The translations under genes were made by a program, and so were the position numbers. Shown here piece after piece: positions 1 through 64,000 of a stretch of DNA of 64,000 nucleotides. This stretch comes from a virus (Duplodnaviria > Heunggongvirae > Uroviricota > Caudoviricetes), in IMG/VR virus record IMGVR_UViG_3300014205_000001, positions 1-64,000 of that record, one strand, 5' to 3'. The notes under the pieces were generated by a model. That model had not been told where the DNA came from and did not search any database. It saw only the letters and a program-made list of their open reading frames with translations. Numbering within the stretch: the stretch's first letter is position 1; the number at the start of each line of letters is the position of its first letter.

Positions 1-136
1 ACTTTTTTGAGAAGTTGACAGTCCAGTTCTTGAATCAGGACGATTTTGTGGATTGGGTCCGGAAAGAAAAAAGAGCAAACTTCTGTCCATAATATACTAC
101 TAAATGTTTAGAGTATATATTATTTAACAGTAAGTC

Positions 137-550
137 TTACTGTAAATCGCGAAGGTTTAATTGTTCTTCGTAATCAGTAATATCAGTTACTACGAACTGA
201 AATTTTATGTTCGTAATATCATGTAAATTTTCGTTTTCTAAATCATAACTGTAACCTGCATATAAAGTTACTTCGTATTCAGATTTATGAAAACAATTAC
301 CCATTTTGTCGTGTACATACAAATTTATAAAATTGATGTTTTTGGCATCATTCATAAATTTTGTCATTGTATCAGTATTCAAATTAACATTCAGTGTTAA
401 AATACCATTTTCAATACCAAATTTAGTAATTTCATCTGTAAAATGAGCTAGTAAATTTTCTGCTGAATGTACTCTAATTTCATACAGATTTTTGTAAACA
501 GGATCGCCTGTAGTATTTGCTGCTTTTGTGTTTGAAAAATGTGGTATCAT
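137..550 (-). CDS. tail-tube-like protein, diverged paralogue of 28617..29180
   Basis: N-terminus MIPHFSN...DPVYKNLYEI matches MVPHFSN...EPVYKALFEI of the 28617 ORF. Confidence 0.5.
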   Translation of the reverse strand: MIPHFSNTKAANTTGDPVYKNLYEIRVHSAENLLAHFTDEITKFGIENGILTLNVNLNTDTMTKFMNDAKNINFINLYVHDKMGNCFHKSEYEVTLYAGYSYDLENENLHDITNIKFQFVVTDITDYEEQLNLRDLQ

Positions 551-552
551 GT

Positions 553-963
553 TTAAAAGTCTTTTAATAGTTGTGTAAGATCAAATTCGTGTATACGATT
601 AATGATCTCATCAGGTGTTTCATCTGCTTCAAATTCATTGTGGAAATATAATAGATTAAAATTGTGGCTTTCGTTTAATAATTCTTTTATGCTAAATAAT
701 TTAGCAAATTTTTTGGTAACATCAAAATTAGGAATATAATAGATGTCTTTTTTCTTTTCAATAGCAAGATTGAATTTTTTAAGAATAAGTATTTTGAACA
801 AATCACTACCTGCTAATTCAGTTTCAGATATATCATTTTCTTCCATCATTTTTTTGATGTCAATGACATATTTGCCTCTGATTTTATTAAGTTTGACATA
901 CTTTGCAAATTTCTTTTGATTTTTACAAAGTACTAAGAAAAAATTTAAAGGTTTAAGAGGCAT
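553..963 (-). CDS. hypothetical protein
   Basis: 136-aa ORF in a tightly packed minus-strand run. Confidence 0.6.
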   Translation of the reverse strand: MPLKPLNFFLVLCKNQKKFAKYVKLNKIRGKYVIDIKKMMEENDISETELAGSDLFKILILKKFNLAIEKKKDIYYIPNFDVTKKFAKLFSIKELLNESHNFNLLYFHNEFEADETPDEIINRIHEFDLTQLLKDF

Positions 964-968
964 AATCC

Positions 969-1364
969 TTATTCAGCTAATAATTTTATTAAATCCGATG
1001 ATATTTTAGATAACAAAGTTTGACCTCCTTCTAAAGTAACATGTGGGATATTTTTAATAATGGAAAAATCTAATTCACCTTCAACTGAAATTTTATTTAA
1101 AGCTTCTGAAAGTTCGGGGATATTAGAATAATGATTCACATAAATTTGTTTTAATTCATTAGTATATTCTAATAAATTCAAATCACTATGACGGTTGTAT
1201 TTTACCATTTTTAAATCAGTTCCCTGATCTTCAATAATAATGTACCATAATTTTTTAGGATTAACTTTAACGTTTTCTAAAAATTTTAAGGCTTTAACAG
1301 CTTTAGTATTGTTGGGGAATTTTGCAATTTTACCCGTGAGTTTTATTCCTTGATTGTCGTCCAT
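969..1364 (-). CDS. hypothetical protein
   Basis: 131-aa ORF preceded by a TAATATATA motif. Confidence 0.65.
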   Translation of the reverse strand: MDDNQGIKLTGKIAKFPNNTKAVKALKFLENVKVNPKKLWYIIIEDQGTDLKMVKYNRHSDLNLLEYTNELKQIYVNHYSNIPELSEALNKISVEGELDFSIIKNIPHVTLEGGQTLLSKISSDLIKLLAE

Positions 1365-1396
1365 TTAATTAAGTTATAGGTTATATATTATCCAAA

Positions 1397-1666
1397 TTAC
1401 TTTCCATGACGATTAAAGTATTTAGTATGTGTATAATAAAATAAATTACGTGTAGGTAAAATAGTTTCCATCAATGTAATCATCATCTTATTCACATCTT
1501 CCAAGAATGTTGCAGTTGTTTCATTTTTATATAATACAGGTGATAAGGATTTAGGTAACATATTCATTTGATAATCATATCCTTGCTCAGGTATAGAAGT
1601 ATCATGTTTATGACGTACTGCATATAATTCAGGAATTTCGTTATATTCTTCAATAAAGTTACTCAT
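1397..1666 (-). CDS. hypothetical protein (possibly baseplate-associated)
   Basis: 89-aa ORF starting 2 nt after the baseplate wedge gene. Confidence 0.55.
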   Translation of the reverse strand: MSNFIEEYNEIPELYAVRHKHDTSIPEQGYDYQMNMLPKSLSPVLYKNETTATFLEDVNKMMITLMETILPTRNLFYYTHTKYFNRHGK

Positions 1667-1668
1667 AA

Positions 1669-3564
1669 TTAGTTAAGTGTCTTACGACGTGTTTTTTCAG
1701 ATAATATTAATACATTCACTGCTGAAAATTTACCACTAGCAGGAGTTAACGAATATTCATTATTATAACGATCTTTAAAACCACCACGTATTAAAGGTAG
1801 TTCTGTTTTATCAATTAAAATATCACCTAAAACATTATCTAACCCTAAAGTTTTTTGATTGTTATAAGTAGTGCCATCACTCATAATAATTTCAGTATCT
1901 TGAGGTTTACGACTATTTAAACGTTGAAATTGATCAGCTTTAATAATAAATTCTTTATGATAATTTTCATTTGCTTCACTAATGAAATCTACTGTTACGG
2001 AATCGACATCACCAATGCCATCTAAAATTCTTACTAAATCAGAAGGTGGAATACGATCGCGACGCATTTGCATAATAAAATAATCAGCAATTTTATTTGT
2101 AATTTCGTTGATTACGTTTGTTTCTACAGCATCGTCATAAATTCTAGTAGTAACATTAATTGCATATTTACGAATCACTGGGTCAATGATTTTCACCTCA
2201 TTTGTAATGACTTGTAAAGCTTCGTTAGATAAATAAGCCAAAATACGACTCTTACCATCTTCATCTAATATGAATTTATCAGTATCTATATTGAAGTAAT
2301 TAATATCAGTATCTTTGCCATAGAAACGACGAATATCAGGTATTAAAAAGATATTAATTAAATTATCACCACCTTCAGTTAATAATAACTTACGCATGAT
2401 TACAATTTCATCTAAATTCTTTTTTACTAATTGTCGTAATGTTGAATTGTTATCAGAATTGTTCATTTTATTCAACATATCTGTATTCTGTTTTGCTAAC
2501 TTGTATAAATCAAGTGTCAAATTAGGATTACTTTTCTTAGATGTATAAACATCAATTACTGCAAATATTTGTAAACGTTGTAAAAAGAATTTATATTGAT
2601 CAGGACCTACTAACACAAAATTAGAACTTACAAAAGGCATGATAGTTTTTAAATAACCTGCTGTATCACCATTAGTACCGTATGTGATTTTAGTATTCAC
2701 ATCAATATCAAAAAATTGATTTGTATCGACATCATCGCCGTAAAAAGTTTTAGGTAAATCAATGAATGTAAATTCATTTAATTGCGGATCGACTAAATTA
2801 CCGTTTTGACCATCAGTTACTAAATATTCAAATGTAATAATTGAACCTAGTGGAGGTGCAAAACCTTCATCTCCATTACCAAATAATAAATCAACACCAC
2901 CAGTAAAGCCTGTTAAAGATACTACTGCTTTTTCATTCGGTAACATATCAAATTTATGTTTCTTGATTTGAATTTGTTCTGAATTAACAAAAACTTTGTA
3001 TTTATAATTATCAATGTCTTTACCTGCGGGTGCAGGTACTACATACGATTGATTACGTTCACCTGAACCTGTAAATGTGATTTGTTTCCAACTACCTTGA
3101 GCTACTTGTAAAATAATTGGATTTGAAGCTGATAATGTATATGTTAGTTCTGAATCATTTAAATTCAAAACATATTCTAAATTGTTTTTCTTATTTTTTA
3201 AACGTTGACGATCAGTAAAAGTTATTTTGCCACCTTTAATTTCTTCTTGAATATTTATACCTGCTTTTAATTTAATTTTAAGACTACCTTCGGCACTTTT
3301 ACTACGTGTAGGATTGTATTGACCAACACGAGACCATGCACGAACTGTTTTTTCATTATTGTTTAACGGATTGTTCATATCCAAACTTTGTTGCACACTT
3401 TGAGTATGTAACATATTCAATTGAAACAATTGTGTTAAGGTACTCAATATCTGTCCAAATGGTGACGCTAAAGTGAAAGAACTATCTGAACGAGAATAGA
3501 CGCTCTTTAACTTAAAGATGATTTGTTGATATAGTTTTTTAAACGTTATCTCCGTTAATTGCAT
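1669..3564 (-). CDS. baseplate wedge subunit, T4 gp6-like
   Basis: 631 aa; GQYNPTRSKSAEG, LLFGNGDEGFAPPLGSIITFEYLVTDGQNGN pattern typical of gp6/baseplate J-like proteins. Confidence 0.8.
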   Translation of the reverse strand: MQLTEITFKKLYQQIIFKLKSVYSRSDSSFTLASPFGQILSTLTQLFQLNMLHTQSVQQSLDMNNPLNNNEKTVRAWSRVGQYNPTRSKSAEGSLKIKLKAGINIQEEIKGGKITFTDRQRLKNKKNNLEYVLNLNDSELTYTLSASNPIILQVAQGSWKQITFTGSGERNQSYVVPAPAGKDIDNYKYKVFVNSEQIQIKKHKFDMLPNEKAVVSLTGFTGGVDLLFGNGDEGFAPPLGSIITFEYLVTDGQNGNLVDPQLNEFTFIDLPKTFYGDDVDTNQFFDIDVNTKITYGTNGDTAGYLKTIMPFVSSNFVLVGPDQYKFFLQRLQIFAVIDVYTSKKSNPNLTLDLYKLAKQNTDMLNKMNNSDNNSTLRQLVKKNLDEIVIMRKLLLTEGGDNLINIFLIPDIRRFYGKDTDINYFNIDTDKFILDEDGKSRILAYLSNEALQVITNEVKIIDPVIRKYAINVTTRIYDDAVETNVINEITNKIADYFIMQMRRDRIPPSDLVRILDGIGDVDSVTVDFISEANENYHKEFIIKADQFQRLNSRKPQDTEIIMSDGTTYNNQKTLGLDNVLGDILIDKTELPLIRGGFKDRYNNEYSLTPASGKFSAVNVLILSEKTRRKTLN

Positions 3565-3589
3565 AGTGATAGTTTTGTTTATTTATATA

Positions 3590-6500
3590 TTATAAGCGAT
3601 CAATTTTTACATTATAACGTTGATCAATTAATGTAATTGGAATATCAGTATCTGACATACGTACGATTGAAATTTTATAACCACGTAAATAAGTAACTTG
3701 CGGTTTCATTTTTAACGTAGCTGTAATATCAATCAATGTTCCTTGTGGTAAAGTTGATACTGAAGTTAATGTATCGTAGTTTGCTAAGAAACTATTACCT
3801 GTAAAGTTAATATTCATTAAAACATCAATTCTGGTAACGGGACGAATATAAAATTTGATTTTAGCATTAGTACCACCATTGTTAATTGTAAAGATACCAC
3901 TGAATGTACCATTTAATAAAGTTTTAGTTGTTAAACCTTTACTATGAATTAATTCAGCAGAAATAATGTTACCACTTGGATTTGTTGTATAACGAACAGT
4001 TACTTCAATATTTGAATCAAATACTGATAATGCTGAAGGTGCACCTGCTGTTGTAATGATTTGTGTTTGAACAACATTAGTTGTCACAGATGAACCATAA
4101 CCTGTACCTGAATCAACAATAGCAACATCAACAATACGATCTCTAACATAAGTGGGAGTTGTTTCAAGTTGATATTGACTTGTTAAATCTAAATAACCTG
4201 AAGCACCATTATTTGGGTCTTCTTTCACATGGAAATCATTTAATAAAATTCGACTGTAGACAGGTAAATTAGTTAAGTCTTCTTCAATAAAAAATGAAAA
4301 TATACGATCAGTAGTATTCGTTTTACTGTATTTCAGATAACGAACATGATATGAAGGCATTTCATTTAAGATGTTACCAAATTCATCAGTTGAAGATGAA
4401 GGTGTAGGTGCAGGATTATTTAATTTTAATACTGGCAATGAAAATGTACCTAACAGCTGTTTTAATGTTGTTGTACCATCATTGTAGTTGATATAAATAT
4501 CTAATTTTTTATCATTAATAGGTTCATTTACTGGATTTACAATAGCAACAATTAAATCATTATTAATTTTAGGAATTACTAAAATATCAATTTTCTGTTT
4601 GAAAAATAAATCTTTTTCGATTACTAAACTTAAATTGTCTAATTTTTTAGTTGTATCATATACAGGACTTGGTACACGATTGTCATTGTTATTAACAACA
4701 ACTAAAAAGTCTTTACCATTAACAACATTAACAGTTTTTTCAGTTACATTAATATCTGTCAGTGTATTTACGTTTGTAAACTCTACAAACATATCTTTTG
4801 TATCGTATTGATATACATAACCATATTGTTTATCGACACTATCAAGACGCAATAAAGGTGGATTAACAGATGTATCAAGACGTGGAATAATTGTATCAGA
4901 ATCACCTATTTGTAATGTTGAGTAAACATTCAGTAGATTTTCTAAGTTACTCATACGCTGACGAATCGTTTCCAAACTTTGTTGATTATTAACCATACTG
5001 GCTAAATCATTTACACGTTGTGTTAAATATAAATTTGAATTGACAAAATTTGTAATTTGATCGTTAAAATATGTAATACGAGTTAAAGCTTCGTAAAATA
5101 ATTCCATTCCAAATAATGAATAAACTTTATCTGGGTCAAAACTTGGAGGTGCAGTATCAGAATCAATTGCGATGTTAGTATCTAATGACCATGTAAATGA
5201 ATTACCATCTTGTAAACCATTTGCAACTAATTTTTGCATGTATGGGATTCTTTCTTCAGGATATACTAAATCGTTTTCAGGATTATCTAAGAAAGTAACT
5301 GAATGTAAATTAGTTGCTGACTTTGTTGTATTACCTGTAACATCTTCAATGGTATAATACCACAGAATTGCGTTGTATTTGAAATCTTTAGGAGCAATAT
5401 TGTTAAATGCTGTTCCACAAAATTCTGCAAAAGATTCGATTGGATAAATATATGAAGATGCTTTTGCGTAATCAGCAATGTTTAAATTTAAAACAGCACC
5501 ATCAATTAATGAACCATCAAATGTTGGATAACGTAAATTATTTAATGTTGAATTATTACTTGCACTATTACCGTAGTAATTACCATGACGACGAATAATG
5601 TCACCTGTTTGTGTTGTGTAATGTGTTGTTGTATCTAAATGTGCCCAAATATCACCCGGATATAAAGATGGGTTAATTAAAATTGGATTATTTGGATTTT
5701 CACCACCTTGAATTTCTAATTGAATTTCAGCAGGTAGAATTGGCCATGATGAATTAGGTTTATAATTGTTATCGTTTTTAATGTTCCACAACGCGTAAGG
5801 GATTTGACCATGTTGATGTGAAATATATGCAAATGTTTCAATGTATGATTTATCAGGAAGTTGTACATTATTTACTCCACCAATTTCACCTACAAATTGT
5901 ACAAAACGTTCATAAGCATTATAGAGTTCTAAATCTGTTACAGTACCAAAATCACCAATTACGACGTCACTGTCAACTTCAACAACGATTTTATCATTTG
6001 TTGTTGAAACAGTTGTTACACCTACAACTTTAATTAATGATGTAGTTGCTGTTGAAGTATCATCATCGATTGCACCAATATTAAGTACAATCCAATCTTG
6101 TGGTTCTAATGTTGTAGAAGCTGATAATGTAATTGAATAATGTATTTTACCACCAGGTAATGCTGGAAGACCACCTAAACCACTGTTTCCCGATACTACA
6201 GCAGTAACATCGTATACAGTATTGCTACGTTCTTTAAATAAATATTCACGATAGTGATTTGTATTTAAATTGGGTCCGTTCATGTTATATTTTGAATCAG
6301 CACCAAAATAATCGTTTGTTGGGTCAGCAGGTTCAAAATCAATGATACCTAATTTCTTTGCCCATTTCCAAAAGATTTTTTCAGTTGTAGTTGCAGGTTC
6401 AAAAGTATCGTAATAGAATGTTGTGGAGTTGATTTTACTGTTACGAATCACTGTTTCATGATTTGCAACATAATTACGTAAAGATTCAACTAAAGCAGGA

Positions 6501-6730
6501 CCTAAACCACCCGCAGGTGCAATAGATGAACCACTTTGTTCAAATGTATCTTCAAAATCTAATACATTTTTTGTTAAGTCTTGTTTAGGAAAGTTAACTA
6601 ATACAAAATGCGAAAGACGCATTTGATAATTATCATTCTGATTTTTAAAATTTTCATCCTCGGCTACTGACGGGAATGTATATAATGTGGTTCCGTTAAC
6701 TTTAAGAGGTTTAAAGGGTGGTGTTAGCAT
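3590..6730 (-). CDS. large virion structural protein (baseplate/tail-associated)
   Basis: 1046 aa, N/T/S-rich with a short coiled coil, next to baseplate gene, TAATATATA motif upstream. Confidence 0.55.
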   Translation of the reverse strand: MLTPPFKPLKVNGTTLYTFPSVAEDENFKNQNDNYQMRLSHFVLVNFPKQDLTKNVLDFEDTFEQSGSSIAPAGGLGPALVESLRNYVANHETVIRNSKINSTTFYYDTFEPATTTEKIFWKWAKKLGIIDFEPADPTNDYFGADSKYNMNGPNLNTNHYREYLFKERSNTVYDVTAVVSGNSGLGGLPALPGGKIHYSITLSASTTLEPQDWIVLNIGAIDDDTSTATTSLIKVVGVTTVSTTNDKIVVEVDSDVVIGDFGTVTDLELYNAYERFVQFVGEIGGVNNVQLPDKSYIETFAYISHQHGQIPYALWNIKNDNNYKPNSSWPILPAEIQLEIQGGENPNNPILINPSLYPGDIWAHLDTTTHYTTQTGDIIRRHGNYYGNSASNNSTLNNLRYPTFDGSLIDGAVLNLNIADYAKASSYIYPIESFAEFCGTAFNNIAPKDFKYNAILWYYTIEDVTGNTTKSATNLHSVTFLDNPENDLVYPEERIPYMQKLVANGLQDGNSFTWSLDTNIAIDSDTAPPSFDPDKVYSLFGMELFYEALTRITYFNDQITNFVNSNLYLTQRVNDLASMVNNQQSLETIRQRMSNLENLLNVYSTLQIGDSDTIIPRLDTSVNPPLLRLDSVDKQYGYVYQYDTKDMFVEFTNVNTLTDINVTEKTVNVVNGKDFLVVVNNNDNRVPSPVYDTTKKLDNLSLVIEKDLFFKQKIDILVIPKINNDLIVAIVNPVNEPINDKKLDIYINYNDGTTTLKQLLGTFSLPVLKLNNPAPTPSSSTDEFGNILNEMPSYHVRYLKYSKTNTTDRIFSFFIEEDLTNLPVYSRILLNDFHVKEDPNNGASGYLDLTSQYQLETTPTYVRDRIVDVAIVDSGTGYGSSVTTNVVQTQIITTAGAPSALSVFDSNIEVTVRYTTNPSGNIISAELIHSKGLTTKTLLNGTFSGIFTINNGGTNAKIKFYIRPVTRIDVLMNINFTGNSFLANYDTLTSVSTLPQGTLIDITATLKMKPQVTYLRGYKISIVRMSDTDIPITLIDQRYNVKIDRL

Positions 6731-6820
6731 CTTATTCGATCGATTTTTTCTAAATTATATATTAAATGGAAGTTTATACGTTACTGGAAGATATATAATT
6801 TAAGAAATAACATCAAACTT

Positions 6821-8323
6821 ATGACATCAATCAATAAACGATTAAAAGACCTATTTTCTGCAATGAAGAAAATTACTGAAGTGTACTACGAAAGTCCTGA
6901 AGGTAAACAATATAGCGACTATGAAATGTGGACATTAGGCGTACAATCTAAATATCCAGGTGCAAGTATTGTACCTGAAGGAGACACTGAAGGTGCTTAT
7001 TCTGGACATACTTCAGTAGGGTACTGGGACCATCAAATTCAAAATGGTATTGTATTTGATTTAAACGTAATTAAAAAAGAATCAATCGATAATGCTACAT
7101 TTCAAGCAACTGACTTTACAGAAGATGAAATTAAAAACATTCAAACAATAATGTCTGAAGCAAAATTAGATTTATCAGGTATTGTAATGTTTGGACAATA
7201 CGCATTAATTAAATTCGAATCAGGTGTTGTAGAATTAGTAAAAAAAGAAGATGCAGAATTTTCTGACTTTAAATCTTTTACAGATTTTAATGACATGATG
7301 AAAAATTTAAAATCTTCAATTCCTGTAGAACAACCTACGTTTGAAAATAACGCTGGTGGTTTTAATATTGAAGGCTTCCTTCAAAATATGGCGCCTTATG
7401 TTAACGACATCAATAGTTTTGTTGATTACGATGCAAATCAAAGTACGTATTTTGTTGTAATTCCTTTTAGTGCTCTTAAATCAAAATTAGAATTTGCAAA
7501 CACACCTGCAACATCAGATAATAAAGATGTTGCAAATAAAATTATAAAAATTGCTGAATTATATCCACGTTGTTTATCATCTCATGTTGAATGGGCAAAA
7601 CAAGAAATACGTTTAGTATTTACAGATAAAACTGCTGTGAAAGAATCTTTATATACTGCAATGTTGTTAGAATTTGTTGAAAAAGATTCAATGCGTATTC
7701 GTGATATCGTAACAAAATCAAATACTGTTACTGCAAATGGAATAACAAGTAATCAAGCTAAACAAATTCAATTAGCATCCAATATGGCTAAATCAATTAC
7801 AGATAAAAACAAAGCTTTTGATCGTGGTCAAGCTGCTGTAAGTATTTTAGGTGCAGATTCTGAAATTGCACAAATATTTTTTAATCGTGCAAAAGAATTA
7901 GGTTATCCTGTAGATTCAGAATTATCAAAACCAGCAAAAATAAAAGTATTGCCCGGAAGTAAATTACCACCTGATCAACAATATAAAAACAAATACAAAG
8001 AACAAAGTTTAGGTCGCCGTAGAGGCATTTCAATTTTACCTTGTGGTAGTTTAAATTTAATTTCAGGTGACAACAAACATTTTAATGTACGCGAAAATGG
8101 TAGTACAATTGAAGTTTGGAATAGTGGTGGAAAATATAAAGCAGTAATTACTGCAGGTACAAGACCAATTCATGAAATTGGTGAACGCGCACAATTTGTA
8201 CATGATCAATCACCATCGCGTGAATTATTTTCAGGTGTAATGGTTGACTATATTATAGCATCATCAATGGAAGAACTTATTCCTTTATATGGTAAATCAA
8301 TGATGTGTTACGTTTATAAATAA
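6821..8323 (+). CDS. hypothetical protein (possible head-associated protein)
   Basis: 500-aa ORF followed by terminator hairpin. Confidence 0.6.
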   Translation: MTSINKRLKDLFSAMKKITEVYYESPEGKQYSDYEMWTLGVQSKYPGASIVPEGDTEGAYSGHTSVGYWDHQIQNGIVFDLNVIKKESIDNATFQATDFTEDEIKNIQTIMSEAKLDLSGIVMFGQYALIKFESGVVELVKKEDAEFSDFKSFTDFNDMMKNLKSSIPVEQPTFENNAGGFNIEGFLQNMAPYVNDINSFVDYDANQSTYFVVIPFSALKSKLEFANTPATSDNKDVANKIIKIAELYPRCLSSHVEWAKQEIRLVFTDKTAVKESLYTAMLLEFVEKDSMRIRDIVTKSNTVTANGITSNQAKQIQLASNMAKSITDKNKAFDRGQAAVSILGADSEIAQIFFNRAKELGYPVDSELSKPAKIKVLPGSKLPPDQQYKNKYKEQSLGRRRGISILPCGSLNLISGDNKHFNVRENGSTIEVWNSGGKYKAVITAGTRPIHEIGERAQFVHDQSPSRELFSGVMVDYIIASSMEELIPLYGKSMMCYVYK

Positions 8324-8351
8324 TTATGAACACATCTATTAACATTGCTTC

Positions 8352-8378
8352 AACCCCTGATTAAATCAGGGGTTTTTA
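8352..8378 (+). terminator. intrinsic terminator
   Basis: AACCCCTGA-TTAAA-TCAGGGGTT followed by T run. Confidence 0.85.
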
Positions 8379-8467
8379 GTTAGTAAGATATGAACAAAAT
8401 AAAGTTAAATGTTATTGCGTTGATTATCAAACAGTTAACTAAGTTACATTTTTAAGTTACATTAAAA

Positions 8468-8827
8468 ATGATTATATTTATAGTAAATTATTCGACTATG
8501 AAAAAAGAAATTTATGTCATCACTTCATTAGGTACTGCAATTTTTGATTTGCCTGATAATACTATTATTTCAGTTGAAAAAGATTTTCCTATTAATTCAC
8601 GTCATTGGGAAAAATGCAAATTGTTTGAATTTGTTGAAGAAAAACTTGATCGTTTGGACAAACATGATATTATCAAACGTAATACTCGTTGGATTGCAAA
8701 AGAAACTGAAACACCGATTATCACCTCCATTAATGGTCCTTACATTAATCAAGGTAATTTTATTATTCCTAATTATAAGGAAGTCGTTTTAGAATATAAA
8801 CTTAAAATCGAAAAACCAAATGAATAA
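8468..8827 (+). CDS. hypothetical protein (start probably at MKKEIY)
   Basis: first ORF after TTGATTATCAA element and TATATTTATA promoter-like motif. Confidence 0.55.
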   Translation: MIIFIVNYSTMKKEIYVITSLGTAIFDLPDNTIISVEKDFPINSRHWEKCKLFEFVEEKLDRLDKHDIIKRNTRWIAKETETPIITSINGPYINQGNFIIPNYKEVVLEYKLKIEKPNE

Positions 8828-9149
8828 ATTAGTGATTTACGGCTTTATCGGCCTCGCATGTTACCTTACATATACTATTGGTGGTCAAGCAAATGATTTT
8901 CACAAAAGTAAAGGTAAACAAGACTTTGACAAAATTATCAAAGTTGAAAGTAAGGATATTTCCGAATGTACAATAGCAACTAACGAGGATGTTGTTTTTC
9001 ATCCTAAAGATTTGGAAATGTATTCAGAAATGGAACAGGGTTGTACTTATAAAATTTGGACCAACGGTACCAGTAAAATAAATTCAATTGAACACGTAAT
9101 TGATGACGGTTGTCAAGCATATCTACCTGATTCAGCACATAAATTTTAA
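8820..9149 (+). CDS. hypothetical membrane-anchored protein
   Basis: hydrophobic N-terminus LVIYGFIGLACYLTY. Confidence 0.55.
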   Translation: MNKLVIYGFIGLACYLTYTIGGQANDFHKSKGKQDFDKIIKVESKDISECTIATNEDVVFHPKDLEMYSEMEQGCTYKIWTNGTSKINSIEHVIDDGCQAYLPDSAHKF

Positions 9150-9152
9150 ATT

Positions 9153-9491
9153 ATGATAACAGACGGACACATTGGGTACAAAAAACTGGAATATGTTTTA
9201 GAACTCATTAAACAAAAGAAAAAATTTGGTATTTATACTACTCATAAAAATACACAAATTATTATACTTGATACAATTGAGTCACAATTAGAAATGTATC
9301 AACCAAAATACGATCGTTTACCTTGGAAAATTCTTGAAGGTAAAAGAATTGCTACATGTAAATTAATTTTTAATTCAGAAATTGACGAAGTATCAAAAAT
9401 TGATACTTCTAAATGGAATAACAAAAATCAAATATTAATTTACGAACCTTATAATTACGGTCGTCATTATTCATCTTCAACATCATGGTAA
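9153..9491 (+). CDS. hypothetical protein
   Basis: 112-aa ORF in operon-like run. Confidence 0.55.
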   Translation: MITDGHIGYKKLEYVLELIKQKKKFGIYTTHKNTQIIILDTIESQLEMYQPKYDRLPWKILEGKRIATCKLIFNSEIDEVSKIDTSKWNNKNQILIYEPYNYGRHYSSSTSW

Positions 9492-9618
9492 AAATAATAA
9501 TTATATGTGTAATGATAACTTCATGGTTAATTGCACTCACATCGACCAAATGGTCAAAAAAAGCATTTAATATTGCTATGTTAACAGCAGGTATAATTAC
9601 GTATTTAACAATAATGTT

Positions 9619-10269
9619 TTGTTTTATTTTATGAAAAAAAATCCACGCAAAGAAATTTACACAATCGAGGCAGTATTAAAACATGTACGTCCACACATTC
9701 CACGTGAACCTAATTTAGTTATCTTCGATGGTGACGAAATTGACATGGAGTCACAGCGATACATACTGTTTAAACGTGATGGTTGCAAATGTATCAAATG
9801 TAACCTTGAAGGTGCATATTTTGCCAAAGAAAAAAGTAAAGGGCAAGAAGATTGCAAACGTTGGCATTTTAATTTGTATGGTGTAAAGGACGGTAAAGAA
9901 GTTTTATTCACCAAAGATCATATTCAACCACGCGCAAGTGGTGGTAAAGATACAATGGATAATTATCAAGTGATGTGTAGTATATGTAATAGCCAAAAAC
10001 GAAACATCACCAATGAAATTTTTATGGGTATAAATTTTCTACCTACAACTAATTCTAAAATATCAGAAACAGAAGTTCAGGTTGTTCTTAATCAAAAGGA
10101 TATTATGAACTTAATCACTGCAATACGACCTTCATTGGAACATCAGCAGTATTTAAAATTCAAATGTTTAGGTGAAGAAATTTTAGAAATTTGGAATTGG
10201 AATATCGTAACACTTTCTGTGTTAGATTTATTAGACCTCTGGGTCTTGTACAATCGAATTAAATCTTAA
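9619..10269 (+). CDS. HNH endonuclease family protein
   Basis: CIKC ... TKDHIQPRASGGKDTMDNYQVMCSICNSQK motif. Confidence 0.85.
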   Translation: MFYFMKKNPRKEIYTIEAVLKHVRPHIPREPNLVIFDGDEIDMESQRYILFKRDGCKCIKCNLEGAYFAKEKSKGQEDCKRWHFNLYGVKDGKEVLFTKDHIQPRASGGKDTMDNYQVMCSICNSQKRNITNEIFMGINFLPTTNSKISETEVQVVLNQKDIMNLITAIRPSLEHQQYLKFKCLGEEILEIWNWNIVTLSVLDLLDLWVLYNRIKS

Positions 10270-10273
10270 AAGA

Positions 10274-10300
10274 AAAGGACCAAATAAATTGGTCCTTTTT
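10274..10300. terminator. bidirectional intrinsic terminator between convergent genes
   Basis: AAAAGGACCAA-ATAAA-TTGGTCCTTTT. Confidence 0.85.
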
Positions 10301-10302
10301 AG

Positions 10303-11250
10303 TTAATTCTGTGATCTTGTGTAAGCTTTTAATATGTGTTCGTTTTTATCGTCACCTTTCACATAGTGTTTATAAAATTTTTCTAAATCTTTATCCTGAT
10401 CTTCTGTTGCTGTTTCATGAAACGTGAATTTATAAAATGGATCGTTTTCAATAAACCAAATCAGTGCGGATTTATCGTATTCAGGTTGATCTTCAAGAGG
10501 TTGTTCTGATTGTGAACTTAATTCATTTCCTTGAGTTAATTTTGTAGCATCTTCTAAAGGTAAGTGTTGTGTTAATTTAGGATTAAGTAAATCTTCAACA
10601 TCACATGGAAATTGATGTGCTTCACCTAATACTTCAAATTTGTCATCAGGTAATATTGGAGTAGTTTCGCCATTATCCCATTTCACTGAAATAATATCTG
10701 CTTCTTCATCGTGTTTAATAATCGTACCTTCAGTACCTGCAGCGATGTTTTCTACGTTTTCTTTAATTGCAATTAATTTGATTTTTTTACCTTCTAATTT
10801 AGGCATCGGTGGATTTAAATGAAGCAATGCTTTTATTTTTTTCCAAAGTTCACCATTAATAGTTGCTGTATCAATGATACGACCATTTAATTTTACTTCG
10901 ACACTTAACGCATCTTCAATGGATAATGTTTCCATTACGGAATCAATTTTGTAACCTAATAGAGTCGCTTTTTCTTTGAATTTAGCAGCAATTTCATTAT
11001 AACCTAATTGTTCTAATGCGTTTGCTTTAATCCATGTTCCTACAGGGTCTTTTGACGCTCCAAGTTCTTTTTCGAAAGCTATTAACATTTCAGCTTCAGG
11101 GGCAAGAGGATGTTTTGTAACAATCTTAGTAATTAGTTTATGGAAATGTTCGACTTCACTTTGTAAGTCATTTCCTATCTTTTTAAAAGGTGATTTTGAC
11201 AATTCTTTGCCAGTTGTGCCTTTATCTGGGCCTAAATTTGGTTTTTTCAT
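10303..11250 (-). CDS. hypothetical protein with SH3-like (DUF4314-like) segment
   Basis: AGTEGTIIKHDEEADIISVKWDNG motif. Confidence 0.5.
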   Translation of the reverse strand: MKKPNLGPDKGTTGKELSKSPFKKIGNDLQSEVEHFHKLITKIVTKHPLAPEAEMLIAFEKELGASKDPVGTWIKANALEQLGYNEIAAKFKEKATLLGYKIDSVMETLSIEDALSVEVKLNGRIIDTATINGELWKKIKALLHLNPPMPKLEGKKIKLIAIKENVENIAAGTEGTIIKHDEEADIISVKWDNGETTPILPDDKFEVLGEAHQFPCDVEDLLNPKLTQHLPLEDATKLTQGNELSSQSEQPLEDQPEYDKSALIWFIENDPFYKFTFHETATEDQDKDLEKFYKHYVKGDDKNEHILKAYTRSQN

Positions 11251-11400
11251 AAATTATATATTAAACGAAAACCCGCACAAATTAATGTACGGGTTCACAA
11301 ATTTACAGCGCTCCTGGGAAATTACTCCGTGGACTGTTGTCGATTTGACTCAAGGTTTCTGTTTCTTTGTAGTTACTACAAACCTTTTTTCACTTCGTTT

Positions 11401-12108
11401 TTAAAATCTATCGTTGATGATTGCGAATTTTTCCCGTAGGTTCTTTTCCAAACGTAATCGGCCATGATGAAGGCGATTTTTAACTGTTTGTAAACGTTGT
11501 TCGGGTGTTTTACCTAATTCTTCACCTAAGATGTCACAGATTTCATTGTAACTCTTACCTTTCACATCGCTTAATTCGATGATGGTGCGATATTTTGCAT
11601 CTAACTTAGAAATTTCTTTCATAGTTTCTTTGTACTTCACACTCATTTTTGTACGATAATCAACTGTATGTTGTACAGTATCTTCTGCCGTGTCCATTTT
11701 GTGTTTTAAGAAAGAATGAATCGGATCGTAATTAGAATCTTCATCAGTATTTTCTGCTGATAAATCTACTAAAATTTCTTTTGCGTGATCTTTTTTGTAC
11801 TGATAAGCTAAACGTTTAGCGATTGTAAATAACCAAGTACTGTATTGATATACAGGATTGTATTGGTGAATTTTTAATAAGCTTTCCATAAATGCTTCAT
11901 TCGCAATTTCTTCACAGTCCATATCAGTAATATTAATACCCTGAATATTCCAAACTAATTTGGGATAGTACTTAGCGTAGTAAGTATTAAAATCGTGTCC
12001 TGTAATTTCTTTGAATTTTTGCTCGTACGTAAGGTTTGAGTCTGTCGTGTTGATTAACACATTGTTTGCTTGTTGCTCAGGTGCCTGAGCGATTAAAAAT
12101 GATTCCAT
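11401..12108 (-). CDS. phage RNA polymerase sigma factor (sigma-70/ECF-like)
   Basis: region 2 (EEIANEAFM...YSTWLFTIAKR) and region 4 HTH (GKSYNEICDILG...TVKNRLHHGRLRL). Confidence 0.85.
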   Translation of the reverse strand: MESFLIAQAPEQQANNVLINTTDSNLTYEQKFKEITGHDFNTYYAKYYPKLVWNIQGINITDMDCEEIANEAFMESLLKIHQYNPVYQYSTWLFTIAKRLAYQYKKDHAKEILVDLSAENTDEDSNYDPIHSFLKHKMDTAEDTVQHTVDYRTKMSVKYKETMKEISKLDAKYRTIIELSDVKGKSYNEICDILGEELGKTPEQRLQTVKNRLHHGRLRLEKNLREKFAIINDRF

Positions 12109-12294
12109 AAATTGCCTTTAATTCTTTTTATTGCTGTTTAATATATTATATATTAAAGTTTTACTGATTTGTTTAAAGTACTGCAAATAAAAAGATGTTA
12201 GATACTACAATAAAACAAATTGAGGTAATTAGTTTCAAAATTTATAAAATACTTTACACTTAAACTAAAAGTATGATTTTCAATATAATTAGTA

Positions 12295-13515
12295 ATGGAA
12301 TCAGAAACAGTTGCAACGTTAGACATTGAATATCTTAAACATAACATCCAACAAATATTAGATCGTGTTCATACGAATCCTAATAAACGAAAAATCAATG
12401 CAAAAAAACATGATCGTTTATCCTTTGCTTGTCCTATCTGTGGTGATAGTCATAGTGACAATAAATTAAAACGAGGCCATTTATTTTACAACAACTTATA
12501 CTATAAATGCTATAACGAAAATTGTCGTAGTACCTTTACACGTTTATGTAATGACTTTGGTGTTCATTTAGACCCTACTAAAAAATTAGCACTCATTAAT
12601 TATATTGATACTAATTTTCATCGTTACAAACAAGAAGACGATGATATGATTATGGGTAATATGACTAAACTCATACCCATGGAAGATTTACAAGCATGGT
12701 TTGATAGTGGTAAAGGTGGATTAAAAGGATTTCAACCTGTGCAATTTGGAAGTGCTGTATATTGTTATTTATTAGATCGTGGCATTCCTAAAGATTTAAT
12801 CACCACATTATTTTATGAAGGTATTAAAGAACTAGGTCGTTTTTATGAACCTACGGTTGTATTTATTAATCGTATTGGTGATAAAGTTATTGGGATTCAA
12901 GAACGTAACTTGAAAAGCGGTATGTACCGTAAATTCAAAATTTGGACATTCAAAGAAATATACGAAAGTATCTATGACACTGAAATGGACATGATAGAGT
13001 CTATTTCGTATAATAAATTAAGTTACCTATTCAATATTTTGAATGTTAACTATGAAAAAGAAATCACAATCTTTGAAGGTTATTTAGATTCGTTATTCAT
13101 GCCGAATAGCATTGGTGCTGTAGGTGTAAATACTGATTATAAATTTTTAATGAATCATGATTTAGAAATACGTTTTTTCTTTGACAATGACGATGCAGGT
13201 AAAAAGAAAAGTCAAGAAATGTTAAAGAAAGGATATAAAGTCTTTTTGTGGGAAAAATACATTGACGCATTAGCCAAAAAAGAATCTGACCCACATGCAT
13301 TTAAACGTTGGTTCAATACAAATATTAAAGACTTAAATAAGTTAATGTTCATATTACCTACGCATTGGAAGGAATTAAATATATACTTCAGTAAAGATGT
13401 ATTTGATACATTATACTTAACTTATACTAAAAAGAAAACTAAACCTGTTTATGAACCTAATATTCATAAACAGAATTGGGATAAACAAATTAAAGATTTA
13501 TGGAAGAAACAATAA
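12295..13515 (+). CDS. DNA primase, T4 gp61-like
   Basis: CPICGDS...YKCYNENC zinc finger; TOPRIM motifs FEGYLDS and FFDNDDAG. Confidence 0.9.
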   Translation: MESETVATLDIEYLKHNIQQILDRVHTNPNKRKINAKKHDRLSFACPICGDSHSDNKLKRGHLFYNNLYYKCYNENCRSTFTRLCNDFGVHLDPTKKLALINYIDTNFHRYKQEDDDMIMGNMTKLIPMEDLQAWFDSGKGGLKGFQPVQFGSAVYCYLLDRGIPKDLITTLFYEGIKELGRFYEPTVVFINRIGDKVIGIQERNLKSGMYRKFKIWTFKEIYESIYDTEMDMIESISYNKLSYLFNILNVNYEKEITIFEGYLDSLFMPNSIGAVGVNTDYKFLMNHDLEIRFFFDNDDAGKKKSQEMLKKGYKVFLWEKYIDALAKKESDPHAFKRWFNTNIKDLNKLMFILPTHWKELNIYFSKDVFDTLYLTYTKKKTKPVYEPNIHKQNWDKQIKDLWKKQ

Positions 13516-14042
13516 CAGAAGTAACAACTAAAAAACCTATATTCTATAATGTAGAATTAATTAAATGGTATTTTAGCAAAGGTAAACACATCTTAACTGA
13601 TGGAGAAAAACAAAAAATATTTTCAATTTTATCTTATTCAATTTTAGAAGACCCATACATTTTTATGCGTGTATTATTGTATATTGCAAATACACGTCGT
13701 AGTAATGAAGAAGAAATTGCTTACAAAATATTAATTCATTTTATAGGTACAATGTTTCCTGAAATGTGTATAGCTAATTTAGATTTATTCATGAAATTAG
13801 GAAAAAAAGATGATATTCTGTATTTCATGCAATGCAATAATATTACGCAACGTGTAGTTACATACATTAATCATAAAGCAAAAGAAGATGAAGATTTCAA
13901 AATACTTTTAAATGGTGAAGTAATTGGAATGCCTGTTGATCGTCAAATTAGATACAAACCTAAATTCAAAAAAGGTCATCGTTGGGATGTGTTTTTAATG
14001 AAAATTTTAGATGATTCGTTATTTAACGGAATTACAGTTTAA
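13500..14042 (+). CDS. hypothetical protein resembling N-terminal part of DUF2828/TROVE-like helical proteins
   Basis: EDPYIFMRVLLYIANTRR...FPEMCIANLDLFMKLGKKDDIL pattern. Confidence 0.4.
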   Translation: MEETITEVTTKKPIFYNVELIKWYFSKGKHILTDGEKQKIFSILSYSILEDPYIFMRVLLYIANTRRSNEEEIAYKILIHFIGTMFPEMCIANLDLFMKLGKKDDILYFMQCNNITQRVVTYINHKAKEDEDFKILLNGEVIGMPVDRQIRYKPKFKKGHRWDVFLMKILDDSLFNGITV

Positions 14043-16978
14043 TTAAATCTAAAAGTTTGCGTACGTTTTGTACGTGCACTACCTTTATAACCATTTGTTG
14101 TCGAATCAGTTGTTGCATTATAACCAGTATTATAATAAAACCATGTTACCCAATATTCTACAATAACTTCAACGTTATCAGTACCACCAATACTAAAATT
14201 AATGGGTGCACCTCCATGAGGATGCTGAAATAACATTAATTCTTCGTTCGTAAAAATTCCTGCAGTAATGACTTGGTCCATACGATCAAAATCATTCAAC
14301 GTTGAATTAGGTTCGTATAAAAAGATACGTGTAATTGCACCAAAACCTGAAGTATATGTTTTTACGAACACACGTTCGATTTCAATAAAACATTGTGGGA
14401 CTATCGCTGCAGGTGCTCCCATTCCATTATCTACAGTACCTACAATTCTTAAAAATAATTGATCGTAATTACCATTGGTGATATTTACAGTTGCACCATC
14501 ATTACAAAAAAATGTACCAGGTGAACCTTGAATTTTTAAACGAGTTGTTAATGAAGCTGGAACTGCTGGGTCAGGAAATTGATTATCGTAAGGTGCTAAT
14601 AATTGTGGAGCTTCATAAATAGTTAAATTGATTTCACTAGCTTCACGTATATGAGGAGCTTTAAAATAAGGAACAGTATGAATATAATTCGTATCAATTG
14701 TATTCAAATCACGATAAGCTACACCTTGATCGACAAAAGGAAAATCTGCATCATTACCTGGTAATGTAGTTGCAGTGTTACGATTATCAATTTTAGTATC
14801 TAATGTACCACCTGCTAAATAATCAGCATATAAAATATCATCTCTATTATTAGTACTATTCCAATTACTTGCTGTTAAAGATAAAGACCCTTTATCATGT
14901 ATAACAATAATATCAGTTGTTGTTAATGGGTCTTGGATATTTTCAGATGAAGGTACATGAAATTTCTTAGTAAGATTTGTAGGTAAACCTAAGACACTGG
15001 AATTAGCTGATTTGCCAATTGATTGCGATTGATAAATTACACCATTACTTGAATTATGTAACAAACCTTGCATACGATTCGGATTCATTTTATATTCAGG
15101 GTCACCTATAGGATTCGATGCTGTTGTCCATGGAGTATTACGACCATTTCCTAAATACGCACCTTGAACATAAGTTAAAGCACCACTAATATACGAAGGA
15201 GTAATATCACGAGTAATTAATAAATCCCAATATACTTCATCATGTAAATACATCATTCCACTTAAACGACTATTGTATAAGAATATTACATCTGTACCTA
15301 AATTTCTTGGTATACATATTGTATCATTCATACTACTATTTTGAATAACTCCTTTTTCAATTAATGTATAATCAAATGCACCATACAATGGTGTTATATT
15401 TCCATAAATACGTGAAAATGTAAATGTTGAAGGACCTGCAATGTCTTGATCAATTTGTGCACATAAAGTAATATATGCAGATTTACCTTTAGAGGAACCA
15501 TTAAATGTATTGCTACCCTTTAAAGTTACTCCCTTAACATAAGCTTCAACAATTGTTGAATTTTCAATTACTAAATCAGGTGTCGTGAAATTAATACTAC
15601 TATCAAAATAAGATGAAATGGAAGTTGCATTCGTGAATTTACCAGCTTCAAATATATTTTGAGTTAAATGAATTTTAAGATTTGTAAAATCATAATTAGC
15701 AACGGGATTTGCTGTTTTCCAAGCTGTCCAATCTCCACCTGTAGTTACACCTGGAATATCAAATACTATACTAATTACAGCACTATTAAATGTACCAAAA
15801 GTATATGACATTGCAGCAATCGTACCTGTAATATGAGTTAAATCATAATTAGCAACACCTTCAATACCTGAAATGTATACTGTGCTTCCAATTGCTGTAT
15901 AATGATTGGCTAAGACTTCATATTCAACTTGAATATCAATTTGTTTTAATGTAGCTGAATAGGCTACGGGTGTAGCATTTCCAATTTCTAACGTTAATGG
16001 AATAAAGGTGTTGACAGCAGCGCCATTTACGAATATCTTATCGTTTAAAGTATTTACATTACCAACATAACCTGTGCCAATAGTAATTGAATCCATTTGA
16101 TTGGCTAAAGATTTAGGGAACGTGTTATCACCTAATTTAGCTTTATTAATTGAAATATTATTTAAAGCAATGTAGCTATTGTTAGGATTGGAAAACACAC
16201 CATTGTTTACAATAATATCTGATGCTGTATTGGTAATTCTTTCAAAATAATTATAACCATAACCATCGTTATTATTACCTACTGATACAGCAATACAATA
16301 AAATGGATTACTGTTGAAAATATAACTGCCATCTTCAACTAATTTAATTTTAGATGTAGCTAAATTACTTGCGTCAGTTTTAGAATTAATTTGACCTTTA
16401 CTGATTTCAATATTTTTACCTACGATATGATTAATTACTAAATCTGAATTAGACACAGTACCTGAAACAGCACCCTTATTATTTAATTTAACCGTGTGAT
16501 AATCATTTCCAAAGATACCATTATTAATCGTACCTTTTTTCATAATACCTGATGTGAATACAGCTGTTGCTACATACACAGCTTTTTCCATTGTTGTCGT
16601 ATAACAGTTATATGCTTTATTTGTGTTATCAAAAGGATCGCCATAACGATTATTTGCACCTGAACCGTAAGGATAAACAACTTGATTAGTATTAAAAGGG
16701 ACATCACCATTATATAATGGCGGATATTCAATTACAAAACTATTACTATTAAAAATAGCAATTACTTTATAACCTGTATTAAAATCTGCAAAAGGGTCAC
16801 CGGTAGAATATAAATTTTTGTTACAATTGTCAAAATAACCCCCGACAATATATACTCTATCACCTACAACAAACGAGTGGTCTAATTCAGTATAAAGCTG
16901 AAGATGACCTGCTGTATCTAAACCGTATTGATAACGATTTGCATAATTTACCAGTTTTAAACTCTTGTCGAAACGCAT
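14039..16978 (-). CDS. large virion structural protein (beta-rich)
   Basis: 979 aa, N/G/T-rich; TAATATATA motif upstream. Confidence 0.55.
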   Translation of the reverse strand: MRFDKSLKLVNYANRYQYGLDTAGHLQLYTELDHSFVVGDRVYIVGGYFDNCNKNLYSTGDPFADFNTGYKVIAIFNSNSFVIEYPPLYNGDVPFNTNQVVYPYGSGANNRYGDPFDNTNKAYNCYTTTMEKAVYVATAVFTSGIMKKGTINNGIFGNDYHTVKLNNKGAVSGTVSNSDLVINHIVGKNIEISKGQINSKTDASNLATSKIKLVEDGSYIFNSNPFYCIAVSVGNNNDGYGYNYFERITNTASDIIVNNGVFSNPNNSYIALNNISINKAKLGDNTFPKSLANQMDSITIGTGYVGNVNTLNDKIFVNGAAVNTFIPLTLEIGNATPVAYSATLKQIDIQVEYEVLANHYTAIGSTVYISGIEGVANYDLTHITGTIAAMSYTFGTFNSAVISIVFDIPGVTTGGDWTAWKTANPVANYDFTNLKIHLTQNIFEAGKFTNATSISSYFDSSINFTTPDLVIENSTIVEAYVKGVTLKGSNTFNGSSKGKSAYITLCAQIDQDIAGPSTFTFSRIYGNITPLYGAFDYTLIEKGVIQNSSMNDTICIPRNLGTDVIFLYNSRLSGMMYLHDEVYWDLLITRDITPSYISGALTYVQGAYLGNGRNTPWTTASNPIGDPEYKMNPNRMQGLLHNSSNGVIYQSQSIGKSANSSVLGLPTNLTKKFHVPSSENIQDPLTTTDIIVIHDKGSLSLTASNWNSTNNRDDILYADYLAGGTLDTKIDNRNTATTLPGNDADFPFVDQGVAYRDLNTIDTNYIHTVPYFKAPHIREASEINLTIYEAPQLLAPYDNQFPDPAVPASLTTRLKIQGSPGTFFCNDGATVNITNGNYDQLFLRIVGTVDNGMGAPAAIVPQCFIEIERVFVKTYTSGFGAITRIFLYEPNSTLNDFDRMDQVITAGIFTNEELMLFQHPHGGAPINFSIGGTDNVEVIVEYWVTWFYYNTGYNATTDSTTNGYKGSARTKRTQTFRFN

Positions 16979-17035
16979 AAAAAAAATCCCTTTAGTTATA
17001 TATTAAACTAAAGGGATTTTAAGACTTAGAAAAGA

Positions 17036-17461
17036 TTATTTCGTTTTATAGAAATTACCTTTTTCTAATTTGTATGCTTCTTCTGCTTTTTTTGATGCTT
17101 CTAAAGCAATTCGCCAAGCTTTACGTGCTGCTTTGATTTTTAATTCTTTTTCAGAAAAATCAACTTTAGGTGCAGCAGTTTCTACTTTATACACTTTCTT
17201 GTATAAAAAATGTAGGAATTTGTTGGCTAACGCCATTCCCATTCTTTTCGTTTCAAGACGAGTTAAATAGTTACGTAATACTTTTTCTTTGGATTTGCTT
17301 TCAAAGTTAAGATTCAAGTTAAAGATTCCTGATAGAAATCCTTGTTTCTTTTCTTTCAAATCACCGATGATTTGATACTCTTTGTCTGCTGCGAATTTTT
17401 CGATTGATTCGATCGCTTTTGCAACGTTCTTTGAAGTTGCTTCTAATTTAATTGTTTCCAT
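17036..17461 (-). CDS. hypothetical basic protein
   Basis: 141-aa K-rich ORF, terminator hairpin at 16981-17020. Confidence 0.6.
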   Translation of the reverse strand: METIKLEATSKNVAKAIESIEKFAADKEYQIIGDLKEKKQGFLSGIFNLNLNFESKSKEKVLRNYLTRLETKRMGMALANKFLHFLYKKVYKVETAAPKVDFSEKELKIKAARKAWRIALEASKKAEEAYKLEKGNFYKTK

Positions 17462-17467
17462 TTTGTT

Positions 17468-18016
17468 TTAGTTTTTATTTAATTTAAATTTGTTTTTAAT
17501 TGTTCGGTAAATAAAACTTACTATGGACTTCGGTTTGAATTGATCTACTGCATGTTTTTCATGGTTGGTTATTTTTATTGATTTATAATTGTGACCCAGG
17601 TGGGGTTCGAACCCACAACCGGTGCGGTTAGGCGCCGCACTGCTCTGGCCAGTTGGAGCTACGGGGTCTTGTTGTTGTTTAAATGCTAATCGATAATTCG
17701 ACGTGAATTTTCGTGTTAATTCGCCTGGTTCAATGCAAACACTTGTTGCTTCATTGTTATAATCAGGTTCATGAAATAAAGAGTAATGAACGTTATTCTT
17801 TTCCAATTTATCGACTAATTTCATTAATTCCATTTCATTTGGAACTTCTAAACAAGCGATGTAGTTGGATGTATCATGCCAATCTTGAGTGATTTGACGA
17901 TGAGTTAAAGAAAATTCAAATGCCGAATGTAAGGACTGTGCAATAAATGCACCGGGATTCGGGAGATCAATTCGAGTAACTACTACTACTTTGGGATTTA
18001 CAATCTACTTTTTCAT
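17468..18016 (-). CDS. Pth2-like peptidyl-tRNA hydrolase with in-frame TAG at codon 4 (MKK*IVNPKVVVVTRIDL...)
   Basis: reading upstream of the tracked 17833 start in the same frame gives VVVTRIDLPNPGAFIAQSLHSA...IACLEV...FHEPDYNNEATSVCIEP, the Pth2 pattern; the only upstream ATG is at 18016, followed by TAG at 18005-18007. Confidence 0.75.
17592..17668 (-). tRNA. atypical tRNA, Arg(CCU)-like, with G33 and 6-bp anticodon stem, inside the Pth2-like ORF
   Basis: GACCCCG TA GCTC CAACTGGCCA GAGC A GTGCGG CGCCTAA CCGCAC CGGTT GTGGG TTCGAAC CCCAC CTGGGTC A. Confidence 0.7.
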
Positions 18017-18088
18017 GGTTATTTGTTTTACGTTTACAAATTTATATATTATTTTTTATACTTCCTTAGTCAAAATGTTTAAAATATG

Positions 18089-18256
18089 TTAATTTTGTTT
18101 AAGAATCATGGCTTGATAGGTTGTATTGTTTTTTCCATTTTGATGTCTAAAAGGAAAACCGTACAATTCATATCCTTGACCTAACATTTCGTTAACTTTC
18201 TTTTCTAACTTATCTGTTACATCGTCTCTAACAATTATATACTTTTGTTTCGACAT
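18089..18256 (-). CDS. small DUF1737-like protein
   Basis: 55 aa, KLEKKVNEMLGQGYELYGFPF...YQAMI; paralogue of 20320..20508. Confidence 0.6.
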   Translation of the reverse strand: MSKQKYIIVRDDVTDKLEKKVNEMLGQGYELYGFPFRHQNGKNNTTYQAMILKQN

Positions 18257-18263
18257 TTGAAAA

Positions 18264-18671
18264 TTATTTGTATACTGTTATCATTTCTTGATAAGGTCGT
18301 ACTTCTTTGGAACAGTCTTCCCAATCACCACTAAAATCTACACCATCATACGATGAATAAAAACCACTTATTTCAAGATACACATTATGATCAACAAAAT
18401 GAAATACTCTTCTGTAATCAGAACCACGATCACTACCGCCTTTGGAACCATCTTCCATTTCAACAATTTTGCCGAGTCCTAATTTGTCGTATTCTTCTTC
18501 ATTATAAAGATTATCAAATCGTTGAATGCTGCCGTATTCTGATTCTTCGTAATCATCATCGATTTCAGCTTCATTTTCTATATCGCGCAATTTAAATTTA
18601 ATTGCTTCAACAATTTCTGCAAATGTTTTCTTTGTTCCCATTATTTTAATTTTAGAAAAATCAAGACCCAA
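18264..18671 (-). CDS. acidic hypothetical protein, tandem paralogue family
   Basis: GGSDRGSDYRRVFHFVDHNVYLEISGFYSSYDG motif shared with next two ORFs. Confidence 0.65.
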   Translation of the reverse strand: MGLDFSKIKIMGTKKTFAEIVEAIKFKLRDIENEAEIDDDYEESEYGSIQRFDNLYNEEEYDKLGLGKIVEMEDGSKGGSDRGSDYRRVFHFVDHNVYLEISGFYSSYDGVDFSGDWEDCSKEVRPYQEMITVYK

Positions 18672-18690
18672 TTACGAGTCTTGATTTTAT

Positions 18691-19053
18691 TTATTCGTAT
18701 ACAGTAATTGTACGTTGTGAAGGTTTTACTTCAGAAAGACAACCCCATCCATCATAAAATTCAGTACCATTGTAAGACTGATAATAACCTGTTACTTTCA
18801 CGTACACGTCATGTTCCACAAAGTGATACACACGTTGCCAATCAGAACCTTCGTCTTCACCGCCTGAATCAGCTTCGCTAATATGTTTACAAATACCTAA
18901 CCCTAATTCTTCTGAATCAAAGTCGTGCCAAGCAACACGTTGTACTCGTTCTAATTTATCTTGTAGTATTGCTACTATTTCGTCGTATGTTTTCATTATT
19001 CGTATACTGTTACAGTTTTTTGTTGTGGTTTTACTTCTTCGCAGCAATCCCAA
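18691..19053 (-). CDS. acidic hypothetical protein, tandem paralogue family (real start probably 18996, MKTYDEI)
   Basis: GGEDEGSDWQRVYHFVEHDVYVKVTGYYQSYNG. Confidence 0.65.
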   Translation of the reverse strand: MGLLRRSKTTTKNCNSIRIMKTYDEIVAILQDKLERVQRVAWHDFDSEELGLGICKHISEADSGGEDEGSDWQRVYHFVEHDVYVKVTGYYQSYNGTEFYDGWGCLSEVKPSQRTITVYE

Positions 19054-19589
19054 CCATCGCTGAAGTCAGTACCTTCGTATGAAGAATAGTAACCTGTTAC
19101 TTTGATGTACACGTCATGTTCCACAAAATGTTGAACAATATACCAATGTGAACCTTGTTCTTCACCGCCATGTTGTTCAATTTCTTTAATTTGACCCAGA
19201 CCTAATTCTTCATCTCTGAAATCTTGATGTGCAAATTCAGATACTGAATCCAATTTGTCTTGTAAAATTACAAGAATTTCATCGTATGATAACTTACCTA
19301 ATTTCTTTTTAAGATCAATTGGTGTTTCATACACAGTGACGTTTTTCTGGATAGGTTGCACGAACTCTAAACCTGATACGAATTCGTTGTCACCATACGA
19401 ATCAGTAGAAATTTTCAATTTTACGTATACATCTTCGGCTAATTTGTATACTTCATAACTTAAGCCAGAGTCACCTTGTGAACCTTCACCGCTTAAAGTT
19501 TTGATTACTTCTTCTGATACGCGTTTATCTTTACTCCAACGAAGTTGTGCAAAACTTTTAAACGCTAAGTTTAATTCTTCCCATTTCAT
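18996..19589 (-). CDS. acidic hypothetical protein with two related domains
   Basis: GGEEQGSHWYIVQHFVEHDVYIKVTGYYSSYEG; two ...V.P.QK.VTVYE ends. Confidence 0.65.
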   Translation of the reverse strand: MKWEELNLAFKSFAQLRWSKDKRVSEEVIKTLSGEGSQGDSGLSYEVYKLAEDVYVKLKISTDSYGDNEFVSGLEFVQPIQKNVTVYETPIDLKKKLGKLSYDEILVILQDKLDSVSEFAHQDFRDEELGLGQIKEIEQHGGEEQGSHWYIVQHFVEHDVYIKVTGYYSSYEGTDFSDGWDCCEEVKPQQKTVTVYE

Positions 19590-20319
19590 GATTGATTTGT
19601 TTTATATAGTTATTATTTATTTTTGTAATTTCAATGTAGTTTTCCAATGTAAACAATAAAGCAAACAAAGGACAATGATTAATGATAAATTTCTTAAGCA
19701 TTTTGTCAAATGCAACACGATATTGCATTGTTCTGTATCGTTCCCACGCCATCACCATTACTTCTTCACGGACGAAATTCAATTTTTGTTCGTGTGACAA
19801 TTGTATGAATTTATTTTCATCTAATTCAACTTCAGCACCATCTTTTAACACTAAAGTGTAAATAGGAACCGGATTGAGAATTTTGTGAATATCATCATGT
19901 TGATTTTCGTTGTAATTAATCGCATTGTCGAAAAAATCTTCTTTTGACATTTTCAAGTCACTACGTTTATTTTTGGAATGATATGTATTCCAATACTTAT
20001 ATAAAGTAAAGAATAAATTTGTATCAATTTTACAACCTTTTTTCAATAAAAATTGTAAATCATACATGTGCTTATTCCAATTAATATCCCAACATAAATG
20101 AGACGCTTTAAGCGTACATAAATGATCAGGTTCTAAGATCGTTTTACCAGTTCCATTGTATAGGTCCATTAAAACTTTATTGGGTAGATATTCAGTGTTT
20201 TCAACACGATTTACAGTTGCAATATCTGCATCAACGATATAATCAGTATCTTTGGGTTCACGTGAAAAATCACTAAACCAATGTTTAATGGCTGTACTGC
20301 CAATCAAAATTTTATTCAT
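19558..20319 (-). CDS. phage nucleotidyltransferase-like protein
   Basis: LIGSTAIKHWF...REPKDTDYI: GS...DxD Pol-beta superfamily signature. Confidence 0.6.
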   Translation of the reverse strand: MNKILIGSTAIKHWFSDFSREPKDTDYIVDADIATVNRVENTEYLPNKVLMDLYNGTGKTILEPDHLCTLKASHLCWDINWNKHMYDLQFLLKKGCKIDTNLFFTLYKYWNTYHSKNKRSDLKMSKEDFFDNAINYNENQHDDIHKILNPVPIYTLVLKDGAEVELDENKFIQLSHEQKLNFVREEVMVMAWERYRTMQYRVAFDKMLKKFIINHCPLFALLFTLENYIEITKINNNYIKQINHEMGRIKLSV

Positions 20320-20508
20320 TTACGATTCTTTATTGTTTTCAGGTAAAATAACTGCTTGGTATCTAAATCCATCTGCACGAAAAGGAAACCCATACAAGAC
20401 ATAACCTTTGCTTAAAAATAAATTTACTTTTTCACTTAATTTTTCAGCACTGTCGCTATTTAGTAATAGATACACCTGTTTTACTTCAGTTACTTTTACT
20501 TCACTCAT
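20320..20508 (-). CDS. small DUF1737-like protein
   Basis: LSEKVNLFLSKGYVLYGFPF...YQAVI. Confidence 0.6.
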   Translation of the reverse strand: MSEVKVTEVKQVYLLLNSDSAEKLSEKVNLFLSKGYVLYGFPFRADGFRYQAVILPENNKES

Positions 20509-21668
20509 TTATGAGAAATTGCTGTTAAATATTTTAATTTGTAGTGCTGATTTAAAACATCTCCTAAATCTTTACCTTCGTAACCTTGTTGTTGAAATTT
20601 TTTCGTTGTTTCAGTAGAAGGACGGAAATCAACTAAATATTTCAAGTACTTTGAATTGTTCCCAAAAGACAATATATCTTCTGGGTATAATGAACACGAT
20701 TTCCATTGTTTATAAAATAATAACGGATGAAACAGTTTAACATGTACATCATCTGCATTACAATAGTTCAACAAAAAATCTACATTATTACAAATCACAG
20801 TAGGAAATTTACGTTCAATTAAAATTCCTTTTGCAATCGTAGGTACATATTTGCAAATTGCTGCAATCCAACAGCTAAAAGATTTGATTTTATCGTATTC
20901 CACAAAATCAAGTGCAATAGTGGGTACACTTACAAAAATTGTTGTATTTAATTTGCTATTGAATAGTAATTCAGTTGTATATTTTAAATCAAAAGATGAT
21001 GAATAAATAGTAGCTAATTCATTATAGATACGTTCGTATGTAACATTTAACGACGGATCATCCTGAATTGCTTTTAAGGTAAATTCTTCAATTTTGAAAT
21101 TTAAACGTGCTGCAAAACGTATTGCACGAAGTTTACGTAAATTATCTTCTTCAAAACGAAAAAAAGGATTACCTACAGCGCGGATTACACCTAACCATAA
21201 ATCACGAATACCACCTACCAAATCAATTACAGTATTTTGACTGATGTTGTAAAATAACGCATTGATTGTAAAGTCCCGACGTAACACATCATCAAACATT
21301 GTTACACCAAATCTAACTTCAGTATTTCTGTCAGATGTGTTATTTAAATCTTCGCGAAATGTTGCAATTTCGTATACAACATCATGTAATACAACTGCAA
21401 CGACACCAAAATGTTCACCTTGAAGTTGACATTGAATATTGGCGCGTTTCATTAATTCAATCACCTTGTTAGGTAACAAATTAGTACATAAGTCATAATC
21501 TTTAGGAGTTTTACGTAAAAATACATCACGTATACAACCACCCACTAAATATAGTTCATAACCATTTTCTTCAAATATATTTGCCAATTGACGAATATCA
21601 GAATTGAGATTGTGACGCAAGTACCATTCAACTTGAAATTTGAAACGTATTTTATTTAGTTTGAACAT
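20505..21668 (-). CDS. cca: tRNA nucleotidyltransferase (class II CCA-adding enzyme / poly(A) polymerase family)
   Basis: LYLVGGCIRD...KDYD, EIATFR, RRDFTINAL, FEEDNLRKLRAIRFAARL motifs. Confidence 0.88.
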   Translation of the reverse strand: MFKLNKIRFKFQVEWYLRHNLNSDIRQLANIFEENGYELYLVGGCIRDVFLRKTPKDYDLCTNLLPNKVIELMKRANIQCQLQGEHFGVVAVVLHDVVYEIATFREDLNNTSDRNTEVRFGVTMFDDVLRRDFTINALFYNISQNTVIDLVGGIRDLWLGVIRAVGNPFFRFEEDNLRKLRAIRFAARLNFKIEEFTLKAIQDDPSLNVTYERIYNELATIYSSSFDLKYTTELLFNSKLNTTIFVSVPTIALDFVEYDKIKSFSCWIAAICKYVPTIAKGILIERKFPTVICNNVDFLLNYCNADDVHVKLFHPLLFYKQWKSCSLYPEDILSFGNNSKYLKYLVDFRPSTETTKKFQQQGYEGKDLGDVLNQHYKLKYLTAISHK

Positions 21669-22245
21669 TTTGCGTAAGTTGTGTAAAAATTTCTTGTACT
21701 TGTGGATTTAAATTTTCTAACGAATTATTATGAATTACGAAATCAGAATTTTGTATTTTAAAATCTTGAGGTAATTGTGCATTTATTCGTTTATAAATAT
21801 CTGTTGTAGTTAATTCAGGATTACGTAATAAAATACGGCTAATTCGTAAAGTTTCAGCAGCGTCTACAGTAATTATTTTATCGACAATTTTTTGATGATT
21901 TGCTTCAAATAAAAGCGCTGTTTCATAAACAATGAAAGGATAAGTTCCTTTAACTGAAGCAACAAATTCTTTAAATTTACGTTCAATGACAGGTAAATAT
22001 AATTCGTTTACTTTCATTCGTATATTAATATCTGAAAACATTAAATCAGATACATATTTACGATTTAATGAACCGTCAGTTAAATATGCTTCTGTGCCAA
22101 TAATTTCAATTAATTGATCTTTAACTTCTTCGTTTGATTCTTTAGCACTTTTATCACTATCAAAAATAGGACAGCCTAATTGCTGAAATATTTTTGCAAC
22201 TGTTGTTTTACCACAACCAATACCTCCTGTTAAACCTACGATCAT
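21652..22245 (-). CDS. coaE: dephospho-CoA kinase
   Basis: IVGLTGGIGCGKTTV, DGSLNRK, YETALLFEA, RINAQLP. Confidence 0.88.
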   Translation of the reverse strand: MIVGLTGGIGCGKTTVAKIFQQLGCPIFDSDKSAKESNEEVKDQLIEIIGTEAYLTDGSLNRKYVSDLMFSDINIRMKVNELYLPVIERKFKEFVASVKGTYPFIVYETALLFEANHQKIVDKIITVDAAETLRISRILLRNPELTTTDIYKRINAQLPQDFKIQNSDFVIHNNSLENLNPQVQEIFTQLTQNVQTK

Positions 22246-22527
22246 TTATTTTTTAGGTGCTAATTCTCTGAATTTATTATTTGTGATTTTATCACCGCCG
22301 TTTAAATTTGAATCTTCTACTAAATTAACTGTACAACCATTTACAGCTTCAATTAATAACATTCCATCGACGTGCATTGATTTTTCTTTGACTATTGGAT
22401 TTTCTTTGATCTTTAAACGAGCATCGTTAAAATCTTCAGCAACCACAAACATGTTTGTGTGACATTCGTAAGTTCCACTACTAACTTCATCGTAATATCC
22501 TAAATGTATTAAAAATAATTGTTTCAT
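22246..22527 (-). CDS. DUF1543-like protein
   Basis: LFLIHLGYY...ECHTNMFVVAED...MHVDG. Confidence 0.6.
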   Translation of the reverse strand: MKQLFLIHLGYYDEVSSGTYECHTNMFVVAEDFNDARLKIKENPIVKEKSMHVDGMLLIEAVNGCTVNLVEDSNLNGGDKITNNKFRELAPKK

Positions 22528-22596
22528 TTTATTTGATTGTTATTACAATTATATGTTTAATCTAAAACAAATGAAAATATTTACTATATAAACTAT

Positions 22597-22860
22597 ATGA
22601 TAATTTTACTTTACATTTTAATTGCGCATCTTTCATTTATCGTACTTCTTAAACAAGGAAATGTGATTAGTGACAAACAATATTTTGAATCATTATTTTG
22701 GTCATATTGCTGGCCTTTTGATTTATTTTATAATGGTAATCATGCACCATTCTACGAACGAATGGATAAATGCGTTCAGTATGTTACTGATATTAATGAA
22801 AAATCACGTAATTTTTTATACTTTGCATTATTTGGTATAGGTGAAGAAACGACTAATTAA
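22597..22860 (+). CDS. hypothetical membrane protein
   Basis: hydrophobic N-terminus; own AAAC-N16-TATATA promoter motif. Confidence 0.55.
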   Translation: MIILLYILIAHLSFIVLLKQGNVISDKQYFESLFWSYCWPFDLFYNGNHAPFYERMDKCVQYVTDINEKSRNFLYFALFGIGEETTN

Positions 22861-23535
22861 TTCAAATTTTTTGTTTTCTTCTAAAGTATCACCGTGCATA
22901 TAATATGCACCTGTTTCTGCAATATCTTCACAAATATCTGTTGCTGCATAAGGTGACACAAAATCGGGTATGATCATCCATTCAAATTGTAAATGTTTTT
23001 CAAACCATGCAGTATTTTGAAAATATAAAGCATGCATAATTTCATGATACAGAACTGTTTCAATATCATCATCGCCACATTTAGCAGCTATATCAATTGC
23101 TGATGAAGGATGTCCTGTATAATAGGTCAAACCTACAACATTATCACCAAATGATGACCAACCAATTAACGAAATACTACTAATACATTTTATTTGTTTA
23201 TCACTAAAATGAGTATAGATGCAATTAGCTAAACGTTCACGATATTTATCGTATTCAGCAAATTGACCATCTACATATCTACTATCATTGCCATTTCGAA
23301 ATAGTGCACGAATATTATTTAAACGTATCGTATCTTCGTATTTAATAGGTTCAGGTTTAACTTCGATTATAGGTTCAGTTATTGGTCCTTGTGTAGTATC
23401 AATTTGATGTTGAGGAACAAAAGGATTGTTTTTAATCCAACTTTTAATTTGCGGATTGATAGTAAAGATATTAAAATAAAAAGCCACACCCAGAAGTATG
23501 AGTGTGGTGTAGACAAACGTGTGAATAGTTTTCAA
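22828..23535 (-). CDS. membrane-anchored zincin-like metallopeptidase
   Basis: N-terminal TM; HEIMH and FVSPYAATDICEDIAE motifs. Confidence 0.7.
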   Translation of the reverse strand: MKTIHTFVYTTLILLGVAFYFNIFTINPQIKSWIKNNPFVPQHQIDTTQGPITEPIIEVKPEPIKYEDTIRLNNIRALFRNGNDSRYVDGQFAEYDKYRERLANCIYTHFSDKQIKCISSISLIGWSSFGDNVVGLTYYTGHPSSAIDIAAKCGDDDIETVLYHEIMHALYFQNTAWFEKHLQFEWMIIPDFVSPYAATDICEDIAETGAYYMHGDTLEENKKFELISRFFTYTK

Positions 23536-23555
23536 GAGATATTGTATTTAATTAG

Positions 23556-23626
23556 TCGCGCTAGCAAGAATCGAACTTGCGACAAAGGCTTATGAGACCC
23601 CTGAGATACCACTTCACTATAGCGCG
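23556..23626 (-). tRNA. tRNA with CAT anticodon (Met, initiator-like; Ile2 not excluded)
   Basis: CGCGCTA...GGGGT CTCATAA GCCTT...GCAAG TTCGATT CTTGC TAGCGCG A. Confidence 0.85.
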
Positions 23627-24045
23627 GTATTTAATAATTGAATTGCTTTATCAGCTAATTCTTCAGTTAAACCTAAATATGAAATAGGTTGTATAAAATT
23701 TTTTAATTCATTGTAGTTACTAATTCCTTGCATTTTATCATCCAGAATCACGTAATTAGACCACTGATTTTCATCCAGCCAATGTTTTATTTCTAATCCT
23801 CGATCAACTCCCCAGATAGGTGTAATCCCAATCACATCAACACCAACACCATTTTGTAAAAAGATATTTTGTAAGTCGTTTATATTAGGCCAACGTACTC
23901 TCCAAGTAGAAGTTACTACACATTGTGCATTTGTTTCATCTACTATTCGATTATATTGTTCAACACATTTTTTACCCCATGTTCGTTTACTATGACCATA
24001 AAATGGAAATAATACTCCGTCTATATCTGTAAAAATTATGTTCAT
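23617..24045 (-). CDS. HAD-family phosphatase (Swiss-Army-knife RNA-repair-like HAD)
   Basis: IIFTDIDGVL, VTSTWR, RGLEIKHWL, YVILDD. Confidence 0.8.
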   Translation of the reverse strand: MNIIFTDIDGVLFPFYGHSKRTWGKKCVEQYNRIVDETNAQCVVTSTWRVRWPNINDLQNIFLQNGVGVDVIGITPIWGVDRGLEIKHWLDENQWSNYVILDDKMQGISNYNELKNFIQPISYLGLTEELADKAIQLLNTAL

Positions 24046-24266
24046 ATTCTATCAAAATACTTAATCCAACTTTCTAAATCTTCGTATTTTATATATGTTT
24101 TGTTTTTATTAATTGTGTGCCCAATGTAAAGTTTGTTATCGACAATATAAATTCGTGTGAATTTTCTTGTGTAATAACCAATGTCCTCAACAAATTGCAT
24201 CATCTTCATTTTCTTTGGAAAATCAATTTTGACACCATTAATTCTAATATCGTTTGATTGTTCCAT
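24042..24266 (-). CDS. hypothetical protein
   Basis: 74-aa ORF within tRNA cluster. Confidence 0.5.
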   Translation of the reverse strand: MEQSNDIRINGVKIDFPKKMKMMQFVEDIGYYTRKFTRIYIVDNKLYIGHTINKNKTYIKYEDLESWIKYFDRI

Positions 24267-24267
24267 G

Positions 24268-24392
24268 AAAGAAATATTGGATTCGAACCAATGGCACTAA
24301 TAAAGGGGTTCATGTATAAATACAATCGGTGCTCCTTGTTCATGTTGCATCCTGGACCAAGCACACAACGTTACCGGCTTTTCCAATTTCTT
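24268..24392 (-). ncRNA. 125-nt tRNA-like RNA (acceptor stem and T arm, enlarged body)
   Basis: AAGAAAT...ATTTCTT acceptor, ATTGG TTCGAAT CCAAT T arm, two internal hairpins, no canonical anticodon arm. Confidence 0.65.
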
Positions 24393-24393
24393 G

Positions 24394-24465
24394 TAGGCAA
24401 GCCGGGAGTTGAACCCGGATTCCGAACTTATCAGGTTCGTGTGCTAACCGCTCTACTACATGCCT
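24394..24465 (-). tRNA. tRNA-Ile(GAT)
   Basis: CGAAC CTGATAA GTTCG anticodon arm; CCGGG TTCAACT CCCGG T arm. Confidence 0.9.
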
Positions 24466-24468
24466 ATA

Positions 24469-24681
24469 TTATTTTAAATATGTATCGTGAATAACGTAAT
24501 TATCTTCACATTCTTTATTCCATAATTTTTTAATGTCTTCATCTGATAAAGAATCGACATCAACATTATTTTCGTGGATGTAATTATCCAATTTTGAAAG
24601 CATAGCATCTCTTTTTGTTTTATAGACACCTCTTACGCAATCCCATCCTGATTCAGGATTTGTTACAACATATACATTCAT
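24469..24681 (-). CDS. hypothetical protein
   Basis: 70-aa ORF between two tRNA-Ile genes. Confidence 0.55.
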   Translation of the reverse strand: MNVYVVTNPESGWDCVRGVYKTKRDAMLSKLDNYIHENNVDVDSLSDEDIKKLWNKECEDNYVIHDTYLK

Positions 24682-24697
24682 TTTATTTAAATTTTAG

Positions 24698-24769
24698 TGG
24701 GCATACCTGGAATCGAACCAGGGTTACGACATTATCAGTGTCGCGTGCTAACCATTCTACTATACGCCC
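24698..24769 (-). tRNA. tRNA-Ile(GAT)
   Basis: CGACA CTGATAA TGTCG; CCTGG TTCGATT CCAGG. Confidence 0.92.
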
Positions 24770-24774
24770 TTTTA

Positions 24775-24856
24775 ACAGCCGAACAAAATTGCACCTTTGT
24801 CTAAGTTCAGTAACGCTATCAGGTGCGCACCTGCTGAACATTCTATTTAGGGCTGC
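24775..24856 (-). ncRNA. structured GC-rich element in tRNA array (candidate ncRNA or degenerate tRNA)
   Basis: GCAGCC/GGCTGT closing stem, GTTCAG/CTGAAC stem enclosing CAGGT-GCGC-ACCTG, and GACAAAG-GTGCAA-TTTTGTT hairpin. Confidence 0.45.
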
Positions 24857-25042
24857 TTGTTAATCAAAGTCAAAATCTATTCCGTCATCTGGAAAATCAA
24901 TATCATCAAAGAGATATGCAATCCATAAAAAACCTTTTTTATAATCGTTAGTCATTACACCGATCACTAATGCGATAAAAATGTAAACTAATACACACCA
25001 CAAAACTATTTTCCAAATCATAATTTTAAATTTAAACGTTTG

Positions 25043-25114
25043 AGTCCCTAACAAGACTTGCACTTGTTTACCAGGTTTTGCAGACCAGTGTCATAACTAT
25101 TCGACCATAGGGAC
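25043..25114 (-). tRNA. tRNA-Cys(GCA)
   Basis: GTCCCTA/TAGGGAC acceptor, CTGCAAA loop, U73 discriminator; variant T loop. Confidence 0.85.
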
Positions 25115-25123
25115 ATTTAATTG

Positions 25124-25203
25124 AGCTGGTGATAGGACTCGAACCTACGATGTTTGTTTACCACTTTACAAGAGTGGTGCAATCGCCACTATGCGACACC
25201 AGC
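25124..25203 (-). tRNA. tRNA-Thr(TGT), enlarged variable region
   Basis: CCACT CTTGTAA AGTGG; 12-nt variable region. Confidence 0.88.
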
Positions 25204-25215
25204 ATTTTATTGTTG

Positions 25216-25299
25216 AGCTTGGTGAGGGATTCGAACCCCCGACTGGATTTCTCCTCCTGATTACAAATCAGGTGCGTTAGGCCACTGCGCTAACCAAGC
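25216..25299 (-). tRNA. tRNA-Thr(TGT), long variable arm
   Basis: CCTGA TTTGTAA TCAGG; variable arm GGA-GAAA-TCC. Confidence 0.88.
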
Positions 25300-25311
25300 A
25301 TTTTATTTTTG

Positions 25312-25383
25312 TAGGTAATGCTGGACTTGAACCAGCTTTAAGTGTGTATAAGACACCTGTGCTAACCCATCTACTAATTACCC
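25312..25383 (-). tRNA. tRNA-Ile(TAT)
   Basis: GGTGT CTTATAC ACACT; D arm like the two Ile(GAT) genes; A73. Confidence 0.85.
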
Positions 25384-25560
25384 TAGTATGATGAGCTTTG
25401 TATTCGATCTTTGTTCATGATAACATTTTTATTAATAATTTTTCTTTGTCGTACTTTGCTTTTGTTTTTTCGTATTCTTCTTTGGTAACAGAATTTTTAT
25501 AGTTAGTAGAATTTAATCTTTTTTCTAAAAATTCTAAATATTCTTTACGTTGTTGAATAG

Positions 25561-25797
25561 TTACTTCTTTTTTCTTTGCCATTTTATTTCACCTACTTTT
25601 TTAGCTTCATGTACATTATTTGCTTTTACAAATTGTGATTTTGTAAAATCTCCCCATTCATCGTTAGGATCGTGATGTCCTTTCTGACCAATAGCAATTG
25701 AATATTCATGTGTAAGTTTAATAAATAAATTTCCATTTACTGATTGCCATACATCGTAAATGTTTAAATCAAATTCTGTTTTCTTCTTCTTTGCCAT
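25561..25797 (-). CDS. hypothetical protein
   Basis: 78-aa basic ORF in tRNA cluster. Confidence 0.55.
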   Translation of the reverse strand: MAKKKKTEFDLNIYDVWQSVNGNLFIKLTHEYSIAIGQKGHHDPNDEWGDFTKSQFVKANNVHEAKKVGEIKWQRKKK

Positions 25798-25812
25798 TAT
25801 AAAAAATATTTG

Positions 25813-25885
25813 TTGGGACTATAGGAATTGAACCTATTATCTCTACCTCATACGGTAGCGTTTTCACCAGCTAAACTAAATCCCA
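25813..25885 (-). tRNA. tRNA-like gene with 6-nt anticodon loop (undetermined or pseudo)
   Basis: TGGGATT/AGTCCCA acceptor, normal D and T arms, CTACC GTATGA GGTAG. Confidence 0.65.
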
Positions 25886-25945
25886 AAACATAAGTATTAT
25901 GTGCACTAATATTTTATGTTTATTATTACCTTCCGATAATAATTG

Positions 25946-26026
25946 TACCCATACTCGGACTCGAACCGAGACACCCGAAGGTACTCGTTTCTAAAACGAG
26001 CGCGTCTACCATTCCGCCATACGGGC
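25946..26026 (-). tRNA. tRNA-Leu(TAG)
   Basis: CTCGT TTTAGAA ACGAG, long variable arm, A73. Confidence 0.93.
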
Positions 26027-26031
26027 ATTTT

Positions 26032-26138
26032 AAATAATTGGTTGGATTCGAACCAACGAAAAGTTTTCTTGTATACTGACTTTCACAGTTAACTTCCCTT
26101 CTATGGGAATACCTTGCCACCTCAGTCATCAACCATTT
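26032..26138 (-). ncRNA. ~105-nt tRNA-like RNA (acceptor stem and T arm, non-canonical body)
   Basis: AAATGGTTG/CAATTATTT stem, GTTGG TTCGAAT CCAAC T arm, hairpins TTCCC-ATAGAA-GGGAA and ACTG-TGAAAGT-CAGT. Confidence 0.6.
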
Positions 26139-26140
26139 AG

Positions 26141-26221
26141 TGTCCAAGAAGGGAGTCGAACCCTCATGCATTTCTGCGGCAGTTTTTGAAACTGCTGTGG
26201 CTGCCGTTACACCACTCGGAC
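26141..26221 (-). tRNA. tRNA-Leu(CAA)
   Basis: GCAGT TTCAAAA ACTGC, long variable arm. Confidence 0.92.
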
Positions 26222-26674
26222 ATTTTTTAATCTTTTTAATTTTTTGTTTTTAGAACAATATGTCTCTGTCTGCGAATGACAGTTAGGACAAAGTATTCTT
26301 AAATTTTTTAATCGATGATTTGTTTTATCTCCATCAATGTGATCAAGTTCGCAATTAATAGGTTTATTATTCCATTCATCAATTTCACATTCTTCACATT
26401 TGTTAAGTTTTAATCCTTCTTTAATTAAACGTAATTTTAATTTATACGTAGAATATTGTGGATGTAAACCTTTAAGAATATCTTTTAATTTGAATTTATG
26501 CAATTCATATTCATAATCTTCTCTTTTAATTCCTTTTCGTCCTTGATTAGCTTTATAACAACCTAATTTCTTTGCCAATCTAATAAAAGGATTTCTATTC
26601 AATCCTAAAATTTCTGCAGCTTCGCGCATTGTTTTTGCTTCATTGCATACTTTTATAAATTCTGTTTCATTCAT
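26207..26674 (-). CDS. HNH homing endonuclease inserted in tRNA array
   Basis: N-terminal HTH; CEEC...LDHIDGDKTNHRLKNLRILCPNCHSQT. Confidence 0.9.
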   Translation of the reverse strand: MNETEFIKVCNEAKTMREAAEILGLNRNPFIRLAKKLGCYKANQGRKGIKREDYEYELHKFKLKDILKGLHPQYSTYKLKLRLIKEGLKLNKCEECEIDEWNNKPINCELDHIDGDKTNHRLKNLRILCPNCHSQTETYCSKNKKLKRLKNVRVV

Positions 26675-26728
26675 AATTTATATATGAATTAACAGTAGTC
26701 ATGTTAGAAATTTATTCTAACATGAAAG

Positions 26729-26810
26729 TAACCCCGACGAGAGTCGAACTCGTACGCCTTACGGCACAGCATTTTAAGTGCTGCGTGTCTACCAGTTCCA
26801 CCACGGAGTC
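26729..26810 (-). tRNA. tRNA-Leu(TAA)
   Basis: CAGCA CTTAAAA TGCTG, long variable arm. Confidence 0.93.
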
Positions 26811-26819
26811 ATTTGGTAG

Positions 26820-26903
26820 TAGCCCTGGTGGGACTTGAACCCACACGATCTTGCGATCAACGGATTTTAAGTCCGTCGCCTATGCCAATTCGGCTACAGG
26901 GCC
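26820..26903 (-). tRNA. tRNA-Leu(TAA)
   Basis: ACGGA CTTAAAA TCCGT, long variable arm. Confidence 0.93.
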
Positions 26904-26912
26904 ATTTAAATA

Positions 26913-26928
26913 CAATATGTCAAAGACC
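26913..26928 (-). promoter_or_regulatory. boxA-like antitermination site
   Basis: GGTCTTTGACATATTG, resembling the boxA of Bacteroidota rRNA operons, 9 nt before the first tRNA. Confidence 0.55.
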
Positions 26929-26958
26929 TTACAATTATAAACTTTACTAAATCGTCGT

Positions 26959-26993
26959 AAAAACAAAAGGACCAATTTAAATTGGTCCTTTGT
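26959..26993 (-). terminator. attenuator terminator of the Leu/Ile/Thr/Cys/Met tRNA array
   Basis: AAAGGACCAAT-TTAA-ATTGGTCCTTT then TGTTTTT. Confidence 0.85.
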
Positions 26994-27015
26994 AAGTTTT
27001 ATTTAGTTACTAACA

Positions 27016-27090
27016 TTAGACCATAGAGCAGTTACATAACATTGTTATGCAAATAATCGTAAGTGTTAATATTAGTGTTGAAGTTTTCAT
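27016..27090 (-). CDS. leader peptide MKTSTLILTLTIICITMLCNCSMV
   Basis: 24-codon ORF between promoter and terminator; 18 of 23 non-initiator codons are Thr/Leu/Ile/Cys/Met. Confidence 0.85.
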   Translation of the reverse strand: MKTSTLILTLTIICITMLCNCSMV

Positions 27091-27095
27091 TGATA

Positions 27096-27174
27096 AGTTA
27101 TATATAAAAGTTTTTGTTGTTTGTTTAATTAATATAGTACAATTATAAGAATATTTTTTAATTCGTGAAAATTA
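27096..27174 (-). promoter_or_regulatory. promoter cassette of tRNA array 1 (close copy at 45864-45940)
   Basis: TTATAATTGTA motif plus TAAAC-N16-TATATATA. Confidence 0.7.
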
Positions 27175-27666
27175 TTGTTTATGAACGTAATTAAAATCTT
27201 GTAAAATCTTTATTGTTTTTGGGCTTAATACCCAATCTAAATTTCTGACTCCAAATTTCGCCGATAAATTATCATAGTCTTGGCGATGTTCCATATTATA
27301 CATTGCTAAATTCATTCTGCCTGATGCTGCAAGTTCTGTGTAATGTTTTATATCGTCAAAATTAAATTTGCTTATAGCACCATATACGACATCGTATACT
27401 TCAGAATATGTTTTAACGGGTAGTTGTTTTAATTGAGGATTTAAATTTAAAATAGTGTAATACATTTGACCACACTTATCAAAATCATCTTTTTCCCAAG
27501 CTTTAAAAAATTCATTTGCAAAAGTATCTGGGTCTGAATTTAATTTCCAATCAGTATAAATAGAATCTAAACCAATTTTAAGTCCTAATAAATACGAAGG
27601 AAAATATTGTTTACCTGTTAAACGACCTTCTACTATTTTACGAAATTCGTTAATAGAAGTAATCAT
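27172..27666 (-). CDS. MITSINEFRK-family protein (putative head-packaged protein)
   Basis: shared N-terminal decapeptide. Confidence 0.65.
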   Translation of the reverse strand: MITSINEFRKIVEGRLTGKQYFPSYLLGLKIGLDSIYTDWKLNSDPDTFANEFFKAWEKDDFDKCGQMYYTILNLNPQLKQLPVKTYSEVYDVVYGAISKFNFDDIKHYTELAASGRMNLAMYNMEHRQDYDNLSAKFGVRNLDWVLSPKTIKILQDFNYVHKQ

Positions 27667-28505
27667 TATTCGTTAATATTATTTACTTCTGTTTGAATGT
27701 ACATATCAATCACGTTAATTCCATTATCAAATGTTACAACGTTATTAGTATATAAAGTAGGAACAGCTTCCCCAAAATTTTCACCACTTTTGTATTTTAA
27801 TGGAAGTTTGGCTTGAATAGCATTGTTGATTTCTTCCCAGTGACGTTTAACTGCACCTTCTTTAACTAAATTTTTAAAAATAGTAAGATTAAGTTTTGCA
27901 ACTTGTTTAATTGTATTATTTAATTCAATAACAACAGCAGAATTACCTTCACTTTGTTTCATTAATTTTTGCAATGTCATTGTGATATTTAATAGTTGAC
28001 GACTAAAATCACTTTTACCTTCATGTGTATGAAAACCTCTTCCACCTGCAGGGTCTAAATCATTGTCATCAAATGCTCTTTCATCTTGACTATTATCAAG
28101 ATCACCTAAATCTTCACTTTGACTATTATCAAATTCGTCGAAACTATTTACAATTTGATCATCAACAATTGTTTTACCATTCATATTTGTATTACAAATA
28201 ATATAATAAGCATCTGTATCATTAGTAATGTAAAGTTTTACTGCGCCTTGTTTTGTAAAATATGATTCTACTTTATCAAAATCATAAGTTTCGTCACCTG
28301 TTATATCTTTCATAACACCAGGAAGTTCATCGGGTTCACGTACATCCATCCAATATAAAGAATCCGTCATTTCACCCATTGCTGATGCAGCTTGGTTTAT
28401 TACTTCTTCCATATCAGGAGTATCATTATAATTGTATTTAATGAAATCACCTTCAGGATATTTATTTTCGTATAATTTGCGAAATTCGTTAATAGTTGTT
28501 ATCAT
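27666..28505 (-). CDS. MITTINEFRK-family acidic protein (putative head-packaged protein)
   Basis: start re-placed at ATG 28505, just after GATATATA motif; shared N-terminal peptide. Confidence 0.65.
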   Translation of the reverse strand: MITTINEFRKLYENKYPEGDFIKYNYNDTPDMEEVINQAASAMGEMTDSLYWMDVREPDELPGVMKDITGDETYDFDKVESYFTKQGAVKLYITNDTDAYYIICNTNMNGKTIVDDQIVNSFDEFDNSQSEDLGDLDNSQDERAFDDNDLDPAGGRGFHTHEGKSDFSRQLLNITMTLQKLMKQSEGNSAVVIELNNTIKQVAKLNLTIFKNLVKEGAVKRHWEEINNAIQAKLPLKYKSGENFGEAVPTLYTNNVVTFDNGINVIDMYIQTEVNNINE

Positions 28506-28616
28506 ACTAGTATATATCAAAATAGTAATTTCAGTCAAAAATAACGCCTCAAAAAGTTTAATATATACTATAAATACGGATAAATAACTTATCCAATAAA
28601 AAGAACAATTATCAAT

Positions 28617-29180
28617 ATGGTACCACATTTTTCAAATGTATTATCGCATAATCAAAACAACGAACCTGTGTATAAGGCATTATTCGAAATTACTTTCGAT
28701 TTACCTGCAACATTAGGACGTACAACTGAAGAAGTTCGGTTAATGTTGGAAAATGCTCGTAATATCTCTTTACCAGTAACCCCAGATATTGAGGTTAAAA
28801 CACAGAACTTTAAATTCAGTACACGTGCGTATGTAACGTTACCGACTCAAACACATATCGCCGATTTTGAAATTAAATTTAATTTAAATGAATCTGAAAA
28901 AAATGCAGTATTTGTTTGGAATATTTTAAAATCATGGTACGATTTAGCATGGAACTCACAAACAGGTGAAACACATACTAAACGTGAAATGATCGGAAGT
29001 ATTATTGTAAATCAACACAATAAAAAAGGTCAAGTAATACGTCGTGTTACTTATCATAACTGTCAAATGATCGGCATTAGTCAAGTCGATTTAGATTGGG
29101 ATGCACCTACTGAAATTCTTGAATGTTCTGCTAAATGGTGTGCAGATTATTGGGAAGATTTATACATCGACCAAATTTAA
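28617..29180 (+). CDS. tail tube protein (T4 gp19/gp54-like)
   Basis: 187 aa; WNILKSWYDLAWNSQTGE...GSIIVNQHNKKGQVIRRVTYHNC...LDWD...DYWED. Confidence 0.75.
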   Translation: MVPHFSNVLSHNQNNEPVYKALFEITFDLPATLGRTTEEVRLMLENARNISLPVTPDIEVKTQNFKFSTRAYVTLPTQTHIADFEIKFNLNESEKNAVFVWNILKSWYDLAWNSQTGETHTKREMIGSIIVNQHNKKGQVIRRVTYHNCQMIGISQVDLDWDAPTEILECSAKWCADYWEDLYIDQI

Positions 29181-29204
29181 TTCAACTACTAACTTACAAC
29201 TACA

Positions 29205-29237
29205 AAACCTTCGTAATTATATTACGAAGGTTTTTTC
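29205..29237 (+). terminator. intrinsic terminator
   Basis: AAACCTTCGTAAT-TAT-ATTACGAAGGTTTTTT. Confidence 0.85.
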
Positions 29238-29446
29238 TTGATGCTATATAATATAGCACTGACAGTAAGTTATTCATCACTGATCTAGTCAAAGCTGCAG
29301 ACTGTCTGAAATGCTGATAAAAGTTACAAAAGTTTAACTATTTGATAGTGAACTAGTTACATTTTTTATAGTAAATAAATTTTTCTACTACACAAAAAGG
29401 ACGTATATTTGTAGTGTTCAATCAATACATTATAAAACTTAAAATT

Positions 29447-30784
29447 ATGGCAGGCGGAAAAAAACAACCAATCAAAAAATCTACTTCGAAAACAACTTCT
29501 AAAAGTAAAACTGATAAAGTTGTTGTTGATAATACACCAGTAGTAGTAACTCCTAAAGTTCCACAAAATTTAGGTAAAAATTTAAAAGAAACTGTAAAAT
29601 ATTATTTATCAGTTTTAGGTGATACCAAAGAAATTACTTTTGAAACGGCTGCATCTAATTTTTGTAACGATATGGGGCCATTAATTAATAATCCAATTTT
29701 TGGCAAAGAACCTAAAGCCGAAAAACAATTAGTATCAACCTTTTCTTATTACATTAAAGATTTAGGTTTTGATAAGGATTTAATTTTCAAAGCACCTGAA
29801 GTTACTGTTTCGGAATTGGAACGTCCAATGCAAAGCGAACCTGTTCCTTTTTTAGCCGAAACAATTGATCTTGAAAATGTTGACAAAAATTTATTCATAC
29901 CTTTAAAAACAGGTACTGCTTTTGATCTTATCGCTTCAAAACGTGGTGGGGTTATGAAAGGTACAGTTTATATTCTTTCAGGTGAAAGTGGTGCCGGTAA
30001 AACTACAGTTGCGACTAACATCGCTGATTACATGAAGGAACAGGACGCAACACTTACTGATTGTTTTATTTCTGCGGAAATGGACAAAACAGATTGGACA
30101 GAGGAATGTTTCGATAATCCACGTCTTTCAAAAATACCTACAATTTTCTTATTAAATTATTTGGACGCTCCTAACTACGTGGACGTTTTAATTCAAGGTT
30201 TAACATCATACAACTTTGCTATCCTCGATAGTTTCGAAGTAGTAATTGATCAATTAAAAGATCGTTTCGGTTGGACTGCTAAAAAAGCAGAAACTGAATT
30301 ACTAAATATTTTACGTGCAGCCGCTGCCAAAGGAACTACAATCTTTTGTATACAACAATATACTAAAGGTGGTACCTTTGTTGGTTCCAATAAAATCAAA
30401 CACTTAGTAACGGGGATGATGTTCGTAATGTGGGACAAAGATGGTGACCGTTATATTACTTTCGTAAAAAATCGTCGTGGTGGTCACATGGTACAGAAAA
30501 AATTGTACTACACAAAAAATCTTGAAACAGGTCGTTTGGAATTTGACCTAAAAAGGTTTGAATCGGAACAAGCTTTACGTAATGTTAAACGTGCGGAAGC
30601 TGCAAAAACTCTTGAAGATAACGGTTTACTTGACCCGGAAATTATTGAACGTGCACGCCAATTAGTTGAAGCCCGCGATAACAGGAACGAAATGAACAGT
30701 ACTGATAAAGGTTCAGGTTCAATCATTCCTAACCAACAACGTGTACTTTCTAACGACGAAGAAGAAGAGGAGGAAGCAGAATAA
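29447..30784 (+). CDS. RecA-superfamily ATPase (RadA/Sms/KaiC-like)
   Basis: Walker A GESGAGKTT, ISAEM, Walker B AILDS, GSNKIKHLV, KNRRG; TATATTTG promoter upstream. Confidence 0.8.
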   Translation: MAGGKKQPIKKSTSKTTSKSKTDKVVVDNTPVVVTPKVPQNLGKNLKETVKYYLSVLGDTKEITFETAASNFCNDMGPLINNPIFGKEPKAEKQLVSTFSYYIKDLGFDKDLIFKAPEVTVSELERPMQSEPVPFLAETIDLENVDKNLFIPLKTGTAFDLIASKRGGVMKGTVYILSGESGAGKTTVATNIADYMKEQDATLTDCFISAEMDKTDWTEECFDNPRLSKIPTIFLLNYLDAPNYVDVLIQGLTSYNFAILDSFEVVIDQLKDRFGWTAKKAETELLNILRAAAAKGTTIFCIQQYTKGGTFVGSNKIKHLVTGMMFVMWDKDGDRYITFVKNRRGGHMVQKKLYYTKNLETGRLEFDLKRFESEQALRNVKRAEAAKTLEDNGLLDPEIIERARQLVEARDNRNEMNSTDKGSGSIIPNQQRVLSNDEEEEEEAE

Positions 30785-30879
30785 TCACAGTTATTAACAT
30801 TGCTAAAATAATGTAAAATAAATTTTTTTAATTCAAAAATAATACCTATATTTATAGTAACAAATTAAAACCAAATAAT

Positions 30880-32010
30880 ATGCAATTCAAACCAACAGAT
30901 TACGACAAATTTAAACAGTACGCACTTGAGAAAGGTGTTATACGGAAAATCGTATCCGTATCCGAACTGGATTTTAAAAACGCTGAAGTTATGTCATACA
31001 ATGGAACTGATTTCATTGTAACACTCGACGCTTTTAATCAGTTCGTAAAACTGTTAGGCTTAAGTACTGGAGTTATGAAAAAAGTTGAACAAGCTTTGGG
31101 TGAAAAAAATTCCCAACAACTTTTGGTCATGATGAAAGCCGCAATGTCTATGAAAGACGAAAAACACAAAATTTGTATGCTGATCAGCCACGAAGGAAAA
31201 ATCGTAGGGTTCCGCAAATCAAATCAAGTTGTATTAAGCAACAAAGGTTACATGGCATTGTTCGAAGAGGTTATGAACAATAACCCAGGGATGCAAATTA
31301 AAAACATGGCAATCACCGAAGGTGGTAACCTGGAGATTTCAACACTGAACAACAACTGGCAATTCAACGTTGCAAAACTCAACGATGAATTTTTCAAATC
31401 AGGTCTCACGTTTGTTAACACTCCCGGTGCAATGATTGTAAATCCTTATTGCGAACGTTTAACCTGCACCAATGGTAACATCGTAACTGAAAAAGGTATG
31501 TCCTTAATCCTTAACAGTACTGAAGAAAGCCATTTAAATACATTCTTTGATCAGGTTCGTAACCTCAAAGGTGCATTAAATGTTGAGGATAATATGAAAC
31601 AACGTATTGTGAAAATGATGCAAACATCCGCTTCTCTCGCTGAAGCATATATGGTTCGCCGCACCATTGAAGCAAACGTTATCAACTCCGATTTTGATCG
31701 CGACGTTAAAGCAACGATTGAACATTTGGTTCATACAAAATGGTTGGAAGCACAATTCAAAGCTGCCGGTCATGATGTATTAACAATGGCAAACAGTGAT
31801 CTTGCAAAAATTCGTACCGATATGAATGTTTGGGAACTGGCCAATGCGTTAACGGATATCGCATCCAATCCTGCTAAACACGGTGTTGCTTTTAAACATG
31901 GAGTTAGTTCTATCTTTAATATGCAACGTGAAGCTGGTGCGTTAATGTTCAAAAAACGTTACGATTTCGAGGAACCGTTTACTCAAATTTTCAACGCTCC
32001 TGCACAATAA
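30880..32010 (+). CDS. DUF932-like protein
   Basis: ERLTCTNG motif and NVWELANALT C-terminal motif. Confidence 0.6.
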   Translation: MQFKPTDYDKFKQYALEKGVIRKIVSVSELDFKNAEVMSYNGTDFIVTLDAFNQFVKLLGLSTGVMKKVEQALGEKNSQQLLVMMKAAMSMKDEKHKICMLISHEGKIVGFRKSNQVVLSNKGYMALFEEVMNNNPGMQIKNMAITEGGNLEISTLNNNWQFNVAKLNDEFFKSGLTFVNTPGAMIVNPYCERLTCTNGNIVTEKGMSLILNSTEESHLNTFFDQVRNLKGALNVEDNMKQRIVKMMQTSASLAEAYMVRRTIEANVINSDFDRDVKATIEHLVHTKWLEAQFKAAGHDVLTMANSDLAKIRTDMNVWELANALTDIASNPAKHGVAFKHGVSSIFNMQREAGALMFKKRYDFEEPFTQIFNAPAQ

Positions 32011-32065
32011 AAACTTACCTGGTTTTAATACCTGCCAAGGTTATTGATTGAACACCCAGGTTAGT

Positions 32066-32094
32066 AAAAACCCTGCCAATTGGCAGGGTTTTTT
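32066..32094 (+). terminator. intrinsic terminator
   Basis: AAAAACCCTGCC-AATT-GGCAGGGTTTTTT. Confidence 0.9.
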
Positions 32095-32137
32095 GCATTT
32101 ATAAGGACATTAACGAGTTCTTTTAATATATACCTAT

Positions 32138-32713
32138 ATGGAATATAAAATTGGTTTAGAATTGTCTTACGAAGGCAAAACTGGTATCGTTAAATTCACG
32201 GACGAAGATGGTATTTTATTTGAATCAGGTAACAACCAAGAATTTATCCCGTATTCAAAATTGGAAGGTTTAGAACCTGTCCGTACAGGTGAAATTGTGA
32301 AACTACAAAAACCTAACGAAGAATCCTTTACAAATACTTCACCAAATAATGATGGTGATATTGAAGGTGACTGTACAGTATGTAAACAAAAAGCTGTTGT
32401 TGTTAAAGATCATATATGTCAAACGTTATTAAATATTGATTTAGGTAATGATGACGATTATGTTCCTTCATTCGAAGAATTTCAAGAAGCACGTAACATT
32501 TTTAAAGAATTTGATCAAACACAAATTGATCGTATGAAAAAGTTGTGGAGTTTTCAACATGCAAAATATCACAACAATACTTTCTTCGTTAATATCATGA
32601 AACAATTAGAAGAAAAGAAAAAATTATCCCAACGTCAATACGAAGAATTACAATACTTATTAGACAATGGTCGCAGTAAATATGAAGCAGGAGTGCTTAC
32701 TACAAAAAACTAA
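32138..32713 (+). CDS. hypothetical protein
   Basis: 191-aa ORF after TAATATATA motif. Confidence 0.6.
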   Translation: MEYKIGLELSYEGKTGIVKFTDEDGILFESGNNQEFIPYSKLEGLEPVRTGEIVKLQKPNEESFTNTSPNNDGDIEGDCTVCKQKAVVVKDHICQTLLNIDLGNDDDYVPSFEEFQEARNIFKEFDQTQIDRMKKLWSFQHAKYHNNTFFVNIMKQLEEKKKLSQRQYEELQYLLDNGRSKYEAGVLTTKN

Positions 32714-33480
32714 TGATTACCTCAATTAACGAATTTAGAAAACATTTAAACTCATCACCTATTAATGAAATGAGTTACGCATCTTTGCAAGGTGAAATTG
32801 ACGCTTTAAAATCACAACTTGCACAATTATTTGCAGATCAAGAATTAGAAGCAGGTCAAAAAGGTGATCAGTGGACAGACGAAGATGCTAATCGTTATGG
32901 TGCACAAATGGCAAAAATTGAACGTAAAATTGAAACACGTCAAAATTATATTAATCGTTTACGTACTGGCGTTAAAACTAAAAAACATTTAACTGTTGGT
33001 GAAACTGCTTTTTATAAAAACGAACAAGTTACTGTATTATCAATAAATTTAAATGATAATAATGCAATAGTTGTAAAAGGTGATGTTACTGTAAACGGAA
33101 CACCTTGTCAAATTACTAATATAGAAGGCGATAACATTTTTGTAAAAATGAATGGTAAAAACTTTGCACAAAAAGTGAAAATCGATCAAATCGAAAATAT
33201 AATTTCAGCAAATCTAAACGAATTAAGCACACAAGCAAATAAAGAACCTCGTGCACCAAAAGAACCCAAAGTAAAAACAAATATGGAAGTTAAACAAGCA
33301 ATTCGTACATTGACAAAAAATATGGATAGCGTAAAACCTTCTATTGATAAATTTAAAGACAGAAGTGCTGAACAACAAGCAACTATCTTTAAAACACGTT
33401 TTAATATGCCTGAAGATATTTCAACAATCGTTGCTGCTCTAAATCAAATGGGATTAATAACTGCAGAACCTACTGTATAA
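32713..33480 (+). CDS. MITSINEFRK-family protein
   Basis: shared N-terminal decapeptide; coiled coil. Confidence 0.65.
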   Translation: MITSINEFRKHLNSSPINEMSYASLQGEIDALKSQLAQLFADQELEAGQKGDQWTDEDANRYGAQMAKIERKIETRQNYINRLRTGVKTKKHLTVGETAFYKNEQVTVLSINLNDNNAIVVKGDVTVNGTPCQITNIEGDNIFVKMNGKNFAQKVKIDQIENIISANLNELSTQANKEPRAPKEPKVKTNMEVKQAIRTLTKNMDSVKPSIDKFKDRSAEQQATIFKTRFNMPEDISTIVAALNQMGLITAEPTV

Positions 33481-34067
33481 TGATAACTTCAATTAACGAA
33501 TTTAGAAAATATCTCATTGCTGAGTACAATAATTCAGCAATGAAAGATCATTATAATAAGTTAATTAATGATGGAAGTGAAGAACAGGAAGCTTTATTAA
33601 ATACTGCTTCTTGGTTTGAAACTACAAAAGATATTGTACATCAAGCTTTACAAGATGCTGCAGGTACGCACACAATTACTGAATCAATTAATCCTGTTGA
33701 AACACTAATCAGAACTGAAATTTCAAATAATTTTGTTGATTTTTTGTCGTGGACAACACCAATTGTCGAAGATCATTTTAATAAACCTAATTTAATTGTT
33801 GAAGAGGATTTTTGGGAAGATATTTTACAAGATAGTAAAAATGGTACCATTTCTGAAGATCAAATTAATCAAGGTTTATGTAATCAATTTGCCTTATACA
33901 TTAAATCTAAAATACCTTCAGTAGAAATTGAAGGTGATGTTACACAACATGTTGTTGTAAAATACAATAATTTATATTACGATTCAGAAAATCCTGAAGG
34001 AAAAAATTCTGTTGCAGAATTATATTCTGCAGAAGGTGAATTTTTTAAAAATAGAAAATTAACTTAA
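33480..34067 (+). CDS. MITSINEFRK-family protein with possible papain/transglutaminase-like C-terminal domain
   Basis: GLCNQFA...HVVVKYNNLYYDSE (Cys-His-Asp spacing). Confidence 0.55.
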   Translation: MITSINEFRKYLIAEYNNSAMKDHYNKLINDGSEEQEALLNTASWFETTKDIVHQALQDAAGTHTITESINPVETLIRTEISNNFVDFLSWTTPIVEDHFNKPNLIVEEDFWEDILQDSKNGTISEDQINQGLCNQFALYIKSKIPSVEIEGDVTQHVVVKYNNLYYDSENPEGKNSVAELYSAEGEFFKNRKLT

Positions 34068-34394
34068 CATATCACGAAAGTTATCAATATATAACTCTTC
34101 GATTTTTTCTACTACAAATTCTAAATCATCAGTTTTCAATAAAACTTCATGATCAGTATTATTAATAATTTCAACATCCAATACTTGATCGTCGTATGTG
34201 TATTTTAATACACATCGATATAAATCAAATAATTCAAAATAAACGTAAAAATATTCTTTAGTTGGGTCAACATAAAAATATTGACAATAAGAATTTATAC
34301 GTTCAATACGTGTATCTGCAAATTTAGTCAAGCACATACGTCCCCAACCAATATCAATTATTTCACTACTAAAAGTTAAATCTAATTCTAACAT
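34059..34394 (-). CDS. hypothetical protein
   Basis: 111-aa ORF. Confidence 0.55.
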   Translation of the reverse strand: MLELDLTFSSEIIDIGWGRMCLTKFADTRIERINSYCQYFYVDPTKEYFYVYFELFDLYRCVLKYTYDDQVLDVEIINNTDHEVLLKTDDLEFVVEKIEELYIDNFRDMLS

Positions 34395-34554
34395 GGTACT
34401 TCAGAAAGTGTTTTTATTAATTGTTGATAGCCTTCTATAAATTTATCTGACCATTCATCTTTCACAATTAACGCATCAGCTTTTAATAGTCTGTTTAAAT
34501 CGTGAAGTGCAAGTTCTAAAGTTTCTTTAGAAACATATCGTTTATTAAATCCCA

Positions 34555-36234
34555 TTAATTAAGTATCTTTTGTTCTATATATGAAAACGAACTTTTATTT
34601 ACACTGATGATTCGATCAAAGAAATGTTCCTTTAATTCACTGTGATGCACAAGGAATACGTTTACGTTTCTTTCATTCGCAAACTTCTTAAATAGAATTA
34701 ACATGTCATCAATTGATTCAACGTCTATCCCTGCGAAAACCTCGTCTAAGAACAATACATTAATGTCACGTTTCAGTCGTAACATTTTAATGTATGCTAA
34801 CATGATACATAAATTTACTTTACGTGCTTCACCTGTACTTAATGTATCAGAATCAATTTCTTCGTTATATTGAAAAATATGAGCATCAAAGTTATTATCC
34901 AATTCAACTTTAAAAGGTTGTTTTAAATAGCTTAAATCTTCAGATATAAATTCATTTAGGGGACCTACAATAGAATCTATAATTTCACGTTTAATACCTG
35001 ATTCACCCCAAATTGGTAATAATGAATCGTACACAAATTTTAATTTCTGTACTTCTAAATATTCTGATTCTTTATCTTCAACTTTGTTGGTTAAATTATC
35101 AATGTTCTTTTGAAATTCTTCTGTTGAAACATCTTCTTCTTTGACAACTTTAAGAGTTTTAATAGTTGCTTTTGTTTGAGTTAATAAACTCAACAACTCA
35201 TTATACTGTTGATTAGTTTCTCGAAATTCGTTTTGTGAATTAGTAAGTTCTTCTTTACCTAATTGTAACTTAGACACAAGCTTAGACAATACTTTATTTG
35301 TTTTGTCTAACCTTTCTTCAAATTCAGGCAATAGATTCAATTCACCAATTAATAATGTTTGGCATGTAGGACATTTACCTGATTTAAATAAATCAATTTT
35401 AATGTTAATTTCTTGAATATCACGATCAATATCCCGTTTCTTTAAACCTAGTTCACTTAACTTTGTTTGAATATCATTGATATAGTTTTGAAGTTCTTCT
35501 TTTGATTCTTCTAAATGAATAAATTTATCTTTATTGTCTTCAATAATTTGTTTCAGTTCAGCAATTCTATTGTCGTTATTAACAATTTTCTTTTCTGAAA
35601 CACGGTTAATTGTATCTTGCAGATCAGTAATGTTTTGGCGATAAATAGCAATTTCTTTATTAATTGAATTAAAACTTATATCATTGTTTTTACTTAATTG
35701 CTTTAAAATTTTATTCAATTCGTTGATTTGTTCCAAATTGAATAATTTATCTAATAAGATACGTTTTTCTTCAGGTGATAATGATATAAAATTTTTAAAA
35801 TGATTAATATTCATTGAGATGAAACTTTTGAATGTTTTAAAATCAAATCCTACTTTTTCTAAAATTTTATCGTCTAATCCATTAGCTTTACCAAAAGGTA
35901 TTTTATCAATTACTAATTTTGATTTCAAAGGGGATGAAAATGAATCCATTGTTCGCTGAATATACAAATCTTCATCACTACTATTAAAATCAACTCCCAC
36001 TTCCATATTTCCATTAATACGATTGGGTAGAAGTTTTTGACTTAAACGTTTACCTTGCCGATTTAATTCTTCTCCAAAAATTGCTAAATCTAAACTTGAT
36101 AAAATACTACTTTTACCTTTCCCGTTACTGCCATATAATAAGATTAATTCACCTTTGTCTTGATTAAGAACAATCGTTTCTTTAACAGTTCCGTAACTTT
36201 TGTAGTTTTTAAACCACCATTCTTTAATTTTCAT
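34555..36234 (-). CDS. SbcC/Rad50-like recombination endonuclease subunit (T4 gp46-like)
   Basis: GSNGKGKSS Walker A, coiled coils, CPTC zinc hook, LSTGE signature, LFLDE Walker B. Confidence 0.92.
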   Translation of the reverse strand: MKIKEWWFKNYKSYGTVKETIVLNQDKGELILLYGSNGKGKSSILSSLDLAIFGEELNRQGKRLSQKLLPNRINGNMEVGVDFNSSDEDLYIQRTMDSFSSPLKSKLVIDKIPFGKANGLDDKILEKVGFDFKTFKSFISMNINHFKNFISLSPEEKRILLDKLFNLEQINELNKILKQLSKNNDISFNSINKEIAIYRQNITDLQDTINRVSEKKIVNNDNRIAELKQIIEDNKDKFIHLEESKEELQNYINDIQTKLSELGLKKRDIDRDIQEINIKIDLFKSGKCPTCQTLLIGELNLLPEFEERLDKTNKVLSKLVSKLQLGKEELTNSQNEFRETNQQYNELLSLLTQTKATIKTLKVVKEEDVSTEEFQKNIDNLTNKVEDKESEYLEVQKLKFVYDSLLPIWGESGIKREIIDSIVGPLNEFISEDLSYLKQPFKVELDNNFDAHIFQYNEEIDSDTLSTGEARKVNLCIMLAYIKMLRLKRDINVLFLDEVFAGIDVESIDDMLILFKKFANERNVNVFLVHHSELKEHFFDRIISVNKSSFSYIEQKILN

Positions 36235-36469
36235 ATTTTAAAAGGTCTTCGTATTTATATTTGTTTAATATAGCTGCTTTCAATACATCATGATCAATTA
36301 ATACATTATCAGGTACTGTTACAAAACTTGCAGCTGTAGGATGTACAAATAAAATGCATTCAAATGTTTTTTCATCAATGATAATATTGAAAATGAAACT
36401 TTTTCCTTGTATTTTTGTGTCATTATTCACAAAACCCAGGAACGATTGAAAATCGACGTGTATTGTCAT
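36224..36469 (-). CDS. hypothetical protein
   Basis: 81-aa ORF overlapping gp46 start. Confidence 0.5.
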   Translation of the reverse strand: MTIHVDFQSFLGFVNNDTKIQGKSFIFNIIIDEKTFECILFVHPTAASFVTVPDNVLIDHDVLKAAILNKYKYEDLLKYEN

Positions 36470-36515
36470 ATTATCTTATATACGTCAATTATTTAAAAGT
36501 TTTAATATATAATTC

Positions 36516-36899
36516 ATGATACAATTAATTAAATCCGCTTTTATTTCGATCAACAGATTGATCGTACGTTCAGTTACTACTGATGAAGTTTCGGCTACAC
36601 GTATTTCAAGTTATTTGATATTAGCACCGATTCAATTAATGATTTTTGTAGTTGTATTAATTGAAATGTTTGAATTTGTCCATTCAGTTTGGACAGGTCA
36701 TAATTATGTATTAAGTAACGAATTTATTATTACTTTTGGTATGGTGTTATCACATCACCTTGCAATATTGTTCAGTAGAGGTAAATCACAATCACGTGAA
36801 GAATTAAAAGGCAGCAGTACGACTACTACATCAACTACTACTGAAACAGCAGAAACTACTACTGAAGAAACTTCAACAGAAGAAAAAACTAAAGTATAA
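36516..36899 (+). CDS. two-TM membrane protein (holin-like candidate)
   Basis: two hydrophobic segments, polar T/E-rich tail, TAATATATA motif upstream. Confidence 0.45.
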   Translation: MIQLIKSAFISINRLIVRSVTTDEVSATRISSYLILAPIQLMIFVVVLIEMFEFVHSVWTGHNYVLSNEFIITFGMVLSHHLAILFSRGKSQSREELKGSSTTTTSTTTETAETTTEETSTEEKTKV

Positions 36900-36988
36900 T
36901 GGCAACAACGAGTGCTATCACAAGTACTACCACTGCAACTATTAATCCTACGATTAATGTTCCTATGCCACTAAAATCTGGTATCATT

Positions 36989-37552
36989 TTATAGTTTATT
37001 AATTACTTTTTTAACTTGACCATATTTTACACATGGACAATCCTGAACAGTAATTGTCGTTAATGCATTTACAGCATCCACAAATTTTATATACATGGCA
37101 GGTAATTGTTGTAATTCAGAATTGAATTGATTAGATTTGGAAATATAAGTTTTAGGAATTTTATTCTTAAACGTATAAATACAATTTACTAATAATTGAC
37201 GATTAATATATTTACGATTGTCTTGTTCAAAATGTTTATTTTCTAAAATAGAACGTAAAAATTGTTTGAATTTGTAAATAACTTCGTTAGTATAAATAAC
37301 ATTTGTTAAACCAATCACGAATGAATCTTCTTCTGAAATTTCAAATTCATGATCTTCTTCAATAATTTTCATTTTTTCAGCATTCGATTTTCCATCTAAA
37401 ATGTAGTATTCGTAAGTGTCCCAAATGAAACGGGAAATTAAATCTGATGGTCGTACTTTAATAGTCATAGCGTTGTTTAATGTCTTTTTGTATTTGTAAA
37501 TGTATACGGTAATTTTTGTCGAAATTTTTACACATTGTTTGAAATTTCTCAA
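36989..37552 (-). CDS. hypothetical protein (start probably MTIKVRP)
   Basis: ORF track. Confidence 0.5.
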   Translation of the reverse strand: MRNFKQCVKISTKITVYIYKYKKTLNNAMTIKVRPSDLISRFIWDTYEYYILDGKSNAEKMKIIEEDHEFEISEEDSFVIGLTNVIYTNEVIYKFKQFLRSILENKHFEQDNRKYINRQLLVNCIYTFKNKIPKTYISKSNQFNSELQQLPAMYIKFVDAVNALTTITVQDCPCVKYGQVKKVINKL

Positions 37553-37796
37553 CTGTTAAAGCTTCGTGATAAATCCATTCACCTGAAATTGTTTGTGCTT
37601 TTAAATGTCTTTTTAACAAAGCTTCTACACCATACGCAATTTCACGATTATCAATTTCATAAGTCGATAAAAATCCTACTGCATTGGGATTGGCTAATTT
37701 GATTTCATTGAATCGTCGTTGTAAATTGGTAGAAACACCAATTTTCCATTGCTGGACTTCACCAGCTTCAGAATACAACAAATACAACATATACAT
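37458..37796 (-). CDS. GIY-YIG / T5orf172-like protein
   Basis: LYLL...WKIGVSTNLQRRFNEIKLAN...GEWI. Confidence 0.7.
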   Translation of the reverse strand: MYMLYLLYSEAGEVQQWKIGVSTNLQRRFNEIKLANPNAVGFLSTYEIDNREIAYGVEALLKRHLKAQTISGEWIYHEALTVEKFQTMCKNFDKNYRIHLQIQKDIKQRYDY

Positions 37797-37826
37797 GTTG
37801 CTTATATTACTGTAATAAACGAGTGT

Positions 37827-38303
37827 TTAAATTTGATGTATAGAATGTCTAGTTTCTTTACTAGCTTTTACATAACAATCATTACCAATAAACCAAATAC
37901 CTTGTTGTCGTTTGGACCAAATTTTACGTTGGTTAATTGTTCGGATGAAAATACCATCTTCAGGTATATCACTTGCTGTGTTTATAGCATTCCAAGTATA
38001 TTTACCAAATGCTATAAATAACGTGGTTGTTTTGCCCTTAATTGAATCAATCCGATGAAAATCTGAATGACGATGATAAATTATTGAACCGACTCGATAA
38101 GTGTAAGATTTGCCGTTTAACAGTGTTTCTGTATAACCTCCTTTTAATACTATGCTAACATAATTAAATGGATGATTATGAAATAATGTACTTTGATCTT
38201 TATCTAAAATAGTATGAAGACGTATATGTAATTTCCCGACATGCAAGAGTGTAAAACGCAATAAAAAATTTTTAATGTTTCTATAAGATCGAAACATTTT
38301 CAT
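37827..38303 (-). CDS. cupin-like phage protein
   Basis: HNHPFNYVSIVLKGGYTE...DFHRI...TTLFI. Confidence 0.6.
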   Translation of the reverse strand: MKMFRSYRNIKNFLLRFTLLHVGKLHIRLHTILDKDQSTLFHNHPFNYVSIVLKGGYTETLLNGKSYTYRVGSIIYHRHSDFHRIDSIKGKTTTLFIAFGKYTWNAINTASDIPEDGIFIRTINQRKIWSKRQQGIWFIGNDCYVKASKETRHSIHQI

Positions 38304-38305
38304 TT

Positions 38306-38794
38306 TTATATGTTGTTTTTAATTTCGCGTTCAGCATCTTTTTTCTTTAAATCTTCACGTTTGTCGTAATTTTTCTTACCAGTACAGATATGAATATCTA
38401 ATTTCCAAAAACGCTGATGATTTTTATATAAACGGCCTGGGATGCACGTAAAACCTTTCATCTGTAGTTTCTCACGGATTTCTTCCATTTCGCTCTTATT
38501 CAGTAATAATTTACGTGGGCGTGATTCAACAACAGTTACTTTATCATTCAATATATGATTTGCTAAAGGTGTAATCATACAACCTAATAAGACAAAATCC
38601 TTCCCGTCAAAATTACAATAAGCAGCATCGATTGAACAGTTGTGTTCATTGAGTGCTTTCACTTCCCAACCTTCTAACATGATTCCTGCAGTATACTTTT
38701 CATGAGTATGATACAGAAAATTCAATTTTTTAAAGGAATACGTGGGAATTACCTTTTTTACTTTTATTTCTTTACCCGCGTTTGTCGTTGCCAT
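38306..38794 (-). CDS. smpB: SsrA-binding protein SmpB
   Basis: YTAGIMLEGWEVKAL, RPRKLLLNKSE, GFTCIP, GKKNYDKREDLKKKDAERE. Confidence 0.9.
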   Translation of the reverse strand: MATTNAGKEIKVKKVIPTYSFKKLNFLYHTHEKYTAGIMLEGWEVKALNEHNCSIDAAYCNFDGKDFVLLGCMITPLANHILNDKVTVVESRPRKLLLNKSEMEEIREKLQMKGFTCIPGRLYKNHQRFWKLDIHICTGKKNYDKREDLKKKDAEREIKNNI

Positions 38795-38987
38795 GATTTA
38801 TATTTTTAATTTTTGCTTTTCTAATTTTAAATTTTGCTTTAATTTCCATTTCAGCTTTCTTAATATCCATCCACCCATGATGATTAATCCATCGTAAACT
38901 CCACCAATGTTGTTTATAGTGAGGATAAAACCACAACACACCTTCAGGTGAAAGTTCGACTACTATTTTGCATTTATAATAAGTCAT
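38772..38987 (-). CDS. hypothetical protein
   Basis: 71-aa ORF. Confidence 0.45.
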   Translation of the reverse strand: MTYYKCKIVVELSPEGVLWFYPHYKQHWWSLRWINHHGWMDIKKAEMEIKAKFKIRKAKIKNINHGNDKRG

Positions 38988-39825
38988 ACTTTAGTAACAT
39001 GGATTTTAATACTGGTTCATTAATATCAACAGTAAACAATTCTGTTTTGTTTTTAGTTAAATTTTCACGATGAATAATTTTAATAATGTTAGGCTTCCAC
39101 CATTCAGGTAAAAATTGTGGATTACCATATTTAATAAAATGATATTTCCACAACACAATTAAATTAACTGTACCTACACGAGATACAATTACTGAATTGA
39201 AATCGTAAACATCTTTTAAATATTTACTTTTTAATTGTTCATCAGTAAAACCAAATTTATTACGTAAATGTTCTAATCTACCTGTCATGATAATTTGTTT
39301 ATCAATAGGCAAGGAATCGTAATGTCGATGTAAACAATTATACATTGATTTAGCATCAATCCATGCAAATTCAATATCCTTAAAATTATCATCTACAAAA
39401 TCTTTAAACAGACGATTTTTAAAATCATTTGCAAAAGCTTCGTATGAATCATGAATGTCACGAGACAATACAACTAAATCAGTTGAATTTTTATCCTTAT
39501 ATTCACGACTAAAACATTGACGATATTGTGTAGGAACTACATGATGTTTAGTTAACAAATCTGTAGAACCTGAAACGACACATTTATTACTACGACCAAT
39601 TAATATTTCTGGTGGGTCACCATATCCTTTCGGTTCAAAAGATAAATGAATATCTGTATCAGATGTTTGCACACCTAAATTTTTCTTAAGATACCAATTA
39701 GCTTTTTTCTTACTACAAAAGCACATCAAGGTGCCATCGGGATGGAAGATACGAAAATTATCGTAAGGTGCTCTGACTAGAGCATTGTTATGTTCTTTTA
39801 ATTTAACTTGTTTCATACAAATCAA
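38974..39825 (-). CDS. HNH-like protein resembling the C-terminal domain of EXD2
   Basis: YDNFRIFHPDGTLMCFCSKKKANWYL...LSFEPKG...NKCVVSG...HHVVPTQYR...DLVVL...H..YE. Confidence 0.65.
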   Translation of the reverse strand: MICMKQVKLKEHNNALVRAPYDNFRIFHPDGTLMCFCSKKKANWYLKKNLGVQTSDTDIHLSFEPKGYGDPPEILIGRSNKCVVSGSTDLLTKHHVVPTQYRQCFSREYKDKNSTDLVVLSRDIHDSYEAFANDFKNRLFKDFVDDNFKDIEFAWIDAKSMYNCLHRHYDSLPIDKQIIMTGRLEHLRNKFGFTDEQLKSKYLKDVYDFNSVIVSRVGTVNLIVLWKYHFIKYGNPQFLPEWWKPNIIKIIHRENLTKNKTELFTVDINEPVLKSMLLKYDLL

Positions 39826-39858
39826 TATTTTTTGTATTACTTTATATATGTAAGGAAT

Positions 39859-40092
39859 TTATGTTCCTTGTAACCTCGGGTCTAATTCTGGGTGTTCTGC
39901 CCAGTTTTTAAGTACATCATTAATTTCACCATTAGCATGTCTAAATGCTTGAATTAATTGTAATTCAATTGCTTCATGTGGCATTAATTGATTTTTTGTT
40001 TCTTTAACAGCTAATACGCATAAACGTTTATTACGTTCTTTTGTACCCATTAGCTTAACTTTATTTAATAGCTTTTGAAACATCTTATACAA
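39859..40092 (-). CDS. hypothetical protein
   Basis: 77-aa ORF. Confidence 0.45.
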   Translation of the reverse strand: MYKMFQKLLNKVKLMGTKERNKRLCVLAVKETKNQLMPHEAIELQLIQAFRHANGEINDVLKNWAEHPELDPRLQGT

Positions 40093-40698
40093 TTATAAGA
40101 CTTCTCGGTAACGTTTGAAAATGTTTACAATATTTTTTGCGTCATCAATTCCACGATGTGCAGTACCTTGAAAATTGAATTTTTCAAATTTACATGCTCC
40201 ACCTAAACCAATGGGTTTTTTGAATTTATTAATTTCACCATGACGATGTTTTAACGAGATGTGATTATTATCATTAATGAATTGATCAATTATATCTTGT
40301 GAAAATTTATTTAATTTCAAATCATCTCTAAATTGCCGTTTGTCATAAAATCCCCAACTGACATAAGTAGGTTGTTCATTATCTTTACGTGCCCACGCAA
40401 AAAATTCACCTAACACAAAAAATGCTTCTTCTGCATTATCAATATCATCTTGTGTTATCGTTGTAAGTTCATTACAAAATTTTGAGATGTAAGGAAATTT
40501 TGTAGGTTTTAAAAATTTGCTAAATTCGTCAATGACTTCACCTTGCTCATTTAATTTATATGCACCTATCTCAATGATTTCATTGACGAAGCCTCTAGGT
40601 TTTGTTTCACTGTTACTATTTTTATCGTAACAAGTTGCTTCAAGGTCTAATATTATGTATGTTTTCATAGTTACTATTATATACATTGTAAATGACAA
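40093..40698 (-). CDS. DEDDh 3'-5' exonuclease (ERI1/KapD-like; start probably MKTYIIL)
   Basis: ILDLEATC, EIIEIGA, SWGFYD, HRGIDDA. Confidence 0.88.
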   Translation of the reverse strand: MSFTMYIIVTMKTYIILDLEATCYDKNSNSETKPRGFVNEIIEIGAYKLNEQGEVIDEFSKFLKPTKFPYISKFCNELTTITQDDIDNAEEAFFVLGEFFAWARKDNEQPTYVSWGFYDKRQFRDDLKLNKFSQDIIDQFINDNNHISLKHRHGEINKFKKPIGLGGACKFEKFNFQGTAHRGIDDAKNIVNIFKRYREVL

Positions 40699-40947
40699 TG
40701 TTTCAAAATGGGTATAAAGTGGGTAATTTATTGGGTATATTCTTACACAAATTGCATTTTACTTTAAAAATGAAAAAATAAAGTAAAATTTATTGAAATT
40801 AACCTTGTTGATTATCAACTAGTTAGCTGATTTGACTTAAATAATTGTTTTAATTTAACAAAATACTTTGTAAAATGCGATTCTACGTTACAATTAATGT
40901 TTAAATTTGTAGTAACATAAAAACAATAAACTTAAAAAACAAAAATC

Positions 40948-41433
40948 ATGGCAACTCCAACAAAAAGCAAAAGGACAGCAGCAAAACGCAAAACTGCAAA
41001 AAAAGTATCGCGTACAGCTTCCACTGCAAAACCGAAGGGGCGCACAAAGAAAGTAAAAGAACCCACGCATCCTGTACTTCATAAGGACCACAGGTACCTA
41101 ACAGTAAATGGTGTATCTGTACCTAAAAGCCGCGTCGCCGTAGAAATTCTCAGCCGTTTCGTTGAGAAAAAGAAAATCAAGAACCTAACCCAACTTACGG
41201 AACAATTCCCTGTGGAATTACATCCTGCTGGTTTAATCGTTCCTGTCGCTGAAGCACGCAAGAAAAACGAAAAACGCACACGTTTCAATATGGATGAACT
41301 TATGACCCTGGGCGGAAAAAAATTCGCTATCTGCAAAGAGTTCGGTCATAACAACATGACTCCATTGATCAAAGCTGCCGAAAAAAATGGTTTCAAAGTA
41401 CAACGTGTACTTAAAACTAAAGTAGCTGCTTAA
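40948..41433 (+). CDS. basic putative DNA-binding early protein
   Basis: histone-H1-like K/A-rich N-tail plus globular domain; TAAATTTG promoter upstream and terminator at 41450-41479. Confidence 0.55.
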   Translation: MATPTKSKRTAAKRKTAKKVSRTASTAKPKGRTKKVKEPTHPVLHKDHRYLTVNGVSVPKSRVAVEILSRFVEKKKIKNLTQLTEQFPVELHPAGLIVPVAEARKKNEKRTRFNMDELMTLGGKKFAICKEFGHNNMTPLIKAAEKNGFKVQRVLKTKVAA

Positions 41434-41482
41434 TCATTGATTAACTTGCAAGGTCCTGAATTTCTTCAGGACCTTTTTTGTG

Positions 41483-41860
41483 TTATTTAAGTTTTCGTTT
41501 AATTTCCTTAATACGTAAGAAAATTTCTTCACGTTTCATTGCAGTATTTTTGAACTGCTCCAAATGTCGATGATCATTGTAACATGTTATCACATCAAAT
41601 AAATTTTGTGTGCCTGGACGTTTTCTACAGATAAAGAGAGTATCATTCGATTGAATGATTGTCAACCCAAGTTGTTTGTATTTTTCATATAGAAATAAAA
41701 TATAGCGAGGTGCATCATCAAAAATTTTAGAAGTTATATCCTTACCTGCACGTAATTTTGTCAACATTTCTGAAAACAAATTCTGTTCAGTAGAATTTAA
41801 TCCTCCACGAATACGTTCAACATATCTTTCACCTGCGTGATGAGTTATAAAGAAATTCAT
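41483..41860 (-). CDS. hypothetical protein
   Basis: ITHHAGERYVERI N-terminal motif. Confidence 0.55.
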   Translation of the reverse strand: MNFFITHHAGERYVERIRGGLNSTEQNLFSEMLTKLRAGKDITSKIFDDAPRYILFLYEKYKQLGLTIIQSNDTLFICRKRPGTQNLFDVITCYNDHRHLEQFKNTAMKREEIFLRIKEIKRKLK

Positions 41861-41862
41861 AA

Positions 41863-42144
41863 CTATTGTTGTGAAAAATCGAATTTTGCAGAAACTTTAC
41901 GATGTACGTAATTGTTATCAAGTAATCCTAATTTATGCGCCTGATCTGAAATTTCAGATTGTGATAATGTTTCGTGTTCAAAGTTATTTGCACGTTCCAT
42001 TAAAAAATCAATTTGCTTTTCTAACAAATCGGGTTGTGATTCAATGTCAGGATTTTCAGAAATAATACCAGCACGGAAAACCATTCGTAATTCTTGAATA
42101 TCAGCATCGATACTTGCCTGTGTGTGTTTTGTTTTATTGTCCAT
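41863..42144 (-). CDS. hypothetical protein
   Basis: 93-aa ORF after TATATTTG motif. Confidence 0.55.
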   Translation of the reverse strand: MDNKTKHTQASIDADIQELRMVFRAGIISENPDIESQPDLLEKQIDFLMERANNFEHETLSQSEISDQAHKLGLLDNNYVHRKVSAKFDFSQQ

Positions 42145-42264
42145 TTGTGTGAGTGTTCTAACAAATATATGTTTTTAAAGGTTCATTTGAAAACATTGTT
42201 CAAAACATATTTAATTTATTGATTATCAATCAGTTAGGTAATACGTTGAATTTCAATATCTTGT

Positions 42265-43146
42265 TTAAAACAAAACAGGAGTCATATTGGATAAGGATTC
42301 CAATTCAGCCTTGCAGGACATGTAAAATTCAGCTTCTAACTGCAAACGATTAAACCAGTTATGGAAATAATTATCCAATTCTAAACTACGAGGATGTGTC
42401 CCTAAATGATATAATTCAAAGTCTTTTCGATTTTGAATTTTATCAGCTTTCAACATTACGTTTACATCTTCTAAAGGACTTAAACGAATATCATCAAGTA
42501 AATTTATAGTTCTGTGACTTAAATATTCATTAGCAACGCTTCGATATTCAATTGCTAATATAAGTGACTTGGCGTCTAATTTTTTTAAATTCTGTGAATT
42601 GAAATTTAGTTCTAAATCCACATCACTTTGAAATAAAGGATGTAAAATATAACCTAATTTCGCTTCAGTAGAAGCATTCAATTTATGTAGAATATATAAA
42701 CCTTCATCGATATGATTCATCAATGACACACCGCTACGCATTGTTGTTTTATCGCCGTACGTTGTTTGTATAAATTGATACTCTTCAGTATTCGTTAAAC
42801 CATTTGCCAAAACAAAAGGAATTTTTTTATGTCGAAAATATGATGCTAATTCACATTGAGTCGTAGTGATCATTTTCACGTCATAACCAATTTCAGCACA
42901 TTTTTCTAACCAAAGTTTAAAAAATAAACCATTACCTCGATGTTGCTTTAAAAGATATAAAGCATAATACGTATGACCTTCATATTCAAAGATAGCCCAC
43001 ATCCCACGCATTTTAGGTACTTGCACTAATTTTGTTAGTTTAGCACCCGTGTGTGCAATTTGCAAAGCACGATTACGTAAATAATCAATTGCGCCTTCGA
43101 GGGTATCTGAATTTAAATTGAAACGCATTTTAATCGATGTTAACAC
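42265..43146 (-). CDS. hypothetical protein (HD-like C-terminal part)
   Basis: NHIDEG...ILHPLFQ...ADKIQNRKDF. Confidence 0.5.
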   Translation of the reverse strand: MLTSIKMRFNLNSDTLEGAIDYLRNRALQIAHTGAKLTKLVQVPKMRGMWAIFEYEGHTYYALYLLKQHRGNGLFFKLWLEKCAEIGYDVKMITTTQCELASYFRHKKIPFVLANGLTNTEEYQFIQTTYGDKTTMRSGVSLMNHIDEGLYILHKLNASTEAKLGYILHPLFQSDVDLELNFNSQNLKKLDAKSLILAIEYRSVANEYLSHRTINLLDDIRLSPLEDVNVMLKADKIQNRKDFELYHLGTHPRSLELDNYFHNWFNRLQLEAEFYMSCKAELESLSNMTPVLF

Positions 43147-43531
43147 TTTTTGTTTCAGGTGCTTCCAATAAATTAACTGTCATGATGCCGTCTTCTAATT
43201 TAGCCGTCACAACTTCATCTTTGCCAATAGGTTGTTTAAAATCAATTACGATTCCACCTTGAGGATTTGAACCTACAACAGTTAAGATACCATTTTTTAC
43301 ATTCACCGTAGCATTTTCTTTTTTAATGCCTGCCATGATAATAACGTATTTGTATTTTCCATCAACAGTAGGCGTACGATCGTAGCCTTTAAGTTCTGGG
43401 AAGATTTTTTCTTTAATTTCGTTTACAAGTTTAGTACCTTGTGTAGTCACTTTTTCTGCAATATTTACACCATGATTTTTTACAAAATCTTGTGCATCTT
43501 TTGCAAATTTATCTTTACTGAATCCGAACAT
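43130..43531 (-). CDS. small heat-shock protein (Hsp20 family)
   Basis: MAGIKKENATVNVKNGILTVVG...AKLEDGIMTVNL. Confidence 0.75.
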   Translation of the reverse strand: MFGFSKDKFAKDAQDFVKNHGVNIAEKVTTQGTKLVNEIKEKIFPELKGYDRTPTVDGKYKYVIIMAGIKKENATVNVKNGILTVVGSNPQGGIVIDFKQPIGKDEVVTAKLEDGIMTVNLLEAPETKSVNID

Positions 43532-43569
43532 GTCTTATAATTTTATAAGACAATTATATGCTTTTACAT

Positions 43570-43974
43570 TTACATGTAAAAACCGTCAGTATTAAAAATT
43601 CTATCAGATTGAGTCGTTCCAAAACTTTCATAGTTAGATAAAATTTCTTCACCTTCTAATATATCACGTGCAGCGTATGTAACATACTCAGTATCTGGGT
43701 CCAATGTATTAAAATTTTCTTTAGAATGATTAAAAAATCTTGCATTATCCACACAAAGAAAATATAAATCATGGTGTTTATATGCATAAATTTCAATAAA
43801 TTGTTTTTCTAATTCACTTAGTCTTTCAAAATCTTGTTGTGTATAGATACGATCAACCGCTGTATTTAATTCCCAAATTTTTGTTCCTTTAGGAATGAAC
43901 TGTGCTGCGAAACAACCTATTCCTGCATTGGGAATAGAACTGACATTTAATTTTGTTTTAACTAATAAACTCAT
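43570..43974 (-). CDS. SET-domain protein
   Basis: GIGCFAAQFIPKGT, RFFNHS, AARDILEGEEILSNY. Confidence 0.85.
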   Translation of the reverse strand: MSLLVKTKLNVSSIPNAGIGCFAAQFIPKGTKIWELNTAVDRIYTQQDFERLSELEKQFIEIYAYKHHDLYFLCVDNARFFNHSKENFNTLDPDTEYVTYAARDILEGEEILSNYESFGTTQSDRIFNTDGFYM

Positions 43975-43977
43975 ATT

Positions 43978-44340
43978 TTAAGATTTAATAAAATCAACAC
44001 TTTCTGAATAATATCCATTGCTTTCACCATACCAACGAATTGTTACATGACCTTTAATTGTCGCAATATTATAAAACGTCCAAGTGAAACTATCTTGATA
44101 TTCATAACTTACTCCTTCAGGATTTTCACGACTCACATCTTCACTTGCTTTTAATATTGGACTACCCATTAAATCATCCAAATCACCTGCAATATCTTCA
44201 ATTGAAACTGATTCACAACAATCTTGTGAGTGATACATTTTATACACAGTTTCATCGTTACAATAAAAAATCATTTCATCACCACGATTATCAATCTTAT
44301 AAATTATTTTTCCTATTAAATCCTCAATTGAAGTTTCCAT
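43978..44340 (-). CDS. conserved phage hypothetical protein
   Basis: HSQDCCESV...TWTFY...RWYGESNGYYSE motif. Confidence 0.7.
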   Translation of the reverse strand: METSIEDLIGKIIYKIDNRGDEMIFYCNDETVYKMYHSQDCCESVSIEDIAGDLDDLMGSPILKASEDVSRENPEGVSYEYQDSFTWTFYNIATIKGHVTIRWYGESNGYYSESVDFIKS

Positions 44341-44350
44341 TGTAGTTATA

Positions 44351-44824
44351 TTATAAATTTTTCAAAAAGTTTATTGTAACTTCGTTAACAAAGAAAGGTT
44401 CTCCTTTTCCTTTTAATGTTTTCATTACATGACCTACATATAAACCTAACAGTCCTGTATTACCATTCTTATAATCAGTTAAATATCTAGGAAATTGTAA
44501 TACAAATTCCCGCAATATTCTTTCGATTTCTTTTCGTTGTAATCCACACAAACCTAAAACGACTAATGACATCTTTAACATTTCATTAAAGTTAGTTTCA
44601 CATTCTTCAATTGAATTACCCATTGCAATGGGTCCGCCTTCGCCTTCATATATTGCCATAAAACGATCTTCATCAAGTGTTTCACCACTACGATACATTG
44701 TACATTTTAATTCTACTTTTGTCATCCCATCAATTGTATTGGGACGATAATGTATCATGCCAGTATTACTATTTTTATAGTAATGATCTAACCATTTTTT
44801 TTCTATTCTATTTTCCATATTCAT
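44351..44824 (-). CDS. protein with C-terminal GatB/YqeY-like tRNA-binding domain
   Basis: YKNGNTGLLGLYVGHVMKTLKGKGEPFFVNE resembles GatB C-terminus; start re-placed to the ATG just after tRNA-Gln. Confidence 0.7.
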   Translation of the reverse strand: MNMENRIEKKWLDHYYKNSNTGMIHYRPNTIDGMTKVELKCTMYRSGETLDEDRFMAIYEGEGGPIAMGNSIEECETNFNEMLKMSLVVLGLCGLQRKEIERILREFVLQFPRYLTDYKNGNTGLLGLYVGHVMKTLKGKGEPFFVNEVTINFLKNL

Positions 44825-44826
44825 AG

Positions 44827-44900
44827 CTGCCCCACGAGGATTCGAACCTACGATTACCTGAGTCAAAATCAGGGGTCACTGCCAATTAGACGACAGGGCA
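44827..44900 (-). tRNA. tRNA-Gln(TTG)
   Basis: TGCCCTG/TGGGGCA acceptor, CCTGA TTTTGAC TCAGG. Confidence 0.88.
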
Positions 44901-44910
44901 TTATATTTTG

Positions 44911-44998
44911 TTGTCCCACCAGGATTCGAACCTAGATCGAAGGCGTATTACCGCTCGGCGTTCAAAGCGCCGTGTTCTGCCAGTTAAACTATAGGACA
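44911..44998 (-). tRNA. tRNA-Gln(TTG) with 20-nt variable region
   Basis: TGTCCTA/TGGGACA acceptor, CGGCG CTTTGAA CGCCG, variable AGCGGTAATACGCCTTCGAT. Confidence 0.85.
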
Positions 44999-45002
44999 TT
45001 AT

Positions 45003-45039
45003 AAAAATCAAAAAGCCTGATAAAACAATTATCAGGCTT
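45003..45039 (-). terminator. attenuator terminator before tRNA-Gln pair
   Basis: AAGCCTGATAA-TTGTT-TTATCAGGCTT then TTTGATTTTT. Confidence 0.88.
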
Positions 45040-45057
45040 CGTGTAAATTTGTATTAA

Positions 45058-45135
45058 TTAATTCAACAACGTGTCTGACAATATTTTTAAATATTGTTGC
45101 TGCTGCCATTGTGAATATGTAATTAAAATTTTCAT
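45058..45135 (-). CDS. leader peptide MKILITYSQWQQQQYLKILSDTLLN
   Basis: 25-codon ORF with CAA TGG CAG CAG CAA CAA, then terminator, then two tRNA-Gln. Confidence 0.88.
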   Translation of the reverse strand: MKILITYSQWQQQQYLKILSDTLLN

Positions 45136-45143
45136 TATAGTTG

Positions 45144-45214
45144 AGCGATTGAGGAGAATCGAACTCCCGTCTTTGCCTTGGCAAGGCAATGTAATACCAT
45201 TATACCACAATCGC
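45144..45214 (-). tRNA. tRNA-Gly(GCC)
   Basis: TTGCC TTGCCAA GGCAA; U73. Confidence 0.93.
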
Positions 45215-45224
45215 ATTTGTAGTG

Positions 45225-45295
45225 AGCGAATGAAGGGAATCGAACCCTCGTATCCTGATTGGAAGTCAGGTGTAATACCATTATACTACATTCGC
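45225..45295 (-). tRNA. tRNA-Gly(TCC)
   Basis: CCTGA CTTCCAA TCAGG; U73. Confidence 0.93.
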
Positions 45296-45364
45296 ATGTG
45301 GCAGACATCGCTTAACTGCCGAGAAGTGTACCTTTTCTCTTCGAAATTTCTTTCGCGGTTTTTG

Positions 45365-45436
45365 TGGAGCTTAGGGGAATCGAACCCCTGTCCGTTGAGT
45401 GCAAATCAACAATAATAGCCTCTATACTAAAGCCCC
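45365..45436 (-). tRNA. tRNA-Ala(TGC)
   Basis: GGGGCTT/AAGCTCC with G3:U70; GTTGA TTTGCAC TCAAC. Confidence 0.92.
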
Positions 45437-45636
45437 ATTTTTATTTGTTCAGCTAAATAAAGATAGCTGTGTTGTTTCTTTTACGATCAATAGCGTTGTT
45501 AAAGTCTACTACTGAAGTTTCATAATCGTCATCATACATTCTGACTTTCATTTCTTTTTTGTTTATTACGTAGAAAAAAGATAAAATTACTAACACATAT
45601 TTAATTCAATTAATCATTTTGTTTATTTTTATTTTG

Positions 45637-45712
45637 TAGCCCTTATAGGATTCGAACCTATGATCTCCTCTTTGTAAGAGAGGCGCTTTAAAACCAGCTA
45701 AGCGAAAGGGCC
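45637..45712 (-). tRNA. tRNA-Val(TAC)
   Basis: CCTCT CTTACAA AGAGG; ATAGG TTCGAAT CCTAT. Confidence 0.92.
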
Positions 45713-45719
45713 ATATAAC

Positions 45720-45752
45720 AAAAAAATCCGAACTGTTGGGTTCGGATTTTTT
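45720..45752 (-). terminator. attenuator terminator of the Val/Ala/Gly/Gln tRNA array
   Basis: AAAAAATCCGAAC-CCAACA-GTTCGGATTTTTTT, ending 7 nt before tRNA-Val. Confidence 0.88.
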
Positions 45753-45772
45753 AAATTTCTTTTGTTATTTCA

Positions 45773-45859
45773 TTAACATAAGTTATCCGGACCGTGTGAT
45801 TTCCACACCGCTGCTGCGCCTTGTTGCCCGACTACTAATATGTTATTGAAGTTTTTCAT
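45773..45859 (-). CDS. leader peptide MKNFNNILVVGQQGAAAVWKSHGPDNLC
   Basis: 28-codon ORF with run GTA GTC GGG CAA CAA GGC GCA GCA GCG GTG. Confidence 0.88.
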   Translation of the reverse strand: MKNFNNILVVGQQGAAAVWKSHGPDNLC

Positions 45860-45863
45860 ATAA

Positions 45864-45940
45864 TGTATATATAAATAATTTGTTGCTTTGTTTAATAATA
45901 TACTACAATTATAAGAATAATTTTTTATATGTGAAAATTA
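45864..45940 (-). promoter_or_regulatory. promoter cassette of tRNA array 2 (close copy of 27096-27174)
   Basis: TTATAATTGTA motif plus TAAAC-N16-TATATATA. Confidence 0.7.
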
Positions 45941-47062
45941 TTATCCTACTTGTATTATTGTTTCAGTATTATTATCTATTAGGTATTGTACATCACCATC
46001 AGGTCCACCAACGTTGTTAGTCATTAAAGATTTATGTAAAGTAATAGTTAATGTATTACCTGATAAATTAAAGACACTGTTATTCGCTGCAGAAATACCT
46101 AAATTTCGACATTCACTAATATTTAATGAAGTTAAATTTGTAGCACCTGAAACTAAAGGTCCGATAATTGTGCGGCATTTTGGAAATGATGCAGATGTTA
46201 ATAATAAAGCATTTGAAAAATTAGATGCTCCTAAATAATGACATTCAGGTAATGAAATTGATGTTAATAAAGGTACAGTAGTAAAAGCTGAAGCACCAAT
46301 ATATCTACAAAAAGGTAAAGAAACGGAAGTTATTGCTGCGCATAAATCAAAGACAGTATCTAAAAGTGTACGACAATAAGGTAAATTAATAGTAGCTAAT
46401 GAAGTACAACCACTGAATGCTGCAGATGATATAGTCACACATTGTGGGAAATTAATAGAAGTTAATGACGTGCAATTTTGAAATGCATTGTTCATAATTG
46501 TTGTTAGTAAAGGTGCATTAACTGTTGTTAATGCTGTACAACCTGAAAATGTTGATGCAGAAATTGCTTTACACATAGGTAAATTTAATGTCGTTAATGA
46601 TGTACAACCTAAAAATGCTGATGCAATAAACATAACAGCTTTTGATAAATTTACTGAAGTTAATGATGTACAACCTTGTACTGAATTACCACCAACAAAT
46701 ACACATCTAGCTAAATTTAATGTAGTCAATGCTGTACAATTAATAATTGCACTACCACCAATATTTGTTACTGCATTTAAATCCAGAGTTGTTAATATTG
46801 TACAACCTGAAAATGCTGTACCGTTTAATTGAACAACTTGTGATTCGTCATCTACAAAAGAAATTAAATGTGTATTATTTGCAAATATACTTGTTTTGAG
46901 TGTTATACCTTTTGCACCATGTAATGTTACTACATTGCCTAATACATTTACACTTTTTATTAAACTTCCATTTGCTGTACCTGATTGTAATGTAAAAAAA
47001 GCATTCCAACCTGCTACATCCGATGCGGGTGCGTTTACTATATTATCGTATGTTAAAATCAT
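45941..47062 (-). CDS. BspA-type leucine-rich repeat (LRR_5) protein
   Basis: ~22-aa repeats AFSGCTSLTSINLP.C..I. Confidence 0.88.
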   Translation of the reverse strand: MILTYDNIVNAPASDVAGWNAFFTLQSGTANGSLIKSVNVLGNVVTLHGAKGITLKTSIFANNTHLISFVDDESQVVQLNGTAFSGCTILTTLDLNAVTNIGGSAIINCTALTTLNLARCVFVGGNSVQGCTSLTSVNLSKAVMFIASAFLGCTSLTTLNLPMCKAISASTFSGCTALTTVNAPLLTTIMNNAFQNCTSLTSINFPQCVTISSAAFSGCTSLATINLPYCRTLLDTVFDLCAAITSVSLPFCRYIGASAFTTVPLLTSISLPECHYLGASNFSNALLLTSASFPKCRTIIGPLVSGATNLTSLNISECRNLGISAANNSVFNLSGNTLTITLHKSLMTNNVGGPDGDVQYLIDNNTETIIQVG

Positions 47063-47063
47063 A

Positions 47064-48767
47064 TTATATAATTGTTACTGTATTATTTGTTTGTAAATAT
47101 TGAATATCACCATCAGGCGCACTTGAATTATTTGTTAATAAAGTTGCTTTAACTTTTAATGTAATAGTATTTGCTATATTCCCACTAAAAATTGTATTAT
47201 CACCTACTGTTGTACCTAAAGTTTTGCAATTAGAAATATCAATGTAATTGATACTATTTGAGGTTGAAAAACATGAATTAGGTATTGATTCGCATAAAGG
47301 TAATTCGATTCTTTGAAGTGACACACAGCTTTGTGCAGCTGCACCTGTAATAGATACACATTTAGGTAATTTTAATTCATGTAATGAATAACATGCTGCA
47401 AAAGTAGTACCAGTAAGAATTGTACATTTAGGAAGAGATACATTTGTTAACGCTAAACAAGATGTGAAAGCTCCTGTTACAGTTGTACATTCAGGTAAAA
47501 CGATATTTGTCAATGCAAAATTTTCATGAAATAATGAATCACCTGTCATTGTTACTAACTTAGGTAAATTAATTGTAGTTAATCCCCACATTTGATAGAA
47601 GCCATTTAATGCTGCATTCGTACATTCCGGTAAATCAATTTCAAATAATAAAGGACTTTGGAAAAAAGCGCTTTGTATTATTGTAGTTAATTTAGGCAAA
47701 TATACACTTGTGCACATATAACATCTACTTATTGCACCTTGACCTAAACTAATACATTCAGGTAATATAACTTCTTTTAATGAGACACATAAGCTAAAAG
47801 CATTCAAACCTACAGTTGTAACTTTAGGGAAATTTATTGTTTCAATAGATGAACAATTTAAAAATGCACTTGTACCTAATATTTCACAATTAGGCATTTC
47901 TACTCTAAGTAAACTATAACAACGATTAAAATCTGCTGAAGATTTAATTTTAGGTAAATATACAAATTCTAATGAATGACAATCTACAAAAGTATTTACA
48001 CCTGTTATTAATTCAGGCATGTTAATTGTTGTTAATCCTGTGCAACCTGAAAAACTAGCATTAGTTGAAATTACTTTAGGAAAATTTATTGAAACTAAAC
48101 TTAGACAATTAGTAAAACTTGCGGCAATCGTAATACATTTAGGAAAATCAATTGAACTTAATACACCACAGGTATTAAAAGCGGATGCAGCAATACTTAA
48201 ACATGCAGGAAATTTAGTAGTAGTTAATATTGTACAACCTGAAAATGATGATACACCAATAGCTGTAATACATGCTGCATAATCAATGCATGAAATTAAA
48301 TTTACATTATTTAAGAATAAATTTAATTTAGTTGTAATATTTGCACCACCGTATAATCGAACAGTATTACCTATTACTTGCACACGTGTGAATGCAGTAC
48401 CTAAAGTTGGTAAATTAAACAAAGTATTCCAATTGGCTAAACTTGTTGCAGATGCGACAGGAACGTTTGAAATATTATTCCATATTAATTCTAAATATCT
48501 ACCTTTATTAAAAGGTACTGAATTGGAAGGAGCTAAAGAATTATCTTGATATAGAGGAGAAACAATTACTGTATCGCCATTAATTATCCGTCCTAAATCA
48601 CGATCATATATTTCGTTACTAGGATTAAACGTAGAAGCAGTTGTGATAGTAACTAATTCGTTACTGCTACTAATATCAGTAGCTACAGGTTTTTTAAAAA
48701 ATTCAATTTTACTACCACTCCAAATTGATTGATAAGCATAGTTTAAATATTTAAGTTTAGTTTTCAT
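47064..48767 (-). CDS. BspA-type leucine-rich repeat (LRR_5) protein with N-terminal adaptor domain
   Basis: repeats F..C.SL..I.LP.C; N-terminal ~85 aa similar to 58115 ORF. Confidence 0.88.
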   Translation of the reverse strand: MKTKLKYLNYAYQSIWSGSKIEFFKKPVATDISSSNELVTITTASTFNPSNEIYDRDLGRIINGDTVIVSPLYQDNSLAPSNSVPFNKGRYLELIWNNISNVPVASATSLANWNTLFNLPTLGTAFTRVQVIGNTVRLYGGANITTKLNLFLNNVNLISCIDYAACITAIGVSSFSGCTILTTTKFPACLSIAASAFNTCGVLSSIDFPKCITIAASFTNCLSLVSINFPKVISTNASFSGCTGLTTINMPELITGVNTFVDCHSLEFVYLPKIKSSADFNRCYSLLRVEMPNCEILGTSAFLNCSSIETINFPKVTTVGLNAFSLCVSLKEVILPECISLGQGAISRCYMCTSVYLPKLTTIIQSAFFQSPLLFEIDLPECTNAALNGFYQMWGLTTINLPKLVTMTGDSLFHENFALTNIVLPECTTVTGAFTSCLALTNVSLPKCTILTGTTFAACYSLHELKLPKCVSITGAAAQSCVSLQRIELPLCESIPNSCFSTSNSINYIDISNCKTLGTTVGDNTIFSGNIANTITLKVKATLLTNNSSAPDGDIQYLQTNNTVTII

Positions 48768-48781
48768 TATAGTATATATTT

Positions 48782-49288
48782 TTAATTATATTTTATAGTT
48801 ACTTTATCAGTTGTTTCTAAAATATATTCTGCGTTATCTTTCCAATTAAATACTGTTTGAATCCCGCTTATAGCAATTTGTGCAGTATAAAATTCTTTGG
48901 GTACAAACACACCGTTCACATATACTGCATGTGTTAGTGTCACAACAATCGGAATTGTGATATTGAATGAAACATTTATTGTACTATTACTAGGTGGGTT
49001 AAATGAATATTCTAATTGAGCAACCACAGGTGGAGCTATCGCGGAACCTAATTTGATTAATTCTTGACGTAAAAGTAAATGTGCTGCTTTACAGTCATCG
49101 CTACTACTAAAATCTAAACTAATTGTTTGTGATTCTGATTGTTGTTTAATATAAATCAATACACCTTCTTGACGAATTGTACACGTCGGATCACGAATAA
49201 TATGTGCAAGTTGTCCACTTACATTACGTATTTTAATGATTTTGTCACCTGGATTTACAGATAAAAGAAAGTTTTGACTACTGAACAT
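48782..49288 (-). CDS. putative virion protein
   Basis: 168 aa in structural cluster. Confidence 0.5.
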   Translation of the reverse strand: MFSSQNFLLSVNPGDKIIKIRNVSGQLAHIIRDPTCTIRQEGVLIYIKQQSESQTISLDFSSSDDCKAAHLLLRQELIKLGSAIAPPVVAQLEYSFNPPSNSTINVSFNITIPIVVTLTHAVYVNGVFVPKEFYTAQIAISGIQTVFNWKDNAEYILETTDKVTIKYN

Positions 49289-49289
49289 A

Positions 49290-50963
49290 TTATGCTGAAA
49301 CTGTTAATGCTATATTTTTTGTTGTTGTATTGGAACCACTATCAACCATTACAAAACGTACTGTATAAGAACCTGTAGCAGTAATTGCACCAATTGGTGC
49401 ACTAACGTTATCTAAAAATATAACATCGCTTGTTAATACTGTCATTGGACCATCAATATCATCAATTACTGATACTATAAATCTTGAAATCGCATCTGCT
49501 TTAGAGAATGTACCTAAGTAAGAAGCTAATGATAATGTAGCTGTTAATGCAGGTAATGTAACATGACTTGTAAATTTAATTTCAGGTGCTGAGTTAACTC
49601 CTGTATCACCTGCATATAAAGTTAATGTTTGTACAGTTGTATTTGTATCACTATCTGTAACAGAGAATGTTACTGTATACGTACCTTCAGTTGTAATATT
49701 TGCAACAGTAGTTCCATAAATATTTTTAAAGACAACTGATACGGAACTTAAAGGAATGAAATTATCTTCATCATCTGTTACATTCAAGATCGCTAATACT
49801 TTAGCATCATTCGCTGTAAAATTATGTGAATAAGAAATAATATTAATTGGATTAATTACACCACTTACAACGTTTGGATTGAATACGAAAATTGGATTCG
49901 GATTAGTTGGAACAGTGGCTTGTGCGTCAATTGTCACAGTCTGAGTTACTACGTTATCAGCTAAATCACTAATTGCGATTACTGCTGTATAATCACCAGG
50001 TGCAGCAATAGTTACTAAATCTGTATTATTAATGTCTTTAAACGTAATATTGGCAGGGATTGCAACAATTACACCATCGCGAGCATCTGAGACAGATGCG
50101 ATTGCTTCAGTAATAAAATTAGCTTTTGTGAAATTTGAAGGGAAATCACTCATATCAATTGTAATTTCACCACCAGTAACATTACCTGTATAAGTTATAA
50201 CTGGTGCAGTTGTATCTACAGCTGTAGGCAATGCTCTTGTACTTGGGTCTAATAATACCCAATTGATTGCTGAAAGTGCTTGTAATGTATCATATTCAGA
50301 TATAAAATCTAATACTATATTGTTGTCACTAGCTTCATCGATGATGACACGATTTTGTCCAATCGGACGACTTACATTAATCACGTCAGCTATATCGACA
50401 GTAGTTACAAGTTCATCATCAGAATTAAAAAATGCAAAAATACCTGAAGCTACTTCATTAAAAGTATGTACATCATCGTATGTTAAACCATTTAAATAAA
50501 TAAATGCACCTGAATCGTTTAAATAATCGTTGCTTAATGCACCAATTAAAATATCCAAAGTTACTGTTGCATCAGGATTGGGATTATCAATTAAAATATT
50601 AGGAATTGGATTACTACTAGTTCCTGTAAACATTAACATAGAAGTAAAACTCCATTTTGCGTCAGCTGATGGTTGAAATTTCCATTTCAAATAATTTTTT
50701 GTTACGTCAGCTGAATTATAACTTGCGTATATTGCAATAAATGTTGTTTTGATTCCTAACATCGCTGATGATAGGATATAATTTGTCTGTCCCTTTGGTA
50801 AAACTACCTGAACACGTTGATATTGTTCATAAGGTACTTTAACTTGACATAACGCCATTGTTGATAAAGTATTTGCACCCGAAAACACTTTTAAATCGGT
50901 ACTTTGAAATCTGATATTCTTCAGAACGGGTTGAAAGATGGAATTTGATGAAAATATTGTCAT
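49290..50963 (-). CDS. virion protein with tandem Ig-like domains
   Basis: DTTAPVIT...DARDG...PGDYT, GTYTVTFSVTDS, GSYTVRFVMVDS repeats. Confidence 0.7.
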   Translation of the reverse strand: MTIFSSNSIFQPVLKNIRFQSTDLKVFSGANTLSTMALCQVKVPYEQYQRVQVVLPKGQTNYILSSAMLGIKTTFIAIYASYNSADVTKNYLKWKFQPSADAKWSFTSMLMFTGTSSNPIPNILIDNPNPDATVTLDILIGALSNDYLNDSGAFIYLNGLTYDDVHTFNEVASGIFAFFNSDDELVTTVDIADVINVSRPIGQNRVIIDEASDNNIVLDFISEYDTLQALSAINWVLLDPSTRALPTAVDTTAPVITYTGNVTGGEITIDMSDFPSNFTKANFITEAIASVSDARDGVIVAIPANITFKDINNTDLVTIAAPGDYTAVIAISDLADNVVTQTVTIDAQATVPTNPNPIFVFNPNVVSGVINPINIISYSHNFTANDAKVLAILNVTDDEDNFIPLSSVSVVFKNIYGTTVANITTEGTYTVTFSVTDSDTNTTVQTLTLYAGDTGVNSAPEIKFTSHVTLPALTATLSLASYLGTFSKADAISRFIVSVIDDIDGPMTVLTSDVIFLDNVSAPIGAITATGSYTVRFVMVDSGSNTTTKNIALTVSA

Positions 50964-51035
50964 ATTTTATATATTATAAATCAATGATAGCTAACCTAAA
51001 TATTTTAATATATACTATAAATACAAATTTTTGAT

Positions 51036-51569
51036 ATGAAAAATGTCACTGAGACTACTGTAAATTATACAAGCAGTTTAAAAACAAATACTTCTGTTGA
51101 AGAAATTTCTAATGTTAAATTTAAATATGACATTAAATGTTTTGATGCTGAAGGTAATTTAAAATGGGAAGAACAAATTCACAATTTAGTTACAACAGTA
51201 GGAAAAAACGATTTAATCGATAAATATTTCAAGGGTAGTGCTTATACTGCGACTTGGTTTTTAGGATTAAAAGGTACAGGAACTGCTGTCGTTGGTGATA
51301 CTTTAGCATCTCATGGTGGATGGGCAGAAGTTAATCCGTACGCTGGTAACAGACCTGCAATTACTTTTGGTACAACATCAGCTGGGAGCAATACAGCAAC
51401 TTTAATTAGTTACACAATCAATGGTTCTGCAACTTGTGCAGGTGCGTTTATTTGTTCTGTAAATACTGGTACATCTGGTATTTTATATTCAGCAGCTGAT
51501 TTTTCTGTTTCTCGTGCAGTTATCAGTGGTGATACTTTACAAGTAACACCAACTGTAACAATGACATAA
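51036..51569 (+). CDS. putative virion/tail protein
   Basis: HNLVTTVGKN...GILYSAADFSVSRAVISGDTLQVT pattern. Confidence 0.6.
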   Translation: MKNVTETTVNYTSSLKTNTSVEEISNVKFKYDIKCFDAEGNLKWEEQIHNLVTTVGKNDLIDKYFKGSAYTATWFLGLKGTGTAVVGDTLASHGGWAEVNPYAGNRPAITFGTTSAGSNTATLISYTINGSATCAGAFICSVNTGTSGILYSAADFSVSRAVISGDTLQVTPTVTMT

Positions 51570-51591
51570 TTTTAATTTTTAAAACAATACT

Positions 51592-53739
51592 ATGCGTAGA
51601 TCAATTGAACAACTTGTCACAACCCCGTCGACATTAAATTATTTAAATGAAAGTGCTTATGATTCTACTAAATGGAATTTAGGAAGAGGAATAGTATATA
51701 ATAATGGTGGAACAGCTATTGATAAATATGTCGCACCTCATTTTGATGCTATTCGTCCTATGGAAGAAAGTACAGCCTTTCCTGTAGTTTATGCATTTCC
51801 TTATAATTTTTCATCTACAACAACATATCTATTTGGTGTTGAAAATAATACAACTGCTGCTGCAACTCGTCGTGTTCATTTATGGACAGTAAATCGCAAA
51901 ACAGGAGCTCGATCATGGAACGGCTATATTACACTTACTTTAGGTTCGGCAACTGCACATACTGTTAGAGATTTTAAAATAGATGTAAAGAATGAAGCTG
52001 TAGGTACTGTTGCTGTTTCAGGTACTGCTGTAACTGGTACATCTACACAATTTGCAACTAATCGTGTTGCTGTTGGTGCAAGAATTGGTTTTGGTTCTAC
52101 AGACCCAACACAAATATCTACATGGTATCGTATTTCGGCTCGTGCATCTGATACAGGAATTACTTTAGGTTCCAGTGCAGGTACAATTGGTGCAGGTACG
52201 CCTTACGTGATTCAAGAATTTCGTCCTATTTATATTGCAACAAATGCAACAGGTACAAATGGAGGCGTACATTACGCAAAAGGTATTTCAATTGAAGATT
52301 TTGTAGGTGGTGCTGGAACAACGATTTCTTTAGCAGTTGCGACAGATGATCTTAAAGCAGTATACTGGTTAAAAGATGCTTCAACTGTATTAAATATTAC
52401 TGCTGCTGGTGCAGCTTGTGATTTTGCCGCTGCAACTCCTACAACGTTGACAACTTACGTTTTAGATTTAGTATCAGCAGGTAACTATAAAATATTCACA
52501 TATAATTTACGTGCAGCATTAACTGTTGCATCAGGTATAACTACTAGTGCATTTGTTCTGGCAACTGGTAATCAAGCCTTTACGGGTACAGGTTCACAAA
52601 ATAGCAATTTAGCAATTGGTACTGCAGGTCATGGTACAGGAAACGGTGTGAAATCAGTTTACTTTGTAAGTACAACTCGTGTAATGCGTGCAGCTGTTTC
52701 ATTAATAACAAATGGTTCAACAACTTGGAGAAGTGATGAAATTATTGAAATTACGCCAGGTGGCGCTTCAACTTATGCTGTGACAGGTGCATTATCCACT
52801 ATTGAATATATGAGTAGCAACGATACATTTATAATTGGAAGTACACATTCTGGAGGTAACTTTTCTTATGTGACTCAATATGTCGCTTCAGGTGCTCAAT
52901 TTGGTCGAATGTTTGGACGTGATTTTAAATATTTAGAACAATCTTTAAAAGACAATAACGCTCCTACAATATTTTCTAATCAAACTACTGTATGTGCTTA
53001 TGTTGATGCGGGTGGAAATTCTTTATATGTTGTAAAACAAGGTACAACTATTACAACTAATCATATCTATATTATGGCTTTTGGTGCTGATATGGATTAC
53101 GCAGCTACAACTCAAGGTCGTTTAATTTCACCTGAAATTCTTACTCCTAATGCACTTAAATATTATAGAGGTTTTGCAAATCATATTTGTTATTTAGGTA
53201 ATAATTCATTAGGTAAAACTTTAGAAACATATCGTATATATGCAAGAACTGCAAATATTACAACTGATGATACTACAGGTTGGACATTAATTGATGCTGC
53301 AAATGATTTATCAGCATTTGCGGGTGCAGCTTCAATTCAATTCGCAATTGAATTTAAAACAATAGGTGAAGTTTGTACACCATCCCGTATTTTAGGACTT
53401 AACTTAGAATATGAAGATAACACAACTGCAAGTCAATATGCATTATCAGTAGGTAAATCAGATTTAGCTAATAAACGATTTGCATTCTGGTTTAAAACAG
53501 CATTTGGTGGCACTGTTCCTAATTTACGTATATCATTATATAATGCTGCAACAGGTGGTTTATTAGTAACTGATACGTCAGCAGCTGCTGCAAATGGTAC
53601 TTGGGAAAAAACAACTGATGGTTCTTCATGGTCAGCATATAATACAACTGATCGTGGTAATGCAACAACTTGGATTCGGTTTACACCTACAAGTATTGCA
53701 GATAACATTCAAGTTGAAGCATATTTAACTCTTGCATAA
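51592..53739 (+). CDS. putative tail fibre/appendage protein
   Basis: 715 aa, T/G/A-rich; GTVAVSGTAVTGTSTQF fibre-like motif. Confidence 0.6.
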   Translation: MRRSIEQLVTTPSTLNYLNESAYDSTKWNLGRGIVYNNGGTAIDKYVAPHFDAIRPMEESTAFPVVYAFPYNFSSTTTYLFGVENNTTAAATRRVHLWTVNRKTGARSWNGYITLTLGSATAHTVRDFKIDVKNEAVGTVAVSGTAVTGTSTQFATNRVAVGARIGFGSTDPTQISTWYRISARASDTGITLGSSAGTIGAGTPYVIQEFRPIYIATNATGTNGGVHYAKGISIEDFVGGAGTTISLAVATDDLKAVYWLKDASTVLNITAAGAACDFAAATPTTLTTYVLDLVSAGNYKIFTYNLRAALTVASGITTSAFVLATGNQAFTGTGSQNSNLAIGTAGHGTGNGVKSVYFVSTTRVMRAAVSLITNGSTTWRSDEIIEITPGGASTYAVTGALSTIEYMSSNDTFIIGSTHSGGNFSYVTQYVASGAQFGRMFGRDFKYLEQSLKDNNAPTIFSNQTTVCAYVDAGGNSLYVVKQGTTITTNHIYIMAFGADMDYAATTQGRLISPEILTPNALKYYRGFANHICYLGNNSLGKTLETYRIYARTANITTDDTTGWTLIDAANDLSAFAGAASIQFAIEFKTIGEVCTPSRILGLNLEYEDNTTASQYALSVGKSDLANKRFAFWFKTAFGGTVPNLRISLYNAATGGLLVTDTSAAAANGTWEKTTDGSSWSAYNTTDRGNATTWIRFTPTSIADNIQVEAYLTLA

Positions 53740-53901
53740 TGCCAATTGATGATATTGTAGGACATCCTACAGAACCTGGAGAAGGACAAATACAAAGAGG
53801 TAACATCGGTACAGTAACTGATGTTGTAGCAACACAACTAAATACTGAAGAACTGGGTAGTAAACAATTACCTAAACCCACATTACTTATCGCATTATAA
53901 T

Positions 53902-54213
53902 ATGGCAGCACCCTATAATCCACCTAACAAAAATCAAGACTTTCTAATACGTATCGCATTGGAAGATTTCACTAATCCAGGTAGTTTTAAAGCTAATCCT
54001 ACAATTGCTGCTGGTGATTTTAAAGTTACAATTGATGGTGCAGCATTGACAAATTTATCTACATTACCTTCAGTAAGTCCTGCCGGTTCAATTTTAGTAC
54101 TATTAACTTTAAGTGCTGCTGAAATGAATGGTGACGTTATTACAATCGTAGGTATTGATCAAACTTCTCCTAAAGAATGGAGTGATTTCGTTATCAGTAT
54201 TCCAACAACTTAA
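53902..54213 (+). CDS. putative virion protein
   Basis: 103-aa ORF in structural cluster. Confidence 0.55.
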   Translation: MAAPYNPPNKNQDFLIRIALEDFTNPGSFKANPTIAAGDFKVTIDGAALTNLSTLPSVSPAGSILVLLTLSAAEMNGDVITIVGIDQTSPKEWSDFVISIPTT

Positions 54214-54255
54214 TCGTATTAATTTGGATATTGTATAATATATAATATATCCAAC

Positions 54256-56238
54256 ATGGCGTACATTAAGATACTTTTTAAACAAGGCTCAACATCTTCC
54301 TTCACAACTTATTCTGAAACTATTACAGAATCAGTTGCAACCTCTGATGCAGTATCTTCATCAGCAACATTAATTAATACTTTAGCTGAAACTGTAGCAT
54401 TAACAGATTCAAATGCTAGCACAGTAGTATATCCTAATATTATCAACGAATCAGTTACTTTAAGTGATTCTGAAACATGTAACCTTATATTACCTAATAC
54501 TTTACTTGCTACTGTTACAGTAACTGATTCACATGCAAGTATTGGAACCTTGAATAATATCTTAACAGAATCTGTTGTGACAAGTGATTCTGAATTATCA
54601 GTTGCAACGTTTGTTAATACTTTAAATCAATCTGTCGCAACAACAGATTCTCATGTAAATACTGCTATTTTTCCGAATACTTTAAATCAATCTGTTGCTG
54701 TAACTGATTCATTAATAGGTAACAAAATTACATCTGATTTGTTTACTGAAACTGTAAATCTTACACATTCATTTACTAGTATCATTACTTCAATCAATAC
54801 ATTGTTAGAAAGTGTGTCGGTTACTGATTCACTTAACAGTCTTAGTATTTTATCTAACTTATTAAACGAAACTGTATCTTTAACTGATACATTATTACAT
54901 AATCATGTATTAAATAATTTATTACAAGAAACTATAACTACATCTGAATTTTTAAATATAGGTACAATTATTAATTCATCTTTAACTGAAACAATTACTG
55001 CTACTGATAATCAAAATAGCGTACTAATTTCAAATACGATTTATGACGAATATATTACGGAAACAGTAAATACTTCACACTCGTTTACTTCATCGACAAT
55101 ATTCAATAATACAATAAGTGAAACAATTAATAATACTGATACTGTCACAGGAACATCTACAATGAACAACGCTGTAGTCGAAAATGTCAATGTGTCTGAT
55201 TCATTCCAACATAATACTATATTATCAAATGTTATTTTAGAAAACTTATCATTGTCTACTAATTTTTTATCTACTATATTATTTAACTTAACGATTAATG
55301 AAACAACATCGTTATCTGATAGTTACATAAATACGAATACAGTTGCTGCAGTTATTGTAGAAAACGTTAATGTAAGTGAAACAGTTAATTCATCTGTAAT
55401 TTTTTCTAATACAATAAGTGAATCAACGTTACTTACATCAAATTGTACTTATTTAATTGTTTTAGAAGAATTTATTAATGAAACATTGAATGCAACTGAT
55501 TCTTTAAATTCAATTGCGACATATAACAATTTAATGAATTATGCAACATCGTTATCAGATGTTGTAAATCCTGGTTTATTATATCGTTATCGTATGCATG
55601 AAATAATTTATCCTACGTCTAAATTTAAACCAGGAGTAATATCAAACAGAAGTATTACAGAATATGTATTACCTACACATTCAAATAAAACAATGAACAA
55701 TGTTTATTCTGAAACTATTACAAGTTCTGTTTCAGCAACAGATAGTATAGTAGGAGGTAAATTATATCAAAATGATATTCATGAATATATGCTTCCAAAT
55801 CATTCATTTACTTCTAAATTTACTTTACCAAATACTAAAATGAATACAATTGTAACAATGAATGATAGTGATAATATAAATTTATCACTTAAATTCAGTA
55901 TAATTAATTGTAGTTTAAATAAACATTATCAATCTGTAATAATTCAACATAATCAACCTTTGATAAACATATCCATATTAACCGAATTTACTGAAAACAT
56001 TAATCAAAATTCAGCAAATTATTTAAAAAGTGAATATAGATGGTCATTTGATTTAATTACATGGTCAAAATTTGTACCCACGTTTAAAGACATGCGTAAT
56101 TTTCCTAAAGTGAATTTAGGTAAAAAAATATGGTTGCAAATTAGATATACTGCTGTAATTTCTAGTACTCAGCCCTATTCAATTAAATTAAATGAAATAA
56201 ACATTAAAGGGATTCGTAAAGCAATCTCTAATATATAA
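54256..56238 (+). CDS. repeat-rich fibre-like protein (~20-aa tandem repeats)
   Basis: E(S/T)V..(T/S)D unit every ~20 residues over most of the length. Confidence 0.7.
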   Translation: MAYIKILFKQGSTSSFTTYSETITESVATSDAVSSSATLINTLAETVALTDSNASTVVYPNIINESVTLSDSETCNLILPNTLLATVTVTDSHASIGTLNNILTESVVTSDSELSVATFVNTLNQSVATTDSHVNTAIFPNTLNQSVAVTDSLIGNKITSDLFTETVNLTHSFTSIITSINTLLESVSVTDSLNSLSILSNLLNETVSLTDTLLHNHVLNNLLQETITTSEFLNIGTIINSSLTETITATDNQNSVLISNTIYDEYITETVNTSHSFTSSTIFNNTISETINNTDTVTGTSTMNNAVVENVNVSDSFQHNTILSNVILENLSLSTNFLSTILFNLTINETTSLSDSYINTNTVAAVIVENVNVSETVNSSVIFSNTISESTLLTSNCTYLIVLEEFINETLNATDSLNSIATYNNLMNYATSLSDVVNPGLLYRYRMHEIIYPTSKFKPGVISNRSITEYVLPTHSNKTMNNVYSETITSSVSATDSIVGGKLYQNDIHEYMLPNHSFTSKFTLPNTKMNTIVTMNDSDNINLSLKFSIINCSLNKHYQSVIIQHNQPLINISILTEFTENINQNSANYLKSEYRWSFDLITWSKFVPTFKDMRNFPKVNLGKKIWLQIRYTAVISSTQPYSIKLNEINIKGIRKAISNI

Positions 56239-56241
56239 ACT

Positions 56242-58104
56242 ATGCCAGATTTCCCAATACTAATCTTACCTGATCCGCAAATATATACCAATGCTGATAC
56301 TTATAAAGTATTTGCAATGCATGATTTTGAAGTAAATTTAGCTGTGGGTGATGCTGCGAATTTAGAAATATTATTTCGTTATACTCAAACTCAAGGTCGT
56401 TCATGGTCACCTTGGACAATAATGACTGCAGCTAATTTACAAAAAGCTAAATTTGATCGAATGAAATTCGTGAATTTTGAATTTAGTTTTAAAAATTTAC
56501 AAACAGCAGAATTACGTTTAAACGATTTAAACTTAATAGGTGAATTTATTAATGTATCTGCTAATTATCAAACAACTGCCAAATTTGGTTTAAAGACTCA
56601 ATGTCACCCAGGTGAAGAATGTCAAACATGTAAAGATGGTAGTTGCGAAGAATGTCAAAATATCAATCCTATCATTACACCTTGGAGTGAATTAGGTCAA
56701 GGAGATAATTGTAGCAGTGGTAAATGTGATGGTAGTAAATTTGTCAACTTAAACGATCCGAATTTATGGATGCGTCAAATTAATACTTACAACGAATTAA
56801 ATAAATTTATCAATGCAGCAAATTCATGGAAAGTCACTTATTATTTAACTGACCCTGATGGTAAAGGTATTGATCATGTAATGCATGAACAAACATTACA
56901 CAATTATATTGTACATAAAGATATTCAAATCATTGTACCTAATAATCAATTCCCAGTAGAAAATGTTAACTTTACGAATTTGGATTTCGATTTAATTCAA
57001 ACATTTGAAGTTCATATCTTAAAAGATGATTTCAAAAAATTATTTGGAGTTGAGTTTCGTCCTAGTAAAAAAGATGTTCTGTACATGTGTGCATTGAATC
57101 AACTGTGGGAAATTGAACAGATGTTACCTCATCGTGGTTTTATGTTAGCTGAAGTTTATTGGAGAGTTATCTTGAAAAAATTCAGCGATCGCAAAGGTCG
57201 TACTGCTGCAAATACATCTGCAGGTCAAGCTGCTAAAGATTCAATTGATGCTTTAATTAAATATGCATCATTAGATTCCTTGTTTGAAATTGATGTGAAA
57301 AATGATATTAAAAAAGGTACAAAAGATATTTTAACTGCTCCGGGTACAACTCAACAATATACACCGACAAGTGAAATGAAAATACGTAGTAATATGACAA
57401 AAAATAGTATCATTACATCTGATCCGATTCAAAATTCTTCATTACTGGTTTCTAAATCATGTTATCAAATAGCTATTAAGAGTAAAGATGTTCATACTGT
57501 AGAATATATACCTACTGATCGTCGTTTAGGTTTAGCTGATAACAGAGCAATTTCATTCTGGTTTAAAACTACTGACTTCAATCCTGATTGGGATTATACA
57601 ATATTTAATAACTACGACTCAGCTAATAGTTTAGGTTACATGATACATATCGTAAATAACACGTTGTTGTTTACATTGAACGATAATACATTTACTTTAC
57701 CTTTACCAGGTTTTGAAGCAAATATCTGGTATGCATTCTTAATTAATGTCGATCAAGTACAACGTAACGTGGAATTGGCTGTCTATAAACGTCAAGCTGA
57801 AGATGGTTCTACATTATCTAATTCTCAATTAGTATTGTTCAATAAGTTAATCATTCCATGTACACCTGATGAATTTATCCATACTCAAAATATGTACATT
57901 GGTGGCTGTAATACACAAGTTAGTCAAGGTAATAGAAACTACTGGATGATCACAAATATTAGAATTTATACTGCTTTAGTACCTGTGAATGCTACTCAAC
58001 GTCAAAATGCTTTAAATGAAAATGTTGTTACTGATTCACAATTTACATTACTTGTAGATAATGCAGAAGAACAATTAATTCTGCCAAAATATGGAAATTT
58101 ATAA
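56242..58104 (+). CDS. neck/head-completion protein (T4 gp14-like core) with C-terminal LamG-like domain
   Basis: FKKLFGVEFRPSKKDVLY...QLWEI; AISFWFKT...WYAFLINV...MYIGG...NIRIY. Confidence 0.55.
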   Translation: MPDFPILILPDPQIYTNADTYKVFAMHDFEVNLAVGDAANLEILFRYTQTQGRSWSPWTIMTAANLQKAKFDRMKFVNFEFSFKNLQTAELRLNDLNLIGEFINVSANYQTTAKFGLKTQCHPGEECQTCKDGSCEECQNINPIITPWSELGQGDNCSSGKCDGSKFVNLNDPNLWMRQINTYNELNKFINAANSWKVTYYLTDPDGKGIDHVMHEQTLHNYIVHKDIQIIVPNNQFPVENVNFTNLDFDLIQTFEVHILKDDFKKLFGVEFRPSKKDVLYMCALNQLWEIEQMLPHRGFMLAEVYWRVILKKFSDRKGRTAANTSAGQAAKDSIDALIKYASLDSLFEIDVKNDIKKGTKDILTAPGTTQQYTPTSEMKIRSNMTKNSIITSDPIQNSSLLVSKSCYQIAIKSKDVHTVEYIPTDRRLGLADNRAISFWFKTTDFNPDWDYTIFNNYDSANSLGYMIHIVNNTLLFTLNDNTFTLPLPGFEANIWYAFLINVDQVQRNVELAVYKRQAEDGSTLSNSQLVLFNKLIIPCTPDEFIHTQNMYIGGCNTQVSQGNRNYWMITNIRIYTALVPVNATQRQNALNENVVTDSQFTLLVDNAEEQLILPKYGNL

Positions 58105-58114
58105 TATATAAACT

Positions 58115-59518
58115 ATGATAACAAAACTAAAATTTTTAAAACATTTATTTGATAATGTATGGGATGGAAATTATATTTCTTTTTATAAAAAACCTATTGC
58201 TTCAAGTCTTGATACAAAATCATTAAAATATAAAATTTCGACTAATAATGACTTAAATCATGGTGACGAAATTTCAACAAAATCTAATATTAGAATTATA
58301 TCAACCGTTGAATCTGAAGTTGATTCATTGTACATTAATGGTATTGCACCAATTAGAAGTATACCTTTCAATAAAATTATTGATTTGTTTTCTTTTGGGG
58401 ATTTATTTTATGATGATTTTTCACCTACTATAGGTACTTATACTGATGCAGGTACTTCAACACATGATATAACATCTGGAAATTTAGCTGTGGGTGGAGG
58501 TAATGGTTTTCCTACTAATACAATTAGTATTTCTGAAGTTATTTGGTCAGGAAACAATTGGTATTTCGAAACAGAATATGAACACACAGCTACTTCTTTA
58601 AATGAAACTGGTGTATGGTTTGCATTACGTTCAGTAAATCCTGCTCAAGGTGAAAACATATTTTTCGGTTTGTATTTTTTTGAAGTTGCAAATCAAGTTA
58701 ATGTTGACATATTTGGTACTAATCCTTTACAAGGTCAAATAGCTAGAAGTAGTGGCAAATTAACCGTGACAGGAAATCAAAGAGTTAGATTACGTGCTGA
58801 ATTTGTAGAAACTACATTAACTGTTACTGCTACTAATTTAGTAACTTCATTATCACAATCAGTTAGCTTTACATACAATTATACAATTGTTGGTGCTTCT
58901 AATATTAAACCGAACATTGGACAATTACAAATTCTTCCGTCTGCAAATATATGTAATATCAAATATTTGAAATTTGGTACTGAATATTTTAAGGGAGTAG
59001 AAGTTTTATACATTGGGGATTCAATCACTTCAGGATATTTTTCAGGAGCAGAATCAAATAGATTCCAAAATTTATTTGCTGTACAAACTAATAAAAGTGT
59101 CGCAACATTTGCAGGTGCTGGAGATAGAAGTTTAGAATTTATTAATAATACTCATTTAAATTTATTATTACAATTAGAACCTAAAAAAGTTCATATTTTA
59201 TTAGGAACAAACGATATCGCAAATGCTTTAGGTGCAGGTCCAACTACAACACGTTTACAGACTATTATTACTGCATTTTTAAATATTGGTACACAAGTAT
59301 ATATTGGTACAATTTTACCTCGTAATGGTATAGATTTATTAACAATCAATTCTAATATTAGAGGTTTTAGTAACGTAACTGTAATTGAATATTACAACAC
59401 GATGGAATCATCTCCTGGAAGTGGAAATATTAATCCTCTATATAGTGATGATGATATTCACCCAAATCCTATAGGTAACATTTTTATGAAAAATTTACAA
59501 ATAGCTGCTGGCTTATAA
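58115..59518 (+). CDS. SGNH/GDSL hydrolase-domain virion protein
   Basis: IGDSIT, LLGTND, DDIHPN motifs. Confidence 0.85.
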   Translation: MITKLKFLKHLFDNVWDGNYISFYKKPIASSLDTKSLKYKISTNNDLNHGDEISTKSNIRIISTVESEVDSLYINGIAPIRSIPFNKIIDLFSFGDLFYDDFSPTIGTYTDAGTSTHDITSGNLAVGGGNGFPTNTISISEVIWSGNNWYFETEYEHTATSLNETGVWFALRSVNPAQGENIFFGLYFFEVANQVNVDIFGTNPLQGQIARSSGKLTVTGNQRVRLRAEFVETTLTVTATNLVTSLSQSVSFTYNYTIVGASNIKPNIGQLQILPSANICNIKYLKFGTEYFKGVEVLYIGDSITSGYFSGAESNRFQNLFAVQTNKSVATFAGAGDRSLEFINNTHLNLLLQLEPKKVHILLGTNDIANALGAGPTTTRLQTIITAFLNIGTQVYIGTILPRNGIDLLTINSNIRGFSNVTVIEYYNTMESSPGSGNINPLYSDDDIHPNPIGNIFMKNLQIAAGL

Positions 59519-59541
59519 AACAACAAATAACTATGAAGTAA

Positions 59542-60030
59542 ATGATTTTAACTCTACTGATTATATCAATTCTATTTTTCTTTGTTATCCGTTTATTGGA
59601 TGCAATGAAATCAGGTTGTTTCTATGCTGCATCTCGCCAAGATAAACCACCCTTACTTAAAAAGTATATGAACAATATACATTTCTTACAGACGCCTATC
59701 TGGTACTGTGTCTTTGGTGTCTTTGGAATTTTATTGTTTACAATATTTTACTTAATGAACCCAGCTGCAATCATCTTAAATTTAATTTCTGCTTATTTAA
59801 TCAGTCAAGGTACTTCCACAATGTGTGGTGCTTTATATCAAGGTTTCATTAATGTAGGTTGTGGTCTACCTTTTATAGATGAAAATGAAAATCGTAAAAT
59901 GGAATTAGCATTTCCATTCATTAAGAAGACTTTCTGGATTAAAAGATTTTGGTACGGCAAACGTAGAATTTATTTAGCCTTTGTAGGTTTAGTAATTATA
60001 GTAATAGGTTTACTTTTACAATTTAATTAG
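59542..60030 (+). CDS. multi-TM membrane protein
   Basis: about four hydrophobic segments. Confidence 0.6.
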   Translation: MILTLLIISILFFFVIRLLDAMKSGCFYAASRQDKPPLLKKYMNNIHFLQTPIWYCVFGVFGILLFTIFYLMNPAAIILNLISAYLISQGTSTMCGALYQGFINVGCGLPFIDENENRKMELAFPFIKKTFWIKRFWYGKRRIYLAFVGLVIIVIGLLLQFN

Positions 60031-60553
60031 GCTGAGGACTAACTATTGTATTGATTATTTTTGCTTGATTTTCTGGCTGGAGTAAAATATAAATTTCAAT
60101 TTCGTAAGGACCTACTGCATCCAAACTATTAATAGAATCATAACCTTCGTTCAATAACTGTTTTCTTACTTCAGGTACATATACCCAATCATTTAAATTG
60201 TCACCATAATACGGACTATGTGCACGAATGTACTCCATATCTTTTTCAGATACATTCCATCCACCATTTGGATGTGTTTCAATTGTAATATCTAAACCTG
60301 CACGACGAATCAATTCAACAAATGCTAATGAATTTTCTTTATTAAACATTTTATAAGGATTGTTAACTTTAAATTCAATTTCATATAAATTGCCACCATT
60401 AGCATCTTTATGATGATATGCAAAATCTAATGCTTCATCTTTATCTAAACTTATAAATAAAGGTCCACGTAAAGGACCTTCAATTAAACCACCATGATAA
60501 CCAATAAGTGAATTATTAATAGATTGACGATATTCGTTAAGTGTTGTAATCAT
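60023..60553 (-). CDS. MITTLNEYRQ-family protein with ADP-ribosyltransferase-like (ART-PolyVal-type) domain
   Basis: YHGG...LFISLDKDEALDFA...GNLYEIEFKVNNP...EGYDSI...EIEIYILLQPENQ. Confidence 0.55.
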   Translation of the reverse strand: MITTLNEYRQSINNSLIGYHGGLIEGPLRGPLFISLDKDEALDFAYHHKDANGGNLYEIEFKVNNPYKMFNKENSLAFVELIRRAGLDITIETHPNGGWNVSEKDMEYIRAHSPYYGDNLNDWVYVPEVRKQLLNEGYDSINSLDAVGPYEIEIYILLQPENQAKIINTIVSPQPN

Positions 60554-60741
60554 TATTTTGAACCACAAGTATGTGGAAAACTTTTTCTGGATTTAACTCC
60601 ATGTTTCTTATTACTACAAGCTCTGCAGTAATTTTTCTTTGATTCAGTACCAAATACTGCAGCATGTACAATCACTTCAGATGCAGTCATAATGTAATCA
60701 TACAATAATTGTTCGTTCGGCGTCATTGGTTTTAATTCCAT
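60553..60741 (-). CDS. small hypothetical protein
   Basis: 62 aa, CRAC...HTC. Confidence 0.5.
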   Translation of the reverse strand: MELKPMTPNEQLLYDYIMTASEVIVHAAVFGTESKKNYCRACSNKKHGVKSRKSFPHTCGSK

Positions 60742-61307
60742 TAGAATAATGAGTAATGAGTTTTAAATAAATCAATACAATATCTTGTAATTAAATCGTA
60801 AATTACTACAGCATTAATTTCGTTCAACTGCAAAGCTACGTTCTGTGCTTTCTTTTCTTGTTCACTGCCATCAGTTGTAGGTTCCATTTGATGATAGTCG
60901 TAATTCATTAAAGGTAAAATACAAATGTGATATTTACGTGTGTTACCCTTATTACAAAAAATAGGAGTTAAGATTTCAGCTTGAACATTTGCATTTAATT
61001 CAATACCGAACTCTTCTTTTAATCCACGACGTAACGTATCCATCGGCTCTTCACCTTCTTCCATTGTTTCTGACATGATCGTAACATATTTTTCAACGTT
61101 AGGATTTATTAATTGAAAAGGTGGAATAGGTTCGTAACGTAATAAGATTTTACCTGTTTCTTTTAAATAGGGAATACACACGACAGAATCTTTTTCCTCT
61201 ACAACACTCCACCCGTCAACTTCAATTACTTTCATAAATTCGTTTTCGTATAAAGTTTTCGGTTCTTGTTTGTTGCCTTCTAAATCGGCTCTTGTTAAAA
61301 ATTCCAT
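60741..61307 (-). CDS. NUDIX hydrolase-like protein
   Basis: MEEGEEPMDTLRRGLKEEFGI degenerate Nudix box. Confidence 0.75.
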   Translation of the reverse strand: MEFLTRADLEGNKQEPKTLYENEFMKVIEVDGWSVVEEKDSVVCIPYLKETGKILLRYEPIPPFQLINPNVEKYVTIMSETMEEGEEPMDTLRRGLKEEFGIELNANVQAEILTPIFCNKGNTRKYHICILPLMNYDYHQMEPTTDGSEQEKKAQNVALQLNEINAVVIYDLITRYCIDLFKTHYSLF

Positions 61308-61312
61308 GATTA

Positions 61313-62179
61313 TTATTTACGTTTTTCAAAATACCAATTAAACCAATAGTAATTTGGTTTCTTCAATAAGAAGATAGTATCATTGTTTTTTATTTTTATT
61401 GAGTCTTTATCACTGTGTAATACTTCGATGATTGAACCTTGAATGATTTTTTCATATTGACCTTTTTCATTTACTGCCAATACTTCTTTTGCTAAACATT
61501 TATAAATTCCTGTCTTTGCTTTGAACCATTCAAAAATTATATTTCTTAATTTACCTGTCAATTTAATTTGATCTTCAGTCTTTAATGTACTAATCTGTTC
61601 GCAGATAAAAGTTGGTGTATTGTATACTCCCACGTTTTCATATTTACCCCACAGTTCTTGTTCGTTAAACTTGAATTTCAGATATAAATTAAGACCAATA
61701 CCCGTAGATGTTGGTTTCATTTTCTGTATCACAACTTCAGATATTTTGTATTCAGTTATTTCGTCTTTGTTTAAATATGCTTTAATTCCATTGGGAAACG
61801 TCTTCTTCATGATCGCATCCATGTAGTAGTAATTATTCATTTGCTGACCTCGTTGAGATGCAACTGCACTACCACCAATTGCTGACCATTGTGTTAAGGG
61901 AACACCATTAATGTAATAACGACCAACACTTAGAATGTCACCACTCATTTTTTGAATACCATCTTCAGGATTTCCTTCGGGCTTTAACCAACTTGGAATA
62001 TCGATTGTAGGGTCAGATGCTGGTGGAATTTGCGAATAGTTTGGATTACTTATCCCACCCACAGCATCATAATTACCTGCATTATTGCTAGGTCCTTGAA
62101 TATTTTGATTAGTCGCACCTGTTAGAAAAGGATTTAACCAATTTTCCAACAATTTTTCTTTACTTAACAGGAATTTCAT
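61313..62179 (-). CDS. hypothetical protein
   Basis: 288-aa ORF after TAATATATA motif. Confidence 0.6.
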   Translation of the reverse strand: MKFLLSKEKLLENWLNPFLTGATNQNIQGPSNNAGNYDAVGGISNPNYSQIPPASDPTIDIPSWLKPEGNPEDGIQKMSGDILSVGRYYINGVPLTQWSAIGGSAVASQRGQQMNNYYYMDAIMKKTFPNGIKAYLNKDEITEYKISEVVIQKMKPTSTGIGLNLYLKFKFNEQELWGKYENVGVYNTPTFICEQISTLKTEDQIKLTGKLRNIIFEWFKAKTGIYKCLAKEVLAVNEKGQYEKIIQGSIIEVLHSDKDSIKIKNNDTIFLLKKPNYYWFNWYFEKRK

Positions 62180-62391
62180 GTATTATATATTAAATATCGA
62201 AAGTGACCTTACAAATCACTTTTATTATTATTTTTATAAATATTTTTAATTATATCATATCTGTCCCAAAAACTTTCGCATCTAAGCTAAACAAAGTACA
62301 ATAATCAACATATATAGTAATAGTGTAGATTTTGACGTTGCAAATGATGCTGTAAATGACGCTGTAAAATTCCCTTAAACAAAAAACATAA

Positions 62392-63528
62392 ATGATCGAT
62401 ATAAGAAGTGTGACTTCAATCAAATTTATTTCGCCTCTCTTTTCAGATATTTATACTCGGAAAATTATTGTATACAAAGGTACCCGTTTAAAATGTCTCT
62501 ATCTCATTCATTTGATCGATTTATTCCTGAATCGATTTAATTCTTTCAATAAAGACAATATTAAATTAAATTCTCGAGTCTTAAAATTTTTGTATGGTGG
62601 AACATATACAAAATATATTGAGTATTTAACCGATCATCAATTTATTTATCTGTATAAAAATTATTCAGCAGGACTGAAATCAAAAACATATCGTCTTACA
62701 GAAACTGCAAAACAAGCATGTAATTTAACCACGACAATTGATATTCCGATTAAATTTCAAATTAAAACACAAGATGTAGATGAGAATTTTAACGATAATG
62801 ATACTAATTTAAAAACGAAATTGATTAATGATTTACGACTTGTAACAATTGATATTCGGGGCGCCCAACAATGGATTAACGAACATATTCATAAAGAAGA
62901 TAAAGGATATACTATGAATCTCATTAACTGCAATAAGATAGCTGTTGGTGACATATATTATAGTTTTGATCGTTACGGGCGGTTCCATACAAATTATACA
63001 GTTTTAAAGAAAGAAATTAGAACACAATACTTAACCTTTGGTGAAAGCAAAATCAAAGAATTAGATATAACAAATTCGCAACCTTTCTTTCTATATATCT
63101 TAATGAAAGAATCTGGCTTTAGTAACTTTCAAGGATTTGATGAAGATGTCTTAAATGGTGTGATATACGATAAAATTAAAGACGTAGCACAGATCACACG
63201 AAAGGAAGCAAAAGTAAAAGTGTATTCAGTTTTATTTGGGCGTAATACAACTAACACGTATTGGAATGAATTATTTGGTAACTTGTACCCAGCAGTATTT
63301 AAATGGATTAAAGATTACAAATATGAAAACAAAAGTTATAAAATCATTGCACGTAATTTGCAAGCGATTGAATCAGATTTTATCTTTGGTAATTTGATAC
63401 CTAAAATTTTAGATTATAAAGTTGATTTGCCCTTGATTACAATTCATGATTCGATTATGATTCCTGAAGAACATTATGAATGTGTGAAAGTAATTTTCAA
63501 TAAAGCGTTACGAGGTTTAATTTTATAA
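62392..63528 (+). CDS. family-A polymerase-like protein (compact, no exonuclease domain)
   Basis: GRFHT, ELDITNSQP (motif A), RKEAKVKVYSVLFG (motif B), QAIES, TIHDS (motif C). Confidence 0.7.
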   Translation: MIDIRSVTSIKFISPLFSDIYTRKIIVYKGTRLKCLYLIHLIDLFLNRFNSFNKDNIKLNSRVLKFLYGGTYTKYIEYLTDHQFIYLYKNYSAGLKSKTYRLTETAKQACNLTTTIDIPIKFQIKTQDVDENFNDNDTNLKTKLINDLRLVTIDIRGAQQWINEHIHKEDKGYTMNLINCNKIAVGDIYYSFDRYGRFHTNYTVLKKEIRTQYLTFGESKIKELDITNSQPFFLYILMKESGFSNFQGFDEDVLNGVIYDKIKDVAQITRKEAKVKVYSVLFGRNTTNTYWNELFGNLYPAVFKWIKDYKYENKSYKIIARNLQAIESDFIFGNLIPKILDYKVDLPLITIHDSIMIPEEHYECVKVIFNKALRGLIL

Positions 63529-64000
63529 TGCAGCAATCGTTGTTATAACTTTATCAGCAATTAAATCGTAAAGGAAATCATTTGGATGACGACCATCAGG
63601 TGGGTATATACCTGAGTCAAGCATGTCTTGATATGGATTTACCATTACAACTCCTTTTGCAGTTGCGACAACTTGAGCAGCGTTGATAAATGTTAAGTGA
63701 CGAGCATTTGTTGCGGGAACACCTACACCGTAAGCTAAATAATCATTCCAATTTAATTCAGTACATAAGAAGCCAATAACTAAAACAATTCTATTTAATG
63801 GCCAACCCTTACTAATTGCAACATCAATAATTTCACCTAATTGTGTACTGTATAGAGTTGTATTATAACCTGCAACGTTTAAACCACAATCATTAATTGA
63901 ATAGCTTATAAATAAAGCACCCATAGACCCAGGTATATATGTCGGAATCGCATTACGATTTTCATACATATTAGGACTACTGATTGGATTTAAGGGAGTA
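63523..64000 (-). CDS. C-terminal part of an SGNH hydrolase-domain protein (runs off window)
   Basis: YSINDC block III and DGRHPN block V. Confidence 0.65.
   Translation of the reverse strand, partial: TPLNPISSPNMYENRNAIPTYIPGSMGALFISYSINDCGLNVAGYNTTLYSTQLGEIIDVAISKGWPLNRIVLVIGFLCTELNWNDYLAYGVGVPATNARHLTFINAAQVVATAKGVVMVNPYQDMLDSGIYPPDGRHPNDFLYDLIADKVITTIAAL

Follow-up and report, generated by a model that had tools for sequence, protein, structure and literature searches.

A probable leader-peptide attenuator ahead of a Leu/Ile/Thr/Cys/Met tRNA array in a jumbo phage

A short ORF and an intrinsic terminator precede a large tRNA array in the phage genome studied here; this element is real and conserved. 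Sequence comparison and RNA folding suggest that it probably functions as a ribosome-stalling (leader-peptide) transcription attenuator that adds to the expression of the Leu/Ile/Thr/Cys/Met tRNAs. The window, i.e. the whole stretch of DNA that was analyzed, comprises bases 1–64000 of a complete virus record of 391,061 bp with direct terminal repeats and 31% GC, and the virus is a jumbo phage. The attenuator had been proposed in an initial annotation of the window. It is supported by paralogous and orthologous units, by leaders re-matched to regrouped arrays, by matched antiterminators, and by the position of the control codons; three parts of the proposal, namely the switch as sole gate, the codon–anticodon match, and starvation as the input, were not upheld. 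The features of the locus and of two sister units are compiled in Table 1.

Table 1. Positions of predicted features in the window
Feature	Position	Strand	Basis or remark
Predicted promoter P1 of the leader (TTTTCA ... TATAATTGTA)	27138..27171	-	upstream hexamer 6/6
Predicted promoter P2 (ATATATAA)	27098..27105	-	7 nt before leader ATG; also before four orthologous leaders
Leader ORF, 24 codons	27016..27090	-	orthologs with frame-preserving indels in L002, L005, L006, L020
Control codons 5-19 (15 consecutive Thr/Leu/Ile/Cys/Met codons)	27034..27078	-	run length, folding model, cognate-codon position
Segment 1, 5' strand of predicted 10-bp anti-antiterminator (1:2) helix	27067..27076	-	folding
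Segment 2, overlaps last codons and stop; partner is segment 1 or segment 3	27009..27023	-	folding
Segment 3, 3' strand of predicted 12-bp antiterminator, including G/C core of terminator 5' arm	26983..26997	-	folding
Intrinsic terminator, 11-bp stem (26991-26966), 4-nt loop, T-tract	26958..26991	-	47 nt past leader stop
Predicted bypass promoter P3, P1 class, behind terminator	26930..26939	-	upstream hexamer 5/6
Motif identical to one in Bacteroidota 16S-23S spacers	26913..26930	-	core conserved in L002, L005, L020
tRNA array A	23555..26903	-	ARAGORN; small ORFs between tRNAs
HNH endonuclease-like gene, after first two Leu tRNAs	26207..26692	-	PF13392, E 2e-4, below curated cut-off
Terminator-like hairpin after tRNA-Met	23484..23507	-	hairpin prediction
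Sister unit B: 28-codon Val/Gly/Gln/Ala-rich leader and terminator, before Val-Ala-Gly-Gly tRNAs	45717..45859	-
Sister unit Bq: 25-codon leader with Gln run and terminator, before two Gln tRNAs	45005..45135	-

The leader ORF and its uninterrupted run of control codons were found exactly as originally annotated. When the genome is read in all six frames, this run of 15 codons is the longest for the five amino acids (the runner-up has 10), and by L/I/T/C/M fraction the leader ranks first among 2422 ATG ORFs of 18–35 amino acids. The amino-acid set was not chosen post hoc, because the tRNA genes define it independently: in order, array A contains according to ARAGORN four tRNA-Leu (TAA, TAA, CAA, TAG), one degenerate tRNA (25812–25885), Ile (TAT), two Thr (TGT), Cys (GCA), two Ile (GAT), and Met (CAT). 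The locus has both clustered codons cognate to the downstream tRNAs and an intrinsic terminator between the leader and the controlled genes, as would be required of an attenuator.

Perfect matches between leader codons and the encoded anticodons, to which the initial annotation had drawn attention, do exist (10 of 15), but 8.1 are expected from phage codon usage alone (p=0.20). Over the six leaders of this genome described below, Watson-Crick matches even fall below expectation (24 versus 29.6), and we rejected such matching as evidence for an attenuator because it is at chance level. The six leaders use synonymous codons that are rarer than those in phage genes (log-likelihood –66.5 versus –46.2 ± 5.0, 0 of 5000 simulations) and contain 35 distinct codons versus 30.9 (p=0.05). 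These rare codons may reflect a wide sampling of isoacceptors or a constraint on RNA structure.

Within array A, the HNH-like gene carries its own ATATATAA motif at 26685, a possible further entry into the array, and the hairpin behind tRNA-Met probably ends the array transcript. Between the canonical tRNAs there are several degenerate tRNA-like or structured RNAs, at 25812–25885, about 26040–26130, 24270–24380, 24770–24860, and 45300–45360 (all –); one of them has a 6-nt anticodon loop. Both tRNA-Thr(TGT) genes (25123–25299, –) measure 81–85 nt and have long variable regions unusual for Thr, and the Gln(TTG) tRNA at 44910–44998 has 89 nt. TRNA-related neighbors on the same strand include a gene of the CCA-adding/poly(A) polymerase family (20505–21668), a dephospho-CoA kinase (21652–22245), a HAD_SAK_2 RNA-repair-type domain inside array A (23617–24045), and a GatB/YqeY domain gene directly after the Gln tRNAs (44351–44866). 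Rfam returned only tRNA at gathering score in the window and nothing credible at E≤1 between 23000 and 28000; a DapZ match on the terminator is sub-threshold (24 bits against a cut-off of 56) and was taken as chance. A T-box riboswitch, defined by a Stem I that carries a specifier loop and a T-box bulge, was also considered and rejected, as no T-box or other Rfam cis-element reached its cut-off.

Leader–terminator units occur six times in this genome, on six tRNA blocks: the window leader and five sisters. In the sister units, the short ORF lies 43–55 nt before the terminator T-tract and the T-tract 14–20 nt before the tRNA. Unit Bq is nested inside array B. Outside the table, a Lys/Phe/Asn/His/Trp-rich leader precedes the Phe-Trp-Lys-His and Asn tRNAs of block C, the Asn tRNA having been missed by ARAGORN and recognized by eye, a leader with a Tyr run precedes Tyr-Tyr tRNAs, and a Ser/Arg-rich leader precedes Ser-Arg tRNAs. 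When leaders were assigned to blocks in all possible ways, the true assignment ranked first of 720. The geometry by itself is nonspecific: 8 of 13 distinct short-ORF-plus-terminator units detected by a genome scan, which missed the Tyr unit, have no tRNA behind them. No free-standing leader stands before the lone Arg(CCT) tRNA, before the Gln/Met tRNAs that open block C, or before the Pro-Glu-Asp tRNAs that open block D. At the last of these places a terminator is present, fed by the end of a 146-aa ORF (G000:C1:233458-233940, +) that we take to be Thg1 (tRNA-His guanylyltransferase)-like; this ORF ends inside the terminator and its tail is Asp/Thr-rich. The relative L046 has a free-standing leader at the same place. 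Next to the lone tRNA-Arg(CCT), which adjoins downstream, a PTH2 peptidyl-tRNA hydrolase-like frame (18016–17670, –; PF01981, E 6e-8) starts with Met-Lys-Lys and then has TAG in frame as its fourth codon, an arrangement that a scan of the genome detected nowhere else. This may be a broken gene, or else a sensor of amber read-through or of release factor.

The tail-tube-like gene of the phage has relatives of 69–79% identity in IMG/VR and metagenomes and of 42–45% identity in phage records of 635–735 kb. Four diverged orthologs of the window leader (L002, L005, L006, L020) each stand before a Leu/Ile/Thr/Cys/Met array, with composition and frame conserved and residue order not. In the huge phages LR756502.1 and LR756501.1, the tRNAs are grouped otherwise and the leaders are re-matched (for example Glu/Tyr; Glu/Met/Gln/Ile; Leu alone); here, an Asn tRNA has moved into a Leu/Val/Ile/Thr block along with Asn-rich control codons. 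Degenerate patterns for further orthologs of the window leader gave no match in 33 loci and none in viral_contigs. Patterns for the sister leaders found tRNAs behind four of five matches in one search and two of three in another, L029 and L044 being matches with no tRNAs behind them; Tenacibaculum phage PTm1 gave no tRNA match.

A fixed rule was applied to 35 tRNA clusters, which yielded 34 units in 26 clusters; nine clusters had no rule-picked unit, including the 12-tRNA array of LR756501.1 and that of L002, whose leader was found by hand. The enrichment of leaders for the amino acids of their own arrays summed to 139, whereas permutations averaged 6.9 (0 of 20,000), although the units share descent and pooled p-values overstate their independence. 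When the test was restricted to the 11 units of LR756502.1 and LR756501.1, the sum was 46.7 against 0.8 (0 of 20,000). The own amino-acid set was among the top 3 of 20 for 31 of the 34 units, while the L046 unit showed no enrichment for its own array. Weight is carried by the within-genome and huge-phage-only tests, because orthologs are not independent and four units (L042, L043, L045, L047) come from records found by leader-derived patterns. The near-duplicate loci L007, L008, L015, L021, L030, and L033 were kept outside the unit set, as was L023, in which the part inspected upstream of the bypass ORF showed no leader. A rule-picked unit inside array A (53-aa ORF, 4-bp hairpin) entered the composition test and was dropped from later ones, so that the pairing, folding, and codon-position tests cover 33 rule-picked units and the hand-added L002.

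Some relatives show peculiarities of their own. The 12-tRNA Ile/Cys/Asp/Asn/Tyr/His array of LR756501.1 (L056, W02:C1:184800-189200), without a leader by the rule, follows a gene that is presumably ribosomal protein L7/L12-like. L061 and L008 encode amber-suppressor (CTA) tRNAs, which lack a dedicated leader. The first tRNA-Leu(TAA) seems to be split by a long insertion in L002 (about 5150–4700, –) and in L023, where the insertion contains an HNH-like ORF; it is possibly an intron.

The terminator claimed in the initial annotation was borne out, with a folding energy of –13.4 kcal/mol (z –4.9) for its stem. For the 1:2 hairpin, the claimed outer helix is part of the minimum free energy structure as a 10-bp helix (–17.2, z –3.8), but the second pairing is not; the inner helix of that structure is a different one of 9 bp at about 27052–27032. 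The 6 bp named for the antiterminator also exist, but its length had been understated, since the pairing extends to 12 bp (6+3+3). This interrupted helix (–10 kcal/mol) was equaled in 2 of 200 shuffles, and a comparison of the window duplex with shuffles gave p=0.07, singly a borderline value; among the five orthologs, the matched arm–leader pairing ranks only 15 of 120. Over the 34 units, the pairing of a terminator 5' arm with its own leader end averages –11.6, versus –5.6 for downstream controls, a result reached in 0 of 50,000 permutations, and within the genome the own pairing ranks first of 720. The predicted antiterminator is mutually exclusive with, and specific to, its own terminator, the window unit alone being borderline.

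The effect of translation was modeled by masking the RNA to 12 nt past the ribosomal A site and folding the remainder as far as the terminator loop. While codons 2–19 of the window leader occupy the A site, the terminator arm is predicted to be sequestered with a probability of 0.98–0.99 (0.99 for codons 3–19), which drops to 0.74 at codon 20, to ≤0.21 later, and is 0.21 at the stop codon. A footprint of 9 or 15 nt moves the switch edge by one codon, and the modeled direction is the same in 33 of 34 units. In the model, ribosome position thus selects the fold, ON for a stall at the control codons and OFF at the stop, given the assumed 9–15 nt footprint and kinetic trapping. Since the complete terminator always wins in the equilibrium fold of the window unit (P=1.00), read-through would need a kinetic trap. 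The 1:2 helix alone is stable, but once segment 3 is included in a ribosome-free fold, the antiterminator is favored (0.80), and the mean of this ribosome-free ON fold over the 34 units is 0.66. The initial annotation had described a five-input OR gate, and in the model any stall at codons 2–19 gives the ON fold, i.e. an OR-type response, and this also holds for codons 2 and 4, which are non-cognate.

The last codon of the control run (19) coincides with the switch edge, being the last position at which a stall leaves the antiterminator free. Cognate codons make up 313 of 526 (60%) inside the switch-competent part of the leaders and 59 of 284 (21%) outside, with a higher fraction inside in 33 of 33 comparable units, a comparison confounded with N- versus C-terminal position.

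Two motif classes precede the leader. TATAATTGTA occurs 47 times in the genome, 39 of these copies being intergenic, and 65 of the 91 copies of ATATATAA lie ≤70 nt upstream of a gene start; the latter class is probably a late or phage-sigma promoter. A further motif, flagged in the initial annotation at ~26930–26942, proved to be a real promoter-class motif. An equivalent motif stands behind the terminator in 5 of 5 A-type (orthologous) units and in 0 of 29 others. Transcription of the array only from this motif had been named as a finding that would overturn the attenuator, an objection that carries weight given the predicted promoter there. Because promoter-like motifs are located behind the terminator and, at 26685, before the HNH gene, the switch is probably not the sole gate, and the array could in principle be made without read-through. 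For the window block, we regard a basal supply from the promoter behind the terminator, topped up by the attenuator, as probable. In most sister blocks, the gap from terminator to tRNA is too short to hold a promoter. Among the sequencing runs listed for 23400–28000, no RNA data set covering the region turned up.

The predicted bypass promoter of the window abuts the 18-bp motif before the first tRNA, which we take to be an rrn-type boxA. This 18-mer has 46 matches in genome_contigs, 16 of them Bacteroidota by title; five of these 16 lie directly before 23S rRNA, compared with none of four non-Bacteroidota loci scanned alongside. In L002, L005, L006, L020, and L023, a conserved ORF of 75–82 aa is located between the bypass promoter and the boxA-like motif, whereas the window has none between the terminator and the first tRNA-Leu. 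No Pfam family was found for this ORF of the relatives, an alignment search with the 75-aa version returned only five loci, all on contigs already in the relatives' set, and its profile gave one marginal match in the window genome (E 9.8e-4).

Based on these observations, we propose the following mechanism. Once a ribosome arrives at codon 21 or the stop, it would cover segment 2, and the terminator would form. A pause at any of codons 2–19 would instead break the 1:2 helix and free segment 2, which could then pair with the terminator 5' arm and let the polymerase read through. Any slow codon of the five amino acids would suffice. The promoter behind the terminator would provide the basal tRNA supply and the attenuator the top-up, and new tRNAs would shut the switch in a negative feedback loop. 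The proposed input, amino-acid starvation, would trip the switch, yet a shortage of functional tRNA is the likelier adaptive signal because extra tRNA cannot supply an amino acid. Such a shortage might arise from heavy phage demand or from decay or cleavage of host tRNAs, the latter two being known host responses (PMC10264068, PMC11555353). More tentatively, and with somewhat less than even confidence, we suggest that jumbo phages of this Bacteroidota type use such units as a genome-wide panel of ribosome-based tRNA-damage sensors, in which each block is keyed to a test gene sampling the codons of its amino acids, rare synonymous ones included. Removal of a tRNA by a host anticodon nuclease or a tRNA shut-off would then cause transcription of exactly the replacing block, a counter-defense that is both inducible and self-limiting and a tRNA homeostat without a protein regulator.

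Other explanations have to be weighed against the attenuator. It might be real in origin and minor here, with the array transcribed almost wholly from the promoters at 26939 and before the HNH gene while the leader transcript mostly terminates. The post-terminator motif of all five orthologous units with the boxA-like motif behind it, the weak antiterminator of the window, and the observation that the L002 terminator arm pairs better with the window leader end than the window's own arm does (–18.6 versus –8.8), a hint of erosion, all fit this explanation. We nevertheless consider it unlikely: of its 16 cognate codons the leader retains 15, the two upstream promoter motifs and the 12-bp antiterminator are still in place, and the joint conservation of leader, bypass motif, and switch in four diverged orthologs is hard to account for unless read-through is under selection. 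A sensor of general translation slowing or loss (ribosome damage, failed initiation, antibiotics), merely biased by the codon match, would need no block-specific codons that shift when arrays regroup, which makes it decidedly improbable, even though the ON fold is predicted in the absence of a ribosome and at the non-cognate codons 2 and 4, and a repressor-controlled bacterial tRNA array is described as induced by translational stress (PMC8421152).

The initial annotation had itself named a small membrane peptide as an alternative, in which an ordinary constitutive terminator follows a membrane or signal-like peptide and the tRNA match is coincidental. The leader peptide does start with Met-Lys and continues with a hydrophobic stretch containing Cys (Kyte-Doolittle mean 2.3), and more than half of the short-ORF-plus-terminator units of the genome have no tRNA behind. 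But Val, Ala, Phe, Gly, and Trp are completely absent from 72 positions of the five orthologous leaders, whereas 23 of 23 N-terminal hydrophobic 16-mers of the phage used as controls contain at least two of them (mean 4.9 per 16-mer). Composition is conserved without residue order, a Pfam search of the leader peptide gave no match, and the five sister leaders, which are not hydrophobic, still match their own blocks. We rejected a membrane or signal peptide, for which ordinary composition and conserved sequence would be expected, and rate it as very unlikely indeed. A ribosome-stalling attenuator that supplements a bypass promoter remains our preferred interpretation.

Multivalent leader-peptide attenuators control amino-acid operons such as ilvGMEDA, thr, and ilvBN of E. 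coli and Salmonella, and related systems act on trp, his, leu, pheA, and pheST. The window unit shares with them a leader ORF with regulatory codons, predicted alternative 1:2, 2:3, and 3:4 helices, and an intrinsic terminator, and in both the control region ends where a stalled ribosome stops freeing segment 2. They differ in what is controlled: enzymes or synthetases there, and here phage tRNA genes whose product would directly relieve the signal. Five amino acids per leader, six leaders nested genome-wide, and a bypass promoter behind the terminator further set the window system apart. A classical attenuator is OFF by default when untranslated, whereas the untranslated window leader is predicted to prefer the antiterminator. 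T-box riboswitches likewise tie a terminator/antiterminator decision to tRNA charging, but they bind uncharged tRNA directly. In mycobacteria, poly-Cys small-ORF attenuators reportedly turn downstream genes on when VapC4 depletes a tRNA and ribosomes stall; these concern chromosomal protein-coding operons and one amino acid, in contrast to the tRNA genes of the window unit. Literature on this mycobacterial subject includes 10.1101/834739 and Barth et al. 2021. Phage tRNAs are also said to act as counter-defense against the tRNA-cleaving system PARIS.

The mechanism proposed here is ribosome-mediated attenuation as outlined in PMC1183508, and a flavobacterial transcriptome study gives strong clues for leader-peptide attenuation upstream of amino-acid operons (PMC9723704). 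For phage tRNAs as counter-defense, a T5-like tRNA-Tyr against retron Eco7 (PMC11555353) and evasion of anticodon nucleases (PMC10264068) are described. As array A might do, such tRNAs can replace depleted host tRNAs, and their expression level matters for rescue; the described control is a strong promoter, and the main texts of both papers mention no sensor or attenuator. The nearest functional analogue is the TrcR-repressed Anabaena trn operon, or L-arrays (PMC8421152, PMC10272220). It is switched on when translation is impaired, as predicted for array A, and resembles array A in having an HNH/homing endonuclease inside, but its DNA-binding repressor acts at initiation and is not codon-specific, unlike the window leader. 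The terms "attenuat", "leader", and "terminator" have no occurrence in the main text of PMC8421152, nor has "attenuat" in those of PMC7162821, PMC11555353, and PMC10264068. Attenuation of tRNA genes or phage tRNA arrays was not reported among the literature matches listed, with supplements and subscription papers largely outside their coverage.

The reason that phages carry tRNAs has long been debated, with codon supply and the replacement of host tRNAs destroyed by defenses as the main ideas. An attenuator at this locus would extend the textbook mechanism from enzyme operons to tRNA genes, with the product itself closing the loop. If this holds, the phage would gauge how fast codons are decoded and produce tRNA as needed, and the amino-acid-wise grouping of its tRNA arrays would be explained. 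Each leader would be a ready-made reporter of the tRNAs that run short during infection, and leaders can predict tRNAs missed by gene finders, such as the Asn tRNA of block C.

Attenuation of this kind presupposes a polymerase coupled to translating ribosomes. Because the genome has three sigma-70 matches and no match for a phage RNA polymerase beta subunit, transcription is inferred to be carried out by the host RNA polymerase with coupled translation. The host is probably a member of the Bacteroidota. At equivalent promoter positions, the relatives use TATATTTG, which fits the Bacteroidota –7 consensus TAHHTTTG as given in PMC6847099. The motif of the window genome itself, TATAATTG, deviates at one nearly invariant consensus position, and for this reason the host assignment is not firm. 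Ribosomal protein S21, sought as a host clue, gave no match. Elsewhere in the genome, ARAGORN at relaxed stringency predicts a permuted tmRNA-like gene (G000:C1:71178-71573, +) with both promoter motifs upstream. In addition, the peptide MIT[ST]INEFRK occurs at or near the start of several unrelated-looking ORFs, e.g. 27172–28628 (–) and 32713–34067 (+), and is possibly a shared targeting or packaging tag.

Follow-up and report, generated by a model that had tools for sequence, protein, structure and literature searches.

A short glutamine-coded open reading frame (ORF) followed by an intrinsic terminator, set within a tRNA gene array of a phage genome, is likely a second attenuator in series with the one that opens the array. 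Judged from sequence, the arrangement is best explained by serial ribosome-mediated attenuation of transcription, acting on phage tRNA genes, with a probability of roughly three in four. The source record is 391,061 nt long, has direct terminal repeats and 31% G+C, and encodes a major head protein and a large terminase; the window analyzed here is its first 64 kb (64,000 nt), and coordinates refer to the window unless another record is named. On the minus strand, one promoter (45913) is followed by the outer leader and terminator, genes for tRNA-Val, -Ala, -Gly, and -Gly, the inner leader and terminator, and two tRNA-Gln genes (Table 1).

According to folding predictions, a ribosome held at codons 8-14 of the inner leader would free 45082-45075 to pair with the 5' arm of the terminator, and a ribosome past about codon 16 would cover the anti-terminator strand so that the terminator forms. 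Slow Val, Ala, or Gly decoding would open the outer gate only, whereas slow Gln decoding would open both, Gln codons being present in the outer leader as well. Newly made tRNA-Gln(UUG) should then speed decoding and shut the gate again. The useful trigger would be loss of functional tRNA-Gln, for example when host anticodon nucleases cut it, and not a shortage of glutamine itself, because starvation is not cured by adding uncharged tRNA. Attenuators, as described in the available text of PMC1183508, read decoding speed. The "Gln shortage" proposed as the signal in a first-pass annotation of the window is better put as slow Gln decoding, which tRNA loss also causes, and it is probably slow Gln decoding, through tRNA loss, that this Gln gate senses.

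Table 1. Elements of the nested array and the genes behind it (window coordinates).
Feature	Coordinates	Strand	Basis
Outer phage promoter, TTTTCA ... TATAATTGT class	45908..45937	-	PWM score 34.9
Outer leader ORF, 28 codons, control segment VVGQQGAAAVW	45773..45859	-	11/26 codons V/A/G/Q
Outer intrinsic terminator	45721..45752	-	terminator call
tRNA-Val(TAC)	45636..45712	-	tRNA scan, Rfam
tRNA-Ala(TGC)	45364..45436	-	tRNA scan, Rfam
tRNA-Gly(TCC)	45224..45295	-	tRNA scan, Rfam
tRNA-Gly(GCC)	45143..45214	-	discriminator base (Rfam end) 45144
Inner Gln leader ORF, 25 codons	45058..45135	-	sequence
Inner control codons CAA TGG CAG CAG CAA CAA	45094..45111	-	sequence
Inner 1:2 hairpin, 8 bp	45078..45097	-	folding
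Inner anti-terminator strand (predicted), partner 45035-45028 of terminator 5' arm	45073..45082	-	folding
Inner intrinsic terminator and T-rich tail	45004..45040, stem 45040-45012	-	terminator call
tRNA-Gln(TTG), 89 nt, long variable arm	44910..44998	-	tRNA scan, Rfam
tRNA-Gln(TTG), 75 nt	44826..44900	-	tRNA scan, Rfam
157-aa ORF, C-terminal GatB/Yqey tail domain	44351..44824	-	PF02637
DUF7448 ORF, likely co-transcribed	43978..44340	-	domain match
SET-domain ORF, likely last gene of unit	43570..43974	-	domain match; next promoter 43558

The inner leader, its companions, and the genes behind it

The first-pass annotation had placed a second leader 8 nt after tRNA-Gly(GCC), and the placement holds: the ATG lies at 45135 on the minus strand, with the discriminator base of the tRNA at 45144 and a stop codon at 45060-45058. 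The claimed run CAA TGG CAG CAG CAA CAA is found as codons 9-14 (45111-45094, minus strand), and leader and terminator stand directly before the two tRNA-Gln(TTG) genes, 44998-44910 and 44900-44826. Only three of 782,082 six-codon windows, taken from all six frames of the genome, contain at least five Gln codons, and the inner run alone is stop-free. CAG makes up 11% of the Gln codons in the genome and occurs at least once in each of five Gln leaders (this genome and the four distant relatives described below), so that both Gln codons are sampled.

The start context of the inner ATG is better than that of 96% of internal ATGs, falls at the 37th percentile of gene starts, and scores lowest among the six leaders of the genome, in which a Shine-Dalgarno-like word occurs at only 1.4% of 284 gene starts. 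The four distant relatives have an upstream protein gene of about 130 aa whose end adjoins the leader start and which would help initiation there. Here the leader start is only 8 nt from a tRNA, and a tblastn search of this genome with the relatives' 133-aa upstream gene gave no convincing match (best E 0.67); a start in that position, without the upstream gene, is the weakest link for this genome's leader.

The single TGG in the run had been taken as a sign that Trp might be a co-signal, a suggestion that fails on comparison: Trp is absent from the Gln run in all four distant relatives (G187 has one late Trp codon, near the stop and outside the run), and the Trp codon of the outer leader has become Cys in a close relative. 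Trp co-sensing was rejected as not conserved, and Trp co-control would be local at most. Also rejected, on the same ground, was an alternative Ala frame (45109-45032, minus), which starts MAAAT in good start context and ends inside the terminator arm; the alternative ATG is absent in the four distant relatives.

Six units of short ORF plus terminator were found in the genome by a screen upstream of 27 tRNA positions, with leaders rich in Leu/Ile/Thr/Cys/Met, Val/Ala/Gly/Gln, Gln, Phe/Trp/Lys/Asn/His, Tyr, and Ser/Arg. The codons of each leader specify amino acids carried by the tRNAs that follow, and the true pairing ranks first among 720 permutations. Besides the inner Gln leader, two of the six lie within arrays, at G000 200751 (minus) and 234874 (plus). 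The Phe/Trp/Lys/Asn/His leader sits after tRNA-Met and is kept in G004 and G188, and the Tyr leader, YYWYYY, also has one Trp in its run. A strong promoter and a hairpin, without a leader, precede a pair of tRNA-like genes at G000 201163-201311 (L004) whose anticodon loops are unusual: one gene is called Gln-TTG, and the loop of the other has 8 nt. The two genes are possible decoys, and G188 has a similar odd TTG gene. At G000 233458-233940, a 146-aa ORF that looks Thg1-like ends at a stop codon placed within an arm of the terminator that precedes the Pro/Glu/Asp array, a possible case of translation-coupled read-through with inverse logic.

The 157-aa ORF behind the tRNA-Gln genes (44824-44351) matches PF02637 with 33.7 bits against a cut-off of 27, over profile positions 88-143 of 148, which comprise the C-terminal helices only, and matches GatB (3al0_B) with E 1.3e-5. 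Because the available text of PMC2811023 and PMC1865053 ties the GatB/Yqey domain to tRNA-Gln recognition, this ORF fits the Gln theme. As fixed cargo the gene was rejected: it is replaced in the close relative, and PF02637 occurs in none of five related fragments; a search for a related locus found none, only one 79% homolog without context. The earlier claim that the Gln gate also serves the ORFs behind it may hold for this genome, where they follow the tRNA-Gln genes and are likely co-transcribed, but not for its relatives, where they are exchanged.

Several features of the surroundings may be recorded here. Genes longer than usual (81-89 nt) encode tRNA-Gln, -Thr, -Lys, and -Glu (window 44910-44998 and 25123-25299; G000 200209-200293 and 234025-234112), and a long tRNA-Gln is also found in G188 (88 nt). 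A structured 58-nt spacer between tRNA-Ala and tRNA-Gly (45300-45359), with 74 other letters in its place in the close relative, is possibly a decayed tRNA. BspA-type leucine-rich-repeat genes lie directly upstream of the array promoter (45941-48767). Other translation-support genes include SmpB (38306-38794), a permuted tmRNA call made at low threshold behind a promoter (G000 71178-71573), and a free YqeY gene (G000 237418-237861).

Conservation and predicted folding of the proposed Gln gate

The nested layout occurs in all four of the distant virus records that hold the array: G001, G003, G187, and G188. Capsid identity is 63% for G003, 68% for G187, and 57% for G188; G001 is a fragment in which a neighbouring protein is 57% identical. 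Their inner Gln runs read QQNQQQQ, YQQNNLQQLY, YQNILSQQY, and YQQLQQQQF, respectively. The G187 leader has only three Gln codons, and Asn codons stand between the Gln codons of G001 and G003, but Gln is the sole residue that is repeated in every one of the five control windows. In all five genomes an intrinsic terminator lies between the Gln leader and tRNA-Gln. The array was not found in G004 and G007, both fragments, and G006 (37% capsid identity) has four matched leaders, none with Gln, and no tRNA-Gln match. In G188, the inner terminator is immediately followed (L239) by the 5' part only of a first tRNA-Gln and then by an intact long one.

The close relative, seen in runs X2 and X4 of one study (run X1 was left out of the count), has the same nested layout and the same direct junction from tRNA-Gly to leader. 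In it three N-terminal codons are changed, one CAA is lost, the frame is shifted after the run, and the spacer and terminator loop differ, while four Gln codons, the anti-terminator strand, and the stem are kept; this genome has one more base in the A run, and the position of the stop differs. Retention of the N-terminal frame, the Gln codons, and the paired bases, with no such retention of the peptide tail, is as expected for an attenuator. A contig from RNA run X5 aligns with this genome over one 198-nt piece that spans the tRNA-Gly pair, with 197 letters identical, and is unlike it from 45141 on, leaving the leader uncovered; it may be a variant without the gate, or a chimera.

The inner terminator has a 12-bp stem (45040-45012) of -15.9 kcal/mol and a T-rich tail. 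All of the segments on which the proposed switch was built are present: ACAATATT (45097-45090) and AATATTGT (45085-45078) for the 1:2 hairpin, ATTCACAATG (45116-45107) and CGTTGTTGAAT (45071-45061) as a further pair, and the invading strand TTGTCAGAC (45081-45073) with its terminator target GCCTGATAA (45037-45029). The fold of the whole inner leader reaches z=-5.2, with 0 of 200 shuffles as good; without the terminator z is only -1.6 (14 of 200 shuffles), which does not set the 1:2 hairpin by itself apart from chance. The hairpin would hide the anti-terminator strand when no ribosome is on the leader, and termination would then be the default. It is predicted in this genome, the close relative, and G187, for which the predicted probability that the anti-terminator holds the 5' arm without a ribosome is 0.04, 0.19, and 0.15, and is not predicted in G001, G003, and G188, for which that probability is 0.91, 0.66, and 0.88.

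Invasion of the terminator by the anti-terminator fares better across genomes than within this one. The terminator stem differs in each of the five Gln leaders, and each leader offers its own stem a complementary strand at codons 17-23, directly behind the Gln codons; the position and complementarity of this predicted anti-terminator, whose pairing would exclude the terminator, co-vary across the five stems. Shuffle p values for the five Gln leaders are 0.25 (this genome), 0.008, 0.012, 0.056, and 0.010. The duplex of this genome, at -8.4 kcal/mol (500 shuffles), is the weakest of the five, and its anti-terminator pairs better with the arm of G003 than with its own. Over 17 leaders, own-pair energies beat permutations (p=1e-5), the own terminator arm is the best partner in ten, and p falls below 0.05 in 14, this genome's Gln leader being among the three that fail.

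For predictions of switching, the transcript was cut before the 3' arm of the terminator and several ribosome footprints were tried. With a ribosome on codons 8-14, the 5' arm is held by 45082-45075 with a predicted probability of about 0.68; with a ribosome from codon 17 on, the anti-terminator holds it with about 0.2 or less. In the model, the anti-terminator can form with a ribosome anywhere up to about codon 15, and the boundary shifts by two codons across the footprints tried. At equilibrium the full terminator wins for every ribosome position, so any switching must be kinetic.

Proposed serial gating and its alternatives

Promoters were scored with a position weight matrix (PWM) built from 77 genome sites, which describes one promoter class and for which the lowest training site scores 13. 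The outer promoter, at 34.9, is among the top six positions in the genome and is also the top hit of another scan. The first-pass annotation had named an independent promoter for the Gln genes as one observation that would count against it; no site of the phage's own class lies between the two terminators, where the best score is -9.6, and no internal promoter of the modelled class was found in any of the five arrays (-9.6, -4.0, 1.0, 5.6, and -6.5), whose outer promoters score 16.7-34.9. Nor was the motif TAnnTTTG found in 44990-45930. Candidate promoters in the tRNA-Gly D-arms (TATAATGGTA, scores -16 and -19) and in the terminator loop (GATAATTGT, whose score of 1.1 is under the minimum of 13 and whose letters differ in the close relative) were rejected. 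Only two terminators were called between 45900 and 43500, and neither a terminator nor a promoter was called between 44826 and 43600. From the PWM and terminator calls, the simplest unit comprises the promoter, outer gate, tRNA-Val/Ala/Gly/Gly, inner gate, two tRNA-Gln genes, and three ORFs. In the first array of the genome, the terminator of the Leu/Ile/Thr/Cys/Met leader is followed by a phage-type promoter (26939, minus; score 16.3) that would bypass that gate, so such gates are not always the sole entry.

With one promoter, Gln trouble reaches the inner gate only if the outer gate also opens; serial gating therefore requires Gln codons in the outer leader. The outer leader here carries two, as first reported, and all five outer leaders keep them (2, 3, 3, 4, and 4), with at least two in the permissive window, although tRNA-Gln is absent from the outer leaders' own blocks in all five genomes. 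Elsewhere than at Gln codons the outer leaders differ widely. Gln accounts for 16 of 130 codons in the five outer leaders as against 0 of 287 in 11 leaders without a downstream tRNA-Gln, a contrast whose Fisher p of 4e-9 is overstated, the five genomes sharing ancestry and the counts not being independent. The serial two-stage logic has thus come through the promoter and outer-Gln-codon tests and is supported as an account of how the array would be regulated. With only two Gln codons in this outer leader, the product of the two read-through chances may be small.

It is unlikely, in our estimate, that the Gln leader is a real attenuator with its own promoter of another class, the two gates then working in parallel rather than in series. 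The phage has two sigma factors and the PWM covers one promoter class, TATAAT hexamers occur at 45285, 45204, and 45139, a promoter-like site (score 13) precedes the nested Phe/Trp/Lys/Asn leader of G188, and a stand-alone Gln/Asn leader is found before tRNA-Gln at L126. However, the hexamers score -16, -19, and -45, two of them being ordinary tRNA D-arm sequence; the four relatives have no internal site; and parallel gates would need no Gln codons in the outer leaders, yet these are kept in all five.

The other two alternatives question the switch itself. The hairpin might be a leaky constitutive terminator, or a processing or stability element that fixes tRNA-Gln at a lower level, with the leader of this genome a decaying, untranslated relic since loss of the upstream protein gene. 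The weak anti-terminator (p=0.25), the extra base in the A run with its changed stop, the start 8 nt from a tRNA, and loss of the 133-aa gene all point that way; but no Gln run in the genome is stronger, the start context still exceeds 96% of internal ATGs, and the close relative, with the same junction, retains the run, the anti-terminator, and the stem amid changes at neighbouring positions, and we regard a relic as rather improbable. Lower still do we place a gate that answers true glutamine starvation or general uncoupling (a stall in codons 1-15, ribosome-targeting stress, or Trp or Asn shortage) and not Gln decoding in particular. Such breadth would suit the model's tolerance of any ribosome position up to about codon 15, the Trp codon here, the Asn codons of G001 and G003, and the alternative-frame ORF ending inside the terminator arm, but it leaves aside that Gln alone is repeated in all five control windows, that Trp and the alternative ATG are absent in four distant relatives, and that every leader matches its own array. 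Serial attenuation read through Gln decoding remains the preferred reading.

Distribution, probable host, and comparison with known systems

The leader was not found among 82 matching GenBank phage records, in which the matches are to single tRNA genes only, and the exact long-arm tRNA-Gln pattern had 0 matches. The pattern of the second tRNA-Gln hit 30 loci, with the nested leader present in one (L031, the same as G001) and absent in 29, mostly tRNA-Gln genes inside general arrays of other phages. The pattern of the first hit 12 loci: three belong to G001/G003, seven have a broad leader before a mixed array, L126 has its stand-alone Gln/Asn leader, and L130 has a Pro/Asp/Gln leader. One further pattern search matched four of 29 records, with one new tRNA-Gln (G018) that lacks a Gln leader; another matched one of 16 records, and the same pattern had no match in cellular genomes. 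BLAST with the tRNA-Gln gene found no match in five genomes, and none of 16 tRNA-Gln loci, from 14 of 151 host-phylum genomes, has a Gln leader, so that a Gln leader before tRNA-Gln looks like a phage adaptation. Besides L126 and L130, loci of other phages with leaders, such as broad ones before mixed tRNA arrays, include L120, L123-L129, L016, L025, L032, L034, and L002.

The host is likely a member of the Bacteroidota, the phylum named for 14 of the best 20 SmpB relatives (about 40% identity) in the 13 of 64 parts of the cellular genomes scanned. The phage genome has two sigma-70-family genes, and the RNA polymerase motif DFDGD was not found among its ATG-started ORFs of at least 100 aa, which suggests that host core RNA polymerase transcribes the phage genes. 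An alternative genetic code was rejected: of 295 long ORFs under table 11, 19 stop at TAG and 21 at TGA, the default scan returned no suppressor tRNA, and the Gln focus can be explained without recoding.

Phage tRNAs can act in counter-defence, replacing host tRNAs cut by defence nucleases. A broader proposal, which we put forward tentatively, is that the leaders together act as an alarm, codon-resolved and self-closing, for the destruction of host tRNAs, with every block of tRNAs being freed only when its codons are read slowly. Gln would be a second lock in the Val/Ala/Gly block, with pass-through Gln codons in the first; the leader peptides would record which tRNAs host defences attack; and in this genome the same lock would free a GatB/Yqey-tail protein that would help to charge or shield the long-armed phage tRNA-Gln. 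In the available text of PMC11555353, phage tRNAs offset tRNA-cutting defences and a phage tRNA-Tyr is driven by a strong promoter, whereas tRNA-Gln expression here is predicted to be conditional. The main text of that paper and of PMC10264068, as far as available, does not mention attenuation or a leader, and leader-peptide control of phage tRNA genes was not found in searches of the open-access literature. Why phages carry tRNA genes is, in the accessible part of PMC10264068, a long-open question. If the gate opens on slow decoding of one codon family, tRNAs would be made on demand, as replacements, and the question would become testable with a 130-nt reporter.

T-box riboswitches likewise choose between terminator and anti-terminator according to the state of one tRNA species, but the sensor here would be a translated ORF, 100 nt long, rather than a tRNA-binding RNA. 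A T-box was rejected, since the Rfam scan of the window at gathering thresholds returned 18 matches, all tRNA. The pheST synthetase attenuator is of the same ribosome-mediated kind as the gate proposed here. Like the trp and his attenuators, as the available text of PMC1183508 presents them, this unit combines a short cognate-codon ORF, a predicted anti-terminator behind it, an intrinsic terminator, and an output that would relieve slow decoding. It differs in that the gated genes are phage tRNA genes and not cell enzymes, and in that it lies within an array, after four tRNA genes, and has no Shine-Dalgarno sequence. At the level of sequence, the Gln gate has the makings of a trp/his-type attenuator, for which translation and read-through control are predicted.

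The closest parallel to the series itself is Salmonella mgtCBR, where, according to the portions of PMC3641672 available, two attenuators, each with a short ORF, lie in series on one transcript, one of them sensing a charged tRNA (Pro). There a single 5' leader contains both, their target genes are shared, and the two signals, ATP and proline, have additive effects. Here the two terminators are separated by four tRNA genes, so that each gate would have an output block to itself, and the codon of the inner gate is also present in the outer leader. The nested logic, in which one transcript would have two outputs and the second could be reached only through a first sensor that reads its codon as well, is not present in mgtCBR, the sole printed tandem case found, and may have an engineering use as a compact two-level translational sensor.

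Follow-up and report, generated by a model that had tools for sequence, protein, structure and literature searches.

The leaders trpL and the multivalent thrL and ilvL are leader-peptide attenuators of amino-acid operons, and the pheST attenuator (pheM) places phenylalanyl-tRNA synthetase under control of the charged-tRNA level. In PMC11805395, the his leader is described as having a short ORF that contains the control codons, three competing pairings (1:2, 2:3 and 3:4) and an intrinsic terminator, with termination as the default when the ORF is untranslated. Here we describe a phage locus, A2, that very probably acts as a ribosome-controlled transcription attenuator in front of Val, Ala and Gly tRNA genes, judging from its sequence and that of its relatives. 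The phage modules share with hisL, thrL, ilvL and trpL the ORF, the control codons, the competing pairings and the terminator, but they are phage-borne and would control tRNAs, which makes for a direct feedback loop, and up to six of them occur in one genome, covering most amino acids and including serial nesting. As in pheST, a component of the translation machinery would be attenuated, although pheST controls a synthetase, serves one amino acid and is chromosomal. The T-box riboswitch likewise antiterminates on uncharged tRNA, but it binds the tRNA directly and involves no leader translation.

The closest functional analogue, as far as the accessible text of PMC10272220 and PMC8421152 goes, is the trn operon of Anabaena, an array of spare tRNAs that stays off until translation comes under stress; it differs in that a protein repressor, TrcR, acts at initiation and the whole array responds together, and a term search of the accessible text of PMC8421152 gave no occurrence of "attenuat" or "leader". 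Phage tRNA supply can also rescue infection, depending on expression level, as reported in the excerpted sections of PMC11555353 for a T5-like tRNA-Tyr against retron-Eco7 and for tRNA-Lys against PrrC; for these defence-countering tRNAs the same sections describe a strong promoter and no on-demand control, and contain neither term, which are equally absent, by term search, from the obtainable portion of the huge-phage paper PMC7162821. Our literature search, which covered listings and the starts of abstracts and had attenuator surveys in subscription journals outside its scope, found no description of tRNA genes controlled by attenuation, whether in phages or in bacteria. The kind of feedback is known for amino-acid genes, and its target (tRNA genes), multiplicity and nesting appear to be new. 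The reason for the presence of tRNA genes in phages has long been debated, in terms of codon bias, host tRNA decay and defence evasion. An on-demand switch would imply that phage tRNAs are a conditional replacement for depleted species, each leader could serve as a ready-made reporter of the tRNA that fails in infection, and no earlier attenuation loop would have had tRNA genes under the control of tRNA supply, here with a serial logic.

Leader A2 and the tRNA genes behind it

The window, the whole stretch of 64,000 nucleotides that was analysed, comprises bases 1-64000 of a 391,061-bp virus record (G000; 31% GC) that has direct terminal repeats and is classed as complete. All features of the focal locus lie on the minus strand. 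The top-scoring promoter-like site (11 of 12, and a promoter by motif only) spans 45908..45937 and, by a genome-wide motif scan, carries a motif that is common to many genes of the phage and to the leaders at 27090 and at genome position 302507. The leader ORF of 28 codons, read from the sequence at 45773..45859, starts 49 nt after this site. Between the site and the Gln tRNAs the genome-wide scan lists no further promoter-like site; a weak sigma-70-type match (9 of 12) lies at 45057. Codons 9-18 (45806..45835) are indeed the ten consecutive Val/Gly/Gln/Ala codons of the original prediction, with 3 Val, 2 Gly, 2 Gln and 3 Ala, and a run of 10 such residues is found in just 1 of 3187 short ATG ORFs (15-35 aa) genome-wide, namely A2 itself. 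The excess of these four residues over the entire peptide is modest (11/27, p=0.011), and for five of the ten control codons the share within their codon family is no more than 9% in the phage.

All six downstream tRNAs that had been named were recovered by a tRNA scan, as tRNA-Val(TAC) (45636..45712), tRNA-Ala(TGC) (45364..45436), tRNA-Gly(TCC) (45224..45295), tRNA-Gly(GCC) (45143..45214) and two copies of tRNA-Gln(TTG) (44910..44998, with a long variable arm that is unusual for Gln, and 44826..44900). The prediction placed all six behind the one leader, but the Gln pair sits behind an additional leader and terminator (45135-45012) that the prediction had missed. This nested module, A2b, consists of a 25-codon ORF (45058..45135) that begins 7 nt past tRNA-Gly(GCC) and has five Gln codons among codons 9-14, followed by a terminator found by terminator scan (45012..45040). 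A2 would directly gate Val, Ala, Gly and Gly, whereas the Gln tRNAs would need read-through of A2 and A2b in series, and the two Gln codons in A2 are explained by the position of the Gln pair behind this second gate. A GatB/YqeY-domain gene (44351..44818; PF02637, E=4e-08) starts 8 nt after the last tRNA-Gln and is likely to be part of the same transcript as the Gln pair, inside the Gln-gated unit.

By folding, region 1 (45826..45844) is predicted to pair with region 2 in untranslated RNA, and the claimed 1:2 pairing is part of the MFE fold of A2 (z=-5.5). The core of region 2 (45785..45793), the predicted 5' strand of the antiterminator by folding and duplex test, lies inside the ORF, and its alternative partner is the core of region 3 (45739..45747) in the 5' arm of the terminator; the proposed complementarity at 8 of 9 positions is borne out for 45793-45785 against 45747-45739, with one mismatch (duplex p=0.04 versus shuffles). 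The intrinsic terminator (45720..45752, by terminator scan and folding) is a hairpin at 45752-45721, and its run of seven U stops at 45720, leaving 7 nt to tRNA-Val(TAC) at 45712, exactly as predicted. The A2 stop codon is 27 nt from the first G/C of the terminator stem (20-32 nt in the six modules of G000), so that a ribosome on the stop codon would not reach the terminator. Predicted energies are -23.4 kcal/mol for the 1:2 domain, -10.6 for 2:3 and -14.8 for the terminator.

Compared with leader-peptide attenuators as a class, the locus thus has its ORF between the promoter-like site and the first controlled gene, control codons in a run that fits the genes downstream (by tRNA identity), an intrinsic terminator past the ribosome at the stop, a predicted 2:3 antiterminator that is exclusive with the terminator and weaker than 3:4 at equilibrium, a 1:2 hairpin predicted to give termination when untranslated (from growing-chain folds of the focal RNA), and a register that, with an assumed footprint, lets a stalled ribosome free region 2 and a moving one cover it. 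It stands apart from the amino-acid operon attenuators, which control biosynthetic or synthetase genes, in that the downstream genes are tRNAs. We rejected an identity with the Rfam leader families (Thr_leader, Leu_leader and others), none of which reaches its gathering score (Thr_leader has 27.6 of 55 bits, from the terminator part only), and with the T-box, whose Rfam model has no match at the locus.

To follow the switch codon by codon, we folded transcripts that stop at the terminator loop, placing a ribosome on each codon in turn and assuming a footprint of 9 nt past the A site. In this model, region 2 holds the 5' arm of the terminator through the matched run and releases it 1-2 codons later in 6/6 modules of the phage; for A2, the probability of arm capture is 0.85 up to and including codon 19 and 0.01 at codon 21 and beyond. 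In the full-length A2 transcript at equilibrium the terminator is kept at every ribosome position (P 0.99), and of the six modules only A4 and A5 flip. The A2 switch must therefore be kinetic. When untranslated A2 is folded as a growing chain, the 1:2 pairing appears first and the terminator follows. For some modules truncated untranslated RNA is predicted to give 2:3 as well, which makes the no-translation state of the modules uncertain. The probability of a sequestered 5' arm was dropped as a test, as 217/303 shuffles reached 0.5.

Codon match, register and serial order across modules

A blind scan of G000 for Met-Lys ORFs of 12-40 codons ending within 90 nt of a terminator gave 19 matches, 6 of them before tRNA groups. 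Apart from A2 and A2b, these are the sister leader A1 (27016..27090, minus strand), in which 18/23 residues are Leu/Ile/Thr/Cys/Met and which precedes a Leu, Ile, Thr, Cys and Met tRNA cluster, and the modules at genome positions 200751 (Phe, Trp, Lys, Asn and His tRNAs; 17/24 leader residues matched), 234874 (Tyr, Tyr; 5/16) and 302507 (Ser, Arg; 11/27). The true assignment of the six leaders to their tRNA sets ranks 1 of 720. Most tRNA gene clusters of G000, which has 34 tRNA genes by ARAGORN at its default cut-off, are preceded by a codon-matched leader and a terminator; within the genome, no leader module was found at the Pro/Glu/Asp cluster at 233940, the group at 201311-200780 and the tRNA-Arg at 17591. 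A second promoter-like site lies at 26963 (minus strand), between the A1 terminator and tRNA-Leu.

Relatives were sought by a pattern that combines a start codon, a U-run and a tRNA T-loop and is blind to codon content. It yielded 120 of an estimated total of about 250 viral loci and 120 of some 1300 estimated cellular ones, with full modules at 73/120 of the viral versus 9/120 of the cellular loci obtained. Applied to these loci, to 28 regions from capsid-related phages and to G000, a fixed rule returned 110 modules, 102 of them distinct and 101 with a tRNA set. Many loci end short, which leaves some tRNA sets incomplete, and the modules are related by descent, so that counts overstate their independence. 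Over the 101 modules, the fraction of codons 7-16 matching the downstream tRNAs is 0.64, compared with 0.21 for shuffled sets (0/20000 shuffles), and with a single module for each of 38 tRNA-set classes it is 0.66 versus 0.22. This enrichment is strongest at codons 9-14 and has vanished by about codon 19, and the peptide sequence varies with the tRNA set and is not conserved across modules. Matching to the modules' own anticodons is weak overall (334/464 codons versus 320.5 expected; 245/10000, p about 0.025), indicating that leaders are matched mainly by amino acid. ATA makes up 22/32 Ile codons in the presence of tRNA-Ile(TAT) versus 1/9 in its absence, and AGR codons give 7/13 versus 4/20; there is no synonymous matching for Ser, Leu or Gly, and the trend for Val is reversed.

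The matched run tends to stop at the point from which a ribosome would occupy region 2. Among the 79 modules that passed filters out of 101 folded, the collapse codon falls 0 to +3 codons after the last matched codon in 56, compared with 31.0 (sd 3.6) under permutation (0/20000; rho 0.53). The duplex between region 2 and the terminator arm reaches p<=0.05 against shuffles in 75/101 modules versus 5/75 strong terminators of G000. The predicted regions 2 and 3 co-vary across modules: in a swap test on 17 orthologous Cys/Val/Leu modules, own pairs average -13.1 and swapped pairs -9.3 kcal/mol (0/20000, uncorrected for kinship). In the nearest orthologues of A2 (L342 and L384) all three strands stay complementary with different letters; L384 was recovered by a pattern lacking the tRNA term and then proved to have Val, Gly and Ala tRNAs downstream. 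The swap test within this A2 family, whose three members are too few for significance, gave 3273/20000, with the focal region 2 ranked second and pairing as well with the L384 arm. Every hallmark of a ribosome-mediated attenuator that can be read from sequence is present and withstands controls across about 100 related modules.

The order of modules carries a further signal. In 15 pairs of consecutive modules, which are not independent (at least three sets are orthologous, and several members may have their own promoter), those residues in codons 7-19 of the upstream leader that are unmatched by its own tRNAs match the tRNAs of the next module in 36/86 cases, compared with 17.3 (sd 5.0) for random sets (11/20000). 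In the reverse direction, downstream leaders match upstream tRNAs in 12/84 cases versus 14.5. One second module, L065, is false; without it the upstream match is 31/76, by hand subtraction and with no new null. Upstream leaders thus carry the codons of downstream modules and not the reverse, as read-through on stalling requires.

Modules also occur in the published huge-phage records LR756502, LR745206, LR756504, LR756501 and LR756500, and in Lak-C1 (MK250029; L398, L399) the main tRNA blocks are preceded by two long multivalent leaders that, by eye, fit the amino acids of the tRNAs downstream. A strain of about 96% identity from one wastewater study differs in A2 at codons 8 and 19 and in the length of the U-run; no listed difference falls in codons 9-18, region 2 or the stem, two indels not being displayed, and its A2b lacks 3 nt, in frame, within the Gln run and a single nucleotide past the run. 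No tRNA is present in the cultured relatives PTm1, MA9V-1 and MaF61, the tRNA cluster of phage PAU has no leader module, and a blastn search of cultured phages with the focal cluster yielded matches of tRNA length only. An exact tRNA-Val pattern had 0 matches in viral contigs, the protein downstream of the cluster had no confirmed match in metagenomes, and a focal-codon pattern found 8 metagenome loci, none with a tRNA; a looser version returned 92 viral loci with 2 modules. One RNA run contained a small share, assembled as contigs and limited to tRNA-length pieces and one piece of 198 nt, and carries no information on transcript ends. A metagenome leader and terminator of like build (L294:1501-1640) stand before a protein gene instead of a tRNA.

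Proposed mechanism and trigger of the switch

According to the mechanism we propose, a ribosome that translates A2 rapidly would cover region 2, the terminator would form and a leader RNA of ~180 nt would end at 45720, while a ribosome stalled at codons 9-19 would leave region 2 free to capture the 5' arm of the terminator, so that transcription continues into the tRNA genes. Without translation, 1:2 would form first and transcription would stop, as in his. A shortage of Gln would open both A2 and A2b, and one of Val, Ala or Gly would open A2 alone. The switch would presumably be driven by host RNA polymerase with coupled translation, the polymerase being assigned to the host because a search of the phage genome found no gene for an RNA polymerase beta subunit. 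Coupling is suggested by the spacing of ordinary terminators, of which 9/37 lie 12 nt or less from a stop codon; a high share of such close terminators marks transcription-translation uncoupling. The purpose may be to replenish exactly those tRNA species that are depleted in infection, by host tRNA decay or by tRNA-cutting defences. By extension, and with only a modest lean in its favour, we suggest that large phages run a genome-wide, amino-acid-resolved tRNA homeostat, with an own attenuator for each tRNA group, serial where needed, through which a removed species would be sensed and replaced, and that the cassettes in Bacteroidota would be back-up tRNA units.

The switch alone cannot distinguish loss of a tRNA from amino-acid starvation, and it is possible, if rather doubtful, that the real signal is starvation or generally slow translation, with the tRNAs competing for the scarce amino acid or forming part of a general stress response. 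An uncharged and a missing tRNA would stall the ribosome alike (as for the his leader in PMC11805395), the matching at the level of isoacceptors is weak, and the rare codons in the run would slow translation generally. However, separate leaders for the tRNA groups and the nested Gln module give amino-acid-specific outputs, ATA tracks tRNA-Ile(TAT), and extra tRNA would presumably not relieve a shortage of the amino acid. This alternative has the same mechanism as replacement of depleted tRNAs and differs in the trigger alone.

Two further explanations would change the mechanism itself. One could speculate that the sign of the switch is opposite, that it acts after transcription, for instance on processing or stability of the tRNA precursor, or that the peptide is the effector. 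The 2:3 pairing in truncated untranslated RNA of some modules would fit an opposite sign, and a hairpin 7 nt from the 5' end of a tRNA might affect cleavage by RNase P; yet region 2 begins inside the ORF directly after the matched run, in register, the codons of downstream modules appear in upstream leaders only, and an effector peptide would hardly change with the tRNA set and go unconserved, and we regard this family of explanations as improbable. It is very improbable that the hairpin is just a normal terminator that leaks constitutively or is overcome by antitermination at a time set by the phage, and that the ORF and its codon match are by-products: the permutation, register, duplex and swap tests exclude chance, and no NusG-family gene was found in the phage genome, even though the terminator dominates equilibrium folding, some tRNA clusters are leaderless and A1 has its additional promoter-like site.

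Cellular copies and phage setting

Among the nine cellular modules, six look codon-matched by eye. Four stand-alone cassettes of leader, terminator and tRNA (Pro, Ile, Gln with or without Cys, and Phe) are found in Pedobacter frigoris and three Mucilaginibacter genomes, and no obvious phage gene was noticed among the accessory genes near them, with ORF starts judged by eye and one neighbour scanned. Such chromosomal copies in cultured Pedobacter and Mucilaginibacter strains would make the switch testable without the uncultured phage. In a sample of the Pedobacter family, 5/151 genomes match the pattern, the recognised module being that of the centre genome and the other four being represented by the printed match only; either the chromosomal cassette is patchy or the search pattern is too strict. 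On a Chitinophaga contig (L177:1200-2606), a leader with a run of Trp codons, a terminator, tRNA-Trp and the gene for anthranilate synthase I (trpE) lie on one predicted transcript, an arrangement that is possibly a bridge from trp attenuation.

G000 is T4-like, encoding a Gp23-type capsid protein and a T4-like terminase, and ARAGORN finds no tmRNA in it. Its capsid relatives among 31 matching phage records include uncultured huge phages (the best five at 37-40%), Lak phages and phages of Tenacibaculum, Chryseobacterium and Flavobacterium, and on the strength of these weak matches to other phages we infer that the host belongs to the Bacteroidota. Near the tRNA clusters are genes for SmpB (window 38306-38794), a PolyA_pol-family nucleotidyltransferase (20505-21668), an HAD_SAK_2 RNA-repair domain (23617-24045) and an RNA ligase (L003). 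A gene for a PTH2-family peptidyl-tRNA hydrolase (window 18016-17477, minus strand; PF01981, E=1.3e-8) has as its only ATG start one that leads to an in-frame TAG at codon 4, possibly a programmed amber read-through, and a short ATG...TAG start also precedes the gene next to it, at about 17561. An HNH-like gene below the Pfam cut-off is inserted in the Leu tRNA cluster (window 26207-26674), and a tRNA of undetermined type lies at 25812-25885. The tRNA-like genes of L003 (genome 201163-201311, 201035-201123 and about 200455-200526) have anticodon loops of 5, 6 or 8 nt or odd arms, and the first of them directly follows a promoter-like site, with no leader. Finally, a Thg1 gene of just 135 codons with Asp-rich last codons (L004:692-1099, genome 233491-233898) has its stop codon within a hairpin that resembles a terminator and lies ~17 nt ahead of the leaderless Pro/Glu/Asp tRNA cluster.
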